From contig CAYNFE010000004.1 of the NCBI GenBank assembly GCA_964396475.1, positions 6,519 through 70,518 of the forward strand: a stretch of DNA of 64,000 bases. Direction: 5' to 3'. A program made the translations under genes and the position numbers. Under the pieces are notes generated by a model. It made no database searches, was not told where the DNA came from, and was given only the letters and a program-made list of their open reading frames with translations. How positions within the stretch are numbered: the first letter of the stretch is position 1; each line of letters begins with the position of its first letter. Shown in pieces: positions 1-64,000 of this stretch. This DNA comes from Candidatus Woesearchaeota archaeon. Its GTDB lineage: Archaea; Nanobdellota; Nanobdellia; Pacearchaeales; UBA284.

Positions 1-346
1 TTATGGTTTGCCATCTTCTTTACCATGGGCAATTCAGACTCTAGGAGATGTTCCAAGACATCCTACTCAAATTTATGAATCTCTATACTGCTTAGCAGGA
101 TTTTTTATTCTTCTATTATTCAAAAAACTAAGAAAAAAAGATGAATGGAGATTTAAGTCATTATTAGAAAAACAAGGAGCATTATTCTTTTCTTTCCTAA
201 TGTTCTACTCTTTCTTCAGATTCCTCAATGATTTTCTAAGGTCTTATGAACATTATTTCCTTTGCATATCCTTAAGCCAGTGGGTAGCTCTTGCTTTATT
301 CTTATTTGGTTTTGCGATGTTGAATCTAGAAAGAAAATTAATTTAA
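1..346 (+). CDS. lgt: Prolipoprotein diacylglyceryl transferase (Lgt), C-terminal fragment; the 5' end lies upstream of the window
   Basis: The frame is open from nt 2. The translation YGLPSSLPWAIQ...VPRHPTQIYESLYCLAGFFILLLF...FRFLNDFLR reproduces the Lgt signature (PWA..., RHP[ST]Q[LI]YE) and is followed by hydrophobic C-terminal helices. Confidence 0.8.
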   Translation, partial: YGLPSSLPWAIQTLGDVPRHPTQIYESLYCLAGFFILLLFKKLRKKDEWRFKSLLEKQGALFFSFLMFYSFFRFLNDFLRSYEHYFLCISLSQWVALALFLFGFAMLNLERKLI

Positions 347-360
347 AAAACTTATTTTGT

Positions 361-1584
361 TTAAATTATCTCACCCCAACCAATTAACCTCCAGTGTCCT
401 CGATAATTTCTTGCTACTCCAATTCTATCACCTTTAAAGTGCACGATTGGGATTTTCAAGGAAATTTCAACTATATCACCCTTAGCACTAGTTATAAGAC
501 CCACAGTAGTTGATGTATTAACACTAAGCAAAAGATTTTCATTTGTTTTTAATTGTTCTATTTTAATTGCTTCTTCTACTTTTGTTCCTACGATTTCTTT
601 AAACAAATTGGTTTTAATATTTATTTTATAGGTAATTTCAGGTAGCTTTCCCTTTAAACTAGCTACACATCCTGCCAAACTATCAGCCTTTGCTAATAGA
701 GGATCAAGAGAAGTTTGTATTGCCAAACTTCCAGAAGGTAGAGCCTCATCTAATTTATTTTTTCCAGCCTGAAGTCTAATAACCTTTGTTTCAATTGTAT
801 GATATTCTGTCTTATCATGCTTTTTCTTTGCTAGCCCTGGCTTAATTTCTATTACATCTCCTATCTTAAGTTTTCCTTTTTTTAGAGAGCCTCCTAAAAT
901 ACCACCAATGAGACCAGAAGGTTTGATTCCTGGTTTGTTAACATCAAAACTCCTAGCTACAAGAAACAAAGGATCTGATTTTATATCATGTTCAGGAGTT
1001 TTTAATTTTGTTATGCTTTCAAGTAAAGCAGAAATATTAATGCCTTGCTGCGCACAGATAGGAACAATTATCGCATTTTCTGCAATACCTCCTTTAATAA
1101 ATTTCTTAATTGCATCATATTGTTTTTGTGCCTCTTCCTTACTTACTAAATCAAGCTTGTTTTGAACAATTATAATTTGATTTATTCCTTTAGCTTCTAG
1201 AGCAAGCAGATGTTCTTTGGTTTGCGGCTGAGGAAAAGGTTCATTAGCAGCTATGATTAATAAAGCAGCATCTATAATAGCTGCTCCTCCTAACATCGTG
1301 GCCATCAACATCTCATGTCCAGGAGCATCAATAAAACTAACATATTTCACTTCAGAAGCCTTACCACCACATTCACAAACAACCTTAGTTATAAATTTGC
1401 CACATTTTTCGCATTTTCTTATGATAGCATCAGCATATCCTAGCTTAATTGTGATTCCTCTTTTTAATTCCTCACTATGTTTATCAGACCATACTCCAGT
1501 CAACTGATATAATAAGGTTGTCTTACCATGATCTATATGCCCGACTAATCCAATATTCAACTCTGGCTGTTTATCTTTTTCCAT
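361..1584 (-). CDS. eif2g: Translation initiation factor aIF2 gamma subunit
   Basis: GTPase motifs GHIDHGKTT, DAPGHE and NKLD, plus the aIF2-gamma zinc knuckle CEKCGK...CECGG; 407 aa is the typical length. Confidence 0.95.
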   Translation of the reverse strand: MEKDKQPELNIGLVGHIDHGKTTLLYQLTGVWSDKHSEELKRGITIKLGYADAIIRKCEKCGKFITKVVCECGGKASEVKYVSFIDAPGHEMLMATMLGGAAIIDAALLIIAANEPFPQPQTKEHLLALEAKGINQIIIVQNKLDLVSKEEAQKQYDAIKKFIKGGIAENAIIVPICAQQGINISALLESITKLKTPEHDIKSDPLFLVARSFDVNKPGIKPSGLIGGILGGSLKKGKLKIGDVIEIKPGLAKKKHDKTEYHTIETKVIRLQAGKNKLDEALPSGSLAIQTSLDPLLAKADSLAGCVASLKGKLPEITYKINIKTNLFKEIVGTKVEEAIKIEQLKTNENLLLSVNTSTTVGLITSAKGDIVEISLKIPIVHFKGDRIGVARNYRGHWRLIGWGEII

Positions 1585-1636
1585 TAAACAACAAAAATAA
1601 AGAAACTTTTAAATCTTACTTAAATATTTCAGCTTT

Positions 1637-1930
1637 TTATCTTTTTGATGAATTTAAAGGTCTTATTTTCCTCCTTACAAATTCAACAAGTGATTTTAGT
1701 TGTATTTCATCAATCTCCCTTTTACTAGCTTCAACAACTATCTCTTCTAATTCTTCAAAATGGCCCCCAGAATTTTCTACAGATGTTATCAATTCAACTT
1801 CTTTATTCTCATTCAACCAGTCAAAGAAATCATTAACTCCAGATTCACCATATTGATGTTTTACAGCATATATTGTTTTACTTATTGTATTTTTGTAAAT
1901 AAATGAATAATAAATATTTTCTTTAATCAT
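1637..1930 (-). CDS. Hypothetical small acidic protein (97 aa)
   Basis: ORF on the same strand as the flanking aIF2-gamma and S6e genes, with balanced composition. The overlapping plus-strand ORF 1518..1856 is compositionally poor. No motif recognised. Confidence 0.4.
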   Translation of the reverse strand: MIKENIYYSFIYKNTISKTIYAVKHQYGESGVNDFFDWLNENKEVELITSVENSGGHFEELEEIVVEASKREIDEIQLKSLVEFVRRKIRPLNSSKR

Positions 1931-1964
1931 AAAAATAACACATAGAATACATATATAAATTTTA

Positions 1965-2612
1965 CTACTTTTGAGTTGCTTTCTTTTCCTCTTTAGGTTT
2001 CTCTTCCTTAACTTCTTCCTTTGGTTTCTCGACTGGCTTTTCTTCTACTTTTAGTTTCTCTGGTTTCTTTTCCTCAGCCTGTTTTTCCTCTTTCTTAGGT
2101 TCTTCCTTCTTCTCTTCTTTTGGAATTTCTTTTTTCTCCTCTACTTTTATTTCAGGCTTAGCTTCAGGTTTTGCTTCTTCTTTCTTTTCTTCTGCTTTAA
2201 CTTCCTCTTTCTTTCTTAGAATTTCTTCAAGAGGCTTAGCTCCTTGTTTTGTTACTTTAAGATTTATTTGAGAAATACTATCATCTATAATATTACCATG
2301 AATTGCTTTTCTTATTCTGAGTCCCCTAACTGGCTTCTTTAATTTTTTCTTTTTTCTTATTTTTCTCAAACCTTTTCCTCTTGTTAATAGAACTTTTTTT
2401 CTTCCAGATCCTTCTATAAAAGCTAGAGCTGGAAATCCAGCATTATCTGTTGCTCCTGTTATTGTAAATTCATAATCTGATAGAGAAAATTCCTTAATCA
2501 TATCTCCCTTAATCACATCTCCAATTTTTTTTCCTATAAATGCTTCGCTAGCTGTTTCTATATGGAAAGTCTTCTTAGATTTTGGATCTCCTATATCTAA
2601 TTTGAATGGCAT
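1965..2612 (-). CDS. rps6e: 30S ribosomal protein S6e with a long Lys/Glu-rich C-terminal extension
   Basis: The N-terminal ~130 aa (MPFKLDIGDPKSKKTFHIE...GFPA...GLRKIRKKKK) match the S6e pattern. The last ~85 aa are low-complexity KE/P repeats. Confidence 0.85.
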   Translation of the reverse strand: MPFKLDIGDPKSKKTFHIETASEAFIGKKIGDVIKGDMIKEFSLSDYEFTITGATDNAGFPALAFIEGSGRKKVLLTRGKGLRKIRKKKKLKKPVRGLRIRKAIHGNIIDDSISQINLKVTKQGAKPLEEILRKKEEVKAEEKKEEAKPEAKPEIKVEEKKEIPKEEKKEEPKKEEKQAEEKKPEKLKVEEKPVEKPKEEVKEEKPKEEKKATQK

Positions 2613-2646
2613 GTTTTATCTTGTTTTTGAATGTTTAAAAATTTAA

Positions 2647-4389
2647 TCATATTCCCCAAGTTGGTTTTTCCTTTCTCTTAATTTTTGCTATCTCTTGTAA
2701 GATTTTTATCTCTTCCTGACTCAAGTATTTTTTGTTCTTCTTTAGTTTACGAAATTCTTCTTCTTTAATTACTGAATATAAAATTTGATCTTCTTTTACT
2801 TGTCTATCAAAAGTTATCTTTGGTAAAGAAATAGCTAATTCCTGACCTTTCTTAGCCTCTTCAACACTTTTTGCCTCAGATTGCATAGATTTTATTCTAT
2901 CTATTTTTTCCCCTTCTTCATTCATTAAAATTAAGCCTGATTTTAAAGTGCCTGCTTCTACTCTGACACCAAAAACAGCTGGCTTGCTTTGTCTAAAACA
3001 AACATTTTTCATCACAATAATCTTGCAAGGTATTGTTAAATCTGCTAACTTCTCTCTCTCCAGTTCAATCTCTTTTTCCTTTCTCCATTTTATAAGATCT
3101 TCAGTAATTTTGTAGATAATATCAGATTCTATAATTTTAATTCTTTCATCAGCAACTATTTCAGGCTCGAGAGTAACGTTAAAACCAACTATGACTGCTT
3201 CAAGAGGACTTGTCTCAAGATTTGTTATAGCCATAGCAATATCTTGTCTTTTTATATTACCAATTTCAGCTTTCTTAACTCTGATTCCCTCTTTTCTCAG
3301 TAAAAAAAGCAAAGCCTCTAAAGAACCTAGAGATTCAGCTTTAACAACAATACCTTCTTTTTCTAAACTAAGGACTTGTTCAACTTCTTTTTGTAGAGAA
3401 TCTTTTAATTTCTCTATTTTTTCTTCTTTGGTTTCTTTTGTGGCAATGAACGGCATTCCAGGAATAATTTCTTCTGTAACTGGTAAATTTAGCCTTATGC
3501 CAGCACTAGCACCAACCTCATTAGTAGATTTAAAACCCTTTCCTAAAGGTAATGCTTGAAATAATGCTCTGATCTTTATATCAATAGCCTTGTTTAGAGT
3601 GGCTATGACAAGGATATCTTTTTTTGAAAGGATTCCATCATAAAGAATGGCCTCAATATTAATAATTCCTTTTTCTTTCTTCACTTCTAAAATTGTCCCT
3701 TTACCCTCTTTTCCTAGAACAAGTTTACCTTTGAGAAATCTTTGAGCTAAGCCTGCTAACATAACAACAAGTTCAGGAATACCCTCATAAGTTTTTCCTG
3801 AGCATGGTACTAAAGAAATTTGTTTTGTAAAATCACTAATTCTATAAAACAAATCAGAATTAAAACCTAAAGAATTGAATGTGTGAATTATTCTATATAA
3901 TTTCTTTTCAAAATCTTTCTTGGTAAAATCAGCTTGCTTCTCTATGCTTTCTTGTAGGTTTTCAGATTTTTTTGTCCAGCCTGTTATAGCATCAATCTTG
4001 TTCAAAGCAATTATGAATGGAACTTTGCTGGCCTTAAGAACCTCAATACTCTCTTTGGTCTGTTCCATTATCCCTTCATTAATATCAACAACCAAAATAG
4101 CAAGATCAGCTAATGCGCCACCCCTTTTTCTTAAGTTTGTGAAAGCAGCGTGTCCTGGTGTGTCAATGAAGAGAAAACCAGGAATTTCTACTTTGATATT
4201 ATATTTTGTAAGAAGGCTTTTACAATTTTTTTCAATTATTTCACTAGGAACCATTGTGAAAGAGATTTTCTGAGTTATTTTTCCAGCTTCTTTTTCAACA
4301 ATACATGTACCTCTGATAGAATCTAAAATTGTGGTCTTGCCGTGATCAACATGACCTGCTACAGTAACTATTGGCTGTCTGATTTTCAT
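2647..4389 (-). CDS. infB: Translation initiation factor aIF5B (IF-2 homologue)
   Basis: RQPIVTVAGHVDHGKTTILD, DTPGH and NKID GTPase motifs; 580 aa; beta-barrel domains as in aIF5B. Confidence 0.95.
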   Translation of the reverse strand: MKIRQPIVTVAGHVDHGKTTILDSIRGTCIVEKEAGKITQKISFTMVPSEIIEKNCKSLLTKYNIKVEIPGFLFIDTPGHAAFTNLRKRGGALADLAILVVDINEGIMEQTKESIEVLKASKVPFIIALNKIDAITGWTKKSENLQESIEKQADFTKKDFEKKLYRIIHTFNSLGFNSDLFYRISDFTKQISLVPCSGKTYEGIPELVVMLAGLAQRFLKGKLVLGKEGKGTILEVKKEKGIINIEAILYDGILSKKDILVIATLNKAIDIKIRALFQALPLGKGFKSTNEVGASAGIRLNLPVTEEIIPGMPFIATKETKEEKIEKLKDSLQKEVEQVLSLEKEGIVVKAESLGSLEALLFLLRKEGIRVKKAEIGNIKRQDIAMAITNLETSPLEAVIVGFNVTLEPEIVADERIKIIESDIIYKITEDLIKWRKEKEIELEREKLADLTIPCKIIVMKNVCFRQSKPAVFGVRVEAGTLKSGLILMNEEGEKIDRIKSMQSEAKSVEEAKKGQELAISLPKITFDRQVKEDQILYSVIKEEEFRKLKKNKKYLSQEEIKILQEIAKIKRKEKPTWGI

Positions 4390-4442
4390 AATATATATTT
4401 CAAATGAATTATATTTATAAATTTTAGGAAATTTGAATAAAT

Positions 4443-5840
4443 ATGGAATTTAAGGCATTCAAGGATTTAGAATTTAAGATAAATAAAAATTATATAGTTG
4501 ATAAAATGCCAGAAGAGACATTTGATATTATTCTTGAGCCTGTTTTTAATTATATAGGGATAGGAAATGCGAGATTATGGCTGCTTGTGAATGATACAGA
4601 TCTGAAGATAGTTTATGGTTTCAATAAGAGAGGACATATTCCTAAAGAAGATTATCAAATTACTTACAAAACAACTGATAAGGATATAGATAGAGATATG
4701 ATAGAACTATTAGAAAAAGAGCCTAAAAAATTTGATGAAGAGTATGCTTCAAGAATTTCATTAAAAACTGGAAAAGATTATCAAGATATTAAAAAAAGAA
4801 TAGCCAAAGAAAGATTAGAAGGGAAGATAAAAATAGATCACTTTATCAATAAAAGAAAAAATCACTTACAATGGGTCTATGAAAACTTAGAGCCAATTCA
4901 AGTCTGTTATAATCCTTCCCATATTTTGACTTTAAAGGCAAAAGGAATTATTTATGGAAATAAAAATGAACATGGAGCATATATTCAAACAAGAGAAGAA
5001 AGATTACGTAAAGTATGGGAGAAAAATAAAGAATTACAAAAACAATATTATAATTTCTCAAGATTTTTTTATGCAGGAGCTTTTCCTTTGTATATATCTG
5101 AGAATAATCAAAAAATAAAATTGGGAATTTTGGAAGTAGATGAATTAGAAGATATCATAGGTGGGCCTACCAAACCATTACTCAAAAGCAAATTTAATTG
5201 GGCCTTTAACATTATCAATAACACAATAACCCCTATATCTCTCACACAGTTTACAGATGATAAAAATGATGATTTTTTAATCTATGTTGCAAATTCTTTA
5301 AAAAAAGTCAGTGATTTTAAGGATTATTATGGAGGAGAACATTCTGAAAGAGTTAGAGTTTATTCTTTGATGGCTGGGAAAATTTTATTATCTATTGGAA
5401 AATTAGATAAAAAAAGCTTGTTTAGATTGGAGTTAGCTTCTATGTTGCATGATGTAGGGAAATTAGGTATCAATGAGCATATCCTAAGAAAAGAAACAAT
5501 GCTTACTAAAGAAGAGCGTAAACTTATGCAACAACACACAGTATATGGGAAGAAAATATTACAATCAATGAAACATTTCAAAGATTTAATTCCCATAGTT
5601 ATGCATCATCATGAGAGATATGATGGAAAAGGATATCCTGGAGAGAGGAAAGGCAAAGATATCCCTCTGGAATCAAGAATAATTGCCCTTGCAGACACAT
5701 TTGACGCAATAACTTTTGGAAGGCCTTATAGAGATATTAGATCAAAGAATGATGCTATAAAAGAAATAAGATTAAATTCTGGAACCCAATTTGATCCAGA
5801 AATAGCAGAGATCTTCATAAAAGCTGTTCAGGAAATATAA
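4443..5840 (+). CDS. HD-GYP domain protein (putative c-di-GMP phosphodiesterase) with an unrecognised ~300-aa N-terminal region
   Basis: The C-terminal third contains HDVGK...HHERYDGKGYP...D.FDA, the HD-GYP signature. The N-terminus has no motif I recognise. Confidence 0.85.
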   Translation: MEFKAFKDLEFKINKNYIVDKMPEETFDIILEPVFNYIGIGNARLWLLVNDTDLKIVYGFNKRGHIPKEDYQITYKTTDKDIDRDMIELLEKEPKKFDEEYASRISLKTGKDYQDIKKRIAKERLEGKIKIDHFINKRKNHLQWVYENLEPIQVCYNPSHILTLKAKGIIYGNKNEHGAYIQTREERLRKVWEKNKELQKQYYNFSRFFYAGAFPLYISENNQKIKLGILEVDELEDIIGGPTKPLLKSKFNWAFNIINNTITPISLTQFTDDKNDDFLIYVANSLKKVSDFKDYYGGEHSERVRVYSLMAGKILLSIGKLDKKSLFRLELASMLHDVGKLGINEHILRKETMLTKEERKLMQQHTVYGKKILQSMKHFKDLIPIVMHHHERYDGKGYPGERKGKDIPLESRIIALADTFDAITFGRPYRDIRSKNDAIKEIRLNSGTQFDPEIAEIFIKAVQEI

Positions 5841-5852
5841 AATAATATTACA

Positions 5853-5999
5853 CTACCAACCTGCTTTTCCTGCTGATCCTATGACATAACCTACTAAAAG
5901 TCTAAGCTGGTCTCCTAAGAGAGCCCCAATAATTAAACCTACAATCAAGGCTATGATGATATACAACCAAAGTTTTCCTCTTTTACTTAATTTTGCCAT
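5853..5999 (-). CDS. Possible 48-aa single-TM membrane peptide (below the ORF-track cutoff)
   Basis: Manual translation of the minus strand gives MAKLSKRGKLWLYIIIALIVGLIIGALLGDQLRLLVGYVIGSAGKAGW*. It has a basic N-terminus and a hydrophobic helix. No clear SD-like motif upstream. Confidence 0.3.
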   Translation of the reverse strand: MAKLSKRGKLWLYIIIALIVGLIIGALLGDQLRLLVGYVIGSAGKAGW

Positions 6000-6033
6000 G
6001 CTATATTATTTCTTATATATTTTTAAATCTTTT

Positions 6034-6927
6034 TTATTCAAATATAAGAGAGGCATAACCAACAGCATTTGTATAATCTTTTGATATATCTCCAGAAGTA
6101 TAATACTTAAGCAAAGAAGCTTTTTTTGCACCAATTTTTTTACAAAATTCTATTGCAGTAACTATAACTGCAGATCCACATATAGTTGTTTTTGTAGCTT
6201 CATTGTAAAATCCTTGGCTATCTAATTTAATAATATGATTAATTGCTTTTCTATCAAGTTCTTTAAGTCTTGTCTTTGCCTCGCTCGCTGGAAAAGGAAT
6301 AAATCCATAGCTCTGTCCATAGTGTGTAAAATCAGAACTAGCAATAACACAAACATTTCTATTCATCTCTTTTACAGTCTCTGCTATTTTTCTTCCAAGT
6401 GCTAAAAGTTTGTCATATTCTAGAGTTGAGATAATAATTGGCACTATCTTAAATTCTTTCTTTACAATCTTAGAAACAAATTGCAAAAAAGGTAACTGTA
6501 CTTCTAGACTATGTTCATACTGATGAGCTAATTCATCTTCCTGTAATCCTAGATGAGATGTCTGTTCCATAATTTTGGCTCCAAGCTCAGTATCATTTTT
6601 TACGATACCTAAAGGACTGGAAAAATCTTCAAAAGTCAAAGAAAAATTAGCTTTTCCTTGTCCAGTATGATTTGGCCCAAGAAGAATGAAAGTATCTGGA
6701 AAACTTTTTTTATTTAGTTCTGCTAATTCTTTATAAGCCCAAGCTGCACATTGTCCACTATAGATATAACCAGCATGTGGAACAATTAAACCATAAATCT
6801 TTTTTTCCTTGAGTGGAATTCTTGGCATTCCTGGTCCTAGATAGTGTTTGAATGATTTTTTTATTTCCTCATCCAACTCTGTCTTATCTGCAGAATAAAA
6901 TTGTCCAGTTACAATTGGTTTTCTCAT
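6034..6927 (-). CDS. MEMO1-family protein (AmmeMemoRadiSam system protein B)
   Basis: MRKPIVTGQFY...VPHAGYIYSG...SSDFTHYG motifs typical of the Memo/AmmeMemoRadiSam B family; 297 aa. Confidence 0.85.
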   Translation of the reverse strand: MRKPIVTGQFYSADKTELDEEIKKSFKHYLGPGMPRIPLKEKKIYGLIVPHAGYIYSGQCAAWAYKELAELNKKSFPDTFILLGPNHTGQGKANFSLTFEDFSSPLGIVKNDTELGAKIMEQTSHLGLQEDELAHQYEHSLEVQLPFLQFVSKIVKKEFKIVPIIISTLEYDKLLALGRKIAETVKEMNRNVCVIASSDFTHYGQSYGFIPFPASEAKTRLKELDRKAINHIIKLDSQGFYNEATKTTICGSAVIVTAIEFCKKIGAKKASLLKYYTSGDISKDYTNAVGYASLIFE

Positions 6928-6988
6928 TTCATTATAAAAGTGCCTTGATTTAAAAAAGTTTATAAAACTCTTTCTCTATGTTTCATTA

Positions 6989-8071
6989 ATGGCAAAAAAG
7001 GTGAAAAAGAGGAAAGGAGTTAGTCAGATGAAATCTAAGAACCCAGCAAACCATTTTGCATCAAGGAGAGCAATAGCTGTAATTATCACAGCGGTTCTTG
7101 CAGTACTCTCTTTTTTAATAATCCAGCCATATATAGCAGCTCTACTTTTTGGTATTATTTTAGCTTTTATATTTCGTTTTCCTTATAAGCAGCTAAATAG
7201 ATTAATCAAAAAACCCACTATAAGTTCCTTTATAGTTTGTATTTTTGTTATAATTGTTCTTGCTCTTGGAGTATACTTTATAGCTCAGATAACTGTAAGA
7301 GAGGCTTTTAATCTCTACATGTCTGTCCAAAAACTTGATATTTTCAATCTTATTAATAAATCAATCTTGGCAGTTTTCCCTGAATCCCCTGAATTAGCCA
7401 GACAAATCACACTAACACTACAGCAGAGTTTAGTTTCCTTGACAAATACTTTCATAAGTCAAGCAGGACAATTCATGACCAATGCCCCTCAATTTTTCAT
7501 ACAGATATTCATAACATTCTTTGTCATGTTCTATTTTCTGAAAGAAGGAGATGCTATACTAAAATATATCAGACAGATTCTTCCTTTTAATTCTGAAGTT
7601 AATGAGAAACTAATAAAAAGATCAAAGGAGGTTGCCCATGCCACGATTTATGGACAGATTATAATAGGAATAATTCAAGGTATTGCTGCTGGTATTGGTT
7701 TTTATATTTTCGGCGCCCCTTCCCCATTATTCTTCACAATCCTAGCAATTCTATTATCTATCTTACCTTTTGTGGGATCATGGCTTGTATGGTTCCCTCT
7801 TGGATTAATCATGATTGCTTCAGGAAATGTTACTATGGGTATTTTGCTGATGATTTTTGGTTTTGTTATTGTTGGTACTATAGATGATCTTATTAGGCCT
7901 TTTATTGTTGGAAAGAAGGCAAAAATCAATCCTCTCATAGTATTGATAGGTATGCTTGGTGGTTTACTATTATTAGGTCCAGTTGGTTTGATTATTGGCC
8001 CAATTGTTCTTGAGTACTTACTTATATTTATAGAACTCTATAGGACAGGAAAAATAAAATTAACTGTATAG
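6989..8071 (+). CDS. AI-2E family transporter (UPF0118/PerM-like permease)
   Basis: 360-aa polytopic membrane protein with the length and helix layout of the AI-2E family, and a C-terminal GLLLLGPVGLIIGP segment. Confidence 0.7.
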   Translation: MAKKVKKRKGVSQMKSKNPANHFASRRAIAVIITAVLAVLSFLIIQPYIAALLFGIILAFIFRFPYKQLNRLIKKPTISSFIVCIFVIIVLALGVYFIAQITVREAFNLYMSVQKLDIFNLINKSILAVFPESPELARQITLTLQQSLVSLTNTFISQAGQFMTNAPQFFIQIFITFFVMFYFLKEGDAILKYIRQILPFNSEVNEKLIKRSKEVAHATIYGQIIIGIIQGIAAGIGFYIFGAPSPLFFTILAILLSILPFVGSWLVWFPLGLIMIASGNVTMGILLMIFGFVIVGTIDDLIRPFIVGKKAKINPLIVLIGMLGGLLLLGPVGLIIGPIVLEYLLIFIELYRTGKIKLTV

Positions 8072-8104
8072 ACCTATTTTAAAAAGAGGTAAAAAAGAGG
8101 TAAT

Positions 8105-9622
8105 ATGTTATTAAAAGTTAAAGCTTTGCATCTACTTGCTGGACGTCCGATAGCTATTCTCCATGAAGAAACTGCTCGCTATCTTAATCTGCATGTAGGA
8201 GAACGTGTAAAAATAAAAAGATATGGGAAAAAGAGAGAGATAGTTGCCCCAGTTAATCTGACAGGAGGAGAAACAATTCTGAAGAGAGATGAGATTGCTT
8301 TATCTCAAGAAATAATTCATGAATTAAGTCTTAAGAGCAGGGAGATAATAGAGATAAGTCCTTCTCTCAAGCCCCTAAGTGTGGAGTATATACATAAAAA
8401 ACTAGACGGTCAGACACTAACATTTACAGAAATATATTCAATAATCTCAGATGTTGTAAACAATAAGTTGACAGAAGCTGAAGTAGCATTTTTTGTCTCT
8501 TCTGTTTATCTTCAAGGAATGAATTTTGATGAAGTAGCTTCTATGACAAAATCTATGGTTAAGACAGGTCATCAAGTCAAGTTTGAAAAACCAATAGTAA
8601 TAGATAAGCATAGCATAGGGGGTGTAGAGGGAAACAGAACAACACCATTAGTAGTGAGCATAATAGCCTCAGCAATTGATCAATTAAAATTAAAAGCAGT
8701 TATGCCCAAGACTAGTAGCAGGGCAATAACAAGCGCAGCAGGAACAGCTGATGTCATAGAGACAATAACAAAAGTTAACTTTTCTATTAAGGATATTAAA
8801 AACATAGTAAAGAAAACTAACGCATGTTTAGTCTGGGGAGGTAGTTTAGGATTAGCTCCTGCAGATGATAAAATTATACAAATAGAAAGAATTCTCTCCC
8901 TAGATCCAGAAGCACAGCTTCTTGCATCCATACTGTCAAAAAAATTATCTGTCAATGCCACCCATGTTCTTATAGACATATCATATGGAAAAGGTGCTAA
9001 AATGAAGAACAGAATAGAGGCTGAGAGATTAAAACATAAATTTGAACAGATAGCTAAAAAAATAAATTTGAATATACTAGTAACTCTTACAAGTGGAAGC
9101 GAGCCAGTTGGGAATGGAATAGGAGCAAATCTAGAAATCAGAGATGTTCTTTCTGTTCTACAACAAGAAGAAAACAGACCAATAGATTTAGAAAATCGTT
9201 CTCTCTTCCTTGCAACAAAACTTCTTTCTTTTGTAACAGGAATGTCAGAAAAAGAAACAAAAATAATAACTAAAGGAATTCTTATTTCAGGTGAAGCTTA
9301 CAAAAAATTTGAAGATATAGTAAAAGCTCAAGGAGGCTCTTTAGCAAATATAGAGAATAAAGTACGTTTAGGAAAATTTAAACAAGATATAAAGTCAAAA
9401 AAAGAAGGAACACTCAAAGAAATAAGTAATAGAAATTTAGCAAGAATAGCAAGACTGGCAGGATCTCCAGCAGACAGAGGTTCAGGAATTTACTTACATA
9501 AACATCTTAATGATAAAATAAAAAGAAACCAGACTCTATTTACAATTTATGCTGAAACAAGGGCAAAATTAAATCATGCAAAAACCATAGCAGAAAGAGT
9601 TTTTCCTATAATTATTGAGTGA
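8105..9622 (+). CDS. deoA: AMP phosphorylase / thymidine phosphorylase family protein (archaeal long form)
   Basis: An N-terminal ~85-aa extension precedes a pyrimidine-nucleoside-phosphorylase core (HSIGGVEGNRTT, TSSRAITSAAGTAD). At 505 aa it matches archaeal AMP phosphorylases. Confidence 0.8.
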   Translation: MLLKVKALHLLAGRPIAILHEETARYLNLHVGERVKIKRYGKKREIVAPVNLTGGETILKRDEIALSQEIIHELSLKSREIIEISPSLKPLSVEYIHKKLDGQTLTFTEIYSIISDVVNNKLTEAEVAFFVSSVYLQGMNFDEVASMTKSMVKTGHQVKFEKPIVIDKHSIGGVEGNRTTPLVVSIIASAIDQLKLKAVMPKTSSRAITSAAGTADVIETITKVNFSIKDIKNIVKKTNACLVWGGSLGLAPADDKIIQIERILSLDPEAQLLASILSKKLSVNATHVLIDISYGKGAKMKNRIEAERLKHKFEQIAKKINLNILVTLTSGSEPVGNGIGANLEIRDVLSVLQQEENRPIDLENRSLFLATKLLSFVTGMSEKETKIITKGILISGEAYKKFEDIVKAQGGSLANIENKVRLGKFKQDIKSKKEGTLKEISNRNLARIARLAGSPADRGSGIYLHKHLNDKIKRNQTLFTIYAETRAKLNHAKTIAERVFPIIIE

Positions 9623-10282
9623 TTATTTTTTTCTAGATATCAAATAACTTAGATCAGAAATTTTACGGTTTGTTCTATAAATGTCTTTTTTCAATCCATC
9701 TACCTTTTCACCTAATTCACCTAATTCTTTCTTTGTCTCTTTGGTTTGAAAATCTGGATTTCTACCATAATTTTTTATTTCTTCATCATTCTCTAATATA
9801 TCACTTAAGAAAACAATCATAACATCTTTAACTGCTTCTTTTGCTTTTCCGTTCAAAAACTTATTACCAGGGTATTTATCATCAATTCTTTCTATTAAAT
9901 CTGCAAAATCTTTATGAAATCCATTGTTTTCTCTATCAATCAAATCCTTTTTAAATTCAGAAAGATCTCCTGGAACATATAAATTATTTCCTTTTAGATA
10001 AAATCTTTTAGAAAATAAATCATCCTTGGTATTCAAACTCATATAATCTCCACCCCCATCTTCTGGACCTATTTTCTCTAGTAAAAAAGGATATACTTCC
10101 GAAAAAGAGCCATACTCAGCACCAAAACCTAATGATAAATTAGGAGATCTAGCAGTTCCATGAAAGCAAAAAATATCTCTATCAAAAGAATAATCAATAC
10201 CATGACCATTTAAAATTCCTTTAATAAGATTTGTCCATCTAAATGCTTCTTTCTCCCAATCTAATTTTTTGCTCTTTACCAT
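9623..10282 (-). CDS. Hypothetical protein (219 aa)
   Basis: Long ORF with normal composition; no recognisable motif. Confidence 0.5.
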   Translation of the reverse strand: MVKSKKLDWEKEAFRWTNLIKGILNGHGIDYSFDRDIFCFHGTARSPNLSLGFGAEYGSFSEVYPFLLEKIGPEDGGGDYMSLNTKDDLFSKRFYLKGNNLYVPGDLSEFKKDLIDRENNGFHKDFADLIERIDDKYPGNKFLNGKAKEAVKDVMIVFLSDILENDEEIKNYGRNPDFQTKETKKELGELGEKVDGLKKDIYRTNRKISDLSYLISRKK

Positions 10283-10428
10283 TCTTATTAGTATATTTTT
10301 TTATTTAAAAAACTTTCTATTTTAATCACTTTAAAATAACTACAATTAGAAAGCTTTGATAAGTTAATTTTAGAAGATTTCCTAAAGCTCTTCTAACCAA
10401 GCTTTTTTTCTTTTAAACTTAATGCTAA

Positions 10429-10959
10429 CTATTTCGATGACTTACTCCTCTTAATAATATCCGTTGCTATTTTTTGAAGAGGGTGGTTTGCATCTATTAC
10501 TATTGCTCCTTTTTCACGCATATGGTCTTCCCACCATTTCTTCCAACTAAATATCCATCTTTGAACTTCTGATGTGCGACCAAAATCATTTGATGTGCGT
10601 TTACTAAGTCTTTTACGAAGTACTTTTTGGCTGATTTTCAATAAAAATATTTTGTCAAATAGGGGAAGTAAATCATCAAGATTCGATGCGGTTCCGCAAT
10701 AAAATACAATTCCTTTGGAATTTTTGAGCATAAGCTGTTGTAATTTCTTTTTATTGCATATCCAATCTGCTTGCTTAACTGACTCAAGATTATAATTATC
10801 ATAATTCTTAGCGGGTTTACCAGTTTTCTTATCAACCATTTTAAATAAACCAGCAATACCTTCAATGTCATAGGCTTTATAGCCAAGCTTTTTTAATTCT
10901 TTACATACAGCTGATTTTCCAGAACCAGCTACACCTGTAATAAGTATTGATTTATTCAT
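10429..10959 (-). CDS. P-loop NTPase / nucleoside-nucleotide kinase-like protein
   Basis: N-terminal Walker A ILITGVAGSGKSAV; size (176 aa) and layout resemble adenylate/shikimate-kinase-like AAA_33 proteins. Confidence 0.65.
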   Translation of the reverse strand: MNKSILITGVAGSGKSAVCKELKKLGYKAYDIEGIAGLFKMVDKKTGKPAKNYDNYNLESVKQADWICNKKKLQQLMLKNSKGIVFYCGTASNLDDLLPLFDKIFLLKISQKVLRKRLSKRTSNDFGRTSEVQRWIFSWKKWWEDHMREKGAIVIDANHPLQKIATDIIKRSKSSK

Positions 10960-11068
10960 GTGATTATCAGAAAGAAAGCTGATACTTAAATGTTTTTTAG
11001 CAACATGCTCGTTAGTATAATTAAGAGAATAACCAAGCTTTTTTAAATTTGAATTCTTATGAAATTAT

Positions 11069-11641
11069 ATGATAAAAGAAATTGATTATAAAGTCAGGAA
11101 ATATTCTAAATTACCTAAGAAATTTAAAACCCAAGTAGAAAAAATTTGTCATGAATGTTTTTATGCTAGAATGCCTAAAAGAGAAGTAAAAGAAAATAAA
11201 GACAAATATTGCAGTAAAGGTTATGCACACATCTTAGCGCTAGAAAATGATTCAGTTATATCAACACAGGAGCTTTTTAAAAGAAGTATTAAGTATAAAG
11301 GGAAAAAAATTATTCTTGGAGGACTGGGAGGTTTGTGCACTATCAAAAAAAGAAGAAAGAGAGGGATTGCAACAGTTTTATTAAAGAAAGGAATGGAAGA
11401 TTTGAGAAAGGAAAAATGTGAAGTGGCTTTTCTTTGCACAAATATTAAAGATCCTAAATTAGTGAGATTATATAAGAGATTTGGATTTGTAATCATGAAA
11501 CAACCTTATACCTTTATTGGAAAATCAGGTAAAAGATATATTGAAAAAAATGGTATGATTGCTCCTCTCAGATCCAAAACTAAATTCAATTTAATTTTAA
11601 AAAGTAAAAAAATACTTGATATTGGTTTTGGTGGTTTGTAA
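11069..11641 (+). CDS. GNAT family N-acetyltransferase
   Basis: Acetyl-CoA binding motif RRKRGIATVLLKKGME and the C-terminal LYKRFGF pattern. Confidence 0.65.
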   Translation: MIKEIDYKVRKYSKLPKKFKTQVEKICHECFYARMPKREVKENKDKYCSKGYAHILALENDSVISTQELFKRSIKYKGKKIILGGLGGLCTIKKRRKRGIATVLLKKGMEDLRKEKCEVAFLCTNIKDPKLVRLYKRFGFVIMKQPYTFIGKSGKRYIEKNGMIAPLRSKTKFNLILKSKKILDIGFGGL

Positions 11642-11678
11642 AGAATAATTTTTTAAGCCAGTTTTTCTTCTTACAGGG

Positions 11679-12698
11679 ATGAAAAAGAGGATAAAAGAAC
11701 CTCCTTATCCTAAGGTTATAGATGTCAGGAATTTATGGAGGGATTTTAAGGAACGAAAGAGAAAAGCAGGTTTTGGTGCAGCTTTAGGTGCACTTTTTTC
11801 TCGTAAATATGAGACTAAACATGCTCTAAAAAATATCTCTCTTGATGTATATAAGGGAGAAATTATTGGTTTGATAGGTCCTAATGGTGCAGGTAAGAGT
11901 ACATTAATAAAAATACTTACTGGAGTGTTATATCCCTCAAAGGGTTTTGTAAAAGTTCTTAATTTTGTGCCTTGGAAAGATCGTACAAAATATGTTCATG
12001 ATATTGGGGTAGTCTTTGGGCAAAAAACACAATTGTGGTGGGATATTCCGGCTGCAGATACTTACGAATTACATCGTGATTTATATGATGTTCCAAGAAA
12101 AGAATTTGATGATAGACTTAATAATATGATTAAGATGCTAGAAGTTGAAGAAGTTATTAAAAAACCTGTTAGACAGCTCTCCCTTGGAGAAAGAATGAGA
12201 TGTGAATTGATTTTGTGTTTGTTGCATAATCCAAAAATAGTGTTTCTTGATGAGCCTACCATAGGTCTTGATATTATTGCTAAAGATAAGATAAGATATT
12301 TTATTAAGGACTTTAATAAAAGATATAAAACAACATTTATAGTCACAACCCATGATATGTCTGATATTGAAAGACTCTGTAAAAGAATAATCATTATCAA
12401 TAGAGGTTTGATTATTTATGATGGTTTAATTAATGATATTAGAAAGAAATTTGCGAATAGAAAAATAATAGATTGTAAGTTTTCAGAACCCCTTCTTGCC
12501 AGAGAGTTCAATTTTTCTGGTTGTACAATATTAAGAAGAAGAAAATACCAGTTAGTTCTAGAACTTGATTTGAGCAAAGCAAGAATACGTGATTTGATCA
12601 ATTATTTAATGACTAAGTATGGGGCTGATATTGCAGATATAGATATCAAAGAACCTCCGATTGAAGAAATAATTAAGCTGATTTATAAAAAGAAATAA
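11679..12698 (+). CDS. ABC transporter ATP-binding protein (ABC-2 type system)
   Basis: Walker A GPNGAGKST, signature LSLGERMR, Walker B VFLDEPT, H-loop TTHD. Confidence 0.9.
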   Translation: MKKRIKEPPYPKVIDVRNLWRDFKERKRKAGFGAALGALFSRKYETKHALKNISLDVYKGEIIGLIGPNGAGKSTLIKILTGVLYPSKGFVKVLNFVPWKDRTKYVHDIGVVFGQKTQLWWDIPAADTYELHRDLYDVPRKEFDDRLNNMIKMLEVEEVIKKPVRQLSLGERMRCELILCLLHNPKIVFLDEPTIGLDIIAKDKIRYFIKDFNKRYKTTFIVTTHDMSDIERLCKRIIIINRGLIIYDGLINDIRKKFANRKIIDCKFSEPLLAREFNFSGCTILRRRKYQLVLELDLSKARIRDLINYLMTKYGADIADIDIKEPPIEEIIKLIYKKK

Positions 12699-12707
12699 GA
12701 GGAAAAA

Positions 12708-13508
12708 ATGAGTATATTTTCTAAAATTTCCGGTATTTTGAAAACAGAATTCAAGATGATGACAGTTTATCGTTTTGAAATGGCTATCACCCTTATTGTG
12801 GGTCCTCTCTCTATATTGGTATTTTATTTCTTATGGCAAGCAATTTATGCTAATACAGGGGTTGATATAATAAGGGGATTCACATTTCATCAATTAGTGA
12901 CCTATTATATTGTAAGCTGGTTTGTGGGTATATTGAGTTATACACATATTGAAGATAGTCTAAGGCATGAAGTTAGACATGGAAGAATAATAAGAGATCT
13001 AGTAAAGCCAATAAATTACATATGGCTTCATTTTTTTACCACTATTGGTCATCGTTTATATGCTGTTATTATAGAGGTTATTCCTTTATTTATTATAGCT
13101 TTTGTTTTTTTTGCTGTTAAAGTTAATTTATCTTATCTTCCTCTTTTCATTCTCTCTGTGCTATTTGCTGCAATACTTACATATTTGATATCAGCAATTG
13201 TAGGCATGTCAGCATTTTGGCTTATACATAATAGAGGTATAATAAAAATAAAAAGAATCCTGTTGTATTTTATCTCTGGAGCAGTTTTACCTCTAACATT
13301 TTTCCCACAATGGTTCCAGAATCTTTCATTTTACATGCCATTTCAATATCTCACATTTGTTCCTATTAATATCTGGCTTGCTAAATATACTATCCCTCAA
13401 GCATTTCAATTTCTAGGAATTCAAATAGGATGGATTTTGATTTTTTACTTACTTTGTATATTTGTTTGGAAATCAGCAATAAAAAAAGTCACAGCAGTAG
13501 GAGTTTAA
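12708..13508 (+). CDS. ABC-2 family transporter permease
   Basis: Six-helix membrane protein immediately downstream of the ABC ATPase (9-nt gap). Confidence 0.7.
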   Translation: MSIFSKISGILKTEFKMMTVYRFEMAITLIVGPLSILVFYFLWQAIYANTGVDIIRGFTFHQLVTYYIVSWFVGILSYTHIEDSLRHEVRHGRIIRDLVKPINYIWLHFFTTIGHRLYAVIIEVIPLFIIAFVFFAVKVNLSYLPLFILSVLFAAILTYLISAIVGMSAFWLIHNRGIIKIKRILLYFISGAVLPLTFFPQWFQNLSFYMPFQYLTFVPINIWLAKYTIPQAFQFLGIQIGWILIFYLLCIFVWKSAIKKVTAVGV

Positions 13509-13509
13509 T

Positions 13510-14298
13510 ATGTTAGTAGGAAAATTTTTTAGGATATGGAAGAAAACAATCATCTTAGTATTTGAGATGTCAATGACTTATAAAGTTGGATTTTTTATCC
13601 TTTTACTCTCATTATTTCTAGGAGATCTTATTATTCCGATAGTAAGTGTAATCATATATGCTATTAGTGAAGGAATTCCTAACTGGACATTAGCTGAATT
13701 TATTCTTTTTCAAGGCACCCTAATTCTTGTTATGGGTATATGGCATACTTTATTTGCTTCTCTACTTGGAGAAACAATATCCTTAGTTCAAGAAGGAACT
13801 TTTGATAAAATATTATTAAGGCCTTTTTCAAGTTTAGGATTTTTGACTGCAAATAGTTTTGAGTTTGATGGTCTTGCAGAAGTGGCCGCAGGTTTATTTA
13901 TTATAGGCTGGGCCCTTATTCAGTTAGAACTTTTCAGTTTTATGTTATTACCTTATTTTTTGATAATTATTTTGGCAGTTTTATTTGAATATGCTCTTAC
14001 TATTATAGCTTCTTCCTTAGCATTTGTATTTACAAAAACTTGGCGTCTCTTTGAATTAATAACTATAGTTGAAAAATTTTCACGATATCCTCTTGATATA
14101 TACACAGTAAGCATGAAATTTTTACTTACATTTATGGTTCCTGCAGCAATAGCTTCTTATTATCCTGCTTCAATACTTTTAGGTAAACAACCTCTTCTTA
14201 CAGTAGCATGGATAACTATCCCAGTAGTAATATTTTTCATTTTTTCATTATGGTTATGGAATTTTTTATTAAAACGCTACACTTCAGCAGGTGGTTAA
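13510..14298 (+). CDS. ABC-2 family transporter permease (second subunit)
   Basis: Polytopic membrane protein starting 2 nt after the previous permease, giving an ATPase + two-permease operon layout. Confidence 0.7.
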   Translation: MLVGKFFRIWKKTIILVFEMSMTYKVGFFILLLSLFLGDLIIPIVSVIIYAISEGIPNWTLAEFILFQGTLILVMGIWHTLFASLLGETISLVQEGTFDKILLRPFSSLGFLTANSFEFDGLAEVAAGLFIIGWALIQLELFSFMLLPYFLIIILAVLFEYALTIIASSLAFVFTKTWRLFELITIVEKFSRYPLDIYTVSMKFLLTFMVPAAIASYYPASILLGKQPLLTVAWITIPVVIFFIFSLWLWNFLLKRYTSAGG

Positions 14299-14563
14299 GC
14301 ATTAAATATATTTTATATATGGAAAAAATATATAAATAATAAACCCCTTAAATAAACCAGAGAATGAGAATAAGGAAAGGAAATAACGAGACAGAAGATA
14401 AAAAACAGACAAAGAAAGACAAAGAATTAGAGGAACAAGAAGAACTAGCGAAAGAAAAAGATAAGATATTTTTTGATTTCTATACTCCGTAGCCAAAAGC
14501 CTTGAAATAGGCAATATTTTAAAAATCTATTTTGTTTATTTATTCTATAGAAAAGAGGTAAGA

Positions 14564-15019
14564 ATGAAAATTCGCAAAGCAATATTTAAAGATATCAAAA
14601 GAATAAATGAAATACTTTTAGAAGGTTCTATACAAGAGCATACTTTTCAAAATCCTGGGAATAAAAAGAAAATAAAGGAAAATGTTACTGAGGATTTTAA
14701 CCATCACAAAAAAGCAATAAAAAAGAAAATACAAGACAAAAAACAATGTTGGATTGTTTTGGAAGAAAAGGGAGTGGTAGTCGGTTTTGGTTCTACACAT
14801 ATTAAGGGAAACCAGGGATTTATTGAAAGTGTTTATATTACTAAAGAAGCTCAAAGAAAAGGTTATGGTAAAAAAATCCTAAAATATCTAGTTAATTGGC
14901 TAAAATCAAAAAAAGTTAAACATATTGAGTCATATTTACTTGTAAAAAATATTCCTTCTCTTAAATTGCATGAAAAGTTAGGGTTTAAACCATATTTATT
15001 CAAGATGAGGTTGAAATGA
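14564..15019 (+). CDS. GNAT family N-acetyltransferase
   Basis: QRKGYGKKILKYLV acetyl-CoA motif and LHEKLGFKP tail; SD-like AAGAGG upstream of the ATG. Confidence 0.75.
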   Translation: MKIRKAIFKDIKRINEILLEGSIQEHTFQNPGNKKKIKENVTEDFNHHKKAIKKKIQDKKQCWIVLEEKGVVVGFGSTHIKGNQGFIESVYITKEAQRKGYGKKILKYLVNWLKSKKVKHIESYLLVKNIPSLKLHEKLGFKPYLFKMRLK

Positions 15020-15786
15020 AAAAAGTAGTTATCATCTTTGGCTTTCCTAAAAATATTGTTGAAAAAAGACTGAAATTCTATACTCAATTTTCTAATAAAT
15101 TCAAAACAAAAGTAATTAAAATAAATGATTTAAATTTTAAAAGTAAAATAGATAACATAAAGATTGATTTTTTATATGCTTTTTGTCCTAAAAGAGATAG
15201 TGCCTATCTAGATAGTAAAAAATATATTAAAAAAAATTATAGGGAAAAAGTACCATTACCAGCAAAAGAAGTCTGTAAAAAAATAAAGAATGCAGATTTT
15301 GTTTTATTCTTTGGGATTTGTGGAGGATTAAAACAAAAGATTAAGATTGGAGATATTTTTTTACCAAATACTTTTTATGAACTTAATATAAAAGGAATTC
15401 AAGTTAGCGAGAAAGAAGCTAAAACCTTGATTCCAAAAAACAAAATAATTTATCAAAATGAGCTAATAGGAAAATTAAAAGGAAGGAGAGCTGAATGTTT
15501 AACCATTAATTTATCAACTTGGGAAGGTAATTTTAAGAACCCAGAAATGAAACCAATGTTTGAAAAACGCTTAGCTAAAAAAATAGATATAGTAGAAAAA
15601 GAAACATACCAAATTGTAAAAAATTTAAAAAATAAATTTCCTTTAGGAATTGTGTTGATATGTTCAGATGCTCCAAAAGAGCCTTGGAATGAAAAATTTC
15701 CATGGAAAAATAAAGCCAACAAAATTTATTTAAAAGTTATTCAACAAATTATAGAAAGAGGAAAAAATGAAAAAATTAACAATTGA
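15016..15786 (+). CDS. Hypothetical protein, possibly of the nucleoside phosphorylase/nucleosidase (PNP_UDP_1-like) fold
   Basis: Segments VVIIFGFP, FFGICGGL...IGDIFLP and DIVEKETYQIV resemble the IIGAM / GxAGGL / xEMEg motifs of MTA/SAH nucleosidase-type phosphorylases. The start overlaps the upstream stop (ATGA). Confidence 0.35.
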   Translation: MKKVVIIFGFPKNIVEKRLKFYTQFSNKFKTKVIKINDLNFKSKIDNIKIDFLYAFCPKRDSAYLDSKKYIKKNYREKVPLPAKEVCKKIKNADFVLFFGICGGLKQKIKIGDIFLPNTFYELNIKGIQVSEKEAKTLIPKNKIIYQNELIGKLKGRRAECLTINLSTWEGNFKNPEMKPMFEKRLAKKIDIVEKETYQIVKNLKNKFPLGIVLICSDAPKEPWNEKFPWKNKANKIYLKVIQQIIERGKNEKINN

Positions 15787-16321
15787 AATGAAAAAAATAG
15801 AATCTCTTTCAAAAAAAGAGATAGATTTCATGAATAAGCAGAGAAAAAGAGAATATGGCAGTAAAGAAATTATAGATTTTAAAAAAACAGATAAAAAAGC
15901 AGTTTTCTTTTTACTTAAAGACGATAACAAAATAATGGCTTTTGGGATGTTAAAGCTAGTAACTATTGAATATCAAAATAAGAGATATCATATTCTTGGT
16001 ATGGGTAGAGGAATGGCTGTAAAGAAAGGAATGGAATATGGAAGGATATTAAACGCTGCAAGAATATATTACATTAAGAAAAAGGACAAAACTTCTCTTG
16101 CCTTTACAGCAAGGAAAAATTTGGGTTTTTTTGAAAAAGCAGGATTTAAGACTGCCAAAGATTTAGCATTAAGATTTAGATATAAATATGCAACTCCAGA
16201 ATATGAAAAAAAAGAATTAGAAGAGGGGGGAGATGGAATTTATTATGAAGGTAAAGACAAGCTCATAAGCAAAATGTTAAATACTAAATCTCTTGCATAT
16301 ACAAATGTGCCTTTTTGGTAA
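15767..16321 (+). CDS. GNAT-like acetyltransferase domain protein
   Basis: KGMEYGRILNAA and FFEKAGFK segments resemble GNAT motifs A/B; AAGAGG lies 5 nt upstream of the ATG. Confidence 0.5.
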   Translation: MKKLTIEMKKIESLSKKEIDFMNKQRKREYGSKEIIDFKKTDKKAVFFLLKDDNKIMAFGMLKLVTIEYQNKRYHILGMGRGMAVKKGMEYGRILNAARIYYIKKKDKTSLAFTARKNLGFFEKAGFKTAKDLALRFRYKYATPEYEKKELEEGGDGIYYEGKDKLISKMLNTKSLAYTNVPFW

Positions 16322-16325
16322 AAAA

Positions 16326-17066
16326 ATGACAGAAAAAGCAATAAAAAAATGGTGGGAAGCACAGGCGAAAGATTTTCAAAAGAAATTTGGAGCTATTGTA
16401 GATGTTAATTATGGTCCTGGAGCTCCAAATGAAAGAAGATTGAAATTATTAGGAAATATTAAAGGAAAAGAAATTTTAGAAATAGGATGCGGTGGGGGAC
16501 AATGTACAGTTTACTTTGCCAAAAAAGGAGCTAAAGTTACAGGTGTAGATTTATCTGAAGAACAATTGAAATTCGCTAAGAAATTAGCTGATAAACATAA
16601 AGTTGATATTAAATTTATACAGGGAAGTTTTCAAAATTTAAGTAAATTTAAATCTAATAGCAAAGATATTGTATTTTCTGCTTATGCTTTACAATATTCT
16701 CCTGATTTATTGGAAGTATTCAAACAAGTTAAGAGAATTCTGAAGAAAAACGGCTTGTTTGTGTTTAGTTTTGATCATCCTATCTGGAAAATGATTAATT
16801 ATAAGACTCTAAAAGTAGAGAAGAGCTATTTTAAAATCGGAAGATATGAGGAAAAATTTTCTAGCGGAACTTTTGTAGGTTATTCTCACACTATTGAAGA
16901 CACCTATGACAAACTTGTAAAAGCAAATCTGTTTGTAGAAAGAATTATAGAACCTGATTCAAGAAAAAGATATCCTGGGGATACACTATATAATGTTTGG
17001 GATTATAAAGCTAAAACTTTGAAAATGGTTCCTCCAACAATCATCTTTAAATGCAGAAAAAAATGA
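16326..17066 (+). CDS. Class I SAM-dependent methyltransferase
   Basis: Motif I ILEIGCGGGQCTVYFAKKGAKVTGVDLS. The start is moved to the ATG at 16326 (MTEKAIKKWW) because the track start overlaps the upstream gene. Confidence 0.85.
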   Translation: MTEKAIKKWWEAQAKDFQKKFGAIVDVNYGPGAPNERRLKLLGNIKGKEILEIGCGGGQCTVYFAKKGAKVTGVDLSEEQLKFAKKLADKHKVDIKFIQGSFQNLSKFKSNSKDIVFSAYALQYSPDLLEVFKQVKRILKKNGLFVFSFDHPIWKMINYKTLKVEKSYFKIGRYEEKFSSGTFVGYSHTIEDTYDKLVKANLFVERIIEPDSRKRYPGDTLYNVWDYKAKTLKMVPPTIIFKCRKK

Positions 17067-18367
17067 AAATAAATCAAATCCTAGAAGAAGTAAGTAAGAA
17101 AATTACTCCATCACAGAAAGAAAAGCTTGCCTTAGATGAAAATCTCTTGGAATTTGAAAGAAAATTAAGACCTAAACTGAAAAAATATAAAGCTAAATTA
17201 TTTGTAGGAGGCAGTCTAGCAAAACAAACACTTATAAAAAGAGATACAAAATATGATATTGACATATTTATTATGTTTAATTATCAGAAATATAAAAATA
17301 AAAGCAAGGAACTATCAAAATATCTCTCAAGCATTCTAAAATCAGCAAAATTAAAATATATTTTACTTAAAGGTTCTAGAGATTATTTTCAATGTAATTT
17401 TAAAGGCCTGCGTATTGAACTTATTCCCATTCTTGAAATTAAAAAACCATCTCAAGCTCTTAATATTACTGATATTTCCCCTCTTCATGTAATTTATATT
17501 TTAAATCAGATAAAAAAGAAAAAGAAAATTGCTAATGAGATAAGAATTGCTAAAGCTTTTTGTTATGGAACTGATTGTTATGGAGCTGAATCCTATATCA
17601 AGGGCTTTTCTGGCTATGTTTTAGAAGTTTTAGTTTCTTATTATGGTTCTTTCTTAAAATTTGTAAAGGCAGCTTCTAGATGGAAAATTCCTACAAAAAC
17701 AGAGAATAGGATAGTTATAGATCCAAGAAGGTATTATAAGAGTAAAAACAAAATTTTCAAAGAATTAAATGAGGCTAAGCTAAAATCTCCTTTAATTTTG
17801 ATTGATCCTGTACAAAAAGAAAGAAATGCTGCAGCAGCTCTAAACTTCAAGACTTTTATTAGATTTATCAAAGCATGTAAAGATTTTCTTGCAAAACCTT
17901 CTGAGAAATTTTTCTTTAGGGAAGCTTTTGATATTAATGCTTGGAAAAAGAAAGCAAAAAAACAGAAAGCAAAATTAGTTATTCTAAAAACTATAAGTAC
18001 AAAAAAGAAAAAAGATATTGCTGGAGCCAAACTAAAGAAATTCTATGAGTTTCTCTTTTTTTATATGAAAAAAAATGGCTTTAAAGTTCTTAGTGGAGAA
18101 TTTGACTTTGATGAGAAGACAATACAATCTAAATTTTATTTTATTTTGAAAGAGCCTTCTAAAATTTATATTATAGCTGGCCCTCCTATTGATATTGATG
18201 TTAAATATATCAAAGCATTTAAGAAAAAATGGAAAGGAGCTTTTGTTAAGAAAAGAAGACTTTATGTTAAAGCAAAGAGAAAAATTTCTAATGTTAAACA
18301 GCTTGTTAAAATCATATCTAAAGCTCAGTTAAAGGAAATGGGTATTAAAGAAATAAAATTAGTATAA
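17051..18367 (+). CDS. cca: CCA-adding tRNA nucleotidyltransferase, archaeal class I
   Basis: Pol-beta nucleotidyltransferase motif GGSLAKQTLIKRDTKYDIDIFIMF and a length of 438 aa typical of the archaeal CCA enzyme. The ATG at 17063 is an alternative start. Confidence 0.75.
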   Translation: MQKKMKINQILEEVSKKITPSQKEKLALDENLLEFERKLRPKLKKYKAKLFVGGSLAKQTLIKRDTKYDIDIFIMFNYQKYKNKSKELSKYLSSILKSAKLKYILLKGSRDYFQCNFKGLRIELIPILEIKKPSQALNITDISPLHVIYILNQIKKKKKIANEIRIAKAFCYGTDCYGAESYIKGFSGYVLEVLVSYYGSFLKFVKAASRWKIPTKTENRIVIDPRRYYKSKNKIFKELNEAKLKSPLILIDPVQKERNAAAALNFKTFIRFIKACKDFLAKPSEKFFFREAFDINAWKKKAKKQKAKLVILKTISTKKKKDIAGAKLKKFYEFLFFYMKKNGFKVLSGEFDFDEKTIQSKFYFILKEPSKIYIIAGPPIDIDVKYIKAFKKKWKGAFVKKRRLYVKAKRKISNVKQLVKIISKAQLKEMGIKEIKLV

Positions 18368-20116
18368 AGTTTTGTGCAATTCTTTGAGATATTTTATTTG
18401 TTCTTTTTTTAATTTTCTGAACTGCCACTTATTGAGATTAAGAATATTTTCTGTGGCCTGTTCTGCACTTATTATTAAGGGTGTTATAACATAATCTGCT
18501 CCTAATTTATACATTTCAAGGGCATCATCAATTCTCTGAGCTGTTACTGCTACAAAAACCTTAGGAAGAAGTTTTTTGAAATATTTTATTACAAGTATAT
18601 TATCTTCTTTTTTTGGAGCTGTTGAAATTACTATTCTAAGCTTTGCAAGAGGAAGATGATTGAAAATTTCTGTATTACCAATATCACCATACATAGATGA
18701 TATCTGTTTTTTTTGCAGAGCATTAATTATTTCTGGATTAAAATCAACAACAAGAATCTTATGCTTTAATCTTTCCAACTTTTTTATAAAAACAGAACCC
18801 ATCCTATGAGCACCTATCAATAAAATAGTTTTCTTTTTCTGGAATTTATATTTTGTTTTCTCTTTCTTTGTTGGAATCTTTTCAATAATCTTAATTGCTC
18901 CTATGGATTTTGAATACAAAGCTAAACTGCCTCTGATTAAATAAGGTGTCAGAGCCATTGTAATTATAGCTACTAAAACAACCATATTGAATGTCTCTTG
19001 CGCTAATACTCCTAAAATCAATCCTTGAAGTGCTAGAATAAGAGAGAATTCAGAAATCTGTGCTAAACTAAAACCTGTCAAAGCACTAGTTCTTGCTGTA
19101 TAGCCAGCAATTCTCACAAATAAAGCTGTCAGGAAAGGTTTGATTATTAAAACTAAAGCCAAAAGAATTACAAAAGGAACAATTACCTTTATCACATTAA
19201 AGGATGTAAGTAACATTCCTAATGAGACAAAAAATATTATTGCAAAAAAGTCTCTTAAAGGGCGAATTTTAGATACGATTTCTGTCTTATAATGAAGATT
19301 AGCTAGAGCCAATCCTCCAATAAATGCTCCTATAATAATTGAGAGTCCTAGAACATAACTTATAGCAGAAAACAAGAAGACAAAAGCAAGAGAGATTATG
19401 AATAAGAGTTCTGTTGATCTCGAAGCAAAATTGAATAATGGTTTTATTATGGTTTTATTCAAGAAAAATGCTATCAATAATAATAAAGTAACTTTTAGTA
19501 ATGCTAGGTAGACAAAAATATGTGTGAATTTGCCTGATAAAATAGCCAATGCAAAAATAGCCACTATATCTTGAATCAATAAAATGCTTATAGCTATTCT
19601 AGCGTGTAAGGTGTTTAGCTCATATTTATCTGCAAAAAGTTTTATTACAAGAATAGTTGAACTTAGAGAGATGATTATGGCAAGATAAAAAGCTTCCAGC
19701 ATCCCAAATCCAAGATATGTTGTGATGAAGAATGTTGCCACACCTATAATGATTATCTGGAAGAAACCAGCAAGCAGAGAACCTATAGATGTTTCTTTTA
19801 ATTTTTTTAGTGATATTTCCATACCTGCCACGAACAATAAGAAAGCTATACCTATCTCTGCCAAGGCTGAAATTAAAACAGTATTTTTAACTAAACCCAA
19901 AACAAGAGGACCGATGACTAAACCAGCCAAGATATAAGCTGGGATTATTTCTTGTTTTAAAAGTTTAAGAATCAATGCAAGTATAGCTGCTATAATAATT
20001 ACTATACTGGTATTAATTAGAATAGCTTGTGTCTCTGGAACATTAGATAAAATGCTTCCTAAAGATGATACACCTTGAAATAGTATATTAGTAATTTCTT
20101 CTAAAGCCATCCTCAC
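18359..20116 (-). CDS. Cation:proton antiporter (CPA2/Kef-type) with C-terminal RCK/TrkA-N domain
   Basis: About 400 aa of TM helices followed by a Rossmann-like ILLIGAHRMGSVFIKKL...VVDFN segment. Confidence 0.85.
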   Translation of the reverse strand: MRMALEEITNILFQGVSSLGSILSNVPETQAILINTSIVIIIAAILALILKLLKQEIIPAYILAGLVIGPLVLGLVKNTVLISALAEIGIAFLLFVAGMEISLKKLKETSIGSLLAGFFQIIIIGVATFFITTYLGFGMLEAFYLAIIISLSSTILVIKLFADKYELNTLHARIAISILLIQDIVAIFALAILSGKFTHIFVYLALLKVTLLLLIAFFLNKTIIKPLFNFASRSTELLFIISLAFVFLFSAISYVLGLSIIIGAFIGGLALANLHYKTEIVSKIRPLRDFFAIIFFVSLGMLLTSFNVIKVIVPFVILLALVLIIKPFLTALFVRIAGYTARTSALTGFSLAQISEFSLILALQGLILGVLAQETFNMVVLVAIITMALTPYLIRGSLALYSKSIGAIKIIEKIPTKKEKTKYKFQKKKTILLIGAHRMGSVFIKKLERLKHKILVVDFNPEIINALQKKQISSMYGDIGNTEIFNHLPLAKLRIVISTAPKKEDNILVIKYFKKLLPKVFVAVTAQRIDDALEMYKLGADYVITPLIISAEQATENILNLNKWQFRKLKKEQIKYLKELHKTLY

Positions 20117-20219
20117 CTCTTTTTAATTTTATTTCTTTTATATACATATTTAAAAAGAAAATGATATAAAAATATTTGCATTGAGTTAAATTTTTAATGT
20201 CTTTTTTCTCTATCTAGCT

Positions 20220-22865
20220 ATGGAAAAAGAGGTAGTGGAAAAAGGGAAGATTTTTTGGCATGCTCTTAGTTCTGATAAAGCATTTGAGAAATTAAAAAGC
20301 AATATTGATGGACTTAGTGATTCTGAAGCTTCTGAACAGCTAAAAGTTTATGGTAGTAATGAACTAAAAAAAATAAGAAGATTAGAACCCCTAAGAATTT
20401 TATTTGAGCAATTCAAGTCTTTTTTCGTTATTCTGCTTATTCTTGCTGCTGTTGTTTCAGCTTTTGTCTCTCATTGGATTGATATGTATGTTATCCTTGG
20501 TATCATAGTATTAAATGCTAGTATTGGTTTTTTTCAGAATTATAAGGCTGAGAAATCTATACAATCTCTTAAAAACTTGTTAGTTACCAAAGCTAAAGTG
20601 ATTCGTTCTGGAATCATGAAAGAAATATCAGCTTCTTATATTGTCCCAGGTGATATACTTGTTTTACAGGAAGGAGACAAGGTTGTGGCTGATTCTAGGA
20701 TTATAGAAACCAGAGACTTACAGACAAACGAAGCTGTTTTGACAGGAGAAAGTATGCCTATTAACAAGTTTTCAAAAATTTTAGATACAGAAACAGATAT
20801 TCATAATAGATTCAATATGCTCTGGAAAGGAACCTCTGTTGTTCGTGGTTCTTGTACAGCACTTGTTGTAGCTACTGGAATGAATACTGAATTTGGTAAG
20901 ATAGCTGGTTTAGTACAGAAGACCAGGGCAGAAAGAACCCCATTGCAAGTAAGGCTTGATAGTTTTGCTAAAAAAATAGGTCTTATTGTGATAATTTTAG
21001 CTGCCCTTATAGCAATTATAGGAATTTCTCTTGGTATTGATAAATTAAGTATGATTTTTACTGCAGTAAGTCTGGCAGTGGCTGCAGTTCCTGAAGGCTT
21101 GCCAGCAGTAATTACTATTGGTCTGGCTATAGCTGTTCAAAGGATGTATAAAGTTAAAAGTTTGATTCGAAAATTGCCTGCTGCTGAAACTTTAGGAAGA
21201 GTCACTGTAATTTGTACAGATAAAACAGGAACTATAACAGAGGAAAAAATGACAGTAACTGACTTATATTTTAATAATAAAATAATTAAAACTGGAAATA
21301 TAAGTAAAGTAAAAGACAAAGCTCTCAAACTAATTCTTAAAATAAATTGTTTATGTAATAATGCCCGCATTGAAAAAATAAAAGATAAGGAAAAAATAAT
21401 TGGTGATCCTACTGAAGCTGCTCTTCTTCATCTAGCTTCTGAGTTTGGTTTTGATAAAAAAATTCTGACTGAACAAGAGCCAAGAGTAAAAGAATTTGCT
21501 TTTACTTCCCAAAGAAAGATTATGTCTATAGTCAGAAAAACAGATTCTGGATTTGTGAGTTATGTAAAGGGTTCTCCTGAAATAATTTTAGAGAGATGCT
21601 CAAAAGAACTTATAGGGAATACAGCTATGAGACTTGTTTCAAGAAGAAGAAAAGAACTTCTTGCAGTGTATGAAGAGATGGCTTCACAAGGTTTGCGAGT
21701 TTTAGGTTTTGCCTACAAACCTGTTAGTAAGAAATTTTCACAAAAAGATGCTGAATCTGAACTTATTTTTGTAGGATTCCAAGGAATGTTAGATCCTCCA
21801 AGAGCTGAAGTCAAGGAAGCAATTAAAGCAGCTAAGGAGGCTAGGATAGCAGTTAAGATGATTACTGGTGATGCTAAGCTGACAGCTGTAGCAGTAGCAA
21901 AACAAATAGGTCTGTTTGGTGAGGCAATTGTTGGCAGAGATATTGAGAAAATGAATGATGAGGAGTTAAGATCTAAATTAAGGAATACTGTAATTTTTGC
22001 AAGAACAACTCCAGAACAAAAATTAAGGATAATAGAATTGCTCAAGAAAGAAAAAGAAATCGTAGCTGTAACTGGTGACGGTGTGAATGACGCTCCTGCT
22101 CTTAAGAGAGCTGATATTGGTATTGCTATGGGTATAAGAGGTACAGATGTGACTAGAGATGTTTCAGATATAATCCTTACAGATGATAATTTTGCTTCTA
22201 TAGCAAAAGCAGTTAAAGAAGGACGTCGTGTTTTTGATAATATAAAGAAATTCTCATACTATCTTCTAAGCAGTAATCTTGCTGAAATTTTCATAATTGT
22301 CTTTGCTCTGATTTTTGCTTCTCGACTTGGCTGGCCAACTATGCTAGCTCTTATTCCTATACAAATATTATGGATAAATCTCGTGAGTGATGGAATAATA
22401 GCCATTACTCTAAGTCTCGAACATCCTGAGGTAGATGTGATGAAAAGAAAACCAACAGAAGCTAAACTATTCACATCTGGAATTGTATTGATATGGTTTC
22501 TACTTGCCATACTTATAACTTTAGGCATTCTTTTCTCTATCAATATGATTACTGCCTTAGATGCAATAAAGCTCCAGACAATTGCATTCACTAGTCTTGT
22601 ATTCTTTGAAGGATTTAATGCAATTAATTTCAGGTCATTCAGACAATCTCTATATAAACTAAAGACTAACTGGATATTGCTTGGGGCCATAATAATATCA
22701 TTCATATTACAAATCTTGATTGTCCAAATACCATTCCTACAATCTCTTTTCGGAACTTCTTCACTAACATTCAAAGAATTTTCAATAATATTTTTAATTT
22801 CTATTTCAATACTATTTGCTGGAGAATTATTTAAATATTTAAAGCCTAGAATATTTAATAAATAA
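20220..22865 (+). CDS. P-type ATPase, Ca2+-transporting (P2 type)
   Basis: TGES, PEGLPAV, phosphorylation site ICTDKTGTIT and hinge TGDGVNDAPALK; 881 aa. Confidence 0.95.
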   Translation: MEKEVVEKGKIFWHALSSDKAFEKLKSNIDGLSDSEASEQLKVYGSNELKKIRRLEPLRILFEQFKSFFVILLILAAVVSAFVSHWIDMYVILGIIVLNASIGFFQNYKAEKSIQSLKNLLVTKAKVIRSGIMKEISASYIVPGDILVLQEGDKVVADSRIIETRDLQTNEAVLTGESMPINKFSKILDTETDIHNRFNMLWKGTSVVRGSCTALVVATGMNTEFGKIAGLVQKTRAERTPLQVRLDSFAKKIGLIVIILAALIAIIGISLGIDKLSMIFTAVSLAVAAVPEGLPAVITIGLAIAVQRMYKVKSLIRKLPAAETLGRVTVICTDKTGTITEEKMTVTDLYFNNKIIKTGNISKVKDKALKLILKINCLCNNARIEKIKDKEKIIGDPTEAALLHLASEFGFDKKILTEQEPRVKEFAFTSQRKIMSIVRKTDSGFVSYVKGSPEIILERCSKELIGNTAMRLVSRRRKELLAVYEEMASQGLRVLGFAYKPVSKKFSQKDAESELIFVGFQGMLDPPRAEVKEAIKAAKEARIAVKMITGDAKLTAVAVAKQIGLFGEAIVGRDIEKMNDEELRSKLRNTVIFARTTPEQKLRIIELLKKEKEIVAVTGDGVNDAPALKRADIGIAMGIRGTDVTRDVSDIILTDDNFASIAKAVKEGRRVFDNIKKFSYYLLSSNLAEIFIIVFALIFASRLGWPTMLALIPIQILWINLVSDGIIAITLSLEHPEVDVMKRKPTEAKLFTSGIVLIWFLLAILITLGILFSINMITALDAIKLQTIAFTSLVFFEGFNAINFRSFRQSLYKLKTNWILLGAIIISFILQILIVQIPFLQSLFGTSSLTFKEFSIIFLISISILFAGELFKYLKPRIFNK

Positions 22866-22883
22866 TAATAGATATAGAGCATA

Positions 22884-22908
22884 AGAATGAAAAAGAGGAA
22901 AGGTAAGA
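22884..22908 (+). repeat. 25-bp direct repeat, copy 1 (AGAATGAAAAAGAGGAAAGGTAAGA)
   Basis: Identical by eye to 24748..24772. A further AATAGATAT match lies upstream of both copies (22868.. and 24723..). Confidence 0.85.
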
Positions 22909-22928
22909 GTAATAGAAAAAAACCATAA
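22887..22928 (+). pseudogene. 13-codon remnant duplicating the 5' end of the GGDEF gene (MKKRKGKSNRKKP*)
   Basis: The first 7 codons are identical in DNA to the start of the gene at 24751; the sequence then diverges and stops. Confidence 0.5.
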
Positions 22929-22943
22929 TTTAACATCTATAAA

Positions 22944-24749
22944 ATGGGTGAGAATAAAACTATTCACAAGTTTAAAATTGAGGAAGAAGAACTCCGTATA
23001 CTCCTAAGTTCAAATAATCATCCATTTCCAGAACTAAAAAAATTTCTTGAAAATCCTCATTTATTTTTAAAAAGTAAAAAAGGGAAAATTTTACTAACAC
23101 AAATTAAAAAAAAGTGCAAAAACCTTGGGGAAATCCCAAAACTTAATCAGAAACTATATGATACATATGAATCAGGGGGTTTAAGGGCTCCATATGAAAT
23201 TCCATATGATGCTCGTAGAGAAAACCTATCTATTGCTGTTTTTTATTATTTATTTGGCTATAATAAATATTTGAAAATTATAGAAGAATATCTTAATGCA
23301 ATTTGTGAGGAACAAAGTTGGATTCCACCTTGGCACGAAGGCAGAATACTTGAAATTTATTCAGCAGATACAGCATTTATATTAGCTGAAATTTTATTTC
23401 TATTACAAGATAGATTGCACAAAAATATTATCAAAAAAGTTAAGGATTCTATTAATGAAAAAGTATTCAACCCATTTTTGTCCAATCCCTTAAAAAGTAA
23501 ATATGATAATGACGTAGATAATTGGACAGGTGTAACTAACAGCGAGATTGGATGTGCATTTTTATTAATTGAAGAAGATGTTAATAGAAAATCAAAAGCT
23601 ATTCACAAAACTATTGAAGGATTAAACAATTTTATTAAGAATTCATTCAATGAAGATGGAAGTACAACAGAAGGGATTCTTTATTGGAATTATGGAATCA
23701 GTATGTTTTTGATTTTTTCTGAAATGTTGAGAGCTTCAACTAACAATAAAATAGATCTATTTAAGATAAAAAAAATTAAGAATATTGCTTCTTATCCTTC
23801 AAAGATACAGCTTAGTCTTAAAGTTTTTGCAACATTTTCAGATTCTTCAGAAACTGGAACAATTTTCCATCCAGGAATTATTCAAAGAATGTCCGAAAGA
23901 TCCCATGAGAAATCTTTGTTAAACTTAATAACTGAACCATTTATTATTGATTGGTTTGGAATTACGACTCTTCTAAGGTATATTTTATGGTGGAATGGTA
24001 AATCTATGAAAGCTGTTAAGATTTCTGATTCATACTTACCTGATGCCGGAATAGTTCGCCTGACTAATAATATAAAGAAGGGGGAATCAATTAACTTGAT
24101 TGTCAAAGCAGGAGATAATGGAGAGAGACATAACCATAACGACGTCGGAAGTTTTATTATTAATATTTCTGGTGAAAATTTTATTACCGACCCTGGAAGA
24201 GGACTATACAGTAAGGGATATCATGATTACCATAATTCAGAAAGATACAAAAATATTTTTACAAATTCTTATGGGCATAGTGTTCCAAAAATTGATAATA
24301 ACCTTCAATCTGCAGGAAGAAAATTTTCTGGTAAAATATTGTCCGTTAAAAAAGAAAAGAATCTAAAATCCGTAAATCTTAAAATGTCGGAGAGCTATAA
24401 TATTCCTAAGTTGAAAAATCTCATTCGTAATATATCAATTATTAATAATAACCTAATATTAAAGGATAAATATTTATTTTCAAACAATTCTCCGAAAATT
24501 GAAGAGGCATTCATTACTTGGCTTGATGTTATTGTAAGGGGGAATACAGCAATCATCTCTGGTAAGAATAACAAACTTATACTTACAATTAAAGAACCAA
24601 AAAACACCCGATTTCATCTAGAAAAATTGAAAAAAGAAAGTAGAGAAAATAAAAAATCTAGAATATTAAAGAGAATAAGTTTTATAATCCCAAAAACTAA
24701 CAGCAACAAAGTTAATATAAAAATAGATATGAATCTAAAGATTGAATAG
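22944..24749 (+). CDS. Heparinase II/III-like (polysaccharide lyase-like) protein
   Basis: KAGDNGERHNHNDVGSFIINISGENFITDPGRGLYSKGY matches the HxHxDxxSF...G...D.G..Y core of the heparinase II/III family. 601 aa, with no obvious signal peptide. Confidence 0.6.
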   Translation: MGENKTIHKFKIEEEELRILLSSNNHPFPELKKFLENPHLFLKSKKGKILLTQIKKKCKNLGEIPKLNQKLYDTYESGGLRAPYEIPYDARRENLSIAVFYYLFGYNKYLKIIEEYLNAICEEQSWIPPWHEGRILEIYSADTAFILAEILFLLQDRLHKNIIKKVKDSINEKVFNPFLSNPLKSKYDNDVDNWTGVTNSEIGCAFLLIEEDVNRKSKAIHKTIEGLNNFIKNSFNEDGSTTEGILYWNYGISMFLIFSEMLRASTNNKIDLFKIKKIKNIASYPSKIQLSLKVFATFSDSSETGTIFHPGIIQRMSERSHEKSLLNLITEPFIIDWFGITTLLRYILWWNGKSMKAVKISDSYLPDAGIVRLTNNIKKGESINLIVKAGDNGERHNHNDVGSFIINISGENFITDPGRGLYSKGYHDYHNSERYKNIFTNSYGHSVPKIDNNLQSAGRKFSGKILSVKKEKNLKSVNLKMSESYNIPKLKNLIRNISIINNNLILKDKYLFSNNSPKIEEAFITWLDVIVRGNTAIISGKNNKLILTIKEPKNTRFHLEKLKKESRENKKSRILKRISFIIPKTNSNKVNIKIDMNLKIE

Positions 24750-24772
24750 AATGAAAAAGAGGAAAGGTAAGA
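24748..24772 (+). repeat. 25-bp direct repeat, copy 2
   Basis: Identical to 22884..22908; it spans the heparinase-like stop codon and the GGDEF start codon. Confidence 0.85.
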
Positions 24773-25392
24773 AAGAAGAAAGGTATGTTAAATTAGATGA
24801 GATAAGTAAACAAATTAAGAGTGAAATAAAAAAGCCAAAACCAGAAGTTCGAGCTCTTGGAAGACTTTTTAATGAGCTCTATTCATATGCAACAAGAGAT
24901 CATCTAACTGGTGTATTCAACAGAAGAATTCTTGATGAATTACTTGGTAGAGAGATGGAAAAATCAATAAGACAGGGATTGCCTCTAGCTGTTATAATGC
25001 TTGACATTGATAATTTTAAACAATATAATGATACATATGGTCATTTACAAGGAGACATGGCTCTTAGAGCTATAACAAAAACAATTCAAAGATTAACGAG
25101 AAAAGAAGATTTTGTTGCGAGATATGGAGGAGAAGAATTCATTATTGTACTTCCAAACACGAAACTGAAAAAAGCAAGAGAAATAGCTGAAAGAATAAGA
25201 AAAAAGATTACAGAAACAAAAATAAAAGCAATAAGTAAAAGGATTGAAAAAGGATTTGAAAAAATTACAGTAAGCATGGGCATATCTAAATTAACAGAAG
25301 CAGGAATACAATATATGTTAGATCAGGCTGATATTGCTCTATACAAAGCAAAAGAAAAAGGCAAGAATCAAGTTGTTATGATTAATGATTAA
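24751..25392 (+). CDS. GGDEF domain diguanylate cyclase (stand-alone, with a short N-terminal helix)
   Basis: RDHLTGVFNRR, the active-site variant RYGGEEF, an RKED I-site exactly 5 residues upstream of it, and a C-terminal ALYKAKEKGKNQV. The start is placed at the ATG at 24751 rather than the TTG at 24742. Confidence 0.9.
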   Translation: MKKRKGKKEERYVKLDEISKQIKSEIKKPKPEVRALGRLFNELYSYATRDHLTGVFNRRILDELLGREMEKSIRQGLPLAVIMLDIDNFKQYNDTYGHLQGDMALRAITKTIQRLTRKEDFVARYGGEEFIIVLPNTKLKKAREIAERIRKKITETKIKAISKRIEKGFEKITVSMGISKLTEAGIQYMLDQADIALYKAKEKGKNQVVMIND

Positions 25393-25438
25393 TATAATTT
25401 TAAAAAAGAGGAAATAAAAAAATAATTAAAATAAAAAA

Positions 25439-26395
25439 ATGTTATGGATAAATTTGTTATTTTTTGTTCTTTCATGCGCGATTCTTTTTGGAAGCGGAAC
25501 CTTTCTTGTTAAAAGTCTTGGAAAAATTTCAGTATTTTTACGTATTAGTGAATTTATGGCAGCCTTCATAATTATGGCAATAGCAACCTCATTGCCAGAA
25601 ATTTTTGTCGGAATAAGTTCTGCTCTAGCCAAAAATACTGCTATTAGTTTGGGAAATGTTATTGGTTCTAATATAGCTGATTTTGCTTTAGTAGGAGGTA
25701 TAATGATTTTATTGGCCCGAGGAATAAAAATTAAAAGAAAAGATATTAAAATAGATTCTTTATTTCTTATTCCAATAGTAATTTTACCACTTGTCTTATT
25801 CTTTATAGATGGTTCATTAAATTGGATTGATGGGATAATACTTATAGCAGCATTTTGTTTTTATTCTTGGCGCATTCTTAAAAGAAGAAAGAAATTCAAG
25901 AAACTCCTGGAAGAAAAAACAAAAATAAAGAAAAATGAAATAGTGCTTTTTTCTATAATTTTTATTGCTTCTTTAGTTCTTCTCTTCTTAAGTTCTTATT
26001 TTGTCGTTAAATATGCCACTGTCTTATCTCTAGAATTAATGTTGCCCCCTATTTTTATTGGTCTATTCTTGGTTGCCATAGGCACTTCATTACCAGAACT
26101 TGCTTTTGAATCTAGGGCTGCACAACTCGGACGTGGAGAAATGGCTTTAGGAGATTTAATAGGAAGCGTTGTTGTAAACTCAACTCTTGTTCTTGGCATA
26201 ACAGCATTAATCTTCCCTATTACTGCTAACCTAATGCTTGTTCTTGTAAGTGCAATATTCCTTGTCTTGTTAACATTTCTATTCGCAACCTTCATGCACA
26301 GTGGTTCTAGATTATATGTAATGGAAGGAATTGCTCTCTTGTTGCTTTACGTTTTCTTTGTCTTTATTCAATTTTATTTAGGGTTTGTTCAGTAA
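25439..26395 (+). CDS. Ca2+/cation antiporter (CaCA family, YrbG/NCX-like)
   Basis: Two alpha-repeats, GNVIGSNIADFALVGG and GDLIGSVVVNSTLVLG, separated by a basic loop; 318 aa. Confidence 0.85.
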   Translation: MLWINLLFFVLSCAILFGSGTFLVKSLGKISVFLRISEFMAAFIIMAIATSLPEIFVGISSALAKNTAISLGNVIGSNIADFALVGGIMILLARGIKIKRKDIKIDSLFLIPIVILPLVLFFIDGSLNWIDGIILIAAFCFYSWRILKRRKKFKKLLEEKTKIKKNEIVLFSIIFIASLVLLFLSSYFVVKYATVLSLELMLPPIFIGLFLVAIGTSLPELAFESRAAQLGRGEMALGDLIGSVVVNSTLVLGITALIFPITANLMLVLVSAIFLVLLTFLFATFMHSGSRLYVMEGIALLLLYVFFVFIQFYLGFVQ

Positions 26396-26443
26396 ATTTT
26401 ATTTAATAGATTGAATTTTAGAACAATAATATTTATAAAGAAA

Positions 26444-26459
26444 ATACAACATCTTGTTT
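26444..26459 (+). promoter_or_regulatory. Candidate NrdR box 1 (ATACAACATCTTGTTT)
   Basis: Matches all six strongly conserved positions of the remembered NrdR-box consensus acaCwAtATaTwGtgt (12/16 overall). Confidence 0.5.
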
Positions 26460-26474
26460 CCATAATTAAAAGAG

Positions 26475-26490
26475 GCACAATATATGGTTG
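26475..26490 (+). promoter_or_regulatory. Candidate NrdR box 2 (GCACAATATATGGTTG)
   Basis: 12/16 match to the consensus, including all six conserved positions. It starts 31 bp after box 1 (three helical turns) and ends 20 nt upstream of the nrdR ATG. Confidence 0.55.
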
Positions 26491-26509
26491 CTTTAACTTT
26501 ATTAAAAAA

Positions 26510-26950
26510 ATGAAATGTCCGTATTGCTCTGGAAATACAAAAGTTTTGGATAAAAGAGATACAGAAGAAGTAACTAGACGAAGGCGCGAGTGTTTAAAAT
26601 GCAAAAAAAGATTTACTACATATGAAAGGATAAAGACAAACATAAGAGTAATTAAGAAAGATGAAAGAAGAGAGCCTTTTGATAGAGAAAAGTTATTGAT
26701 GGGAATAATGAGGGCTTGCGAGAAACGCCCTGTCAGCCAGGAAACTATTGAAAAAACTGTTACTGAAATAGAAACAAAGATGAGAGGTTATGGTCCTGAA
26801 GTTCCAACTAAGATTATTGGAGAATTAGTTATGAAAAAATTAAAGAAGATTGATAATGTGGCTTATGTTAGATTTGCTTCTGTATATCGTGAATTTGAAG
26901 ACATCGGTGATTTCAAGAAAACACTGAAAGAGCTTGGAAAAAGGAAATAG
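26510..26950 (+). CDS. nrdR: Transcriptional repressor NrdR (zinc ribbon + ATP-cone)
   Basis: MKCPYCSGNTKVLDKRDTEE...RRRRECLKCKKRFTTYE zinc ribbon followed by an ATP-cone (VIKKDERREPFDREKL...AYVRFASVYREF). The track's 33-codon N-terminal extension is rejected. Confidence 0.9.
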   Translation: MKCPYCSGNTKVLDKRDTEEVTRRRRECLKCKKRFTTYERIKTNIRVIKKDERREPFDREKLLMGIMRACEKRPVSQETIEKTVTEIETKMRGYGPEVPTKIIGELVMKKLKKIDNVAYVRFASVYREFEDIGDFKKTLKELGKRK

Positions 26951-26990
26951 AAATAATACATAGAAAAATTAAGAGGTGAGGGATGAAAAA

Positions 26991-29732
26991 ATGGAGACAC
27001 TTATGGAAAATCCAAGATTATATGAAACTTACGATAAAACTAAGACAAAAAAGCTAGAAGAAAGACTCCTAGGTTTAGATGTTCAGGCTGATTTTACACC
27101 AAACGCAATTTCAGTATTAGCAAAAAGATATCTCAGAAAAGATGAATGGGGTGTTCCTCAAGAAGATGTCAAAGGTTTGTTTGCAAGAGTCGCAGCAAAT
27201 ATGGCTTATCCTGATCTTCATTATACAAGTAGTGAAGAAAAAACTTATGAGACAGCCAAGAAATTCTATGAAATGATGGTTAATAAGGAATTTATGCCTA
27301 ATTCTCCGACATTGATGAATGCAGGAAGAAAAATGCAACAGCTTTCAGCATGCTTTGTCTTGCCTGTAAAAGATAATATGGAAAGTATATTTGGTCAGGT
27401 CTATAATACTGCAATGATTCATAAAAGCGGTGGAGGAACAGGATTTTCATTTTCAAAAGTAAGAAGAAAAAATGATTTTGTTTCTACAACATATGGAAAA
27501 GCATCAGGCCCAGTCAGCTTTATTATAGCTTATGATTCTGCAACACATGCTGTGAATCAGGGAGGTTTTAGAAGAGGAGCAAACATGGGTATTTTAAGAG
27601 TAGATCATCCAGATATTCTAGAATTTATACATGCTAAGGAGAATGAAAGAGATAGGAGATTTGAAAATTTTAATTTTTCAGTTGGTGTAACAGACGCTTT
27701 CATGGAAGCTGTTAAAAATGGAGAACACTACACTCTAAAAAATCCTAGAAAAGACAAATTCTATGATTTTACAATGAAGGATATAAAAAGAGATGAAGAA
27801 AGTATGAAACAGGGATTAATAACCAAAAATGAAAGAGTTTTGATCGTTGAAGATAGTGATGTCATATATCAAAACCCTATAGAGATGGATATAAGAGGAA
27901 GAATAACAAAAGTTAAAACAAAAAAAGTTGGAAAAGTTGATGAAAAAGGAAGAATAACACTAGATGCTAGACTTGTTTTTGATGAAATTGCTAATCTAGC
28001 TTGGAGAAATGGAGAGCCAGGAATCATTTTTCTAGATGAAATTAATAGATATAATCAAACCCCAAAAATAGGAAAAATAGAAGCAACTAATCCTTGTGGT
28101 GAACAACCATTACTACCATATGAGGCTTGCAATCTTGGCTCAATTAATTTAGGATTATTGGTTAAAAACGGAAAAGTTGATTATAAAAAATTAGGAGAGA
28201 CTGTTAAAAAAGCAGTACATTTTTTAGATAATGTAGTAGATATGAGTAATTTTTATATGCCTCTACCAAAAGAAAGATATGAAGACATCACACGCTGTAT
28301 ACAAAAACTTCTCAAAGAACAAGGAATTGAAAAAAAATATAAAGATTTAGAAAAAATAGTAAGAACTGATTTAAGAGGACCTATAGAGGGAATGGTGCAT
28401 GGAAATAGAAAAATTGGTCTTGGTGTTATGGGTTGGACAGATATGTTGACTCAATTAAAAATCCCTTATAGTTCTGAGGAAGCTGTTGAAAAAGCAGAAG
28501 AAGTAATGAAATTTGTGCAGGAAACAGCTGAGGAAAAATCAGAAGAATTAGCAGAAGAAAGAGGGGCTTTTCCAAATTTTGATAAAAGTATCTATGCAGA
28601 GAATGGAAATAAGCCAAGAAGAAATGCTACATGCACAACAATAGCCCCAACAGGCTCTATATCAATCATAAGCGGAGCATCTTCAGGAATTGAACCTTTA
28701 TTTGGTATAGTTTATACTCATACAGATGCTGATAACAAAACCAGGGAATTTAGAAATGAATTTTTAGAAAGAGACCTAGGAGAAAATGGAATAGATCCAG
28801 ATAGGGTTCTTTCAGAGCTTGTTAAAGGAAAAAGTTTGCAAGAATTAGATTTTGTTCCTGATCATATAAAGAAAGTTTATGTCACTTTCAGAGATGTTCC
28901 TGTAGAATATCACGTGAAAATGCAGGCAGCATTCCAGAAATACACACATAATGCAGTAAGCAAGACAACAAACATGCCAAATTCTGCTACAGTAGAAGAC
29001 GTAAAAGAAGTATATCAACTATCACATAAGCTTGGTTGTAAAGGAATAACTCTTTATAGAGATGGCAGCAGACAAAAGCAAGTCATAAAAGAAAAAAAAG
29101 TAGAAAAAGTAGAAGATAAAAAAGAAAACCATCTTGAAAAAATGCTTAATCTAGAATTGCCAGGTCGTATAGTAAAATATAAATCACTCCCTGGAGAAAC
29201 ATATGAAATGAATACAGGATGTGGAAAACTTTTTGTCACTGTAAATCATGATCCAAAAACAGGAAAACTCCTTGAAGTTTTCCAGAACATGAACCCTCCA
29301 GGTGGTTGTGGAAATGCACAGACCGCTGCTCAAGGTATTCTTACTTCTATTTACTTACAACAAGGAGGAAATACTAAAAAAATCTATAAACTTCTGTCCG
29401 GAACAACATGTCCAAAACAATTTGGTTTAGGACCAAGTAAAATAAGTTCTTGCCCAGATGCAATGATCCAAGCAATGCAATATCATGAACAAAGAATCGC
29501 TAATGGAGAATTTCCAATGGGAGATTCAGTAAATTCAAAACCAAAACAAGAAAAACAAAAAACAAATGAAAATCCTGGAACAAAAAAAGAAAAAGCTCCT
29601 GAAATAAATTCTAGTCATATTAATAAAGTAGATCAACGCTGTCCAGAATGTGGTGCTTCTTTAGATTTTGCTGAAGGATGTATGGGTGGAACATGCACTA
29701 ATCCTTCTTGTGGCTGGTCTTCTTGTGGTTAA
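26991..29732 (+). CDS. nrdJ: Ribonucleoside-triphosphate/diphosphate reductase, class II (adenosylcobalamin-dependent), with C-terminal Cys-rich zinc ribbon
   Basis: [23 protein letters not shown] active-site finger loop, TIAPTGSIS, and a C-terminal CPECG...[12 protein letters not shown]. The ATG at 26991 lies downstream of AAGAGGTGAGG, and the track's GTG at 26976 overlaps this SD-like motif. Confidence 0.9.
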
Positions 29733-29811
29733 TCAAAACTAAAAAATATATTTAGACAGATATATTTTCTATCATATCAATCTTTTTAAATTTCTATCAG
29801 ATTTTATTTGC

Positions 29812-31425
29812 ATGCCTATCAAAAATAAACTTAAAATTGAATTAGCTGGTTTCTGGCCAAAGATAGAGATAAAAGACAAAAGATTAAGAAAGAAAATTGG
29901 CAAGGATTTCTTAGGGCCAGATTATATAGTTAGTTTTCTCCAGAAAGCTGTTTACAAATCAGTGCCTTTAATAAAAGGATTAGAAGAAGAAATACTGAAA
30001 GAAGAAAATATAAGAGAGACAGCATTCAATAAATTTTCAAGTTCTATGCTAAGAGGTCACTCTCTTGACGGCACTGCAGGAATTGCTTTAAAATTACATG
30101 GAAGCAAACTTCTTGATTCTGCTCTTACAGGAATACCATTTTCAAGAAGTTTTGTGACTAGTGGAAGAAGAGCGAAAATACATAAAGAAAACATAATAAT
30201 TCCAGACTCTATTGATAAAAAATATGATCTTAGAAAAGAATATGTAGAGACATCAGAAACAGCTATAGAAATTTATGATAAAATAATTGATAAAATTGGA
30301 AGCAAACAATTAGCTTCCAAAGTTGTTCCTTATAATAATCCATGTGATCTCTATATAAGGTTGCCTTTAAGTTCTATCATGACTCTTGCTCTTGAATTAG
30401 AACAGCAAAAACAAACTAATCAGATATGGATGCCAAGAGAAGTGGAAGAATTAATATCAAGATTAGAAAATGATATACTGCCTGATATAGATATGAAAAT
30501 AATGTATGATACAAGAAAAGCTGCTCTTCGTGATACTTATCTTCATTGGTATGTATTCAAAGGTAAAGATGATAATTTTGCAACAGAAATGGCAAAATTA
30601 TTGGGAAATCCTCTTGAACCAACAATAATACCAACTTCAATAAACATACAACCAACTAAGGGCTTGAGAAAGAAATTAAAATATCTAGAAGAAAAAATAA
30701 GTTTCACACACACTATTTTAAATCCTAAAGAATTATCAAAAGCTTCCAGAGAAAACTTGTTGTTGTTAAGAGATATAGTTGATTCTTATAACGATTCTAT
30801 CTCATTAAAAACAGTAAGTAGTTTATCATGGCGCGTTTGGAGTGAGCAAAAAAGACATTCAACTTTAAGACAGTGCGTAGAGTCAATATATAGAGCAAGT
30901 GACAGAGCATATGAAATCATAGAATCATCTAGAAATAAAAAAGATCTTTTCAAGAGATCAGAAAAAGCTTTTGTTATTCCACCAGAAATAAAAAAAGATA
31001 AAGAGCTTCTCAGAGATTATGTATGGATATCTTCAAAACAACACCTATTAAGAAAAGAACTTCTTGATGCTAGTATAGAAGAAAGAGATGCTATCTATAT
31101 TGTTCCAAGAAATACTAGATTAAGGACAGTAGAGACGTATGATTTGATAAACCTAATTGATTTGGAACTTCCATTAAGAACTTGCACAACTTGTGAGCCT
31201 GAAAGACGAGCAACTGCAGAAAAGAAAGCAGAAATTATAAAAGACACCTTAAGTGGTATTATCCCAGAGCTCAATTATTTAATAGGCCCAAAATGCATTC
31301 TTGGTTATTGCACAGAGCCAAAATTCTGCGGAAAAATCCTAGAATACAATCCAGATTACAGTGTATCTTTGCATAATCATATAAGAGAAAATCTGATAAA
31401 GAAGGCTTCAGAAAAAATAAGTTAA
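29812..31425 (+). CDS. Hypothetical protein; possible divergent tandem ThyX-like (flavin-dependent thymidylate synthase fold) protein
   Basis: Residues 345-360 (EQKRHSTLRQCVESIY, nt 30844-30891) resemble the ThyX motif RHRxxSxxxxSxRY. IVPRNTRLRTVETYDLINLIDLELPLR resembles the ThyX helix block. The N-terminal half carries a degenerate copy (RGHSLDGTAGIALKLHG...SGRR). Confidence 0.35.
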   Translation: MPIKNKLKIELAGFWPKIEIKDKRLRKKIGKDFLGPDYIVSFLQKAVYKSVPLIKGLEEEILKEENIRETAFNKFSSSMLRGHSLDGTAGIALKLHGSKLLDSALTGIPFSRSFVTSGRRAKIHKENIIIPDSIDKKYDLRKEYVETSETAIEIYDKIIDKIGSKQLASKVVPYNNPCDLYIRLPLSSIMTLALELEQQKQTNQIWMPREVEELISRLENDILPDIDMKIMYDTRKAALRDTYLHWYVFKGKDDNFATEMAKLLGNPLEPTIIPTSINIQPTKGLRKKLKYLEEKISFTHTILNPKELSKASRENLLLLRDIVDSYNDSISLKTVSSLSWRVWSEQKRHSTLRQCVESIYRASDRAYEIIESSRNKKDLFKRSEKAFVIPPEIKKDKELLRDYVWISSKQHLLRKELLDASIEERDAIYIVPRNTRLRTVETYDLINLIDLELPLRTCTTCEPERRATAEKKAEIIKDTLSGIIPELNYLIGPKCILGYCTEPKFCGKILEYNPDYSVSLHNHIRENLIKKASEKIS

Positions 31426-31426
31426 A

Positions 31427-31789
31427 ATGTTAGATTTATTTGAAGATTTAAAAGGTTTCACAAAACTAGGTTTATATTTGGGTTCTGATAAAAATAATAA
31501 ATTAGCAATGAAAATAAAAGAATCCAGCAGTCTTACAATCAATACAAAAGTGGAAGATATTTTTCTAGGAAGAGATGCTGTAATTAGTGGGAAAAAAATC
31601 TATGGCAAGATAATCATAGCAGAATTTGATGACAGAAAATATATTATTGCTCCTTCTAATGTAAATAACAATCCTATTGTCCTGTATAATTATCCTCATG
31701 AAATCTATACTTGGATCTGTTATGATAAAAAAGAAAAAGATTTAGATGAAATTGCTCTAAATGTTATTAAAGAAATAGAACAAAAATAA
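31427..31789 (+). CDS. Hypothetical protein (120 aa), translationally coupled to the upstream gene
   Basis: The ATG lies 1 nt after the upstream TAA stop; no motif recognised. Confidence 0.5.
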   Translation: MLDLFEDLKGFTKLGLYLGSDKNNKLAMKIKESSSLTINTKVEDIFLGRDAVISGKKIYGKIIIAEFDDRKYIIAPSNVNNNPIVLYNYPHEIYTWICYDKKEKDLDEIALNVIKEIEQK

Positions 31790-31814
31790 AATAAAAAATA
31801 AAAAAAGAAGGAGA

Positions 31815-32033
31815 TTAAATAATTCCTTCCAAATTTTCTAGCTCAGATTCACTAAATTCATTCATATTTAAGTTATCTATCTCATTACTTAAATCTTCTA
31901 AACTGTTTAATTCTGAGTTTAATTCTTGAGCCTGGGCTTCTGCGCTAGCTTCTCCACAACCTGTTCCTGAAACAAAAATAAAACAGAGGAGTAGTATTAT
32001 AGTTAAGACTACTGCTAAAATTTTTGATTCCAT
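31815..32033 (-). CDS. Small exported/lipoprotein-like acidic protein (72 aa)
   Basis: The start is moved to MESKILAVVLTIILLLCFIFVSGTGCGEA..., a signal-like helix ending in a Cys, followed by an acidic tail. The K/R-rich extension in the track is the off-frame readout of the upstream gene's poly-Glu tail. Confidence 0.45.
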   Translation of the reverse strand: MESKILAVVLTIILLLCFIFVSGTGCGEASAEAQAQELNSELNSLEDLSNEIDNLNMNEFSESELENLEGII

Positions 32034-32040
32034 CTTATTT

Positions 32041-32946
32041 CTATTCCTCCTCTTCCTCAAGCTCTTCTTCCTCTTCTGGTTCCTCTTCTTCTGCCTCTTC
32101 TTCCTCTGGTTCTTCCTCTTCACCCAGTTCTCGGCATTCTCTTAATTCTTGGATTATCTCTTTAAGAGTCAGATGAGCTTCTTTAAGCTTAAGTTGAGCA
32201 AGTTGCATTTTTGCTTGAGCCTCTCTTAAAATCTCAGTATCTGGCTCATGATTTTGCACAGACTCCATGAACTGTTCCCATAGATCTCTAGATTCATCAT
32301 AACTAATTCTTGCTTCAGCTATCTGTCCATTAAACTGTTCTACAAGAGGATCTATGTTTGTAGTGTTTGTACAATTCCACTTCTCTATAAAGTCATCTAG
32401 TTTTGTTTCAAGATGCTCGGCTCTTTGAATCACCAAGCCTGTCCTATGTAAAAGAACAATTCTTTTTGTGATTCTAAATTTAAGATGGGATTCTTTTATC
32501 AAAGCACGAATCTCTTTGATAATTTCCTTAAGTTCTTCTCTATCTGCATCTTCAATCCCTGAGCAAAGTTCTTCTAACTTATCTTTTTGGCTTTCTATTG
32601 TTTCTTTTAGTGTCTCTTTTTCTTCATCAGTTAGCTTTGGATTCTTGTCAATCCTCTCTTTAAATGCTTCAAAAATATCTTCATTTCCTGAACAAACCCT
32701 TAAAAGAACATTTTTCACAAGCTGATTAGCTGCATTTTTTATTACAATGCACTCTTCTTCTTCACTATTCTCACATTTCTGAATTTGCTGTTTTATCTGC
32801 TCTCTAAATGTATTTTCTTGTATGAACTTCTCTCTCACACCTTCAACACTTTCAGTTACCCAAGCTTTTTGATCACCAGCAGCAAAAACTGAAGGAACCA
32901 TAGCCACTATCAAAATAAGGGCTATAAATAAAGCTATAAATTTCAT
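32041..32946 (-). CDS. Secreted coiled-coil protein with poly-Glu C-terminal tail
   Basis: N-terminal signal peptide MKFIALFIALILIVAMVPSVFA|AG, heptad-rich helical body with several Cys, and the tail EEEPEEEEAEEEEPEEEEELEEEEE. Confidence 0.6.
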   Translation of the reverse strand: MKFIALFIALILIVAMVPSVFAAGDQKAWVTESVEGVREKFIQENTFREQIKQQIQKCENSEEEECIVIKNAANQLVKNVLLRVCSGNEDIFEAFKERIDKNPKLTDEEKETLKETIESQKDKLEELCSGIEDADREELKEIIKEIRALIKESHLKFRITKRIVLLHRTGLVIQRAEHLETKLDDFIEKWNCTNTTNIDPLVEQFNGQIAEARISYDESRDLWEQFMESVQNHEPDTEILREAQAKMQLAQLKLKEAHLTLKEIIQELRECRELGEEEEPEEEEAEEEEPEEEEELEEEEE

Positions 32947-32951
32947 CTTTT

Positions 32952-33896
32952 TTAACCTCCTTTCAAATTTTCTTTAGTATTTAATTTATCATAAACAGAA
33001 TATACAATTTTTTGATATTTGGCAGGAATTTTTGCAGCTAATGACATAGCCTTATTTAATTTTAGTTCAGCAAAATAATTGATTATCAAAAGACCTTGAG
33101 CAATAGCAGTTAATTCTTTTAAATCAGGATATGTATTCAGAAGACCAGTGAACTTAGGATCTTCCTTTTTAATGTAAATCTCACCAGCATTCTTACTGTC
33201 CGGAGCTTTATATTCATCTGTTGCTGTAAGGCCGCCAAGAGTTCCACCCTCATTAGCAATATCCTCTATTATTCCTTGCATATCAGATAAGAAATTATAG
33301 CTTTGAGCCTTGCACTCTAGTTTTTCAGGCTCATTTATTTTTACATCCTCTACTATCTGTTCTATTGTTCTGTTTGTTCTTTCTGGTTCAAGTAATCTCC
33401 TCAAACTCTCCAAAGATTCATTTACAAGAGGACCAAGTCTGTTTAAATTATATCTACTAAATCTCTCTCCTCTTAAAACTTGTTTGAGATGTTTTGGCAA
33501 AAAATCACTTATAGGATGTGATATATGTTGATTACCATTTCCTTCATATATTACAAATGTAGAACCTATTTTTACCACATCTCCAGTATCTTGGCCATTT
33601 TTCTTTACAAAATAAAAAATACCTTCTTCTAAAGTGGCAAAACCTAGATTTTTGTCAGTTAGATTAACCCATCCTCTCTCAGGGCATATCTCGTATCCTG
33701 GTAAAAGTTCCTTTAATGCATAAGGAACACTTGCATTTAGGTCATTAACTTGATCCATATTTAATGATATCCTGCTCTTATAATGTATTTTAGTATGAGT
33801 TTCAAAACCACCCCCAAAACCTTTTTCTTTTAATATCTCTTCATCTGTCATAAATCCTTCTATATCAGGCTTGCTTGTTTCTTTTTTGTCTGTCAT
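32952..33896 (-). CDS. Hypothetical cytoplasmic protein (314 aa)
   Basis: Long ORF with normal composition, 5 nt upstream of the next gene in the operon; no motif recognised. Confidence 0.6.
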   Translation of the reverse strand: MTDKKETSKPDIEGFMTDEEILKEKGFGGGFETHTKIHYKSRISLNMDQVNDLNASVPYALKELLPGYEICPERGWVNLTDKNLGFATLEEGIFYFVKKNGQDTGDVVKIGSTFVIYEGNGNQHISHPISDFLPKHLKQVLRGERFSRYNLNRLGPLVNESLESLRRLLEPERTNRTIEQIVEDVKINEPEKLECKAQSYNFLSDMQGIIEDIANEGGTLGGLTATDEYKAPDSKNAGEIYIKKEDPKFTGLLNTYPDLKELTAIAQGLLIINYFAELKLNKAMSLAAKIPAKYQKIVYSVYDKLNTKENLKGG

Positions 33897-33902
33897 TTTA
33901 TT

Positions 33903-34691
33903 TTATAGATAATGGGAATTTGGCTTTTTTTTATCAGTATTAATTAATTCATCAATAATATTAGAATCTAATACATCCTTAACAAGATCTATCTGTTTAG
34001 GATTAGTTTCTTCTTTTACTTCTATTTCCTCAAGGATTTCATCAATATCAATTATATTGACAGGATATCCTCCACTTCTAACACTCTCTATTTTTGGTTT
34101 ATTTTTATCTTCTTTTGGTTCATCAAGATCAATCTCATTATGTGAGTATTCTACCTCATTTTCTCTTTTTTTATTAATATCAAGATCTAATCTAGTTTTA
34201 GCAGAAAAATCTCTAACATACTCTCTAAAATCTCTAAGTCTTTGATAGATTATTTTATCCTCATCAAAACCTTTTTTCTTGAAATCTTTGAGAATATCAT
34301 CTATCATTCCAATTTTTTCATAATTGCCTAGAATAATATGATCAATTTTTCCTTTAACACCATTTAAGAAAAGCTCATATAACCCTTTTGAGCAAAGAAA
34401 CCATATATTGGCTTTTTCATTGGCTTTGTTCTTAAGATAAACAGCTCTATGATTCAATGTAGAGATAGAATTTCTGTTTTCATTTTCCTTTCCAAAGTCA
34501 TAATCTACTATTATTATTGTTTTTTTATCTGTCTTAGGGGATTTCTCTATTTTTGGTCCAAAAAAATCATCTTCATTCTCTGGATCTGTTTTAATTTCTT
34601 CTTCTGTTCTCTCAATCTTTGTTCTCCCATTCAAAAGTTCATCTAAATCTATTGGTTTTTGGTTTATTTTTTCTGATTCCATTTTAAACAT
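33903..34691 (-). CDS. Hypothetical acidic protein (262 aa), first gene of the operon
   Basis: Long ORF, 6 nt upstream of the next gene; no motif recognised. Confidence 0.6.
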   Translation of the reverse strand: MFKMESEKINQKPIDLDELLNGRTKIERTEEEIKTDPENEDDFFGPKIEKSPKTDKKTIIIVDYDFGKENENRNSISTLNHRAVYLKNKANEKANIWFLCSKGLYELFLNGVKGKIDHIILGNYEKIGMIDDILKDFKKKGFDEDKIIYQRLRDFREYVRDFSAKTRLDLDINKKRENEVEYSHNEIDLDEPKEDKNKPKIESVRSGGYPVNIIDIDEILEEIEVKEETNPKQIDLVKDVLDSNIIDELINTDKKKPNSHYL

Positions 34692-34693
34692 GA

Positions 34694-34717
34694 AAGCAGG
34701 CTACTGGCCTGCCTGCT
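34694..34717. promoter_or_regulatory. GC-rich inverted repeat/hairpin (AGCAGGC-N-GCCTGCT; alternative GCAGGC TACTG GCCTGC)
   Basis: Seen directly in GAAAGCAGGCTACTGGCCTGCCTGCTTTTT. It sits 3 nt upstream of the minus-strand ATG at 34691 and within the divergent intergenic region. Confidence 0.35.
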
Positions 34718-34845
34718 TTTTACAGTTCTATTAAAGAAATTTAATTTATAAAAACACTTTCAGGAGAAAGTTGAGATATGCTTTATTAAGCTTTATATCC
34801 ATAAGATTTGGTAAAGTTTTTAAAGTATCTTCTTTTTTATGTTAT

Positions 34846-35592
34846 ATGATAAAGGCTAAGGTAATAATTATAATAATTGCATTTATTCTAGCTCTGTCTT
34901 TAGTTCAAGCAGCTACAATTTATGGAACAATTTATGGACCTGATTTGGAACTAGCTGAAAAAGCTCTGGTTGAGATAAACAGCACTCCAAAACAAAACAT
35001 GGTTGCTAATGATGGTACTTATTCTTTTATTGTATCTAATGGAACCTATGAAATTGAAGCATATTATTCTTATCAAGGAGTTTTGCTTTATGATAAAGAA
35101 ACAATAACCTTACCAAGTGAGGGAGATTTTGTTATTGATCTCATATTATTTGAAACAGTAGATATAGAAGACTTAGAATTTGATGAAAATGAACTTAAAT
35201 TGATTGAAGAACTATTAAAAGAAAAGAAAGGGATAAGTATAGGATTAATTATTGGAATAATAATCGCAGCTATTGCTATAGTAGCTATAATGATTTATTT
35301 CTTTTATAGAAAATCCATAGATAGATTAAGAAAAAAATTACTCAAAAAAAAGAGGAAGAAAAAATTCAAGGCAAAAGCAGTTAAAGAGAAAGTTAAGCCA
35401 ACAGGAGATGAAGTCATGACCCAAACTCTAGCCATTTTAAAGAGAGAAAAAAGAGTTACACAAAAAGATTTAAGAAAAGAGCTTGGAATAAGCGAGGCAA
35501 AAGCATCTCTAGTAATAACAGATTTAGAAAGCCAGGGTAAGGTAAGAAAGATCAAAAAAGGACGAGGCAACATAATTATTTATCAACCATAA
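34846..35592 (+). CDS. Membrane-anchored winged-helix protein: extracytoplasmic CarboxypepD_reg-like domain, TM helix, Lys-rich linker, C-terminal wHTH
   Basis: Starts at MIKAKVIIIIIAFILALS (signal/anchor). The ATIYGTIYGPD...NDGTYSF..SNGTYEIEA pattern fits the carboxypeptidase-regulatory fold. A TM helix GLIIGIIIAAIAIVAIMIYFFY follows, and the C-terminal TQKDLRKELGISEAKASLVITDLESQGKVRKIKKGRGNIIIY resembles a MarR-like wHTH. Confidence 0.6.
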   Translation: MIKAKVIIIIIAFILALSLVQAATIYGTIYGPDLELAEKALVEINSTPKQNMVANDGTYSFIVSNGTYEIEAYYSYQGVLLYDKETITLPSEGDFVIDLILFETVDIEDLEFDENELKLIEELLKEKKGISIGLIIGIIIAAIAIVAIMIYFFYRKSIDRLRKKLLKKKRKKKFKAKAVKEKVKPTGDEVMTQTLAILKREKRVTQKDLRKELGISEAKASLVITDLESQGKVRKIKKGRGNIIIYQP

Positions 35593-35599
35593 CAATTCA

Positions 35600-35715
35600 G
35601 GGCCTGTGGTCTAGTGGTTAGGACGCAACCCTCACAATCAGAACCTGCGGTTCCGATACTTCCCAAGTTCTGACGGGAACGGTTGAGATCCTCGGTTCAA
35701 TTCCGAGCAGGCCCA
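35600..35715 (+). tRNA. tRNA-Val (anticodon CAC) with a ~43-nt intron at the canonical 37/38 position
   Basis: Hand fold: acceptor GGGCCTG/CAGGCCC, D arm GTCT-AGTGGTTA-GGAC, anticodon stem CAACC/GGTTG with loop CTCACA..., T arm CTCGG-TTCAATT-CCGAG, discriminator A. No CCA is encoded. The intron (~35637..35679) contains an internal 7-bp helix TCAGAAC/GTTCTGA. Confidence 0.85.
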
Positions 35716-35734
35716 TTAAATTAATTAAAATAAA

Positions 35735-35962
35735 ATGAAAGAAATAACATTCAACAAAGGAGAAACATTTCATGCAGAACCTAGCCAGCTTGAGAAAAAT
35801 TTATTTGGTGTTTTCTGTCCTTCTTGTAAACAAAAAACAGATTTTGAATACATTGGTGATATTAAAAGTGAGAGAATAATGCCTTTCTATAATTGCACTA
35901 CATGTAATTCTACAAGATCTTTTATTGATATTATAAAATATAACAAAAAAAGAATTAGTTAA
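35735..35962 (+). CDS. Small zinc-ribbon protein (75 aa)
   Basis: Two CxxC pairs (CPSCKQ ... CTTCNS) spaced for a zinc ribbon. Confidence 0.5.
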   Translation: MKEITFNKGETFHAEPSQLEKNLFGVFCPSCKQKTDFEYIGDIKSERIMPFYNCTTCNSTRSFIDIIKYNKKRIS

Positions 35963-35968
35963 AAATTC

Positions 35969-36502
35969 TTATTTTTTATTTGAATAATTAGAAGTATCTA
36001 CTATTTTTTCTACGTCATCAAACATCTGTTTGCTGAGATATTTGTTAAGAGTCTTTTTTGCTTGGTGATCATTTTTTAATGCGAACAATAAATCATCTAA
36101 TTTTTTATCTACATATTCTTCTGTACCATTTATTAATTTTTGAATTTTAATTTTATTATTTTTTTCTGAACTTAAAGCAGCAACGTAAAGTGGCATCTCA
36201 AGAATACCTTTCTCTTTATATTCCCTAAACAAGGTTTCAGCTTTTCTGTAAATTTCCCCTCTCCTGTCTAGATCTTTATCTAATTGAGCATTTATATCAG
36301 AAGAATATTCTCCTATATTTTTTACTATTCCTTCTATTTTAACCATTCCTCTCATCTGTTGAATAGCTGTTCTCCAGAAAACTAAAAAACCTTTAGCATA
36401 TTTGTAAGAATCCAATTTCTTAAGCTGTTCTATATCTAATATTCCCATTCCAGCTATAGATAAATTCTTTTCATCTCCATCTAAATTAACTAATCTTGTC
36501 AT
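35969..36502 (-). CDS. Hypothetical protein (177 aa)
   Basis: ORF with normal composition; no motif recognised. Confidence 0.5.
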   Translation of the reverse strand: MTRLVNLDGDEKNLSIAGMGILDIEQLKKLDSYKYAKGFLVFWRTAIQQMRGMVKIEGIVKNIGEYSSDINAQLDKDLDRRGEIYRKAETLFREYKEKGILEMPLYVAALSSEKNNKIKIQKLINGTEEYVDKKLDDLLFALKNDHQAKKTLNKYLSKQMFDDVEKIVDTSNYSNKK

Positions 36503-36603
36503 TCTAAAACTTAAAAGAAATATTTATTTATAAAGCTTTCTATTTTAACTATGATAGAGTAATTACATTATTGTTCAATTAATCTTTGCTTCAAAATCAA
36601 AAA

Positions 36604-37740
36604 TCAAGATAAAGCTTCTTCACAAGTTTTAACATATTTTCCCATAGTACTATCCCATGTTAAAGTTTCTCTTATTTGTTCTATAATGCTTTTTTTTATT
36701 GATAATCCCACATTTTCTTTAACTTTATCTATTACTTTTTCTGTTGAACTAAAATCTTCTAGAATTAGATTTGTTAAACCAATCTCTTGGAAAATTTCTG
36801 ATACTCCCATATTTTCACTAATTAATGCGGGAGTTCCTGTTGCTATAGATTCTGCAGGCACATTACCATATGTTTCAAAAAAAGAAGGGCAAATTATTAT
36901 CCCCATTTCCCTGAAGAAATCATTTAATTTATCAGTACTCATCGTTGGAATTATCCTTATGTTTCTATCTTCTAACTCTTTCTTTATTTTTTTACCGTCT
37001 TTTATTTTTGATACTGCTGATATATCATATTTATCACCTTTCTTATCCAAAACTTTTGCTAAAGATATTAAAAATTCTAAATTCTTAATAGGATGATTTC
37101 TTCCAACAAAACCTATTGAATTTTTATTTTTAGAAGTATAAGATTCTTTAAAAAATTCCTTAGATATTCCATTTGGTATAACTATGGATTTTTCAATTTT
37201 TCTTCCAAATATTTTTTCAACTTCTCTTTTAGTTAATCGTGATGGAAAAATATAGAAATTATCTAACCTGTTAAAATCTAATTCTATTTGTCTGAATAAA
37301 TTATTTAAAGGTTCAGGAACATCTGATTCTTCTTTTGTTAGAATTCCTGCATAAACAACTATCATTGGTATATTCAATTTTTTTGTTGCTCTGTGAATCA
37401 TCCAAGGTGCATAAAATGTTCCTTCTGATAATACCAGATCTATTTTTTCATCAGATATTATTTTCTCAATAGTTTCAATAGTTGGATTAAATCTTTTTTC
37501 TAGATTATCGATATTTTTTAATCCTTTATAAATATCTATTGTGTGTTCTATTTTTTTATCACTATTAATAGGAACATGATAAATTTTTACAGAGCCCTTT
37601 CTTTCTATTTTATAATTCTCTTTTGATACTCCTATAACAGTCAATGGAAGTTTTTTCTTTTCAAAGTATCGAATCATCTCATTAGCTCTTTTTGATATTC
37701 CTCCGCCTGAATGAAGGTTTGTATTTGTTAAAATATTCAT
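36604..37740 (-). CDS. Glycosyltransferase family 4 (GT-B fold)
   Basis: C-terminal ICPSFFETYGNVPAESIATGTPAL matches the E..G....EA.a.G.P motif of GT4 enzymes. Confidence 0.8.
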   Translation of the reverse strand: MNILTNTNLHSGGGISKRANEMIRYFEKKKLPLTVIGVSKENYKIERKGSVKIYHVPINSDKKIEHTIDIYKGLKNIDNLEKRFNPTIETIEKIISDEKIDLVLSEGTFYAPWMIHRATKKLNIPMIVVYAGILTKEESDVPEPLNNLFRQIELDFNRLDNFYIFPSRLTKREVEKIFGRKIEKSIVIPNGISKEFFKESYTSKNKNSIGFVGRNHPIKNLEFLISLAKVLDKKGDKYDISAVSKIKDGKKIKKELEDRNIRIIPTMSTDKLNDFFREMGIIICPSFFETYGNVPAESIATGTPALISENMGVSEIFQEIGLTNLILEDFSSTEKVIDKVKENVGLSIKKSIIEQIRETLTWDSTMGKYVKTCEEALS

Positions 37741-37861
37741 TTAAAAATTAATTAATATAATTTAATTTATGATAAAAAGACACAATTCTTTATAAATCTT
37801 TTCTATAATCCCTTAAAAATTACAACAAATCGATCTAAGAACAATCAAAATGAATTTATCC

Positions 37862-38191
37862 TTACTCTATTTTGCTTCCTAAGTCAATATCTTTTTCAGG
37901 AGCTAACAAAATAACCTTACTCTTATCTTTATTCACAGCAGCCATAATCATACCTTCACTCTTAATTCCTCTTATAGTCGCTGGCTCAAGATTTGTAAAT
38001 ACAACACATAACTTTCCTTTCAATTCTTCTGGTTTGTAATGCTCTTTAAGCCCAGCAACCAAGGTCTTCTTTTCTCCACCTAAGTCTATCTCTAACAGAT
38101 ACAATTTCTCTGCATTTGGATGGTCTTTGACATCCAGAATTTTCGCAATCCTAAGATCAAGTTTTTGCCACTCCTTAAATGCTATTTCCAT
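37862..38191 (-). CDS. Stand-alone tRNA-binding domain protein (Trbp111/EMAP-like, equivalent to the MetRS C-terminal domain)
   Basis: DLRIAKILDVKDHPNAEKLYLLEIDLGGEKKTLVAGLKEHY...GIKSEGMIMAA is the OB-fold tRNA-binding motif. Confidence 0.8.
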   Translation of the reverse strand: MEIAFKEWQKLDLRIAKILDVKDHPNAEKLYLLEIDLGGEKKTLVAGLKEHYKPEELKGKLCVVFTNLEPATIRGIKSEGMIMAAVNKDKSKVILLAPEKDIDLGSKIE

Positions 38192-38199
38192 TTTTTATT

Positions 38200-39627
38200 T
38201 TATTCCCCCATTTTTATCTTTTCAAAAAGAATAGGTGATTTTTTTATTGATTTAACTTCAAGAGGATTATTGATCTGATCAAGAGATTTAATTTCAAATC
38301 CAAGACTTTTAGCTATCTTCTCACTTGTTTCAGGAATAAATGGCCATAACAAAATAGAGAGGGCTTTAATACTATCAACGAGCTCATACAGAACTTTCTT
38401 ATCTTGAGTTTCCCATGGCTTTTTTTCCTGTACATAAGTATTGCATTTATCAACAAATTCAAATATTAAAGTTAAAGCCTTGTCTAATTCATATTCTTCA
38501 AATTTCTTTTTTATTTCTTCTAATTTTAATTTCTTAAGCAGGCTATTCTCAATTTTCTCAATTCCATTTTTCTCTGCTAATGCGCTGACCCTACTAATTA
38601 AATTGCCAAGTTTGTCTGCTAATTCTTTATTATTTCTTTCAATCAAAATATCTTTACTATAGTCAGAATCCTCAAAAATATTACATCTTAATAACGAATA
38701 TCTCAAAGAATCACTAGGATAGTTTTCAAGTAATTTAAGAGGGTCAATTATATTTCCTAAACTTTTACTTATTTTTGTTCCTTTAAGATTTAAGAAGCTA
38801 TGAACCAAAAGTTTCTTAGGAAGTTCATAATCTGTTGAAATTAATATTGCTGGCCATATAACTGAATGAAACCAATTAATATCTTTACCAATAATATGTA
38901 AATCAGCTGGCCAATTCCCACTTGCTCCAGAAATATAATTAGTTAAGGCATCAATCCAGACATAAATTTTGAATTTTGGATCTATAGGAGAATCAATTCC
39001 CCAATCTAAGTTAGTTCTTGAAACACACAAATCTTTGAGCTCTTCTGTTTTTAATCTGGAAAGAATTTCATTTTTCTTAGATTTAGGAATAATATATTTT
39101 GGAACAAACTCTATAAGCTGATCTCTATATTTACTTAACTTGAAAAAATAAGCTTCTTCTTTTAATAATACTATCTCACGATTTGGATGTTGCGGACATT
39201 TTCCGTCAACTAAATCTTTTTCAGTTTTATAAGCTTCGCAACCATAACAATAAGACCCTTCATAAGTTCCTTTGTAAATATCTCCTTTATCATAAGCTTT
39301 CTTGAATATTTCTTGAGCTGTCTTTACATGTCTTTGTTCTGTAGTTCTGATAAAATCATCATTACTAATGCTTAATTTCTTACAAAGCTCAATGAAAATT
39401 TTAGAGTTCTTATCAACAAATTCTTGTGTTGGAATTCCTGCTTCCTTGGCTGCTTGAGCATTTTTTTGTGCATTTTCATCTGTTCCTGTAAGAAAGAAAA
39501 CCTCCTTTCCATTAAGCTTTTGCCATCTTGCTATAGCATCAGCTAGAACTTTTTCAAATGCATGACCTATATGTGGCCTAGCATTTACATAATCTATTGC
39601 TGTTGTTATGTAAAATTTCTTTGTCAT
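38200..39627 (-). CDS. metG: Methionyl-tRNA synthetase, catalytic core lacking the C-terminal tRNA-binding domain
   Basis: HIGH motif (ARPHIGHAF), KMSKS variant KISKSLGN, and zinc knuckle CYGCEA...CPQH. Confidence 0.95.
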   Translation of the reverse strand: MTKKFYITTAIDYVNARPHIGHAFEKVLADAIARWQKLNGKEVFFLTGTDENAQKNAQAAKEAGIPTQEFVDKNSKIFIELCKKLSISNDDFIRTTEQRHVKTAQEIFKKAYDKGDIYKGTYEGSYCYGCEAYKTEKDLVDGKCPQHPNREIVLLKEEAYFFKLSKYRDQLIEFVPKYIIPKSKKNEILSRLKTEELKDLCVSRTNLDWGIDSPIDPKFKIYVWIDALTNYISGASGNWPADLHIIGKDINWFHSVIWPAILISTDYELPKKLLVHSFLNLKGTKISKSLGNIIDPLKLLENYPSDSLRYSLLRCNIFEDSDYSKDILIERNNKELADKLGNLISRVSALAEKNGIEKIENSLLKKLKLEEIKKKFEEYELDKALTLIFEFVDKCNTYVQEKKPWETQDKKVLYELVDSIKALSILLWPFIPETSEKIAKSLGFEIKSLDQINNPLEVKSIKKSPILFEKIKMGE

Positions 39628-39662
39628 AAAAAATTAAGAACAAGGAGACTTAAAAAAGTTTC

Positions 39663-40790
39663 TTAAACTAATTCTATTTTTCTAGTTCTAACTTTTTTCT
39701 CGAGCCATATATCACAATAAACTTTTGCAAGATGACCATAATAATTTTCTTTTTTAGTAAAAACTTGGTTTCTAAGTTTCATATAAAATTCAATAGCATC
39801 TTCATTTGGTTTGAAAAAAGGAGATGAAGCTATGTATGGATTAGGATATGTTATTGGTTTTCCTCTCTGCCAATCCATGCTTAAGGCTTTTCTGAAGGCT
39901 GCTATCTCATGGACACAATACCATATTTGATTTGGTCTTAGATAAGAGATAAACCAAGTTTTATCTTCACAAGTGCATGCTGGTTCTATCCAAAAATCTG
40001 TCCACACTGCATGAAATTCCTTATTAAGATCTGGATATTTATTATCTGGAAATGCCTCGGGAATCTTTCTGAATTTAATATTCTTATAAAATTTCTCTCT
40101 CTTGCTTGTAGAAGGAACTTTTTTGACAATTCTTACAGCCTCCCTACTCAAAATAATCTTACGAGGCTTGTCTGATATTTGTGTAAGCATTTTTCTCTGC
40201 TTAATCTTTAACAACTCACGTCTTATTGAAGCTTTTTCATGAATTGGCAATTTATTCATAGCTTTGGTTTTTAAAAGATTCTCAAGAGTATCATATCTCT
40301 TAATTTCAATCAAAGATGCAGCATTTTTTGCATGTAAAAATCCTTCAATTGCATCAGAAATCAAGTAGTTCTTAGTCTTCTTATCAGTGATACCTCTATA
40401 ATTGATTCCAGCATAATCCTCACATAAGGTTTCTGGCTTTGATTGATATCTCTCTTGCATCTGTCTTATTTTCTCTCTTATTAGTTTTCTAGGAGTAATT
40501 TCTTGCTCTATAGCTGCTCTCTTAGAATAAACTCTTCTTAGTGTTATTGGCCTTACATTTTTCCTGACAGTTCGTGCATCAACTTTATAGAGAAAACCTT
40601 CAGGAAGAACAACAGCAGATTCATGATCAAGAGAAGCAATTAGATGTAGAATTTCAACTGTCTGTTCTAGTCTAGGCTTGCCTGATTCCCTTATTTCCAT
40701 CTCTTCATTCTCATTCAAATCATAGATAATAGAAAAATCTGTTTTATTAGGTAATTTGTTAGCTTCAATTATTTCATCCCAAGCATTCAT
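39663..40790 (-). CDS. SWIM zinc-finger protein (375 aa), otherwise uncharacterised
   Basis: ACTCEDKTWFISYLRPNQIWYCVHEIA fits the SWIM pattern CxCx(n)CxH. The rest has no recognised motif. Confidence 0.55.
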   Translation of the reverse strand: MNAWDEIIEANKLPNKTDFSIIYDLNENEEMEIRESGKPRLEQTVEILHLIASLDHESAVVLPEGFLYKVDARTVRKNVRPITLRRVYSKRAAIEQEITPRKLIREKIRQMQERYQSKPETLCEDYAGINYRGITDKKTKNYLISDAIEGFLHAKNAASLIEIKRYDTLENLLKTKAMNKLPIHEKASIRRELLKIKQRKMLTQISDKPRKIILSREAVRIVKKVPSTSKREKFYKNIKFRKIPEAFPDNKYPDLNKEFHAVWTDFWIEPACTCEDKTWFISYLRPNQIWYCVHEIAAFRKALSMDWQRGKPITYPNPYIASSPFFKPNEDAIEFYMKLRNQVFTKKENYYGHLAKVYCDIWLEKKVRTRKIELV

Positions 40791-41173
40791 TTTACCTCTA
40801 CTCCTTTAATTTCTGGTTTGTAAAATTGTTTAGGTATTTCTGATTTTTCACCATTATTATACTCTTTTTTGTATTTCTCTATTTCATTTTCCATAGCTTT
40901 AAGATATGCAATTTTATCATAATTAATTCCTATGTTACATATGCTAGGTAAAGATTTATTTCTTTCAAATTCAAGCATTAATTTAGAACCTTCTTTTCTA
41001 GAAAGATAAACAAAACAAGCACATTTCAATTTACCCTCAAGATGATTTGGTATTGTAAGTTTAACAAGTTCACCAAAAATCTTTTCTGTTCTAGGGCAAT
41101 AGAACTCCATCTTTCCTGTCTCTTTATTTTCTCTCATCCCAACAGGAACCATTATATTTGGTTTAAATTCCAT
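40787..41173 (-). CDS. Hypothetical protein (128 aa), coupled to the SWIM gene
   Basis: 4-nt overlap with the downstream SWIM ORF; contains scattered Cys (CPR...CAC). Confidence 0.5.
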   Translation of the reverse strand: MEFKPNIMVPVGMRENKETGKMEFYCPRTEKIFGELVKLTIPNHLEGKLKCACFVYLSRKEGSKLMLEFERNKSLPSICNIGINYDKIAYLKAMENEIEKYKKEYNNGEKSEIPKQFYKPEIKGVEVK

Positions 41174-41242
41174 TTTTTTCCCCGCCCTCTCTATTCAACA
41201 TATAATTAATATTTATAAATATTTATTCACTCAATAACATAA

Positions 41243-41313
41243 GCGCCAGTAGTCTAATGGTAGGACGCAAGCTTCCCAAGCTTGCAATGTGGGTTCGATT
41301 CCCACTTGGCGCA
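41243..41313 (+). tRNA. tRNA-Gly (anticodon CCC)
   Basis: Hand fold: acceptor GCGCCAG/TTGGCGC, D arm GTCT-AATGGTA-GGAC, anticodon arm CAAGC-TTCCCAA-GCTTG, T arm GTGGG-TTCGATT-CCCAC, discriminator A. Confidence 0.9.
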
Positions 41314-41371
41314 TTTCATATTTTAAAAAAATATTTAAATACTCTTTAACTTATCTATTAAAAGAGATAAA

Positions 41372-41872
41372 ATGTCAGAATTAAGTCCAGTATATGAGGG
41401 TAAGGTAGTCCACGCAGGACTTTTTGATTTTAAAGAGATTTATGGATTTCTTTATGAATGGTTCACTTCTTATGAATATGTAGTTTTAGAAAAGAAATAT
41501 AGTGAAAAAGTAAAAGCTCAGGGTAAGGATGTTGAAATTGAATGGCTTTGCTTGAGAAAGATTAGTGATTATTTCAGATTCAGAATTAAAATAACTATAA
41601 GAATCTTAGGCTTAACTGTTGTTGAAGTCACTCGTGCTGGAACTAAAATAAATAAAGACAAAGGTGAAATAGAAATAAAATTTGGCTCTTATTTGGAAAG
41701 GGATTATGAAAACAAATGGGAATCAAATCCAATAACAAAATTTTTCCGTGGGATTTATGATAAATATATAATAAAAAGCAGAATAGAGGCTTATGAAGAC
41801 AGGCTTGGGACAGAAATAGATGAAATTATTGCTCAAATAAAATCATTTCTTGCTCTAGAAGGTAGAAGATAG
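41372..41872 (+). CDS. Hypothetical protein (166 aa)
   Basis: ORF with balanced composition; no motif recognised. Confidence 0.5.
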   Translation: MSELSPVYEGKVVHAGLFDFKEIYGFLYEWFTSYEYVVLEKKYSEKVKAQGKDVEIEWLCLRKISDYFRFRIKITIRILGLTVVEVTRAGTKINKDKGEIEIKFGSYLERDYENKWESNPITKFFRGIYDKYIIKSRIEAYEDRLGTEIDEIIAQIKSFLALEGRR

Positions 41873-42274
41873 TTAAAGTTTGTATATCCTTTCTCTTAAT
41901 TTTTCTAACTCTATCTCTTGTTTTGTCTTTTTTCTCTTTTTCTTTAGTTTTTGTTTCTTTTTTGCTGTTTTTTTTATTTTTGTTTTTTTCTTCTCTATTT
42001 TTTCTTTTTTCTTTGTTTTTACTCCTTTCTTCAAGATAGATGGCTTTAGTTCTTTTTTTTCTAATTCTGGTAATGCTTCTTTTATCTTTGATATCTCTAA
42101 ATCTATATCTTTCATCGCTTTCGTAAGGCCTCTAGCAGCATATTTTTTACTTTTCTTTAATTTTGATACTCTTTTACCTGTATCTTGAAAAGTATCACTA
42201 GTAGCTAAAGCCCTGCTGATAGCTCTTTTAATAGCTATTTCTTCTTCTGGATCTAGTTTGATATAGGCAACCAT
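41873..42274 (-). CDS. Hypothetical Lys-rich protein (133 aa from the internal ATG)
   Basis: The start is moved to MVAYIKLDPEEE at 42274, 10 nt after the upstream stop. The C-terminal half is a poly-Lys tract. Confidence 0.45.
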   Translation of the reverse strand: MVAYIKLDPEEEIAIKRAISRALATSDTFQDTGKRVSKLKKSKKYAARGLTKAMKDIDLEISKIKEALPELEKKELKPSILKKGVKTKKKEKIEKKKTKIKKTAKKKQKLKKKRKKTKQEIELEKLRERIYKL

Positions 42275-42284
42275 TGTAGAAAAA

Positions 42285-42845
42285 TTAATTTTCAACTTTT
42301 GATAAGGTTTCTTCAATCTCCTCAAGTCTAATTTTTATCTCCTCAATTTCCTGTTCCCACTTATCCATCTCTTCATCTTCCTTATCTCTTATCTCCTTCA
42401 ATTTCTTCATAACCTGTGAAATATCAACGACTCTTTTTTCTATATCTTCGACACTTGCAAGAATCTGCTTAAATTTGTCAATTTTTATGAAAAGGGATCT
42501 TCTAGATTTAGGCCCTTCTAAAGTATATTTCATTTTTGGAGCTTTGATTACTTTTGCTCTTCCTCTGCCTTTGGGAAGTTTCTTCCTTAATCCTATTTCC
42601 TGAGTTAATTTTTTTGGTAATTTTTTTTCTATTTTTTTCTTCTCTTCTCTTGATACCCCATCTTCTATCATCTGTGGAAGCTCGGGAAGTTCAGAAGATG
42701 GCATCTCTGGTAGTTCTGGAAGATCTAATAAATCTTCTGGAGGCAGTTCTTTAACAGCTTTTTTCATCTCTTCAATCTCAGGATAACTAAAATCAGGGGT
42801 CTTTATCTCCTTTACCTCTTTTTTCTTTTTCTTAAAAATAGGCAT
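42285..42845 (-). CDS. Hypothetical coiled-coil protein with N-terminal PELPE-type proline/acidic repeats
   Basis: LPPEDLLDLPELPEMPSSELPELPQM repeats, a basic linker, and a C-terminal heptad region (FIKIDKFKQILASVEDIEKRV...EIEEIKIRLEEIEETL). Confidence 0.5.
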   Translation of the reverse strand: MPIFKKKKKEVKEIKTPDFSYPEIEEMKKAVKELPPEDLLDLPELPEMPSSELPELPQMIEDGVSREEKKKIEKKLPKKLTQEIGLRKKLPKGRGRAKVIKAPKMKYTLEGPKSRRSLFIKIDKFKQILASVEDIEKRVVDISQVMKKLKEIRDKEDEEMDKWEQEIEEIKIRLEEIEETLSKVEN

Positions 42846-43008
42846 AAGTTAAAAAACGTTTTATATTATTTAAAGATTACGAAAAACACGTATTTATCAA
42901 AAAAGGACAAATGATATCTAAAATACTTAAATAATATATTTAAACGAAATATATTTAAAATAGAGGAGTTTGAAAGAGACATAAACAGAAAAAATAGAAA
43001 AGAGGAAG

Positions 43009-43827
43009 ATGATTCGAGTAAAAGATAAAAAACTTTATTCTTTGATTAAAGAATTAATAAGAATAATCGCTGGCAAGAATTCTGAGCCTATAGTAGATAT
43101 TCTTTTTCAGAAGAAGAATGTTAATGAATTTAAAATAGCTGATAAACTTGGCATAACAATAAATCAGGCCCGTAATATTATATACAAGCTTTCTAAATTT
43201 AATATATTAGATTCTATAAGAAAAAAAGACAAACGCCGTGGCTGGTATACTTATTTTTGGACTTTAAACAATATTAAAGCCTTACATACTCTTTTCAGAC
43301 TGAAAAAGAGAGAAATTCAATTAATGATACAAATTCTAAAAAACAGAAAAATGAAAAATTTCTATATATGCTCTGCTGATAACATAGAAATGAGCGAGGA
43401 AACAGCCATGCATTATGCTTTCTTATGCCCAGAATGTGGAGAACTACTTCAACCAGTACCAAGAGAAAGAAAAATCAAGGAAATATCAACAAGAATAGAA
43501 CAGATAAGAAGACAATTAAATGCTATAAAATTAGAACTTGAAAGAATAACCCCAAAACCAAAATTAAAGGTTAAGAAGAAAAAAAGAAAAATTAAGAAGA
43601 AAAAGAAGAAAAAACCAAAGAAGAAAATACAAAAGAAAAAACTTAGAAAAATTCTGAAAATAGTGAGAAAGAAAAAGAAAGTCAAAAAGAAAAAAAAGCG
43701 TAAAAAGAAACCTAAAAGAAAGAAAATTAAGAAAAAGAAAACTAAAGCTAAAGTCAAGAAGAAAAAAGTTAAGAAAAAACCCAAGAAGATTAAGAAGAAG
43801 AAAATCAAAAAGAAAAGAAAGAGATAA
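43009..43827 (+). CDS. tfe: Transcription factor E (TFE/TFIIE-alpha homologue) with ~90-aa poly-lysine C-terminal tail
   Basis: N-terminal winged helix (EPIVDILFQKKNVNEFKIADKLGITINQARNIIYKLSKFNILDS..RRGWYTYFWTLN), a partial zinc ribbon (CPECGELL), then K/R-rich low complexity from ~nt 43555. Confidence 0.7.
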   Translation: MIRVKDKKLYSLIKELIRIIAGKNSEPIVDILFQKKNVNEFKIADKLGITINQARNIIYKLSKFNILDSIRKKDKRRGWYTYFWTLNNIKALHTLFRLKKREIQLMIQILKNRKMKNFYICSADNIEMSEETAMHYAFLCPECGELLQPVPRERKIKEISTRIEQIRRQLNAIKLELERITPKPKLKVKKKKRKIKKKKKKKPKKKIQKKKLRKILKIVRKKKKVKKKKKRKKKPKRKKIKKKKTKAKVKKKKVKKKPKKIKKKKIKKKRKR

Positions 43828-44567
43828 TGATAAAAAGAAAATCAAATCCTAAAAAAGATCATTATTCTTACACATATAATTATAAAAAACCAAAACCAAA
43901 GAAAAAATTCAGTGCTACTCTTACTTTGATCATTCTGAATGTTGTTATCTTTCTTATTTTAATGATTTTTGGATTTTTCAATGATGCTCAGTGTACAGGA
44001 ATATGCAAACAGATTTCTCTTCAGCCTGCTTCCATCCTTCAAGGGCAGTATTTGTGGACAATAATAACAAGTATGTTCGCACATGGTGGAATTGGACATC
44101 TTTTTGTTAATATGCTTTCCTTATTTTTCTTAGGCTCATTTCTCGAACGTCTTGTGGGAAATAAAAAATTCTTAGCCGTATACTTTGCATCTGGAATAAT
44201 TGCCTCATTATTCTTTGTTTTATTTTCCATATCTCCATTAAGTCTTATTCCAGGAATGGGTATTACTCCAGATAAATTTGCAGTAGGTGCTTCTGGAGCT
44301 ATATTTGGAATAGGGGGTGTTCTTGCTATTCTTACACCAAAAGTTCCTGTTTTTATCATGTTTATACCTATTCCAATGCCTTTATGGTTTGGAATTGCTC
44401 TAATTTTTGTATTAATGTGGGTTGTTACTGCTGCAGCTGGTCTGCCTGTTGGTAATGCTGCACATCTTGGAGGTTTGGTTATTGGTATAATGTATGGCTT
44501 CTATCTAAGAATAAAATATAAGAAAAAAGTGGCTATTCTAGATAAACATTTCAAATTTAGAAGATAA
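43827..44567 (+). CDS. Rhomboid family intramembrane serine protease
   Basis: Catalytic GASGAIFG and downstream AHLGG motifs in a 6-TM protein. The ATG shares one base with the TFE stop codon. Confidence 0.85.
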   Translation: MIKRKSNPKKDHYSYTYNYKKPKPKKKFSATLTLIILNVVIFLILMIFGFFNDAQCTGICKQISLQPASILQGQYLWTIITSMFAHGGIGHLFVNMLSLFFLGSFLERLVGNKKFLAVYFASGIIASLFFVLFSISPLSLIPGMGITPDKFAVGASGAIFGIGGVLAILTPKVPVFIMFIPIPMPLWFGIALIFVLMWVVTAAAGLPVGNAAHLGGLVIGIMYGFYLRIKYKKKVAILDKHFKFRR

Positions 44568-44572
44568 TTATA

Positions 44573-44797
44573 TTACATATCCTCAGGTCCAGGTCCACCA
44601 TACCAACTTACTAATCTATACACAGCTCTTGCAATTTTTTCTGGAAGAGTATAGAAACTATAATTTATCCTTTGTCCTAAGGTAGGTCCAGGATATTCTT
44701 GTTCTGGTTTCTCTATCATGGCTCGAGGCAGAGGAGGTTTATCTCCATTTCTTATAATATTAAAACCTTTAGGAAATTTATCACTTATCTCTGTCAT
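44573..44797 (-). CDS. Hypothetical small protein (74 aa)
   Basis: ORF only; proline-rich, with no motif recognised. Confidence 0.35.
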   Translation of the reverse strand: MTEISDKFPKGFNIIRNGDKPPLPRAMIEKPEQEYPGPTLGQRINYSFYTLPEKIARAVYRLVSWYGGPGPEDM

Positions 44798-44894
44798 AGT
44801 AATAAAAATACAGGTTTCTTTATAAAATTTTCTATAAAAAAAGCCCGTCGGGACCTTTAAAAAGCTTTAAAAGGACCTTTTTCCTTAATTCCAA

Positions 44895-45497
44895 ATGCCA
44901 AAGAAAACAAAAAAAGTTAAAAAAGTTAAAAAAACAAAGGTTAAGAAATCAAACCTTAAAATTCAGAACATAGTAGCTACAACTTCTCTTTATACAAAAG
45001 TGCCATTAGTGAAACTAGTAAGAAGTCAGTCAAATACAGAGTATAATCCAGAACAATTTCCAGGATTAGTTCTAAGAATCAAAAAACCAAAATCTGCTGT
45101 TCTAGTCTTTAGTTCAGGTAATTTAGTCTGTACAGGAACTAAAAGTATCAAGCAAGTAGAGGAAGTTATCAAACAAGTTATAAAGCAACTGAGAAAAATA
45201 GGAGTTAAAGTTAAAGAAAAACCAAGGATAAATGTTCAGAATATAGTGGCTAGTGGTTCTATAAATATAAAAATTAATTTAAACGAACTTGCTCTAAAAC
45301 TTGAAAACACAGAGTATGAGCCAGAGCAATTTCCAGGTCTTGTCTATAAATTAGACGAGCCTAATGCGACATTCCTCTTGTTCAGTAATGGCAAACTTGT
45401 CTGTACTGGAACAAAAAATAGAAGACAATTAGATGAGGCAATGAAAAAACTGATAAAGAACACTAGAGAAGTGTTAAAGCCAAGGAAATTAAGATAA
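44895..45497 (+). CDS. tbp: TATA-box binding protein with a Lys-rich N-terminal extension
   Basis: Two TBP repeats, each with IQNIVA... and EY[NE]PEQFPGLV...LVCTGTK. The N-terminus is MPKKTKKVKKVKKTKVKK. Confidence 0.9.
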   Translation: MPKKTKKVKKVKKTKVKKSNLKIQNIVATTSLYTKVPLVKLVRSQSNTEYNPEQFPGLVLRIKKPKSAVLVFSSGNLVCTGTKSIKQVEEVIKQVIKQLRKIGVKVKEKPRINVQNIVASGSINIKINLNELALKLENTEYEPEQFPGLVYKLDEPNATFLLFSNGKLVCTGTKNRRQLDEAMKKLIKNTREVLKPRKLR

Positions 45498-45649
45498 TTT
45501 TAATGATTTTTTTCTTTTTTCTTTATTTATTAAATCTATATCAATTCTCTATATTATATAACAATAAACTATAAAAATAATAATCATAATAATAACTTGT
45601 CGAACCTACAAACCTAAGGTTAAGAGAAAGCTAGGAGGAAAAGAGGAAG

Positions 45650-47650
45650 ATGCCTGAAGATTTAATTATAGAATCAAAAGAATTTTTTGAATATCATAAG
45701 AAAGATATAGGTAAGTATGCTAAAAAAAGTGAAAAAATTATTCAAGTTTCTTTTCAAGATTTAGCTAGCTTTTCTCACACATTAGCTGACCAGCTCCTTC
45801 TTAAGCCAGATGAATTAATTTCAATTCTTGAGCTGGCTCTTGATGAGATAGGTCTGATAAAGAAAGCAAGAGTCAGGCTTACAGATTTACCAAAATCACA
45901 AAATCTCCCAATAAGAGAAATTAGAGCTAAACATCTCAATCAACTCATAGTGGTTGAAGGGATAGTAAGACAGGCTAGTGATGTCAGACCACAGATAGTC
46001 AATGCTAAATTTGAATGTCCTAGCTGTGGCACAGTAATAAGTGTTTTACAGATAGATAAGAAGTTTAGAGAACCAACTAGATGTTCTTGTGGTAGGCGTA
46101 CTGGATTCAAGATAGTAAGTAAGGAAATGGTGGATGCTCAAAGAATTGTTGTTGAAGAAAGTTCAGAAGATCTGACAGGAGGAGAACAGCCAAGACGTCT
46201 GAGTATATTTCTTAAAGAAGATCTTGTAGAACCAAAGATGGAAGAAAAAACAACCCCTGGTTCTAAGGTAAAAATTATAGGAGTTTTAAAGGAAGTTCCT
46301 ATTCCTTTAAAAAGCGGGGCTATAAGTACAAGATTTGATCTTGCCATAGAAGCAAATAATGTCCTTCCTTTAGAAGAAACTTTTGAAGAGTTAGATATTA
46401 ATGAAGAGGAAGAAAGACAAATAAGAGAACTAGCAAGCGATCCTGACATATATAAGAAACTAGCAGGAAGTATTGCCCCAAGTATTTTTGGCTATGAGCA
46501 GATTAAATTAGCAATAGCATTACAGCTTATAGGAGGGGTAAGAAAAAAAAGAAGTGATGGAACATATTCAAGAGGAGATATGCATATTCTTCTTGTAGGA
46601 GATCCAGGAGTTGCAAAAAGTGTGATGTTAACTTTTGTCTCAAGTGTTGCTCCTAGAGGTCGTTATGTAGTAGGAAGGGCAGCTACAGGAGCAGGAATCA
46701 CAGCAACAGTAGTCAGAGATGAATTTTTAAGAGGCTGGGCTTTAGAAGCAGGAGCAATGGTTCTTGCTAACAAAGGAATTGCCTGTCTTGATGAAATGGA
46801 GAAGATGACAGAACAAGACAGAAGCGCAATGCATGAAGCAATGGAACAACAAACTGTAACAATAAGTAAAGCTAATGTCCAAGCTACACTTAGAGCACAA
46901 ACTTCTGTATTAGGGGCAGCAAATCCTAAATTCGGTCGTTTTGATCCATATGCACCTGTAGCGCAACAAATAGAAATGACTCCAACTCTCATAAATAGAT
47001 TTGATCTTATCTTTGTCATGAAAGACATTCCAGAAAGAATAAGAGATGAGGCTATAGCCACACATGTTTTATTAGAGCATAGAAAAGAAGGGGAAAAACC
47101 ACCAATAGATTCAGAAATGTTCAAGAAATATGTTGCTTATGCTAAACAAAAAGTTTTTCCTAAACTTACAGAAAAAGCTGTCGAAGAGATAAAAAGATTT
47201 TATGTAGATTTAAGAAATGCTCCTGCTGTCAGTGAGGATATGGTTAGGCCAATTCCAATATCAGCAAGACAGCTAGAAGCCCTGATTAGACTTAGTGAAG
47301 CAAGTGCAAGAGCAAGGCTGAGCAAAAAGATAACAAGAGATGATGCAAAAAGAGCGATCCAAATTATGCACTTCTATCTCTTACAAGTAGGAATTGATAA
47401 GGAGACTGGTGAAATAGACATTGACAGAATTGTAACAGGCATACCAGCTAGTGAAAGAGGTAGGATAGTTCTTGTCAGAGAAGCTTTAATAAAACTTGAA
47501 TCAAGAATTGGAAAACTCATCCCAATGAATGATATCAAAACTGATCTGAGCGAGAAAATTTCAGAACTAGAATTAGATGACATAATAGATAAACTTAAAA
47601 GAAGTGGTGATATCTTTGAACCAAAAAAAGGTTTTATACAAAGAATCTAA
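45650..47650 (+). CDS. mcm: MCM replicative helicase
   Basis: Zinc finger CPSCG...CSCG, Walker A GDPGVAKS, Walker B CLDEMEKM, arginine-finger region NRFDLIF, and a C-terminal winged helix. Confidence 0.95.
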   Translation: MPEDLIIESKEFFEYHKKDIGKYAKKSEKIIQVSFQDLASFSHTLADQLLLKPDELISILELALDEIGLIKKARVRLTDLPKSQNLPIREIRAKHLNQLIVVEGIVRQASDVRPQIVNAKFECPSCGTVISVLQIDKKFREPTRCSCGRRTGFKIVSKEMVDAQRIVVEESSEDLTGGEQPRRLSIFLKEDLVEPKMEEKTTPGSKVKIIGVLKEVPIPLKSGAISTRFDLAIEANNVLPLEETFEELDINEEEERQIRELASDPDIYKKLAGSIAPSIFGYEQIKLAIALQLIGGVRKKRSDGTYSRGDMHILLVGDPGVAKSVMLTFVSSVAPRGRYVVGRAATGAGITATVVRDEFLRGWALEAGAMVLANKGIACLDEMEKMTEQDRSAMHEAMEQQTVTISKANVQATLRAQTSVLGAANPKFGRFDPYAPVAQQIEMTPTLINRFDLIFVMKDIPERIRDEAIATHVLLEHRKEGEKPPIDSEMFKKYVAYAKQKVFPKLTEKAVEEIKRFYVDLRNAPAVSEDMVRPIPISARQLEALIRLSEASARARLSKKITRDDAKRAIQIMHFYLLQVGIDKETGEIDIDRIVTGIPASERGRIVLVREALIKLESRIGKLIPMNDIKTDLSEKISELELDDIIDKLKRSGDIFEPKKGFIQRI

Positions 47651-47697
47651 AAAGTAAAAAACATAAAAAAAATATAAAAAGAGATGAAAAATAAAAA

Positions 47698-48462
47698 ATG
47701 AATGGTGATATCAAAAGACATACAGCATATAAAATCTCCATAGGTTTAATAGCTAAGGGAGATTTAAAGCTAGAGCCAGATAAAAATGACCCTACGAGAG
47801 AAAAATTTCGTTTTCTCACTTTGAAAGACAAAGAAATTAATAGAGTCAACCTCATAGCTAATGTCATAGATAAGTTCAAGTCAGATGAAAAAAATTATGC
47901 CTCTCTGACTGTAGATGATGGAACAGGTCAGGTTAGAGTCAGGGCTTTCTCAGATAATACTAAAATGATAGAGAATAATGCACCAGGAGATACTCTATTA
48001 ATCATAGGAAACTTGAGATATTTTAATAAAGAAATTTACATATTGCCAGAGATAGTAAAACTTTTAGATGCAAGGTGGCTTTTAGCCCGCAAATTAGAAT
48101 TAGAAAAAGAATATGGTGATATGTACAAAAGTCTAGAACAATTACAACCACCAAAAGCTGAACCTAAACCAACTCCCCAGCCAACACCAGAATCTCTAAG
48201 AAAACCAGAAACACCAAAAGAACCAGTCATAGAAAAACCAAAAATAGAAAAAGAAAAAATTGAGACGGCAATTGAGTTAAGCTTAAGAGAACAAATAATT
48301 CAAACTATAAAAGAAGCAGAAAATGATGAAGGAATAGATATAGACAAAATAATAATGAAATTAGACAAATATAAAGTAGAAGAAATCAATAATACAGTAA
48401 CAATCTTACTAGAAGAGGGTTCCATCTATGAACCTAAACCCAGTAGATTAAGAATTCTATAA
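47698..48462 (+). CDS. RPA-like OB-fold ssDNA-binding protein with C-terminal winged helix
   Basis: OB-fold pattern VNLIANVIDKF...ASLTVDDGTGQVRVRAF, a Pro/Lys-rich linker, and a C-terminal wH-like ...DKIIMKLDKYKVEEINNTVTILLEEGSIYEP. Immediately downstream of mcm. Confidence 0.6.
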   Translation: MNGDIKRHTAYKISIGLIAKGDLKLEPDKNDPTREKFRFLTLKDKEINRVNLIANVIDKFKSDEKNYASLTVDDGTGQVRVRAFSDNTKMIENNAPGDTLLIIGNLRYFNKEIYILPEIVKLLDARWLLARKLELEKEYGDMYKSLEQLQPPKAEPKPTPQPTPESLRKPETPKEPVIEKPKIEKEKIETAIELSLREQIIQTIKEAENDEGIDIDKIIMKLDKYKVEEINNTVTILLEEGSIYEPKPSRLRIL

Positions 48463-48513
48463 AAAACCTTTTAAATCCCTCTCTCTTGAAAATTTAAAAG
48501 AGGAAAAAAGAAA

Positions 48514-49095
48514 ATGAAAAAATTAACATTTAAACCTACTATTCTTGGAGTCGCTGGTTCTACTTCTTCTGGCAAGGATTCTGTTGCTAATTATTTTGAA
48601 AAAAAATATGGCTTTCATAAAATAACTCTAAGTAACTATTTAAGACAAGAGGCAATTAAAAGAGGTAGAAACTGCAGCAGGGCAAGCCTGAGAAAATTAC
48701 AAGCAGATTTAAGAAAAAAATATGGTGATGATTATCTTGTCTCTAGAGTTATTGACACTATCCTTAAAAAAGATCATATTAGGATGAAAAATGTTGTAAT
48801 AGTCGGCTTGCGAACAGAAATAGAGGCAAAATTAGCTAAGGAAAAATTAAAATTAAAACTTATATTTGTAGATGCTGATCCTTTCATAAGATATAAAAGA
48901 GCTAAATCTAGAAGAAGAAAAGGTTTTGCAAAAACTTACGAGCAGTTCTTGCATGAAGAAGCTATAGAAAATGCTATTTTTGATTTTCATAAAACAAAAA
49001 AGATGGCTAACTTTAAAATTGATAATTCCTGCTCAATAAAAGATATGGAAAAACAAATTGATAAGATAGCAAAAAAGCTAAAACTGAAAAAATAA
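48514..49095 (+). CDS. P-loop nucleotide kinase-like protein (CoaE/dNMP-kinase-like)
   Basis: Walker A ILGVAGSTSSGKDSVA at the N-terminus; 193 aa; specificity not assignable. Confidence 0.5.
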   Translation: MKKLTFKPTILGVAGSTSSGKDSVANYFEKKYGFHKITLSNYLRQEAIKRGRNCSRASLRKLQADLRKKYGDDYLVSRVIDTILKKDHIRMKNVVIVGLRTEIEAKLAKEKLKLKLIFVDADPFIRYKRAKSRRRKGFAKTYEQFLHEEAIENAIFDFHKTKKMANFKIDNSCSIKDMEKQIDKIAKKLKLKK

Positions 49096-49157
49096 AATTG
49101 ACACAGAGAAAATAAAAATTTAAAAAGTCTGTTTTTTTATAATAAACATAAAAGAGA

Positions 49158-49772
49158 ATGAAATACGGAAAAAAGACAAAAACTATCAGAACAATTTTCT
49201 TTGTATTATTATTGATAGTTTTAATTCTTGCTCTCTATGTGGTTTTTTTTAGGCTGGATCTTTTTAAAGGTAAAGTAGATGAAGCAACTATGAATAAAAC
49301 TACTGAAATAATTACAGAATTTGATGGTATTAATATATACACTTTAAGCTTAGATGAAATAACTGCCTTAGGTGAACCTGGAATCTGTGCTTTAGTTGAA
49401 ATATATAAGAATGAGTCTTCTAATGCAGACCAGAGATGGGCAGCTATCATAGGTATAAGTGCTATTGGTCATGATCTTGATTTATCAAATAAAGTTCTAC
49501 CTTATCTTAAAGATGGACTTGATGACGCAGATGTCAATGTTCGTGTAACATCTGCTTCTGTTGTTTTATCCCATGGCTCAACAGATGGAATTCCTATCCT
49601 TATTGCAGACGTTGATAATGATTCAATACTTAAGCCTAGTGAGCCACCAATGCCAATCATGTCTTATTGTGCTGAAACCCTAACAATCTACACAGGCCAA
49701 GATTATGGTATAGACAAAGAAGCTTGGCAGTCATGGTGGGATACAAATAAAGATAGTTTTAATTTAGAATGA
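49158..49772 (+). CDS. Membrane-anchored HEAT-repeat protein
   Basis: N-terminal TM (IFFVLLLIVLILALYVVFF), then HEAT-like repeats (LPYLKDGLDDADVNVRVTSASVVLSHGSTDGIPILI). Confidence 0.55.
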   Translation: MKYGKKTKTIRTIFFVLLLIVLILALYVVFFRLDLFKGKVDEATMNKTTEIITEFDGINIYTLSLDEITALGEPGICALVEIYKNESSNADQRWAAIIGISAIGHDLDLSNKVLPYLKDGLDDADVNVRVTSASVVLSHGSTDGIPILIADVDNDSILKPSEPPMPIMSYCAETLTIYTGQDYGIDKEAWQSWWDTNKDSFNLE

Positions 49773-50929
49773 GGAAAAAATTATTAATAATATTTTTAGC
49801 AGTATTCCTTATCAGTATAAGCTTTGCAGCAGCTGAAAATACTTGCAAAAGAAATAGTGGTGATGGTTGTACTATTACTATAACAATGAAAATAGCTTTT
49901 TCTGGAACAGACAATGCAACAATAGAGAACTGGGTAAATGATATAACTAATACTTGGAATGGTTATACTTTTGGAGATTGTAAATGTCCAGTAAAAGTTG
50001 AGGTTGAGTGGAAAAATACAGGTAGTGCAAGTTGTCAAGCAAATTATAGCAGCTCAGAAGCTGGATATCATTGTATTAATGTTTCTAACACTACTCATGT
50101 TCAGGCAGCAGGTAATAGTTATAGAGGTTTTATGTGGGGCATATCAAAAAATGGCTCAAGTATAGCTGGTTTTTGGGGGACCTCAATAAACACTAATCTA
50201 GCAGGAGTTAGTGGAACAATTCATGATGCTGCACATGAAGCAGGACATATGCTAGGCTTACCTGATGAATATAATGCCTCAACAAACTCATATCCTCCAA
50301 ATATAATGGGAAGAACTTGGAGTGCTAATGCAACTCCAACACAAGGGCATATAGATCAAATAGTAGATAAGAATTGTGAAGGAGATAATGCCAAATGTCC
50401 TGATGAATGCTGTTGTGGTGATGGTGTAGTTCAGAAAGATAAAGGAGAAGAGTGTGAAGAAAATGATGATTGTAAAGAAGGAATTAATGCTATGTGCCTA
50501 AACTGCAAATGTTATTATATAGATATTTGCGGAGATGGTGAGGTAACAGGTGAAGAGGAATGTGATCCTATGGCAGATCCTACTGGCTGTAATGAAACTG
50601 AGACTTGTACAGACACTTGCATTTGTGAAGAAATAGAATTAAGTGTAATAATAAAAGAGCCTGACAAAGATGATATTTTTGGTCTAGATGACTGGATAAC
50701 AGTAGAGCTTGACATAGATAGTGCAGCAGATATAGAAGAAGTAGAATTCTATATAAGAGAAAAAGGTGATGATTATGGAAATCCAGAAGAGACTATTATT
50801 GAAGAACCTTGGGAATGGGAATTCTTAGGTGGAGACTTTGGGCCAGGAGAGTATGCCATACAAGTTATAGTTTATGATGAAGACGGCAATGAAGCTGACG
50901 ATGAAGTAAAATACATATTAATTGAATAG
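49769..50929 (+). CDS. Secreted zinc metallopeptidase-like protein with Cys-rich CGDG repeats and an acidic C-terminal Ig-like region
   Basis: Signal peptide (ISISFAAAEN), HEAGHMLGLPDEY (HExxH...DEY), and CCCGDGVVQKDKGEECE / CGDGEVTGEEECDP repeats. The start overlaps the upstream stop (ATGA). Confidence 0.65.
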   Translation: MRKKLLIIFLAVFLISISFAAAENTCKRNSGDGCTITITMKIAFSGTDNATIENWVNDITNTWNGYTFGDCKCPVKVEVEWKNTGSASCQANYSSSEAGYHCINVSNTTHVQAAGNSYRGFMWGISKNGSSIAGFWGTSINTNLAGVSGTIHDAAHEAGHMLGLPDEYNASTNSYPPNIMGRTWSANATPTQGHIDQIVDKNCEGDNAKCPDECCCGDGVVQKDKGEECEENDDCKEGINAMCLNCKCYYIDICGDGEVTGEEECDPMADPTGCNETETCTDTCICEEIELSVIIKEPDKDDIFGLDDWITVELDIDSAADIEEVEFYIREKGDDYGNPEETIIEEPWEWEFLGGDFGPGEYAIQVIVYDEDGNEADDEVKYILIE

Positions 50930-50936
50930 AATAATC

Positions 50937-51908
50937 TTATTCTTTAATTCTTTTGACTAGTTCAACTTTTGTTCCAGATCCTAAAACAAGATTTCCTTCT
51001 TCTTTCTGCTTATTGATGAATTCTTCAGGAGCATTGCCATAATTAATTTTGTCAAAGGTCTCTCTTATCATAGCCATTCCTCTTCCTCTTACTGATCTTT
51101 TCATACCTATTCCAGCATCTATAAAATTAAAGCTAATATCAGATTTATTTTTATTATAGAAAGCTAATATCTTTCCGCCTTTTTTTCCTTGATATCCATG
51201 AAAGCAAGAATTATTAACAACTTCTTTTGCTACAAATTCTATTTTTTCTTTCGCTATGTTTATCTTAGACCTTTTGAAAGCATGCTCTATTAAACGATAA
51301 ATGGCTGCTGCATACATTTCTTCAGCAGGAACAATAATTTTATGGTCTTTTTTAATTCCTCCAAGATATTTTCCTACTTCATGTATGGCTTTAAGTTTAT
51401 CTGTATCAACAAAATCATCAATAATTTTTACCCAATAATTTTTACCTATATTTTCTAATGCTTTGGCATCTTTTTTAATTTTCTGTTTTTTTCTTTCTAA
51501 TACATTGATAAATTTTGAAGAGACCTTCCCCTTAAGGTCATTTAATGATTTATAGGTTTTTGGCTGGAATTGCAAAGGCAGTTCAAAAACACTTTCTGTC
51601 ATTCTGATTGAATTTTCTACTCCTTCCTGCAAGGTTGAAAGAAAAACAGATTCCTTCTGGTTCTTTATTAAACGCATAATCAAACCAATCCCTCTAGAAC
51701 CTATATAATTAAGATATTCCATGTCTACGATATAATTATATTTCCTATCAAAACAATAAGTATCTATTTTTTCTTTTATTTCCATATAAGGAGAAGTGTC
51801 CAAAGAGCCGCCGAAAATTAAAGAACAAGCATCTTCACTTTTTTCGTTCGTAACTATTACTTCTAGATTTCCCTTAATCAAAGGCTCGAATTCAAATATT
51901 TGAACCAT
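50937..51908 (-). CDS. Fusion of a STAS (anti-sigma-antagonist-like) domain and an RsbW/SpoIIAB-like HATPase serine kinase domain
   Basis: The N-terminal DMEYLNYIGSRGIGLIMRL resembles the STAS phospho-serine loop. The C-terminal EVVNNSCFHG (N-box), IDAGIGM (G1), GRGMAMIRE and GSGTKVEL (G2) match HATPase_c_2. Confidence 0.7.
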   Translation of the reverse strand: MVQIFEFEPLIKGNLEVIVTNEKSEDACSLIFGGSLDTSPYMEIKEKIDTYCFDRKYNYIVDMEYLNYIGSRGIGLIMRLIKNQKESVFLSTLQEGVENSIRMTESVFELPLQFQPKTYKSLNDLKGKVSSKFINVLERKKQKIKKDAKALENIGKNYWVKIIDDFVDTDKLKAIHEVGKYLGGIKKDHKIIVPAEEMYAAAIYRLIEHAFKRSKINIAKEKIEFVAKEVVNNSCFHGYQGKKGGKILAFYNKNKSDISFNFIDAGIGMKRSVRGRGMAMIRETFDKINYGNAPEEFINKQKEEGNLVLGSGTKVELVKRIKE

Positions 51909-52104
51909 ATTCTTTTATCGAAACATTTCTTTATAAAATTTTCTTTTTAAAGTAGTTACAAACCAAAAAATACAAAAATGCCCAAACAAAACATTTAAAT
52001 AGTATAATGAATATATATTCATATGACTTAATAGTCTTATTAAATTAAGATTATAAGTTAATTAAAATATAAAATGAATATAAATTCAATAGGAGGTAAA
52101 TAAA

Positions 52105-52539
52105 ATGCCTAGTGGAGATAGAACTGGTCCAGATGGTTTAGGTCCTAGAACTGGAAGAGGATTAGGTTACTGTGAAGGTTATGACAGTCCAGGATTTACA
52201 AAAGGAGTTCCAATGGGTGGTCGTGGCTTTGGAAGAGGATTTGGCAGAGGTTTCAGAAGTAGAGGCTTTAGAGGAGCTCAAGCTTTTGGCAGAGGAAGAG
52301 GCTTTAGAGCAAGAGGCCTTGGAGCAAGAAGAATTTTTAGGAGAAGGTTTCAACCATATGCTTATGAATATGAAGACTATGAATACCCTTACGAAGACTA
52401 TGAGTATGAACCAACAAAAGATGAACTAAAAGAGATCTTAGGAGAAGATAGAAAAGCAATACAAGATCAAATGAAAGCTCTAGAATCTGAACTTAAAAGG
52501 ATCAAGGAAAAATTAAAAAACTTAGAAATAGAAGAATAA
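52105..52539 (+). CDS. DUF5320-family protein (RG/FG-rich, with C-terminal coiled coil)
   Basis: The N-terminal MPSGDRTGPDGLGPRTGRGLGYCEG matches my memory of the DUF5320 signature. It is followed by (GRGF)n repeats, a YEYEDYEYPYEDYEYE block and a heptad tail. AGGAGG lies 7 nt upstream. Confidence 0.7.
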   Translation: MPSGDRTGPDGLGPRTGRGLGYCEGYDSPGFTKGVPMGGRGFGRGFGRGFRSRGFRGAQAFGRGRGFRARGLGARRIFRRRFQPYAYEYEDYEYPYEDYEYEPTKDELKEILGEDRKAIQDQMKALESELKRIKEKLKNLEIEE

Positions 52540-52559
52540 ATATAGAAAAACAAAGGAAA

Positions 52560-52982
52560 ATGAATAAGAGATTTAAAGAATCTGTAACAAAGACTGCCAG
52601 AGCATTGTATAGAACACTACCAATACTTTTTGGTATAATAATACTAGTAAGTTTAGCAAACATCTTGATTCCAAAAACTTTTTTTATTTCTTTATTTCAA
52701 AAAAATATCTTGCTTGACTCTTTTATCGGCAGTCTGATAGGTAGTATTCTAGCTGGAACACCTATAACTAGTTATGTTATTAGTGGAGAATTGCTCAAAC
52801 AAGGTATAAGTCTTATAGCTGTAACAGCTTTTATAGTATCATGGGTTACTGTTGGTATAGTTCAACTTCCAGCAGAAATAATGCTTTTAGGAAAGAAATT
52901 TGCAATAGTTAGAAATGTCAGTGCTTTCATCTTAGCAATAATAGTCGCTATCATAACTGTCTTAATCCTCACACTAATATAA
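52560..52982 (+). CDS. Predicted permease, subunit 1 (4 TM)
   Basis: Hydrophobic 140-aa protein. It is paired with the next ORF, like two-component permease systems. Confidence 0.5.
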   Translation: MNKRFKESVTKTARALYRTLPILFGIIILVSLANILIPKTFFISLFQKNILLDSFIGSLIGSILAGTPITSYVISGELLKQGISLIAVTAFIVSWVTVGIVQLPAEIMLLGKKFAIVRNVSAFILAIIVAIITVLILTLI

Positions 52983-52984
52983 AA

Positions 52985-53536
52985 ATGAAAAATAGAAAAC
53001 AAAAAAAGAAAACTAAAGAAAAAATCAAGGCAAAAATAGAAATGAGCTATAGTCAGTGGTATTTTCTTGCAGGAGTTATTATTCTAAGTGTTATTATTTT
53101 CTTAATTAAACCAGACTCTTTTGCTCCTAGTTTTCAATTTTTTTGGAGCATATTTAAAAAAATAATTCCAATAATCGCTCTTATCTTTGTATTAATGTTC
53201 ATTATCAATTTTTTCATCGCGCCAGAAAAGCTTGTTAAATATCTTGGAAAAAAATCAAAAATAGGATGGCCTGTAGCAATAATAACAGGAATCATCTCAA
53301 CTGGGCCAATATATATGTGGTATCCTTTACTTAGTGATTTACAAAAGAAGGGAGTAAGAAATGGTTTTATTGCAACTTTTTTATATAATAGAGCTGTAAA
53401 ACTTGCCCTAATACCTTTGATTATATTTTATTTTGGTTTAACATTTACAATCGTTCTTACAATAGTTATGATAATAGCCTCAGTCTTTCAGGGCTTAATC
53501 GTAGAAAAAATTCTAGGAGGTAAAAAGAAAAAATGA
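52985..53536 (+). CDS. Predicted permease, subunit 2
   Basis: Hydrophobic 183-aa protein starting 2 nt after the previous stop. Confidence 0.5.
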   Translation: MKNRKQKKKTKEKIKAKIEMSYSQWYFLAGVIILSVIIFLIKPDSFAPSFQFFWSIFKKIIPIIALIFVLMFIINFFIAPEKLVKYLGKKSKIGWPVAIITGIISTGPIYMWYPLLSDLQKKGVRNGFIATFLYNRAVKLALIPLIIFYFGLTFTIVLTIVMIIASVFQGLIVEKILGGKKKK

Positions 53537-53835
53537 AAATAGCCATAGCTTCAACAGATAAAACAGAAAAATCAGAAGTAAGTCCAGTAAGTGGCAGAGC
53601 ACCCTTTTACTTAATCTTTGAAAACAAGAAACTAGTAAAAGTGATTTCAAACCCTTTCCGTATAGGTGGTGGCGGAGCAGGATTTAGTGTCGCACAAATG
53701 CTAGTTAATGAAAAGGTTGATCTTGTTATCGCTGGAAACTTTGGTCCAAATATGCTAAGTGCATTAGAATCCAAAGGAATAAAAGTTAAAGTCGTACAAG
53801 GAAAAACTGTTGAAGAAACTCTTAAAGAGTTATAA
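53533..53835 (+). CDS. NifB/NifX-family (dinitrogenase Fe-Mo cofactor biosynthesis domain) protein
   Basis: MKIAIASTD...VSGRAPFYLIFE...GGGAGFSVAQMLVNEKVDLVIAGNFGPNMLSALESKGIKV is the typical NifX-like stand-alone domain. ATGA overlap with the upstream gene. Confidence 0.75.
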   Translation: MKIAIASTDKTEKSEVSPVSGRAPFYLIFENKKLVKVISNPFRIGGGGAGFSVAQMLVNEKVDLVIAGNFGPNMLSALESKGIKVKVVQGKTVEETLKEL

Positions 53836-53851
53836 AAGATAAAAGAAAAAA

Positions 53852-54400
53852 ATGCCAAGAAGAAGACGGATGAGAAGAATAGCCAGAATGCCTAGGTTTA
53901 ATCAGTTTGCTCCAATAGGTCCAATTATGCCAGATGAAATTATCTTGACACTTGGAGAATTTGAAGCTATAAGATTAAAGGATTTTCAAGGATTAGAGCA
54001 GGAAAAAGCAGCTAAAGAGATTAACATAAGTCAACCAACATTCCATAGATTAATTCTATCTGCAAGAAAAAAGGTAGCTGATGCTTTAGTCAATAATAAA
54101 ATAATAAAAATAAAAGGAGGTGAATATGAAATGGTTCAACCAATAGTATCAATGCAACAAGGAGCAGGAAGAGGAGCAGGTCAAGGCAGAGGACGTGGTT
54201 TTGGTCAAGGAATGGGCAGAGAAGCAGGCATGGGCGCAGGAAGAGGAGCTGGAGGCAGAGGTAGAATGGGTGGCTTTGCAGCAGGTCCAGGAGGAATTTG
54301 CAAATGCCCAAAATGTGGATATGAAGAGCCACAGATAAGGGGCCAACCTTGTGTGAATAAGAAATGCCCTAAGTGTGGAACTTTAATGATCAGGGGATAA
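53852..54400 (+). CDS. DUF134 (HTH) protein fused to a Gly/Arg-rich segment and C-terminal zinc ribbon
   Basis: PRFNQFAPIG...LTLGEFEAIRLKDFQGLEQEKAAKEINISQPTFHRLILSARKKVADAL matches the DUF134/sigma-70-r4-like pattern. GRGAGQGRGRGFGQGMG repeats and CKCPKCG...CPKCG follow. Confidence 0.75.
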   Translation: MPRRRRMRRIARMPRFNQFAPIGPIMPDEIILTLGEFEAIRLKDFQGLEQEKAAKEINISQPTFHRLILSARKKVADALVNNKIIKIKGGEYEMVQPIVSMQQGAGRGAGQGRGRGFGQGMGREAGMGAGRGAGGRGRMGGFAAGPGGICKCPKCGYEEPQIRGQPCVNKKCPKCGTLMIRG

Positions 54401-54415
54401 AAAGCAGGAGTATTA

Positions 54416-54796
54416 ATGAAAATAGCATGCGGGTCAAATGATCTAAAAAACTTTACAAAAGAACATTTCGGTGACTCCAAATATTTTTTAATATATAATA
54501 TAGATAGAGATAATTACAAATTACTAGAAAAGATAGAGAATACCTCACCAAAAGAAGAATTACATAGCGATCCTAAAAAAGCCAAATCTATAGCAACTAC
54601 CTTAAATTCTAGAAATGTTAAAGCAATCTTTGCATATGTTATAGGGCCTAATATAATAAGAATTAGAAAAAAATTTGTTCCTATAATTTCAAGAATATCA
54701 GATATGACAAAAGCTTTAGATAAATTAAAAGAACATATTGAAGATGTAGAAGGTGAATTAAATAACGAAATTAAAAATATAGTGTATATAGAATAA
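54416..54796 (+). CDS. Second NifX-like domain protein (divergent)
   Basis: MKIACGSND...EHFGDSKYFLIYNIDRDNYKLLEKIEN parallels the N-terminus of NifX-like proteins. Confidence 0.5.
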   Translation: MKIACGSNDLKNFTKEHFGDSKYFLIYNIDRDNYKLLEKIENTSPKEELHSDPKKAKSIATTLNSRNVKAIFAYVIGPNIIRIRKKFVPIISRISDMTKALDKLKEHIEDVEGELNNEIKNIVYIE

Positions 54797-54863
54797 TTGA
54801 CATAATAAAAATTTATAAGTCTTATCATATTAGTTTATTTTGGACTAACATTAATTTTTTAAA

Positions 54864-55451
54864 ATGTCAGATAAAGAAAAAGAACTTGAAGAAATAAAAA
54901 AAAAGATATTGAATTGCAAAAAATGTAATTTATGGAAAACAAGAAATAAAGCTGTTGTTGATGAAGGCTCCTTGAATGCAAAAATAATGTTTATAGGGGA
55001 GGCTCCAGGATTTAATGAAGATCAGCAAGGAAAGCCTTTTGTAGGCAGGGCAGGAAAGATTTTTGATGAGCTTTTGAATTTTATTAATTTAAAGAGAGAA
55101 GATGTTTATATAACAAATATTCTTAAATGTCGCCCGCCCGATAATAGAAATCCCCAAGAGAATGAGATTAAAAGCTGCACACCTTACTTAGATAAACAAT
55201 TAGAAATTATTAATCCAAAAATAATTTGTTGTTTAGGAAATTTTGCAACTAAACTTATAATGAAAAAATTTAATTTAAATAATAAAATACAAGGTATAAG
55301 CAAGATTCATGGAGAAATTTTTGATGTTTCAACTTTAAATGGGCAAATAAAAATTATTCCCATATATCATCCAGCTGTTGCAACTTATAATCCCAATAAA
55401 ATAGATATTTTAAAGAAAGATTTTGAAATTTTAAGAGGTAAAAATGGCTGA
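54864..55451 (+). CDS. udg: Uracil-DNA glycosylase, family 4
   Basis: CxxC (CKKCNL), GEAPGFNEDQQGKPFVGRAGKIFDELL, and HPA near the C-terminus. Confidence 0.9.
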   Translation: MSDKEKELEEIKKKILNCKKCNLWKTRNKAVVDEGSLNAKIMFIGEAPGFNEDQQGKPFVGRAGKIFDELLNFINLKREDVYITNILKCRPPDNRNPQENEIKSCTPYLDKQLEIINPKIICCLGNFATKLIMKKFNLNNKIQGISKIHGEIFDVSTLNGQIKIIPIYHPAVATYNPNKIDILKKDFEILRGKNG

Positions 55452-56172
55452 ATTTAGTACTTTTACATGGGTAGCAATTTTTGCAATTTTTGCTGCTATA
55501 GTTAATAGTATAGGAATTTTTGCTATTTATAAAAACAAGAAATGGGCTGAAAAAGCAAAAACATATTTTATGTGTTTTGCAGCAGGCATCTTAATTTCTG
55601 TTCCTTTAACACTTGTTCTTCCTCAAGCTGTAGAAAAGAATTTTTATGCTGGTTTTGCAGCTCTAATTGGCTTCTTATTTATGTTTTTTAGTAATCAAAT
55701 AATAAAAAAAAGGGCTAAACAAAAAAGTTTGGCTTTTGGCATTACAGCTGCAGAAGGAATAGGAATCCATTCTTTTGTGGATGGTGTTATTTATGCTATA
55801 ACCTTTAGTGCTAGTATTTTAATAGGTTTTTTAGCAGGAATTGGATTAGTTATTCATGAATTTGCAGAAGGAGTTATTACTTTTTCGTTTTTAATTAAAG
55901 GTGGATTTAATAAGAAAAAAGCAGCGATTTATGCATTTTTCATAGCTGCTCTTACAACTCCTATTGGTGCATTTATTGCATATCCCTTTGTGAGTAAGTT
56001 AAGTAGTTCTGTTTTAGGATTAACTTTGGGTTTTGTTGTAGGGGTTTTGATTTATCTTTCAGCCTCGCATCTTTTACCCGAGGCAAGAGGACATGAAAAG
56101 AAACATTCTACTTGGGCTTTTTTAGCTGGAGTTGCATTAGCATTATTTATTGTACTTACAAAAATAGTTTAA
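55444..56172 (+). CDS. ZIP family metal (zinc) transporter
   Basis: HSFVDGV and HEFAEGV metal-binding helices; the start overlaps the UDG gene by 8 nt. Confidence 0.85.
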   Translation: MAEFSTFTWVAIFAIFAAIVNSIGIFAIYKNKKWAEKAKTYFMCFAAGILISVPLTLVLPQAVEKNFYAGFAALIGFLFMFFSNQIIKKRAKQKSLAFGITAAEGIGIHSFVDGVIYAITFSASILIGFLAGIGLVIHEFAEGVITFSFLIKGGFNKKKAAIYAFFIAALTTPIGAFIAYPFVSKLSSSVLGLTLGFVVGVLIYLSASHLLPEARGHEKKHSTWAFLAGVALALFIVLTKIV

Positions 56173-56223
56173 ATTATTTATCACTTTAAATTTAAGATAT
56201 AAAAAAATATAAAATACTAAAAA

Positions 56224-57000
56224 ATGGAAATAATCTCATGGAATGTTAATGGAATTAGGGCATGCATAAAAAAAAGATTTTTAAAATGGCTTAAAAAAGA
56301 AAAGCCAGATATTTTATGCATACAGGAAATAAAAGCTCAGGAAAAAGATTTTTCTAAGATAAAAAAAGAGTTATCAAAATATAATTATAATTTTTATATT
56401 AATCCAGCAAAGAAAAAAGGTTATGCTGGAACCTCTATCTTTTCTAAAATAAAGCCCTTAAGAGCTATATACGGAATAAAAAATAAAGAATATGATAAAG
56501 AAGGAAGGGTCATAACTTTAGAATTTCCAACATTTTTTTTAATTAATGTTTATGTTCCAAATTCTGGAAGAGGCTTGCCTAGATTAAGTTATAGAAAAAA
56601 ATGGGACAGAGTTTTCCTTTCATATTTAAAAAGACTCAATAAAAAGAAACCATTAATTATCTGTGGTGATTTTAACGTAGCTCATGAAAAAATAGACTTG
56701 GCAAGGCCAGAACAAAATTATAATAAAACTGCCGGCTACACTCAAATAGAAATAGATGATTTTGAAGATATGTTAAAGGCAGGATTCATAGATACTTTCA
56801 GAAGCCTTCATAAAAACAAAAAAGCTTATACATATTGGAGTTATATGTTTAATGCAAGAGCCAAAAACATTGGTTGGCGCATAGATTATTTTTTAGTAAG
56901 TAAAAGATTTTTTAAAGCAGTCAAGGATTCGTTTATTCTATCAAAAGTTAAAAGCTCTGATCATTGCCCTATAAAATTAAAACTTAAAATATATATATAA
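56224..57000 (+). CDS. xth: Exodeoxyribonuclease III (AP endonuclease)
   Basis: SWNVNG, CIQEIK, GDFNVAH and SDHCP motifs. Confidence 0.9.
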   Translation: MEIISWNVNGIRACIKKRFLKWLKKEKPDILCIQEIKAQEKDFSKIKKELSKYNYNFYINPAKKKGYAGTSIFSKIKPLRAIYGIKNKEYDKEGRVITLEFPTFFLINVYVPNSGRGLPRLSYRKKWDRVFLSYLKRLNKKKPLIICGDFNVAHEKIDLARPEQNYNKTAGYTQIEIDDFEDMLKAGFIDTFRSLHKNKKAYTYWSYMFNARAKNIGWRIDYFLVSKRFFKAVKDSFILSKVKSSDHCPIKLKLKIYI

Positions 57001-57016
57001 AAATAGTTTTTACCAA

Positions 57017-57535
57017 ATGAAAAAATATACATTCATAACTCAAGAAGATCCTCATTATTGTCTTCCAGCTTGCTTACAGATGATTCTAGAAGAAAACAAT
57101 TATCAGTATGATTCTCAAGAAAAAATCTTAAAAGAATGTGGAGATGAGATAAGAAACAATAATATAGAAAAATATCTAAAAACTAAAAATTATCCTTTAC
57201 ACTCTGAAGATTTTCTAGTAAATCAATCTCTTTCTAGAGATTTTGATAAGCTAGTTGAAGAAGCTTTAAATCAGAATTGTGATATTCTTGTCGGCTATGC
57301 TTTTGATAAATTACATAATACAGAAAAAGAAGGAAATCATGTTTCAATATTATATGATTATGAATTTAACAATGATGATGATAACACAATCTTAATTGAT
57401 CCAAATGTTAAACATAATGGGATTGTTCACTGTAATTTTGATAATTTAGTCAGAGCAATGTTCACTGTTTCGGGTGGATTTCATATAATTCATCCAAGTC
57501 AAAAAATTTTAGAGCAGCTCAGAGAATATTTTTAA
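57017..57535 (+). CDS. Hypothetical protein, possible C39-like papain-fold cysteine peptidase
   Basis: QEDPHYCLPACLQMIL (Q...C) and GNHVSILYDY...ILIDPN (H...D/N-P) resemble the C39 catalytic layout. Confidence 0.35.
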   Translation: MKKYTFITQEDPHYCLPACLQMILEENNYQYDSQEKILKECGDEIRNNNIEKYLKTKNYPLHSEDFLVNQSLSRDFDKLVEEALNQNCDILVGYAFDKLHNTEKEGNHVSILYDYEFNNDDDNTILIDPNVKHNGIVHCNFDNLVRAMFTVSGGFHIIHPSQKILEQLREYF

Positions 57536-57579
57536 ACTAAACTTTCTTAAATAAAATAACAAAGGAGGAAAAATATAAG

Positions 57580-57861
57580 ATGCTTTCAGACATACCAAAA
57601 AATCTTGCAAAAGTTTCAAAAGATCAGATTGATGCAGAAATTCTTAGAGTAGGAATGATAGCAGAATTAGATGCAGTCAGTCTTTATGAACAGTTAGCAG
57701 CAATGACAGATAAAGAAGACATTAAAAAAGTTTTAATAGATATTGCAAAAGAAGAGAAGACACATATGGGAGAATTTCAAACTCTCTTATTAAAATATGA
57801 CAAAGAACAAGTAAAGGAACTAGAAGCTGGAAAAAAAGAAGTCGAAGAACTGATAGGATGA
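57580..57861 (+). CDS. Small ferritin-like protein (EncFtn/rubrerythrin-like half-bundle)
   Basis: AELDAVSLYEQLA...DIAKEEKTHMGEF carries the ExxA..Y ... EEKxH di-iron ligand pattern of encapsulated-ferritin-like proteins. AGGAGG lies upstream. Confidence 0.55.
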   Translation: MLSDIPKNLAKVSKDQIDAEILRVGMIAELDAVSLYEQLAAMTDKEDIKKVLIDIAKEEKTHMGEFQTLLLKYDKEQVKELEAGKKEVEELIG

Positions 57862-58682
57862 AAAATATAGCCTTGGCAATAATAGCTACTATAATTTTAA
57901 TCTTATTAATTTTATTTTTTATTAGACAGCCAAAAATAGAAGAAGAAAAAATGATAAATATAACTAACACAACCAACATAACTTTAATTACTATTTATGA
58001 TAATTATCAATATGACCCAGAACTCAAAACTGGATGGGGTTTTGGATGTGTTGTTAAAACTAAGGACAAAACCTTGCTTTTTGACACTGGTTCTGATTCT
58101 GAAACTTTACTTGATAATATGAAAAAAATGAAAATCAAGGCAGAAGAGATTGACATAATTGTCTTGTCACACATACATGGAGATCATGTTGGTGGCTTAT
58201 CTGGCTTTCTTGAAAAAAATTCTAATGTCACTGTTTATGTTCCAGCTAGTTTTCCTAAATCATTCAAAGATGAAATCAAACAAGCAGGAGCAAAAATTAT
58301 AGAAGTAGCCAAGGAAAAAGAAATAGAAAAAGGAATTTTTTCAACAGGTGAGCTAGGAACATGGATAAAAGAACAGTCTCTAGTTATTAACACAGACAAA
58401 GGTATTGTTGTTATAACTGGTTGCGCTCATCCAGGTGTTGTTAATATAATAAAAAAAGCAAAAGAGATGACACAAAAAGAAGTTTATCTTGTAATTGGTG
58501 GTTTTCATTTAAGTGGAGCTAACGATTCTGAACTTAAAAACATAATAAATTCATTCAGAGAATTTAATATAAAGAAAGTTGCTCCTTGCCATTGTTCAGG
58601 AGATAGATGCAGAGAACTTTTCAAAGAAGATTATGGTAATGATTTCATAGCAAATGGGGTAGGAAAAATAATTGAAATTTAA
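57858..58682 (+). CDS. MBL-fold metallo-hydrolase (COG1237-like) with N-terminal TM anchor
   Basis: IYDNY...GWGFGCVV...LLFDTG...VLSHIHGDHVGGL...GCAHPG; ATGA overlap with the upstream gene. Confidence 0.8.
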   Translation: MKNIALAIIATIILILLILFFIRQPKIEEEKMINITNTTNITLITIYDNYQYDPELKTGWGFGCVVKTKDKTLLFDTGSDSETLLDNMKKMKIKAEEIDIIVLSHIHGDHVGGLSGFLEKNSNVTVYVPASFPKSFKDEIKQAGAKIIEVAKEKEIEKGIFSTGELGTWIKEQSLVINTDKGIVVITGCAHPGVVNIIKKAKEMTQKEVYLVIGGFHLSGANDSELKNIINSFREFNIKKVAPCHCSGDRCRELFKEDYGNDFIANGVGKIIEI

Positions 58683-58694
58683 GATTAAGATAAA

Positions 58695-60182
58695 ATGAGT
58701 AATAAAGGCTTTAATAATGAAAAATATGTAGAAAAACAAACAAAAGCTATTCTTGAAAGAGTAAAAAAATTTGATAAGCTCTATTTAGAATTTGGTGGTA
58801 AATTATATGGTGATTTTCATGCTTCTAGAGTCTTGCCTGGCTACCATCCAGATACGAAAATAGAAATTCTTAAACAGCTCAAAGATGTGGAAATAATTTT
58901 TTGTATCTCAGCTAAAGATATACAAAAAGGAAAAATAAGGGGGGATTTTGGCTTAACATATGATAATGCTGCCTTAAAAATGATTAATGACCTAAGAAAA
59001 TTCAATCTTAATGTTTCTTCTGTTGTCATAAATAGATTTTCAGATGAGCCTTTAGCATTAAAATTCAAAAAATTCTTAGATAAACTAAAAATAAAATCTT
59101 ATTTGCAATCAGAAATTCAAGGTTATCCTGCTGATATTAAAAAAATTTTATCTTATGATGGTTATGGAAAGAATCCTTACATAGAAACAAAAAAAAGAAT
59201 AGTAGTAATAACAGGGGTTGGCCCAGGTTCAGGAAAAATGTCCACATGTTTGTCACAATTGTATTTTGATAGCAAGAAAGGGATAAAATCAGGATTTGCA
59301 AAATTTGAAACATTTCCTATTTGGAACCTTCCTCTAGAACATCCAGTTAATATAGCATATGAGGCAGCCACTGCAGATATAGGAGATTTTAACATGGTTG
59401 ATCCTTTTCATTTAGAAGCATATGAAGTAAAAGCCATAAATTATAATCGTGATATAGAAAACTTCAATATTATGAAAAATATTTTAGAAAAAATTTCTTT
59501 TTGCCCCTATAAATCCCCTACTGACATGACTGTTAGTATGACAAAAGAAGGAATTATGGAAGATAGTATTGTAAAAGAAGCATCAAAACAAGAAATAATA
59601 AGAAGATATTTTAGATATAAAAAAGAGCTTGCAAAAGGATTAGGAGAAGAGGAAACTATGAAAAGAATAGAAAAATTAATGTTAAAACTAAACTTAAAGC
59701 CAGAGGATAGAAAAGTTGTTATTTATGCAAGAGAAGCTGCAGAAGAAGCAAGAAAAAAAGATAGTAAATTTTTCTGTGGTTCTGCTATTAAACTAGCAGA
59801 TGGAGAAATAATAAAAGGAAAAAGCTCAAAACTCTTTCATTCAGAAAGTTCAGTTATACTTAATGCTATCAAAGAACTTGCTAAAATTCCTGATCCAATC
59901 AAACTTTTACCAGAAAACATAATACAAAATGCAAATGAATTGAAAAAAGAGCTAAAAACAGAGGGGAGTTTAAATGTTGAGGAAATGATTATTGCATTAT
60001 CAATAAGTGCTTCGACAAATCCTTCTGCTGCTTTTTGTATAAAAAAATTAAAAGAACTTAAAGGATGTGAAATGCATTCTACTCATTTTCCAAGTCAAGG
60101 TGATGAAAGTGGATTAAGGAAATTAGGAATTAACATAACAACAGATTGTTTACCTATGGGAAATATTTATTTTAGAATCTAA
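58695..60182 (+). CDS. DUF1846 (UPF0371) family protein
   Basis: GFNNEKYVEKQTKAILERV...LYLEFGGKLYGDFHASRVLPGY matches my memory of the conserved DUF1846 N-terminus; 495 aa. Confidence 0.75.
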   Translation: MSNKGFNNEKYVEKQTKAILERVKKFDKLYLEFGGKLYGDFHASRVLPGYHPDTKIEILKQLKDVEIIFCISAKDIQKGKIRGDFGLTYDNAALKMINDLRKFNLNVSSVVINRFSDEPLALKFKKFLDKLKIKSYLQSEIQGYPADIKKILSYDGYGKNPYIETKKRIVVITGVGPGSGKMSTCLSQLYFDSKKGIKSGFAKFETFPIWNLPLEHPVNIAYEAATADIGDFNMVDPFHLEAYEVKAINYNRDIENFNIMKNILEKISFCPYKSPTDMTVSMTKEGIMEDSIVKEASKQEIIRRYFRYKKELAKGLGEEETMKRIEKLMLKLNLKPEDRKVVIYAREAAEEARKKDSKFFCGSAIKLADGEIIKGKSSKLFHSESSVILNAIKELAKIPDPIKLLPENIIQNANELKKELKTEGSLNVEEMIIALSISASTNPSAAFCIKKLKELKGCEMHSTHFPSQGDESGLRKLGINITTDCLPMGNIYFRI

Positions 60183-60190
60183 AATTTAAA

Positions 60191-60928
60191 ATGTTATCAA
60201 CAATTTATATTGCTGTAATCTTATTAGCTTTTCTTTCAGGTATCACAACCTTAATTGGTCTTTATCTAGCTTTACGTTTCAAAAAAAATGTTAAAGCTAT
60301 TGTTCTCGGTCTTGGTTTCTCAGCAGGCATTATGTTATTAATTTCTTTTTTTGAATTGCTACCAAATGCAATAAAAGCTACAAATATCTTAAACACTTTG
60401 TTAGCAGTTGGAGCTGGCTTTTTACTCATCTTTGCATTACATTTTATTATCCCCCATACTCATCTTGTGAAAGAAAAAGGAAAAATAAAAGCATTAATGT
60501 CTATGGCATTGTTAGTTGCTTTTGGTCTTATCTTACATGATTTTCCAGAAGGTTTTGCAATGGCCAACTCTTATATCTATGCTCCTTCTCTTGGTATTTT
60601 AGTTGCTCTTGCAATAGCTTTACATAATATTCCAGAAGAATATGCTATGGCTGTACCTTTAGTCTTAACCAAAAAAAGAAGTTTCCTTATAACTCTTGCA
60701 ATACTTTCAGCTTTAGCAGAGCCAGTAGGTGCTATAATCGGACTTGCCGCAGTATCTATAGCACCAACCCTTAATCCTTTATTCATGGCTTTTGCAGCCG
60801 GCGCAATGATCTTTGTTTCAATCCATGAATTAATCCCATTCGCAAGAAGATATAAGAAGCCTTATTTTCTCTCTCTTGGAATAATTTTAAGCATATTAAT
60901 CTATCTCATACTAACTTTTTTCATATAA
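60191..60928 (+). CDS. ZIP family metal transporter (second paralogue)
   Basis: HDFPEGFAMA and HNIPEEYAMA helices. Confidence 0.85.
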   Translation: MLSTIYIAVILLAFLSGITTLIGLYLALRFKKNVKAIVLGLGFSAGIMLLISFFELLPNAIKATNILNTLLAVGAGFLLIFALHFIIPHTHLVKEKGKIKALMSMALLVAFGLILHDFPEGFAMANSYIYAPSLGILVALAIALHNIPEEYAMAVPLVLTKKRSFLITLAILSALAEPVGAIIGLAAVSIAPTLNPLFMAFAAGAMIFVSIHELIPFARRYKKPYFLSLGIILSILIYLILTFFI

Positions 60929-61027
60929 AAAATTAAAAAACTTAAATAGGATGTTTCTAAAACTTGAAATATTTTATAGATAATACAGTATAAAAAACAT
61001 TTTAAGTTTTAATTTCATAATTTATTT

Positions 61028-62098
61028 ATGGCTTGGGGTAAATTTATTGAAAAATACTGGTATCTTATATTTCCCTTATTTTTTGGTGGAATTAATCTTT
61101 ATGCTTGGATGCAACTAGGCAATGCTGAACAAAGGCTAGATAGAACTCAACAAGAAGTTAGAGAATTCATAACTGATCAAAATATAAAGAAACTTGATGA
61201 GTTATTAATAAAATCTAGAGAAGAAAGAAAAAAATGGGTTGACTTGGAAAAATATCTAAATAATCATCCTGAAATTATCTATGATTATAAAATAAATAAA
61301 ATCATAAAAAAATACAATCTAAACAAAACAGAAGAAAAAAGATTTAATAATTTGATTGGGTTTTTGGAAGAGAATTTTAATTATACAACTATTGACTCTC
61401 TTTTCACTAGTAAAGAATTTGAATTAGATACTACTTTAGTTAGAAGAATTGAAAAAGGAAAAGAGTGGTATAAGGAATGGTATAAAGAACATAAAGGTGA
61501 AAACCCTTATCAAAAAGTTTTTACAGAAAAATCTATAAAAGAGTGTTTAGATTTCTTAGATAAAAATGATTCCTTCTTTACTGATATCATAAAAAAATTC
61601 AATTTAACAAACCCAAAAACAAAAGAGTTATTAGTTAGTCTGATTAGATTAGAGACTCACTTAGGAAAAAATACTGGAAAAGATAAGGCTTTTAATGTCT
61701 TGGTTTCACACTATGTTTTTAATCCAAAAAGGAAAACAAGGAATTTTGCTCTAAAACAACTCAACTATCTGATTAAACTAATGAATAAGATAGATCCTTT
61801 TTCTGCTAGTTCAATAATGGGTGCTATAGGCTGGACTCAAGGAATACCAAAAGCATTGAATGATCATATAGTAGATTTTGATAAGGACGGAAAAATAAAT
61901 CAATTTGCTCTTCCAGATGCAGTTGGATTTACACTAAATTATTTTGGTGTAAGAGAAGGAGATAAAGGAACAAAAGACATAGCTAGAGTATTAAAATGGT
62001 ATAATCCACATGATAAATGGTATGTTCCTACAATCCTAGAGCTCGCTGATTCATTATATAGTTATACAGATATAGAAACAATTTCAGAGAATAATTAA
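61028..62098 (+). CDS. Membrane-anchored lytic murein transglycosylase-like protein (MltB/SLT_2 family)
   Basis: LIRLETHLGKNTG (compare GVETRWG with the catalytic Glu) and GAIGWTQGIPKALNDHIVDFDKDGKINQFALPDAVGFTLNYF (compare GAMGYGQFMPSSY..YAVDFSGDGHINLW...DAIGSVANYF). N-terminal TM helix. Confidence 0.75.
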   Translation: MAWGKFIEKYWYLIFPLFFGGINLYAWMQLGNAEQRLDRTQQEVREFITDQNIKKLDELLIKSREERKKWVDLEKYLNNHPEIIYDYKINKIIKKYNLNKTEEKRFNNLIGFLEENFNYTTIDSLFTSKEFELDTTLVRRIEKGKEWYKEWYKEHKGENPYQKVFTEKSIKECLDFLDKNDSFFTDIIKKFNLTNPKTKELLVSLIRLETHLGKNTGKDKAFNVLVSHYVFNPKRKTRNFALKQLNYLIKLMNKIDPFSASSIMGAIGWTQGIPKALNDHIVDFDKDGKINQFALPDAVGFTLNYFGVREGDKGTKDIARVLKWYNPHDKWYVPTILELADSLYSYTDIETISENN

Positions 62099-62130
62099 AA
62101 CTTTCTAAGCCTATTTTTTTATCTCTCTTC

Positions 62131-62313
62131 TTATTCTGTTATCCCTAGAATCAAGAAAACAATTCCTATCAAAACAAGGATGACAACCACTCCCCCTTTT
62201 AAAAATTCTATGGTTGCTATCCCCCAACTATAAAACACTGGAACATTCAATACAACTATTATAGGCACTAGTATCAAAACAATTCCTATCAAAATATTAA
62301 TTAGTTTGCTCAT
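62131..62313 (-). CDS. Small two-TM membrane protein (60 aa)
   Basis: Two clear hydrophobic helices; ORF only. Confidence 0.45.
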   Translation of the reverse strand: MSKLINILIGIVLILVPIIVVLNVPVFYSWGIATIEFLKGGVVVILVLIGIVFLILGITE

Positions 62314-62396
62314 ATTTTCTCAAAGCTATATTTATATTTAAATTTTGTTGTAGAGAAAGAAGAAAGTTTTAAAAACAAATTATCCCTTGGAAGTGC

Positions 62397-62663
62397 ATGG
62401 CAAAAAAAAGGGAAAAAGAATCTAATACAGAAGACATCGGAGCATACATAATGATGAGTGTAGAGTCAGGTAAAGAAAGAATAGTTTATGCAAAATTAAG
62501 AAAAATGAAAGAGGTTATTCTAATCAATGAGCTTTTTGGTGAATGGGATTTAATAATAGGAATAAATATTTCTGATTCTAAAGAACTTGATACTTTTGTT
62601 TCAGATAAAATAAGGAAAATAAAAGAAGTTGGCCTTACATCAACAATGATTGTGGCCAGATAA
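62397..62663 (+). CDS. Stand-alone Lrp/AsnC ligand-binding (RAM) domain protein
   Basis: YIMMSVESGKERIVYAKLRKMKEVILINELFGEWDLIIGINISDSKELDTFVSDKIRKIKEV follows the AsnC_trans_reg beta-alpha-beta pattern. Confidence 0.6.
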   Translation: MAKKREKESNTEDIGAYIMMSVESGKERIVYAKLRKMKEVILINELFGEWDLIIGINISDSKELDTFVSDKIRKIKEVGLTSTMIVAR

Positions 62664-62672
62664 AAAAATAAA

Positions 62673-63194
62673 ATGAAATCTTCTTACAGTTATATAAGAA
62701 AAACCTGGAAAAATCCTAAAAAAAATATGGGTAAGGCTTATAGAGAAAAATTGATTGATTGGAGAAAAAGTAATGTTGTTGTTAGATTAGATAAACCAAC
62801 AAGATTAGACAGAGCTAGAGCATTAGGATACAAAGCAAAAGTAGGTTTTGTTATTGCTAGAATCAGAATAAGAAGAGGTGGCAGAAAAAGGCCTAAGCCC
62901 AAAGGAGGAAGAAGGAGCAAAAGACAAACTATTAGAAAAACCCTTAAAATGAATTATAGATGGGTAGCTGAACAAAGATGCCAAAAAAAATTTCCTAATC
63001 TTGAAGTTTTAAATTCATACTGGATAGGCAAGGATGGAATTAATTATTTTTATGAAGTAATTCTCGTGGATCCAAGCAGGCCAGAGATAAAAAAAGATAA
63101 AAATATCAAATGGATTATAAGCAAGAAACAAAGAAAAAGAGTTTTGAGAGGATTAACAAGTGCAGGAAAAAAATCTCGTGGCTTAAGAAAATAA
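62673..63194 (+). CDS. rpl15e: 50S ribosomal protein L15e
   Basis: SYSYIRKTWKNPKK...RLDRARALGYKAK.G...RIRIRRGGRKRP is the L15e signature. Confidence 0.9.
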   Translation: MKSSYSYIRKTWKNPKKNMGKAYREKLIDWRKSNVVVRLDKPTRLDRARALGYKAKVGFVIARIRIRRGGRKRPKPKGGRRSKRQTIRKTLKMNYRWVAEQRCQKKFPNLEVLNSYWIGKDGINYFYEVILVDPSRPEIKKDKNIKWIISKKQRKRVLRGLTSAGKKSRGLRK

Positions 63195-63230
63195 CAAAAT
63201 TTATATAAATACTAAATTTATTATTATCGT

Positions 63231-64000
63231 ATGAAAAAAGAGATGAAACCTAAAACAAAATCTTTTAACATATTACTAATATTCTTTATCACATGTATCA
63301 TTCTTCTTCTAATTTTTATAGTTATACCTAACGCAAGAATAAATGGCTATGGAATTGCTGCACCACCTAATGGAAATGGAGATAATGGTGGTGTAACTCC
63401 TGAACCCGGACCAGAAGCAGAACCAAATGGGGGTAGTGGAGGTAGCGGCCCAAGCCTTGAAGAACCAGGATTAATTGCTCCAGGAGAAATTGGATTCGTA
63501 GCCCCTGTAGCTTGCGGTAATGGAATTTGTGAGCCTGGTGAAAGTTATGATAGTTGTTTTATTGATTGTTGTGGTGCTGAAGGAGACCATGTTTTTTCCC
63601 CATATCACTGCTGTCCTGGACTTAAAGCAATAAGTCCTTGTTATCCTGGTTTGCCTTGTCTGTCTACTGGATGGTATTGTATGAATTGTGGTGATGGCAA
63701 ATGTTCAGGAGCAGAAAATCCATTTAACTGTCCTGAAGACTGCGGACCTATTTGCGGTAATAAGATTTGTGAACCTAATGAAAATAATATTAATTGTCCT
63801 ATAGATTGTGCTGCTTTATGTGGTAATGATATTTGTGAACCTCCAATAGAAACCTCCTCAAACTGTAATCAAGATTGTTGTGGAGAGGCAGGCTCAGCAA
63901 TAGGCCCTCCTCATAATTGCTGTGAAGGATTAAAGTTAGTAGATTATGTTCCCCCAGGAGGAAAAGGAGTTCCAATCTCAATCAAATACTGTGTTGATTG
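63231..64000 (+). CDS. Membrane-anchored Cys-rich repeat surface protein, 5' part (runs off the window; absent from the ORF track)
   Basis: Manual translation from the ATG at 63231 is open to nt 64000: MKKEMKPKTKSFNILLIFFITCIILLLIFIV...CGNGICEPGESYDSCFIDCCG...CGDGKCSGAENPFNCPEDC..CGNKICEPNENNINCPIDC..CGNDICEPPIETSSNCNQDCCG... Confidence 0.75.
   Translation, partial: MKKEMKPKTKSFNILLIFFITCIILLLIFIVIPNARINGYGIAAPPNGNGDNGGVTPEPGPEAEPNGGSGGSGPSLEEPGLIAPGEIGFVAPVACGNGICEPGESYDSCFIDCCGAEGDHVFSPYHCCPGLKAISPCYPGLPCLSTGWYCMNCGDGKCSGAENPFNCPEDCGPICGNKICEPNENNINCPIDCAALCGNDICEPPIETSSNCNQDCCGEAGSAIGPPHNCCEGLKLVDYVPPGGKGVPISIKYCVD

Follow-up and report, generated by a model that had tools for sequence, protein, structure and literature searches.

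A fused STAS-kinase protein in a Woesearchaeota-like archaeon as a candidate single-chain partner-switching module

One gene in the 64-kb stretch of DNA analysed here (the window) joins an antagonist-type STAS domain to an RsbW-like serine kinase in a single polypeptide. What might such a protein do in an archaeon, when archaea, to our knowledge, are without sigma factors? A first-pass annotation had assigned the window to an archaeal host, and this is borne out by its archaeal-type genes (aIF2-gamma, aIF5B, TBP, MCM, TFE and L15e) and an intron-bearing tRNA; the host is a Woesearchaeota-like archaeon. The reading towards which we lean, with moderate confidence, is that the gene specifies a self-contained partner-switching module in which an RsbV/SpoIIAA-like STAS domain is tethered to an RsbW/SpoIIAB-like kinase.

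An antagonist-type STAS domain and a SpoIIAB-type kinase in one chain

The gene occupies positions 50937..51908 of the minus strand (the strand of all coordinates below), where an ATG start codon opens a complete coding sequence of 323 codons plus stop, as judged from the ORF list, full-length homologues and an AlphaFold2 (AF2) model. The product begins with a SpoIIAA/RsbV-like STAS domain (residues ~1-118; 51555..51908), recognised by Pfam, NCBIfam, profile and Foldseek comparisons, and ends with a SpoIIAB/RsbW-type GHKL serine-kinase domain (HATPase_c_2; residues ~189-323; 50940..51344), recognised by PF13581, profile and Foldseek comparisons. Both Pfam scores fall slightly below the gathering cutoffs: HATPase_c_2 (PF13581) matched residues 197-292 (E=4.2e-6, 27.2 bits, cutoff 27.4) and STAS matched residues 22-117 (E=2.7e-4, 21.1 bits, cutoff 22.6). 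Amongst NCBIfam models, the protein matched TIGR00377 (anti-sigma factor antagonist; E=2.1e-10) and SpoIIAB (E=5e-4), the latter being the nearest named kinase model, and RsbT gave no match. When compared with known structures, a profile built from the family described below matched SpoIIAB (E=4e-12), TM1442 (E=3.4e-10), and RsbW and RsfB (both E=1.4e-8), and its N-terminal STAS half also matched SpoIIAA. The two domains are separated by a family-specific helical linker (residues ~119-188; 51345..51554), delimited by AF2 helices (131-152, 158-166, 171-179 and 182-188) and the family consensus. The linker had no credible match in Pfam (noise only, E>0.06) and contains a conserved W159-x-K-I-[IL] element (family consensus RWxKIL).

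Structure prediction likewise supports the two-domain assignment made in the first-pass annotation. Using an alignment of 34 sequences, AF2 returned a model with a pLDDT of 90.8 and a pTM of 0.89 (the pLDDT of a single-sequence AlphaFold model was 34). The best Foldseek matches of the N-terminal half were SpoIIAA-, RsbV- and 4hyl-type STAS proteins (structures 4hyl, 1thn_B and 6m36_B), and those of the C-terminal half were SpoIIAB, RsbW and UsfX (structures 1l0o, 1th8, 6m36 and 8ih8), with target-normalised TM scores of 0.70-0.85 for the kinase structures.

The residues expected of a phosphorylatable antagonist and of its kinase are in place. The STAS motif YIGSRGIG spans residues 68-75, and Ser71 (codon TCT, 51696..51698), the predicted phospho-acceptor, aligns with the conserved serine of the SYMDSAGLG motif of TM1442, which we take to be the phospho-acceptor of that protein. 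In the AF2 model Ser71 is the first residue of a helix at 71-82 (helix alpha-2), in agreement with the earlier proposal that it occupies the phospho-acceptor position of antagonists, and it is kept in 19 of 19 family members. In the kinase domain, alignment with SpoIIAB places the N box at A227-KEVVNNSCFHG-Y239 (51192..51230), with E229 and N233 corresponding to the E and N of the SpoIIAB N box SEAVTNAIIHGY; the G1 box at D264-A-G-I-G268 (51105..51119), aligned with DEGVG; the G2 box at G275-R-G277 (51078..51086); and a G3-like box at G310-S-G-T313 (50970..50981), aligned with NKGTT. The N, G1 and G2 boxes that had been read from the sequence are thus intact rather than degenerate. Ten positions are invariant across 19 homologues that are just 20-34% identical to the window protein (G34, S71, E229, N233, Y239, D264, G266, G268, G277 and G312), and G310 and T313 of the G3-like box are at least 90% conserved.

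An unusual feature of the kinase domain is its ATP lid, which between G1 and G2 comprises 6 residues (M269-R274) as against ~22 in SpoIIAB. Relative to SpoIIAB, the family profile lacks 11 residues of the lid, and the window protein's lid is the shortest in the family; a lid of 6 residues might impair nucleotide binding. Together with the sub-threshold Pfam scores, the short lid would suit a relic, either decaying or catalytically dead, of a horizontally transferred gene, a pseudokinase that serves at most as a binding scaffold, an explanation that we consider improbable. The reading frame is full-length and intact with archaeal promoter-like sequence upstream, the AF2 model is confident, and this protein and its one archaeal relative, which are 34-35% identical to each other, both keep all ten invariant positions, among them the Mg/ATP ligands and Ser71. 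Retention of ten positions at ~35% identity (~0.35^10 by chance) is unlikely without purifying selection. The gene is real and looks functional.

The promoter-like sequence consists of a TATA-like element, TTTATAAA (51930..51937), that was read from the sequence ~25 nt 5' of the ATG and is preceded by an A-rich BRE-like stretch. Given this spacing, and drawing on general features of archaeal promoters, we predict a leaderless and monocistronic transcript. A scan for sigma-70 promoters and intrinsic terminators, with models that are not apt for an archaeon, gave no hits on the strand that carries the gene.

A rare, mostly bacterial family and its gene neighbourhoods

The family was defined by an exhaustive phmmer search of 1.84 billion representatives, which recovered ~20 full-length relatives with the STAS-linker-kinase architecture; of the word-indexed searches, one with the single sequence had found the query alone and one with a profile had found three proteins. 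Wherever gene context or a source name was examined, the relatives were bacterial except for two Woesearchaeota proteins. The family is rare, mostly bacterial and uncharacterised, and the fusion is not unique to the window archaeon. The supposition that STAS and kinase are always separate proteins in bacteria therefore does not hold, since the same fusion recurs in these relatives and other fusions have been studied. Scans for related loci returned, in GTDB, a single find (the Candidatus Woesearchaeota MAG that encodes P0002, the other archaeal protein), in metagenomes, loci that were already known, and in viral sequences, nothing. One relative, P0006, carries an additional N-terminal helix-turn-helix (HTH_17-STAS-kinase; HTH_17 E=7e-17).

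The two archaeal proteins (P0001 and P0002) form one clade, recovered in 98 of 100 bootstraps, that is nested among bacterial members, and on this basis the gene probably passed by horizontal transfer from bacteria into the ancestry of these Woesearchaeota-like DPANN archaea. Both GC and GC3 of the window gene match the host, so the transfer was not recent. The archaeal copies are ~34% identical, whereas core genes of their two genomes are 62-90% identical, and they lie at different positions in the two genomes; judged from sequence, such divergence and shifted position would fit relaxed or diversifying selection, or paralogy. This divergence could also be expected of a dead relic, as could the lack of a cognate phosphatase or partner nearby, although the fully host-adapted composition of the gene points the other way.

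A phosphatase could not be found near either archaeal copy. Consistent with the first-pass annotation, which had seen no PP2C nearby, phmmer over six-frame ORFs and Pfam searches of 30 ORFs turned up neither a PP2C nor a further STAS or HATPase_c_2 protein in the 64-kb window, and ~20 kb around P0002 yielded neither a phosphatase nor a partner STAS, nor any obvious target. The gene downstream of the window gene is convergent and unrelated. Neither of the neighbours considered as partners proved to be conserved: the association with a divergent DUF5320 / ArsP / NifX-like / DUF134 operon in the window is not kept at the P0002 locus, and a C13/C14-like peptidase beside P0002 is missing from the window. 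Two further signalling proteins are encoded in the window, a GGDEF cyclase, which is intact, and an HD-GYP phosphodiesterase.

Unlike the two archaeal loci, five of nine bacterial loci (L008, L009, L012, L013 and L014; L018 is a repeat of L009) have a SpoIIE-family PP2C gene directly downstream of the fused gene, often overlapping it. The genes found downstream in the bacterial loci specify a PP2C, an M50 peptidase, a hexapeptide transferase or a TPR protein. The PP2Cs next to the fused gene belong to the membrane sensor phosphatases (sCache/HAMP-SpoIIE), and no RsbU_N-type docking domain was reported in them. At two of these loci, L008 and L013, the gene order is RsbW-like kinase, STAS, TPR protein, fused protein and sCache(-HAMP)-SpoIIE.

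RsbT activates the PP2C RsbU, and the full two-tier layout at L008 and L013, like the PP2C gene directly downstream at five loci, could indicate that the fused protein is an RsbS-RsbT-like module, whose freed kinase would bind and activate a downstream enzyme with a second STAS/kinase pair as its target; for the archaeon, this enzyme would be non-adjacent. We regard this as improbable too, if fractionally less so than a dead relic. The adjacent PP2Cs, as membrane sensors, apparently have their own input and lack a reported RsbU_N-type domain, the kinase resembles SpoIIAB rather than RsbT amongst the NCBIfam models, a second STAS/kinase pair is absent from most loci, and there is no PP2C at either archaeal locus.

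A proposed switch and its possible outputs

Were the fused protein a single-chain partner-switching module, its unphosphorylated STAS domain would dock on its kinase in the way that SpoIIAA docks on SpoIIAB, and the ATP-bound kinase would transfer phosphate to Ser71, either within the chain or across a dimer. Release of the phosphorylated STAS domain would then free a surface of the kinase or of the STAS domain for a partner. A Ser/Thr phosphatase would reset the switch, a role for which the bacterial relatives have a candidate in the sensor PP2C of the adjoining downstream gene; the archaeon would have to encode its phosphatase and target elsewhere, unless protein turnover resets the switch.

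That a fusion implies intramolecular phosphorylation, as the first-pass annotation had it, does not follow from the architecture by itself. In CapK (HTH-STAS-GHKL) and VapK (STAS-GHKL), kinases from bacterial operons for immunity and toxin-antitoxin functions, the internal STAS domain has been described as regulatory; ssDNA activates both, and what they phosphorylate is another STAS protein, the product of the gene immediately downstream (EMBO J 2026, PMC13373217). By analogy, the internal STAS domain of the window protein could sense a ligand and gate the kinase, which would act in trans on a separate substrate encoded elsewhere in the archaeal genome. We think this unlikely, and yet the most credible of the alternatives to the self-contained module. 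The domain order of VapK is identical to that of the window protein, and that of P0006 matches CapK; the separate STAS and RsbW-like genes clustered with the fused gene at L008 and L013 indicate that trans substrates exist in some bacteria; and the archaeal gene is fast-evolving and variable in position, as is often the case for accessory or conflict genes. Set against this, sequence similarity to these kinases is not significant. In hhalign comparisons the family profile did not match CapK, and its match to VapK was confined to 48 columns in the N/G1 box (probability 77%); its similarity to SpoIIAB (E=4e-12) is far greater than to either. No locus has a STAS gene immediately downstream of the fused gene, the place being taken by a PP2C gene in five of the nine bacterial loci, and a stand-alone STAS protein was not found in the 64-kb window. 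Moreover, the canonical serine, which would be superfluous in a purely regulatory STAS domain, is kept in the internal STAS domain of all 19 members. An association with defence systems, an idea that arose from the CapK/VapK analogy and from the fast evolution of the gene, was rejected, as PADLOC returned only noise for the family, viral associations were absent and the HTH of P0006 matched a generic HTH model.

We favour self-phosphorylation, in cis or in trans, towards which the invariant Ser71 and the linkage to PP2C genes in bacteria both point, evidence that comes from comparing sequences and loci. Should the fused protein phosphorylate its own STAS domain, it would constitute a minimal, one-protein partner-switching switch and a convenient model for the study of docking and release within a single chain.

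Because the host has no sigma factor, the output of the module must differ from a sigma factor. The first-pass annotation had presented the fusion in a sigma-less host as a paradox; the absence of sigma factors stands, whereas the paradox does not, since partner-switching modules have outputs other than sigma factors. The output is a transcriptional repressor in the case of CapS and an antitoxin in that of VapS (PMC13373217), and RsbRST-type modules have been reported from some archaeal species (PMC9237108). The mechanism class, fused kinase-STAS proteins and non-sigma outputs are all already known, and the fused protein is a variant, probably borrowed, of that mechanism. Its practical value is accordingly modest, given a known mechanism class with fused precedents, and the interest of the sigma-less DPANN archaeon is as a further example of a bacterial Ser-phosphorylation switch reused for a non-sigma output. 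The presence of the fused kinase together with GGDEF and HD-GYP proteins suggests that several bacterial signalling modules have been imported by these tiny archaea.

One conceivable target is the archaeal transcription machinery. In each archaeal genome the fused gene is only a few kb from the TBP and TFE genes, and one copy divergently adjoins the TBP-containing operon. The imported module might have been rewired as an 'anti-factor' that acts on an archaeal target such as TBP, TFB or TFE, so that, by analogy with anti-sigma control, transcription initiation in the archaeon would be governed by partner switching. We consider this a long shot, for a TBP or TFE target would have as its sole support synteny that is shared by two closely related genomes.

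Comparison with known partner-switching systems

The window protein is most readily compared with the separate SpoIIAA-SpoIIAB and RsbV-RsbW pairs of Bacillus and the UsfX-RsfB pair of Mycobacterium. Both folds are alike (Foldseek TM 0.64-0.85, target-normalised), the serine that begins STAS helix alpha-2 and the N, G1, G2 and G3 boxes occur likewise in the window protein, and the linkage to a PP2C is likewise found for the bacterial relatives of the fused protein. The difference is that the two components are here fused as STAS-linker-kinase, with a family-specific linker of ~70 aa and a much shorter ATP lid. In addition, the residue before Ser71 is Gly or Ser in the fused family and Asp in TM1442. 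Compared with a complete partner-switching system, a PP2C is encoded alongside the fused gene at the five bacterial loci named above and not in the archaeal loci searched.

Chlamydia-type Rsb systems consist of RsbU, a sensor PP2C with a periplasmic domain, together with RsbV and RsbW. The bacterial relatives resemble them in combining a membrane sensor PP2C (sCache/HAMP-SpoIIE) with an RsbV/RsbW-type pair; they differ in that the equivalents of RsbV and RsbW are fused, and the archaeal copies have no adjacent phosphatase.

With CapK and VapK, the window protein shares the (HTH-)STAS-GHKL order, the N-terminal HTH being optional and found in P0006, and an output that, as in the archaeon, is not a sigma factor. 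In those kinases ssDNA has been proposed to bind at the STAS/GHKL interface (PMC13373217). The fused family differs from them in having no downstream capS/vapS-like STAS gene, a serine that is invariant within its own STAS domain and, in bacteria, a PP2C as its neighbour. STAS-level alignments with the Cap and Vap proteins had a probability below 1%, and at that level of reliability the residues near the Ser71 position are, by eye, Pro in VapK and Leu/Ala in V. cholerae CapK.

Finally, Rv1364c of M. tuberculosis also combines a kinase and a STAS domain in one polypeptide. It differs from the window protein in order and content, for its kinase precedes the STAS domain and its chain includes PAS and PP2C domains (PAS-PP2C-GHKL kinase-STAS), whereas the window protein has its STAS domain first and neither of the others. 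The family profile matched the Rv1364c structure 3ke6 weakly (E=5e-3), a similarity at the superfamily level only. Rv1364c reportedly both autophosphorylates and autodephosphorylates its own STAS domain (PMC7693655), a precedent for a fused kinase-STAS protein that phosphorylates itself.

A fused STAS-kinase protein and its family

The first-pass annotation claimed that a single polypeptide in this archaeon joins a STAS domain to an RsbW-like kinase, and we found the gene exactly as claimed: an ORF at 50937..51908 (-) with an ATG start encodes 323 amino acids, and the codon for Ser71 (TCT, 51696-51698, (-)) lies within the motif Y68-I-G-S71-R-G-I-G75. Searches with profile HMMs matched HATPase_c_2 over residues 197-292 (Pfam; E=4.2e-6; 27.2 bits, gathering cutoff 27.4) and STAS over residues 22-117 (Pfam; E=2.7e-4; 21.1 bits, cutoff 22.6), both just under their cutoffs, together with the anti-sigma-factor-antagonist superfamily TIGR00377 (NCBIfam; E=2.1e-10) and, weakly, the NCBIfam SpoIIAB and SpoIIAA equivalogs. 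The top PDB sequence match was the antagonist TM1442 (1sbo), in which the residue opposite Ser71 is the conserved serine of the SYMDSAGLG motif, which we take to be the TM1442 phospho-acceptor. By themselves these scores are borderline, and we regard the assignment of a STAS and an RsbW-type domain as secure because evidence from the protein family and from structure can be added to them.

A word-indexed homology search with the window protein returned the query alone; phmmer run exhaustively against 1.84 billion cluster representatives identified 29 proteins at E<=1e-3. Some 19 of them are full length (273-391 aa) and align over both domains and the linker. The bacterial relatives have only automatic source names (such as 'ATP-binding protein', 'hypothetical protein', 'anti-anti-sigma factor' and 'anti-sigma regulatory factor', with '[bacterium]' as the organism). 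The family is rare and, outside two Woesearchaeota copies, bacterial in every case examined. Residues G34, S71, E229, N233, Y239, D264, G266, G268, G277 and G312 are invariant in the family alignment, and conservation among full-length members reaches at least 90% at G310 and T313; as judged by alignment, the invariant positions are the predicted phospho-acceptor serine and the N, G1, G2 and G3 boxes of the kinase ATP-binding site. Within the PDB sequence set, the family profile matched SpoIIAB (E=4e-12), TM1442 (E=3.4e-10), RsbW and RsfB (E=1.4e-8) and, weakly, the fused Mycobacterium tuberculosis regulator Rv1364c (E=5e-3). The N, G1 and G2 boxes read by eye in the first pass hold up. On SpoIIAB, E229 and N233 fall opposite the E and N of SEAVTNAIIHGY, D264xGxG opposite DEGVG, and GkGT opposite NKGTT. 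The ATP lid of the family is 11 residues shorter than that of SpoIIAB, and the window protein, in which six residues separate G268 from G275, has the shortest lid in the family.

An AlphaFold2 model of the window protein (mean pLDDT 90.8, pTM 0.89; 34-sequence alignment) comprises a canonical STAS domain in which Ser71 opens helix 71-82, a four-helix linker at residues ~131-188 and a Bergerat-fold domain. In Foldseek searches of the PDB, the C-terminal half matched RsbW (6m36, 6m37) with target-normalised TM scores of 0.80-0.85, SpoIIAB (1l0o, 1th8, 1til, 1tid) with scores of 0.70-0.73, and UsfX (8ih8, 8jzt), while the N-terminal half matched the STAS antagonists 4hyl, SpoIIAA (1thn_B, 1th8_B) and RsbV (6m36_B).

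The archaeal host and the two archaeal copies of the gene

The window encodes aIF2-gamma, aIF5B, TBP, MCM (with an archaeal winged helix), an RPA-like OB protein, TFE and L15e, its GC content is ~30% throughout, and it carries a 116-nt tRNA at 35600-35715 (+) (Rfam, 57 bits; missed by ARAGORN) whose length fits that of an archaeal tRNA with an intron. The genome encoding P0002, the closest relative of the window protein, is a Candidatus Woesearchaeota MAG that is collinear with the window from MetRS through TFE-rhomboid-TBP-MCM-RPA, with identities of 90% for TBP, 85% for MCM and 83% for MetRS. Together the archaeal genes and this collinearity identify the host as a Woesearchaeota-like DPANN archaeon.

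The window protein and P0002 are sisters in 98 of 100 bootstraps of a neighbour-joining tree, nested among members that are bacterial by context, and the GC and GC3 of the fused gene (0.298 and 0.216) match those of the window (0.305 and 0.198 +/- 0.033). The simplest interpretation is that the gene passed from a bacterium to an archaeon long ago. Unexpectedly, the two archaeal proteins (window 50937-51908; P0002 locus L001 10001-10984) are just 34% identical, as against 62-90% for neighbouring core genes, and their genes occupy different slots of the collinear block, which indicates either that they diverged fast or that they are ancient paralogues, differentially lost. Both copies nevertheless keep all family-invariant residues, which argues for continued selection on predicted catalysis and on Ser71. 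The P0002 gene lies between the rhomboid gene and TBP, alongside a gene for a membrane-anchored, 230-aa C13/C14-like cysteine peptidase (L001 9200-9892 (-); GHGD ... DFCHSGDF motifs; marginal Pfam matches to the caspase/legumain-like Peptidase_C13 and C14) that has no counterpart in the window.

The fused gene of the window is monocistronic. An archaeal TATA-like element, TTTATAAA, lies ~25 nt upstream of its ATG, a spacing that suggests a leaderless mRNA. Convergent with it is a gene for a secreted, very Cys-rich protein of 386 aa (49769-50929 (+)) that has a HEAGH / HEAGHMLGLPDEY zincin-like motif and no significant Pfam family, and divergent from it is an operon (52105-54796 (+)) for DUF5320, two half-size ArsP-type permeases, a NifX/NifB-like Nitro_FeMo-Co protein and DUF134, with a further 126-aa ORF at its end (54416-54796 (+)). 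The DUF134 protein combines a sigma-70 region-4-like HTH (E=9e-4), a Gly/Arg-rich stretch and a C-terminal CxxC...CxxC zinc ribbon. The earlier remark that no PP2C phosphatase lies nearby extends to the whole 64 kb: phmmer searches of all six-frame ORFs with bacterial PP2C, STAS and RsbW queries, and Pfam scans of 30 window ORFs, found no PP2C gene and no further STAS or HATPase_c_2 gene.

Elsewhere in the window, a 213-aa GGDEF diguanylate cyclase (24751-25392 (+); Pfam E=2.5e-48) retains its active site, GGEEF at residue 126, and has an RxxD I-site at 117. A 465-aa HD_5 protein (4443-5840 (+); E=7e-36) carries HD and GYP at residues 336 and 397. The two form a bacterial-type c-di-GMP pair, a kind of signalling usually considered bacterial. 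This archaeon also encodes an SLT_2 lytic transglycosylase domain (61028-62098 (+); E=8.5e-20), of a type that cleaves peptidoglycan, which could bear on a DPANN lifestyle involving bacteria. At 537 aa, a protein with two matched ThyX (Thy1) stretches (29812-31425 (+)) exceeds the usual size of a flavin-dependent thymidylate synthase; its gene is directly downstream of NrdR-like and ribonucleotide-reductase-like ORFs, both assigned by eye.

Phosphatase linkage in bacterial relatives

A SpoIIE-family PP2C gene lies immediately 3' of the fused gene in the loci of P0004 (L009, of which L018 is a repeat), P0005 (L012), P0007 (L008), the P0008 cluster (L013) and P0009 (L014). Its start often overlaps the fused gene's stop codon, and the encoded phosphatases usually have sCache domains, HAMP domains or both as sensors. 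The family thus represents the classical kinase/antagonist pair in fused form, accompanied in bacteria by a sensor PP2C. Just upstream in L008 and L013 are genes for a separate RsbW-like kinase, a 214-217-aa STAS protein and a TPR protein, so that each cluster (L008 5729-10488; L013 3772-8517) runs RsbW-like kinase, STAS, TPR, fused STAS-kinase and sCache(-HAMP)-SpoIIE, a two-tier layout that resembles the RsbRST/RsbUVW cascade. Four bacterial loci (P0003, P0006, P0010 and P0030) have no adjoining phosphatase. At the P0003 locus, a gene for a 203-aa Peptidase_M50 protein of the site-2 protease family (L007 8939-9550, also L017 3240-3851) overlaps the fused gene's stop codon and stands where others have the PP2C. 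One bacterial MAG, GCA_964419125.1, has at least three paralogues of the fused gene.

A predicted partner switch and known fused systems

The window protein is a genuine fused STAS-RsbW-type module, probably active, in a DPANN archaeon, and the best-supported model is that of a self-contained partner switch. We infer a cycle in which the kinase domain would phosphorylate the tethered STAS domain on Ser71, either within one chain or between the chains of a dimer, and thereby toggle the protein between docked and released states; a phosphatase, in bacteria the adjoining sensor PP2C, would reset the switch. Whatever output this cycle may have in the archaeon, it cannot be a sigma factor.

The main rival to this model is that the kinase acts in trans on another protein, as do CapK (HTH-STAS-GHKL) and VapK (STAS-GHKL), kinases of bacterial immune and toxin-antitoxin operons whose reported substrate is a separate STAS protein, CapS/VapS, encoded by the gene immediately downstream, and whose STAS/GHKL interface has been proposed to bind ssDNA (PMC13373217). 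Their domain order is that of our family, and P0006 (L005 / L006 10001-11176), which has an N-terminal HTH_17 DNA-binding domain (E=7e-17), reproduces the HTH-STAS-kinase order of CapK, without detectable homology to it. When the CapK and VapK sequences (Appendix Table S2 of PMC13373217) were compared with the family profile, VapK aligned over just 48 N/G1-box columns (77% probability), CapK gave no match, and neither aligned meaningfully at the STAS level. Moreover, in contrast to CapK/VapK, no family member has a downstream STAS gene, the serine of the internal STAS domain is invariant, and the family is PP2C-linked in bacteria. This scant homology and these three features place the family outside CapK/VapK, and we consider a CapK-like trans-substrate logic unlikely. 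PADLOC and a viral-contig search gave no signal of defence or mobile-element association.

The self-contained switch has a precedent in Rv1364c, a protein of the order PAS-PP2C-GHKL kinase-STAS that is reported both to phosphorylate and to dephosphorylate its own STAS domain (PMC7693655), although its domain order and composition are unlike those of our family. The bacterial family members, Rv1364c and CapK/VapK all contradict the first-pass view that kinase and STAS are separate proteins in bacteria. The first-pass observation is confirmed, and its interpretation is supported in part. RsbRST-type modules have been noted 'even in some archaeal species' (PMC9237108). The fused protein would provide a minimal partner switch in a single chain, and it exemplifies the import of bacterial signalling components by tiny archaea. 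However, its class of mechanism was already known, as were fused precedents and non-sigma outputs.

Follow-up and report, generated by a model that had tools for sequence, protein, structure and literature searches.

A short, predicted membrane-anchored lytic transglycosylase of the SLT_2 (GH103) family in an apparently murein-free DPANN archaeon

The closest described enzymes are MltB/Slt35 of E. coli and SltB1 of P. aeruginosa (PDB 1qus, 1d0k, 1ltm, 4anr and 5o8x), which belong to the same catalytic family as the archaeal lytic transglycosylase (LT) described here and have the same fold as its model (Foldseek probability 1.0). MltB is held by a lipid anchor in the outer membrane of a host that has murein, while the archaeal protein has an N-terminal transmembrane (TM) helix followed by a helical stalk, and its host lacks murein. 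Rinke 2013 and Castelle 2015 (as cited in PMC8204110) had already reported LT domains from Pacearchaeota and Woesearchaeota, and Castelle et al. 2021 described the LTs of these archaea as large extracellular proteins that make up a family typical of the lineage (PMC8204110). Later, Vigneron et al. 2022 read the GH23 LTs of DPANN archaea as predatory tools (PMC9723730). These proteins (fam00969 in PMC8204110 and the GH23 proteins in PMC9723730) come from the same archaeal lineages as ours and share its enzyme class and the proposed surface role of binding or degrading bacterial walls, but by description they are set apart, because they are multidomain proteins of up to ~3,000 aa with a family-1 SLT domain, whereas this LT has 356 aa and a single catalytic domain of the GH103 type. 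In ~5% of archaeal genomes, with Nanoarchaeota prominent among them, Strock et al. 2025 detected homologues of peptidoglycan hydrolases, some of which they showed by experiment to kill bacteria (PMC12352652). These enzymes, like the lysozyme (GH25) that Aciduliprofundum gained by transfer (Metcalf et al. 2014, as cited in PMC12352652), are also bacterial-type wall degraders acquired by murein-free archaea, although the enzymes tested in PMC12352652 are secreted modular proteins of other hydrolase families and its main text does not mention SLT. A CAZy survey of 2012 recorded GH103 in 0 of 101 archaeal genomes, and in the DPANN LT literature that we examined the reported enzymes are GH23 and we did not find the GH103 type discussed, though NCBI annotates it automatically. 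The concept of wall-cutting LTs in these archaea is already published and the present protein is a further member and not a new kind, and in view of the Pacearchaeota and Woesearchaeota LTs in PMC8204110, PMC9723730 and PMC12352652 the surprise implied in an earlier note on this DNA, at finding an LT in an archaeon, was overstated.

The gene lies near the end of the stretch of 64,000 nucleotides that was analyzed (the window). It is an ATG-started ORF on the + strand coding for 356 aa, with exactly the limits that the earlier note had given it. Its features, and what each of them is based on, are the following:

60989-60997, + strand: candidate archaeal TATA box TATAAAAAA, ~31 nt 5' of the ATG (weak; sequence reading).
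61028-62098, + strand: gene for the short, predicted membrane-anchored SLT_2 (GH103) lytic transglycosylase, 356 aa (ATG-started ORF, translation).
61055-61126, + strand: residues 10-33, uncharged and hydrophobic, YWYLIFPLFFGGINLYAWMQLGNA, predicted signal anchor or TM helix (sequence).
61127-61357, + strand: residues 34-110, predicted charged helical stalk, confined to the genus-level clade (model, alignment).
61358-62062, + strand: residues 111-345, catalytic SLT_2 region with alpha and core domains and without a beta domain (model, Foldseek, profile alignment).
61652-61654, + strand: codon of Glu209, predicted catalytic acid/base, equivalent to Slt35 Glu162 (alignment).
61811-61849, + strand: residues 262-274, SIMGAIGWTQGIP, active-site Ser/Gln motif, equivalent to Slt35 Ser216 and Gln225 (phmmer alignment numbering).
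61874-61909, + strand: residues 283-294, DFDKDGKINQFA, EF-hand-like loop, equivalent to Slt35 Asp237-Asp248 (alignment).
62000-62005, + strand: Tyr325-Asn326, equivalent to Slt35 Tyr338-Asn339, where the last core-domain helix begins (profile alignment).
62114-62120, + strand: T7 run, possible archaeal terminator in common with the convergent gene, 16 nt past the stop (weak; sequence reading).

Since the region has only 29% G+C, a chance A/T-rich match is to be expected around the TATA candidate.

The family that the earlier note had proposed from motifs is borne out by profile searches: Pfam SLT_2 (PF13406) matches residues 115-307 with an E-value of 8.5e-20 and 71.6 bits (gathering cut-off, 24.3 bits), covering profile positions 16-197 of 292, and the profile scan of the whole genome gave the same SLT_2 result for this protein. 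A phmmer search against all PDB sequences retrieved family-3 lytic transglycosylases only (SltB1 with an E-value of 1e-11, E. coli Slt35 with 6e-10). In its alignment, both blocks that had been aligned by eye with MltB are recovered: LIRLETHLG pairs with IIGVETRWG of Slt35, which makes E209, in the E-T motif, the equivalent of the catalytic Glu162, and GAIGWTQGIP...VDFDKDGKIN...DAVG...NYF pairs with GAMGYGQFMP...VDFSGDGHIN...DAIG...NYF. S262, Q271 and D283/D285/D287 thereby correspond to Ser216, Gln225 and Asp237/Ser239/Asp241 of Slt35, and an alignment profile compared with the PDB equates Y325-N326, through the RYNHS motif, with Tyr338-Asn339. Seven residues (E209, G213, S262, G265, A266, Q271 and Y325) are invariant in an alignment of 31 sequences (A1), and S262, G265, A266, G268, Q271, P274 and Y325 are invariant in a larger one of 88 sequences (A4), in which N326 is nearly so and E209 is present in at least 90% of the sequences; D283, D287, G288, D297 and Y332 are further invariant or near-invariant positions of these alignments. 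By its domain, its residues and its modeled fold, this protein is an SLT_2/GH103 family-3 lytic transglycosylase of predicted activity.

The AF2 model, built from the 88-sequence alignment, has a pLDDT of 89.7 and a pTM of 0.78, with values of mostly 91-98 over residues 111-345 and low confidence confined to the stalk (61-64 over residues 41-70). Foldseek against the PDB gave eight matches with E ≤ 0.001, all of them with probability 1.0 and all family-3 LTs (SltB1, Slt35, SltB2 and SltB3), the next-best match having an E-value of 0.5. The designation as MltB-like in the earlier note holds for the domain family and not for orthology: the protein scores 61.3 bits against a cut-off of 281.4 for the MltB orthologue model TIGR02282, it is equally rejected by a second MltB equivalog (NCBIfam TIGR02282/PRK10760 test, 51.1 bits versus 449), it has no lipobox Cys and it lacks the beta domain. 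An insert of 62 residues in Slt35 and 66 in SltB1, located between HGW and RYNHS, is absent from the whole subfamily in the comparison of its profile with the PDB, and in the 31-sequence alignment an insert of ~65 residues occurs only in two classical MltB-like sequences (P0024 and P0026). Going by the known structure of Slt35, we take the missing piece to be the beta domain, which in Slt35 lines part of the substrate groove; of the three-domain alpha/beta/core architecture the protein has alpha and core but not beta. An exhaustive search of 1.84 billion representative sequences gave 696 matches at E ≤ 1e-3, only three of them at E ≤ 1e-30; the best are mostly proteins of 240-300 aa that can be aligned through a C-terminal YN(H/P)xxxYV helix. 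These short bacterial SLT_2 proteins have the same layout and the same motifs up to that helix (25-38% identity), with cleavable signal peptides and in cells that have their own murein, while the archaeal genus-level clade adds the TM anchor and a stalk of ~75 residues. Sequence comparison thus places the 356-aa protein in a short, beta-less subfamily of SLT_2 with a wide occurrence among bacteria; this type is absent among the PDB matches, and we found no characterized member of it.

The EF-hand-like DxDxDG loop occupies the same place as in Slt35 and SltB1 and has Asp at positions 1, 3 and 5 (D283, D285 and D287) and K289 at position 7, but at position 12 there is Ala294 instead of the Asp248 of Slt35. 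The calcium site of Slt35 consists of Asp237, Ser239, Asp241, His243 O (position 7, via the backbone) and Asp248. Because position 12 is Ala, and because the loop is deleted in the orthologue from another genome of the genus (G003) and in several homologues of other orders, calcium binding by this loop is uncertain and, as far as the alignments indicate, apparently dispensable. Without the beta domain and without the acidic residue at position 12, activity and specificity may differ from those of the studied enzymes. These same traits (the lost beta domain, a degenerate loop and its deletion in the G003 orthologue), together with fast divergence of the LT within the genus (35-41% identity, versus 76-87% for the neighboring EncFtn and L15e) and with the general statement that known DPANN hosts are archaea (PMC8204110), would fit a fold repurposed to act on, or to bind, a glycan other than murein, such as the cell's own surface glycans, the envelope of an archaeal host or a chitin-like polymer. 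We regard this as quite unlikely, because all the catalytic and substrate-contacting positions tested match those of bona fide murein LTs, the form without a beta domain is likewise found widely in bacteria that have a wall, and M23 peptidases, as murein-specific partners, are encoded in this genome too. Moreover, the LT mechanism requires the free C6-OH of MurNAc, and pseudomurein, built of N-acetyltalosaminuronic acid (with a C6 carboxylate) in beta-1,3 links, is an unlikely substrate because it offers no C6 hydroxyl for the anhydro ring.

The N-terminal TM helix of the earlier note is recognizable as a stretch of 24 uncharged, hydrophobic residues (Y10-A33) that is predicted to act as an anchor and is modeled inside a long helix (residues 2-47); the orthologues of two other genomes of the genus (G001 and G003) also have a hydrophobic N-terminal segment. 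No Cys occurs among residues 1-40, which rules out a lipobox, and a pilin-type (class III) signal was rejected, since no [KR]G motif is conserved across the orthologues. The stalk is modeled as four helices (34-47, 50-65, 69-79 and 81-95), and in the 31-sequence alignment this region aligns with three sequences only (P0002, P0004 and P0005). Other archaeal SLT_2 homologues have N-termini that resemble signal peptides, and it is mainly from homologues that the catalytic domain is taken to face outward, the charge bias at the anchor being weak.

The host is a tiny, probably symbiotic DPANN archaeon of the Pacearchaeota type. Its assembly (G000) has 609,805 bp (0.61 Mb) in eight contigs and is 89.6% complete, and the archaeal origin that the earlier note assumed is borne out by the gene content of the window, where ribosomal protein L15e is encoded 575 bp downstream of the LT gene and MCM, aIF5B and an AMP-phosphorylase-like gene are also found. 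In a sample of four genomes of the genus (G000, G001, G002 and G003), the LT gene is in conserved synteny in three (G000, G001 and G003), as well as on a metagenomic contig (L123). In G001 and G003 the order is EncFtn ... LT - a 60-aa membrane protein on the minus strand - ... - L15e, with AsnC also matched in G001, and the metagenomic contig of the closest relative (P0002, 73% identity) shows EncFtn-ZIP-LT. G002, a genome of the same genus in a single contig of 711 kb, does not have the gene, and there the ZIP gene adjoins a gene for a 407-aa zinc-ribbon protein, so the slot is variable and the LT is not essential to the lifestyle. Between the LT gene and its P0002 counterpart, codon comparison gave a dN of 0.148 and a dS of 1.07 (dN/dS 0.14; 0.09 for the neighboring EncFtn), and the LT gene is therefore kept by purifying selection. 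The rarity of SLT_2 in the order and the phylum (counts below) and its absence from G002 could be read as signs of a foreign gene, that is, of bacterial contamination, mis-assembly or the decaying relic of a recent transfer, but such an origin is extremely improbable and effectively refuted by synteny and selection: the gene occupies the same place between archaeal genes in independent assemblies, its frame is intact, G+C is uniform over the window (0.29 in the bin of the LT gene) and its nearest relatives are archaeal.

Besides this LT, the genome codes for a second transglycosylase, a family-1 SLT of 360 aa (C3:54691-55770) whose N-terminus, KRG followed by a hydrophobic stretch, resembles a prepilin signal, and for two Peptidase_M23 proteins, one of 492 aa and a giant of 2,593 aa. 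On the other hand, neither Mur_ligase_M nor FtsW/RodA (SEDS) was found in the 89.6%-complete genome, in line with the murein-free host that the earlier note had presumed, and the same holds for Amidase_2, AnmK and GH3/NagZ. Apparently, the cell makes neither murein nor pseudomurein and does not recycle anhydromuropeptides, but it has four murein-cutting domains. Since no genes for the synthesis of peptidoglycan and pseudomurein are seen in the host, the substrate would have to belong to another cell, and the absence of Mur ligase and FtsW/RodA makes bacterial peptidoglycan the most plausible one. With its very limited metabolism the organism is forced to scavenge, as the AMP-phosphorylase-like gene of the window exemplifies, and metagenomes commonly show breakdown of necromass by enzymes of GH23, GH102 and GH103 (PMC10437873); both would fit an LT that feeds the cell on free bacterial wall debris, with uptake of the muropeptides. 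This is unlikely, given that AnmK and the GH3 NagZ that would handle anhydromuropeptides, as well as Amidase_2, are missing from the genes found, and that a tethered enzyme is ill-placed for dispersed, insoluble debris.

The best explanation, to which we would give a probability of about 0.72, is that the protein is a surface-tethered GH103 lytic transglycosylase that cuts bacterial peptidoglycan at contact. The N-terminal hydrophobic helix and the stalk of ~75 residues would fix it to the outer surface of the archaeal membrane and, because it is tethered, it would reach only the walls that touch the archaeon. Glu209 would act as general acid/base in an active site lined, as in Slt35, by Ser262, Gln271, Tyr325 and Asn326, cleaving the beta-1,4 bond between MurNAc and GlcNAc in bacterial murein and leaving a 1,6-anhydroMurNAc end. 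It would probably cooperate with the family-1 SLT and with the two M23 endopeptidases, which would cut the peptide cross-links, so that the bacterial wall is thinned or opened at the contact site. Possible purposes are attachment or anchoring, feeding, breaching the wall of a host or killing competitors. A tethered murein cutter kept in a minimal genome would be indirect evidence for a bacterial partner or victim. The protein would also add a small enzyme of the GH103 type to a DPANN repertoire published as GH23 giants, and its predicted soluble ectodomain (residues ~34-356) would be an easier target for assays than proteins of 2,000-3,000 aa.

The short SLT_2 subfamily, a widespread and uncharacterized group to which the present gene draws attention, is broadly bacterial; 567 of 600 pattern matches in GTDB species genomes were confirmed as relatives. 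By their MAG labels, the best 80 loci belong to Thermodesulfobacteriota/'Deltaproteobacteria', SAR324, Bdellovibrionota, Ignavibacteriota/Kapabacteria/Chlorobiota, Nitrospinota, Binatia and a few Patescibacteria, although this named sample was drawn with a narrower bacterial alignment (A3) and is biased toward a single branch of the family. In the phylum of the host, SLT_2 is rare (~2.5-3% of sampled genomes): it was detected in 12 of 401 genomes of the order, concentrated in the host's own family (5 of 23, besides the host), and in 10 of 400 high-quality genomes sampled across the phylum. The matches in the phylum sample end at profile positions 164-222 of 292, most of them near 204, and those ORFs that were extracted and read are of the short type.

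The genus-level LT clade is well supported (SH-aLRT 96-99), whereas the backbone is weak in trees of both 158 and 120 rows, and the phylogeny that the earlier note had suggested for this purpose does not single out a donor phylum. Many of the nearest rows are unnamed proteins from metagenomes. Several of these neighbors lie on archaeal-looking contigs (with aEF-1beta, PAN and Roadblock/Arf-like genes), where the genes beside the LT are 37-59% identical to those of the host. P0038 and P0023 are archaeal by gene context and P0057 is identical to an archaeal locus, while the close neighbor P0007 lies on a clearly bacterial contig of low G+C. In a tree restricted to 63 rows of labeled sequences, a set with a support of 96 comprises 11 archaeal rows and the bacterial P0007, and a single archaeal clade was not rejected in an AU test (63 rows, LG+G4; p 0.317). 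These data are compatible with a single ancient acquisition and later losses and spread among archaea, without demonstrating it. More tentatively, and with somewhat less than an even chance, the beta-less SLT_2 proteins could form an unstudied LT subfamily of which Nanoarchaeota-type DPANN archaea gained a single copy at an early date and retained it in a patchy way, and to which this genus added a TM anchor and a stalk, turning it into a contact-dependent tool that opens the wall of a bacterial host together with the family-1 SLT and the two M23 proteins. If this were true, these Pacearchaeota would live on bacteria and not on archaea. One of the related archaeal sequences, P0012 (the ORF in L002, from a genome of the same GTDB family), bears the NCBI name 'lytic murein transglycosylase [Candidatus Pacearchaeota archaeon]'.

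The genome holding the window (G000) encodes two lytic transglycosylases, the short SLT_2 enzyme of the window (LT) and a family-1 SLT protein, together with two Peptidase_M23 (murein endopeptidase) domains carried by separate proteins (loci L110, L111) and, in the window, a Heparinase II/III-like protein:

C3:54691-55770, + strand, outside the window (loci L105/L106): family-1 SLT (PF01464) lytic transglycosylase, 360 aa
C2:81939-83414, + strand: Peptidase_M23 domain protein, 492 aa, with a TM segment mid-protein
C3, around 29991-30284, - strand: Peptidase_M23 domain of a 2,593-aa giant protein
Window 22944-24749, + strand: 601-aa protein whose C-terminal domain is Heparinase II/III-like (E 5e-10)

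The family-1 SLT protein contains the motifs IIQESS, GLMQIMPQTA and AAYNAG. At its N-terminus MQNKRG precedes a hydrophobic stretch, an arrangement that resembles the prepilin (class III) signals of archaea; a KKG/KRG start is also found in homologues from relatives (L008, L010). The 2,593-aa M23 protein, which begins with a hydrophobic, signal-like segment, is reminiscent of published giant DPANN surface proteins. The 601-aa protein could possibly be another polysaccharide-cleaving surface enzyme of this minimal genome.

The region between the EncFtn and L15e genes is a variable slot in the genus. In the single-contig genome G002, which lacks LT, the slot is filled by a 407-aa protein (L107 9354-10577, on contig C1) with a zinc-ribbon-like CxxC...C motif at its N-terminus, whose gene adjoins the ZIP gene, and on contig L123 a gene on the reverse strand, encoding about 400 aa, comes after LT. 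EncFtn lies upstream of LT by 64 bp in G001 and by about 430 bp in G003, both of the same genus; relative to these, G000 has an insertion of MBL hydrolase, DUF1846 and ZIP genes between EncFtn and LT (window 57858-60928). Convergent with LT lies a small gene:

Window 62131-62313, - strand: 60-aa protein with two hydrophobic segments

This protein has no Pfam match. Each of the four genomes in the genus has it at the same position, with 68-75% identity, even G002, which lacks LT.

The G003 orthologue of LT (P0005; L007 1060-2220) has wholly lost the EF-hand-like loop (VDFDKDGK...), but its catalytic Glu is still present, as are the Ser, Gln and YN motifs. The G001 and G003 orthologues carry a C-terminal extension of ~50 residues, ending in LDS(L/I), that is absent from LT of the window.

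A short SLT_2 gene on metagenome contig ERZ6863929 c_000000445135 (L011 6001-6786) is nested in an otherwise archaeal clade. This contig is clearly bacterial, with 27% G+C and genes for purine synthesis, RecG and GGDEF proteins. The gene either is close to the donor lineage or was transferred from an archaeon to a bacterium.
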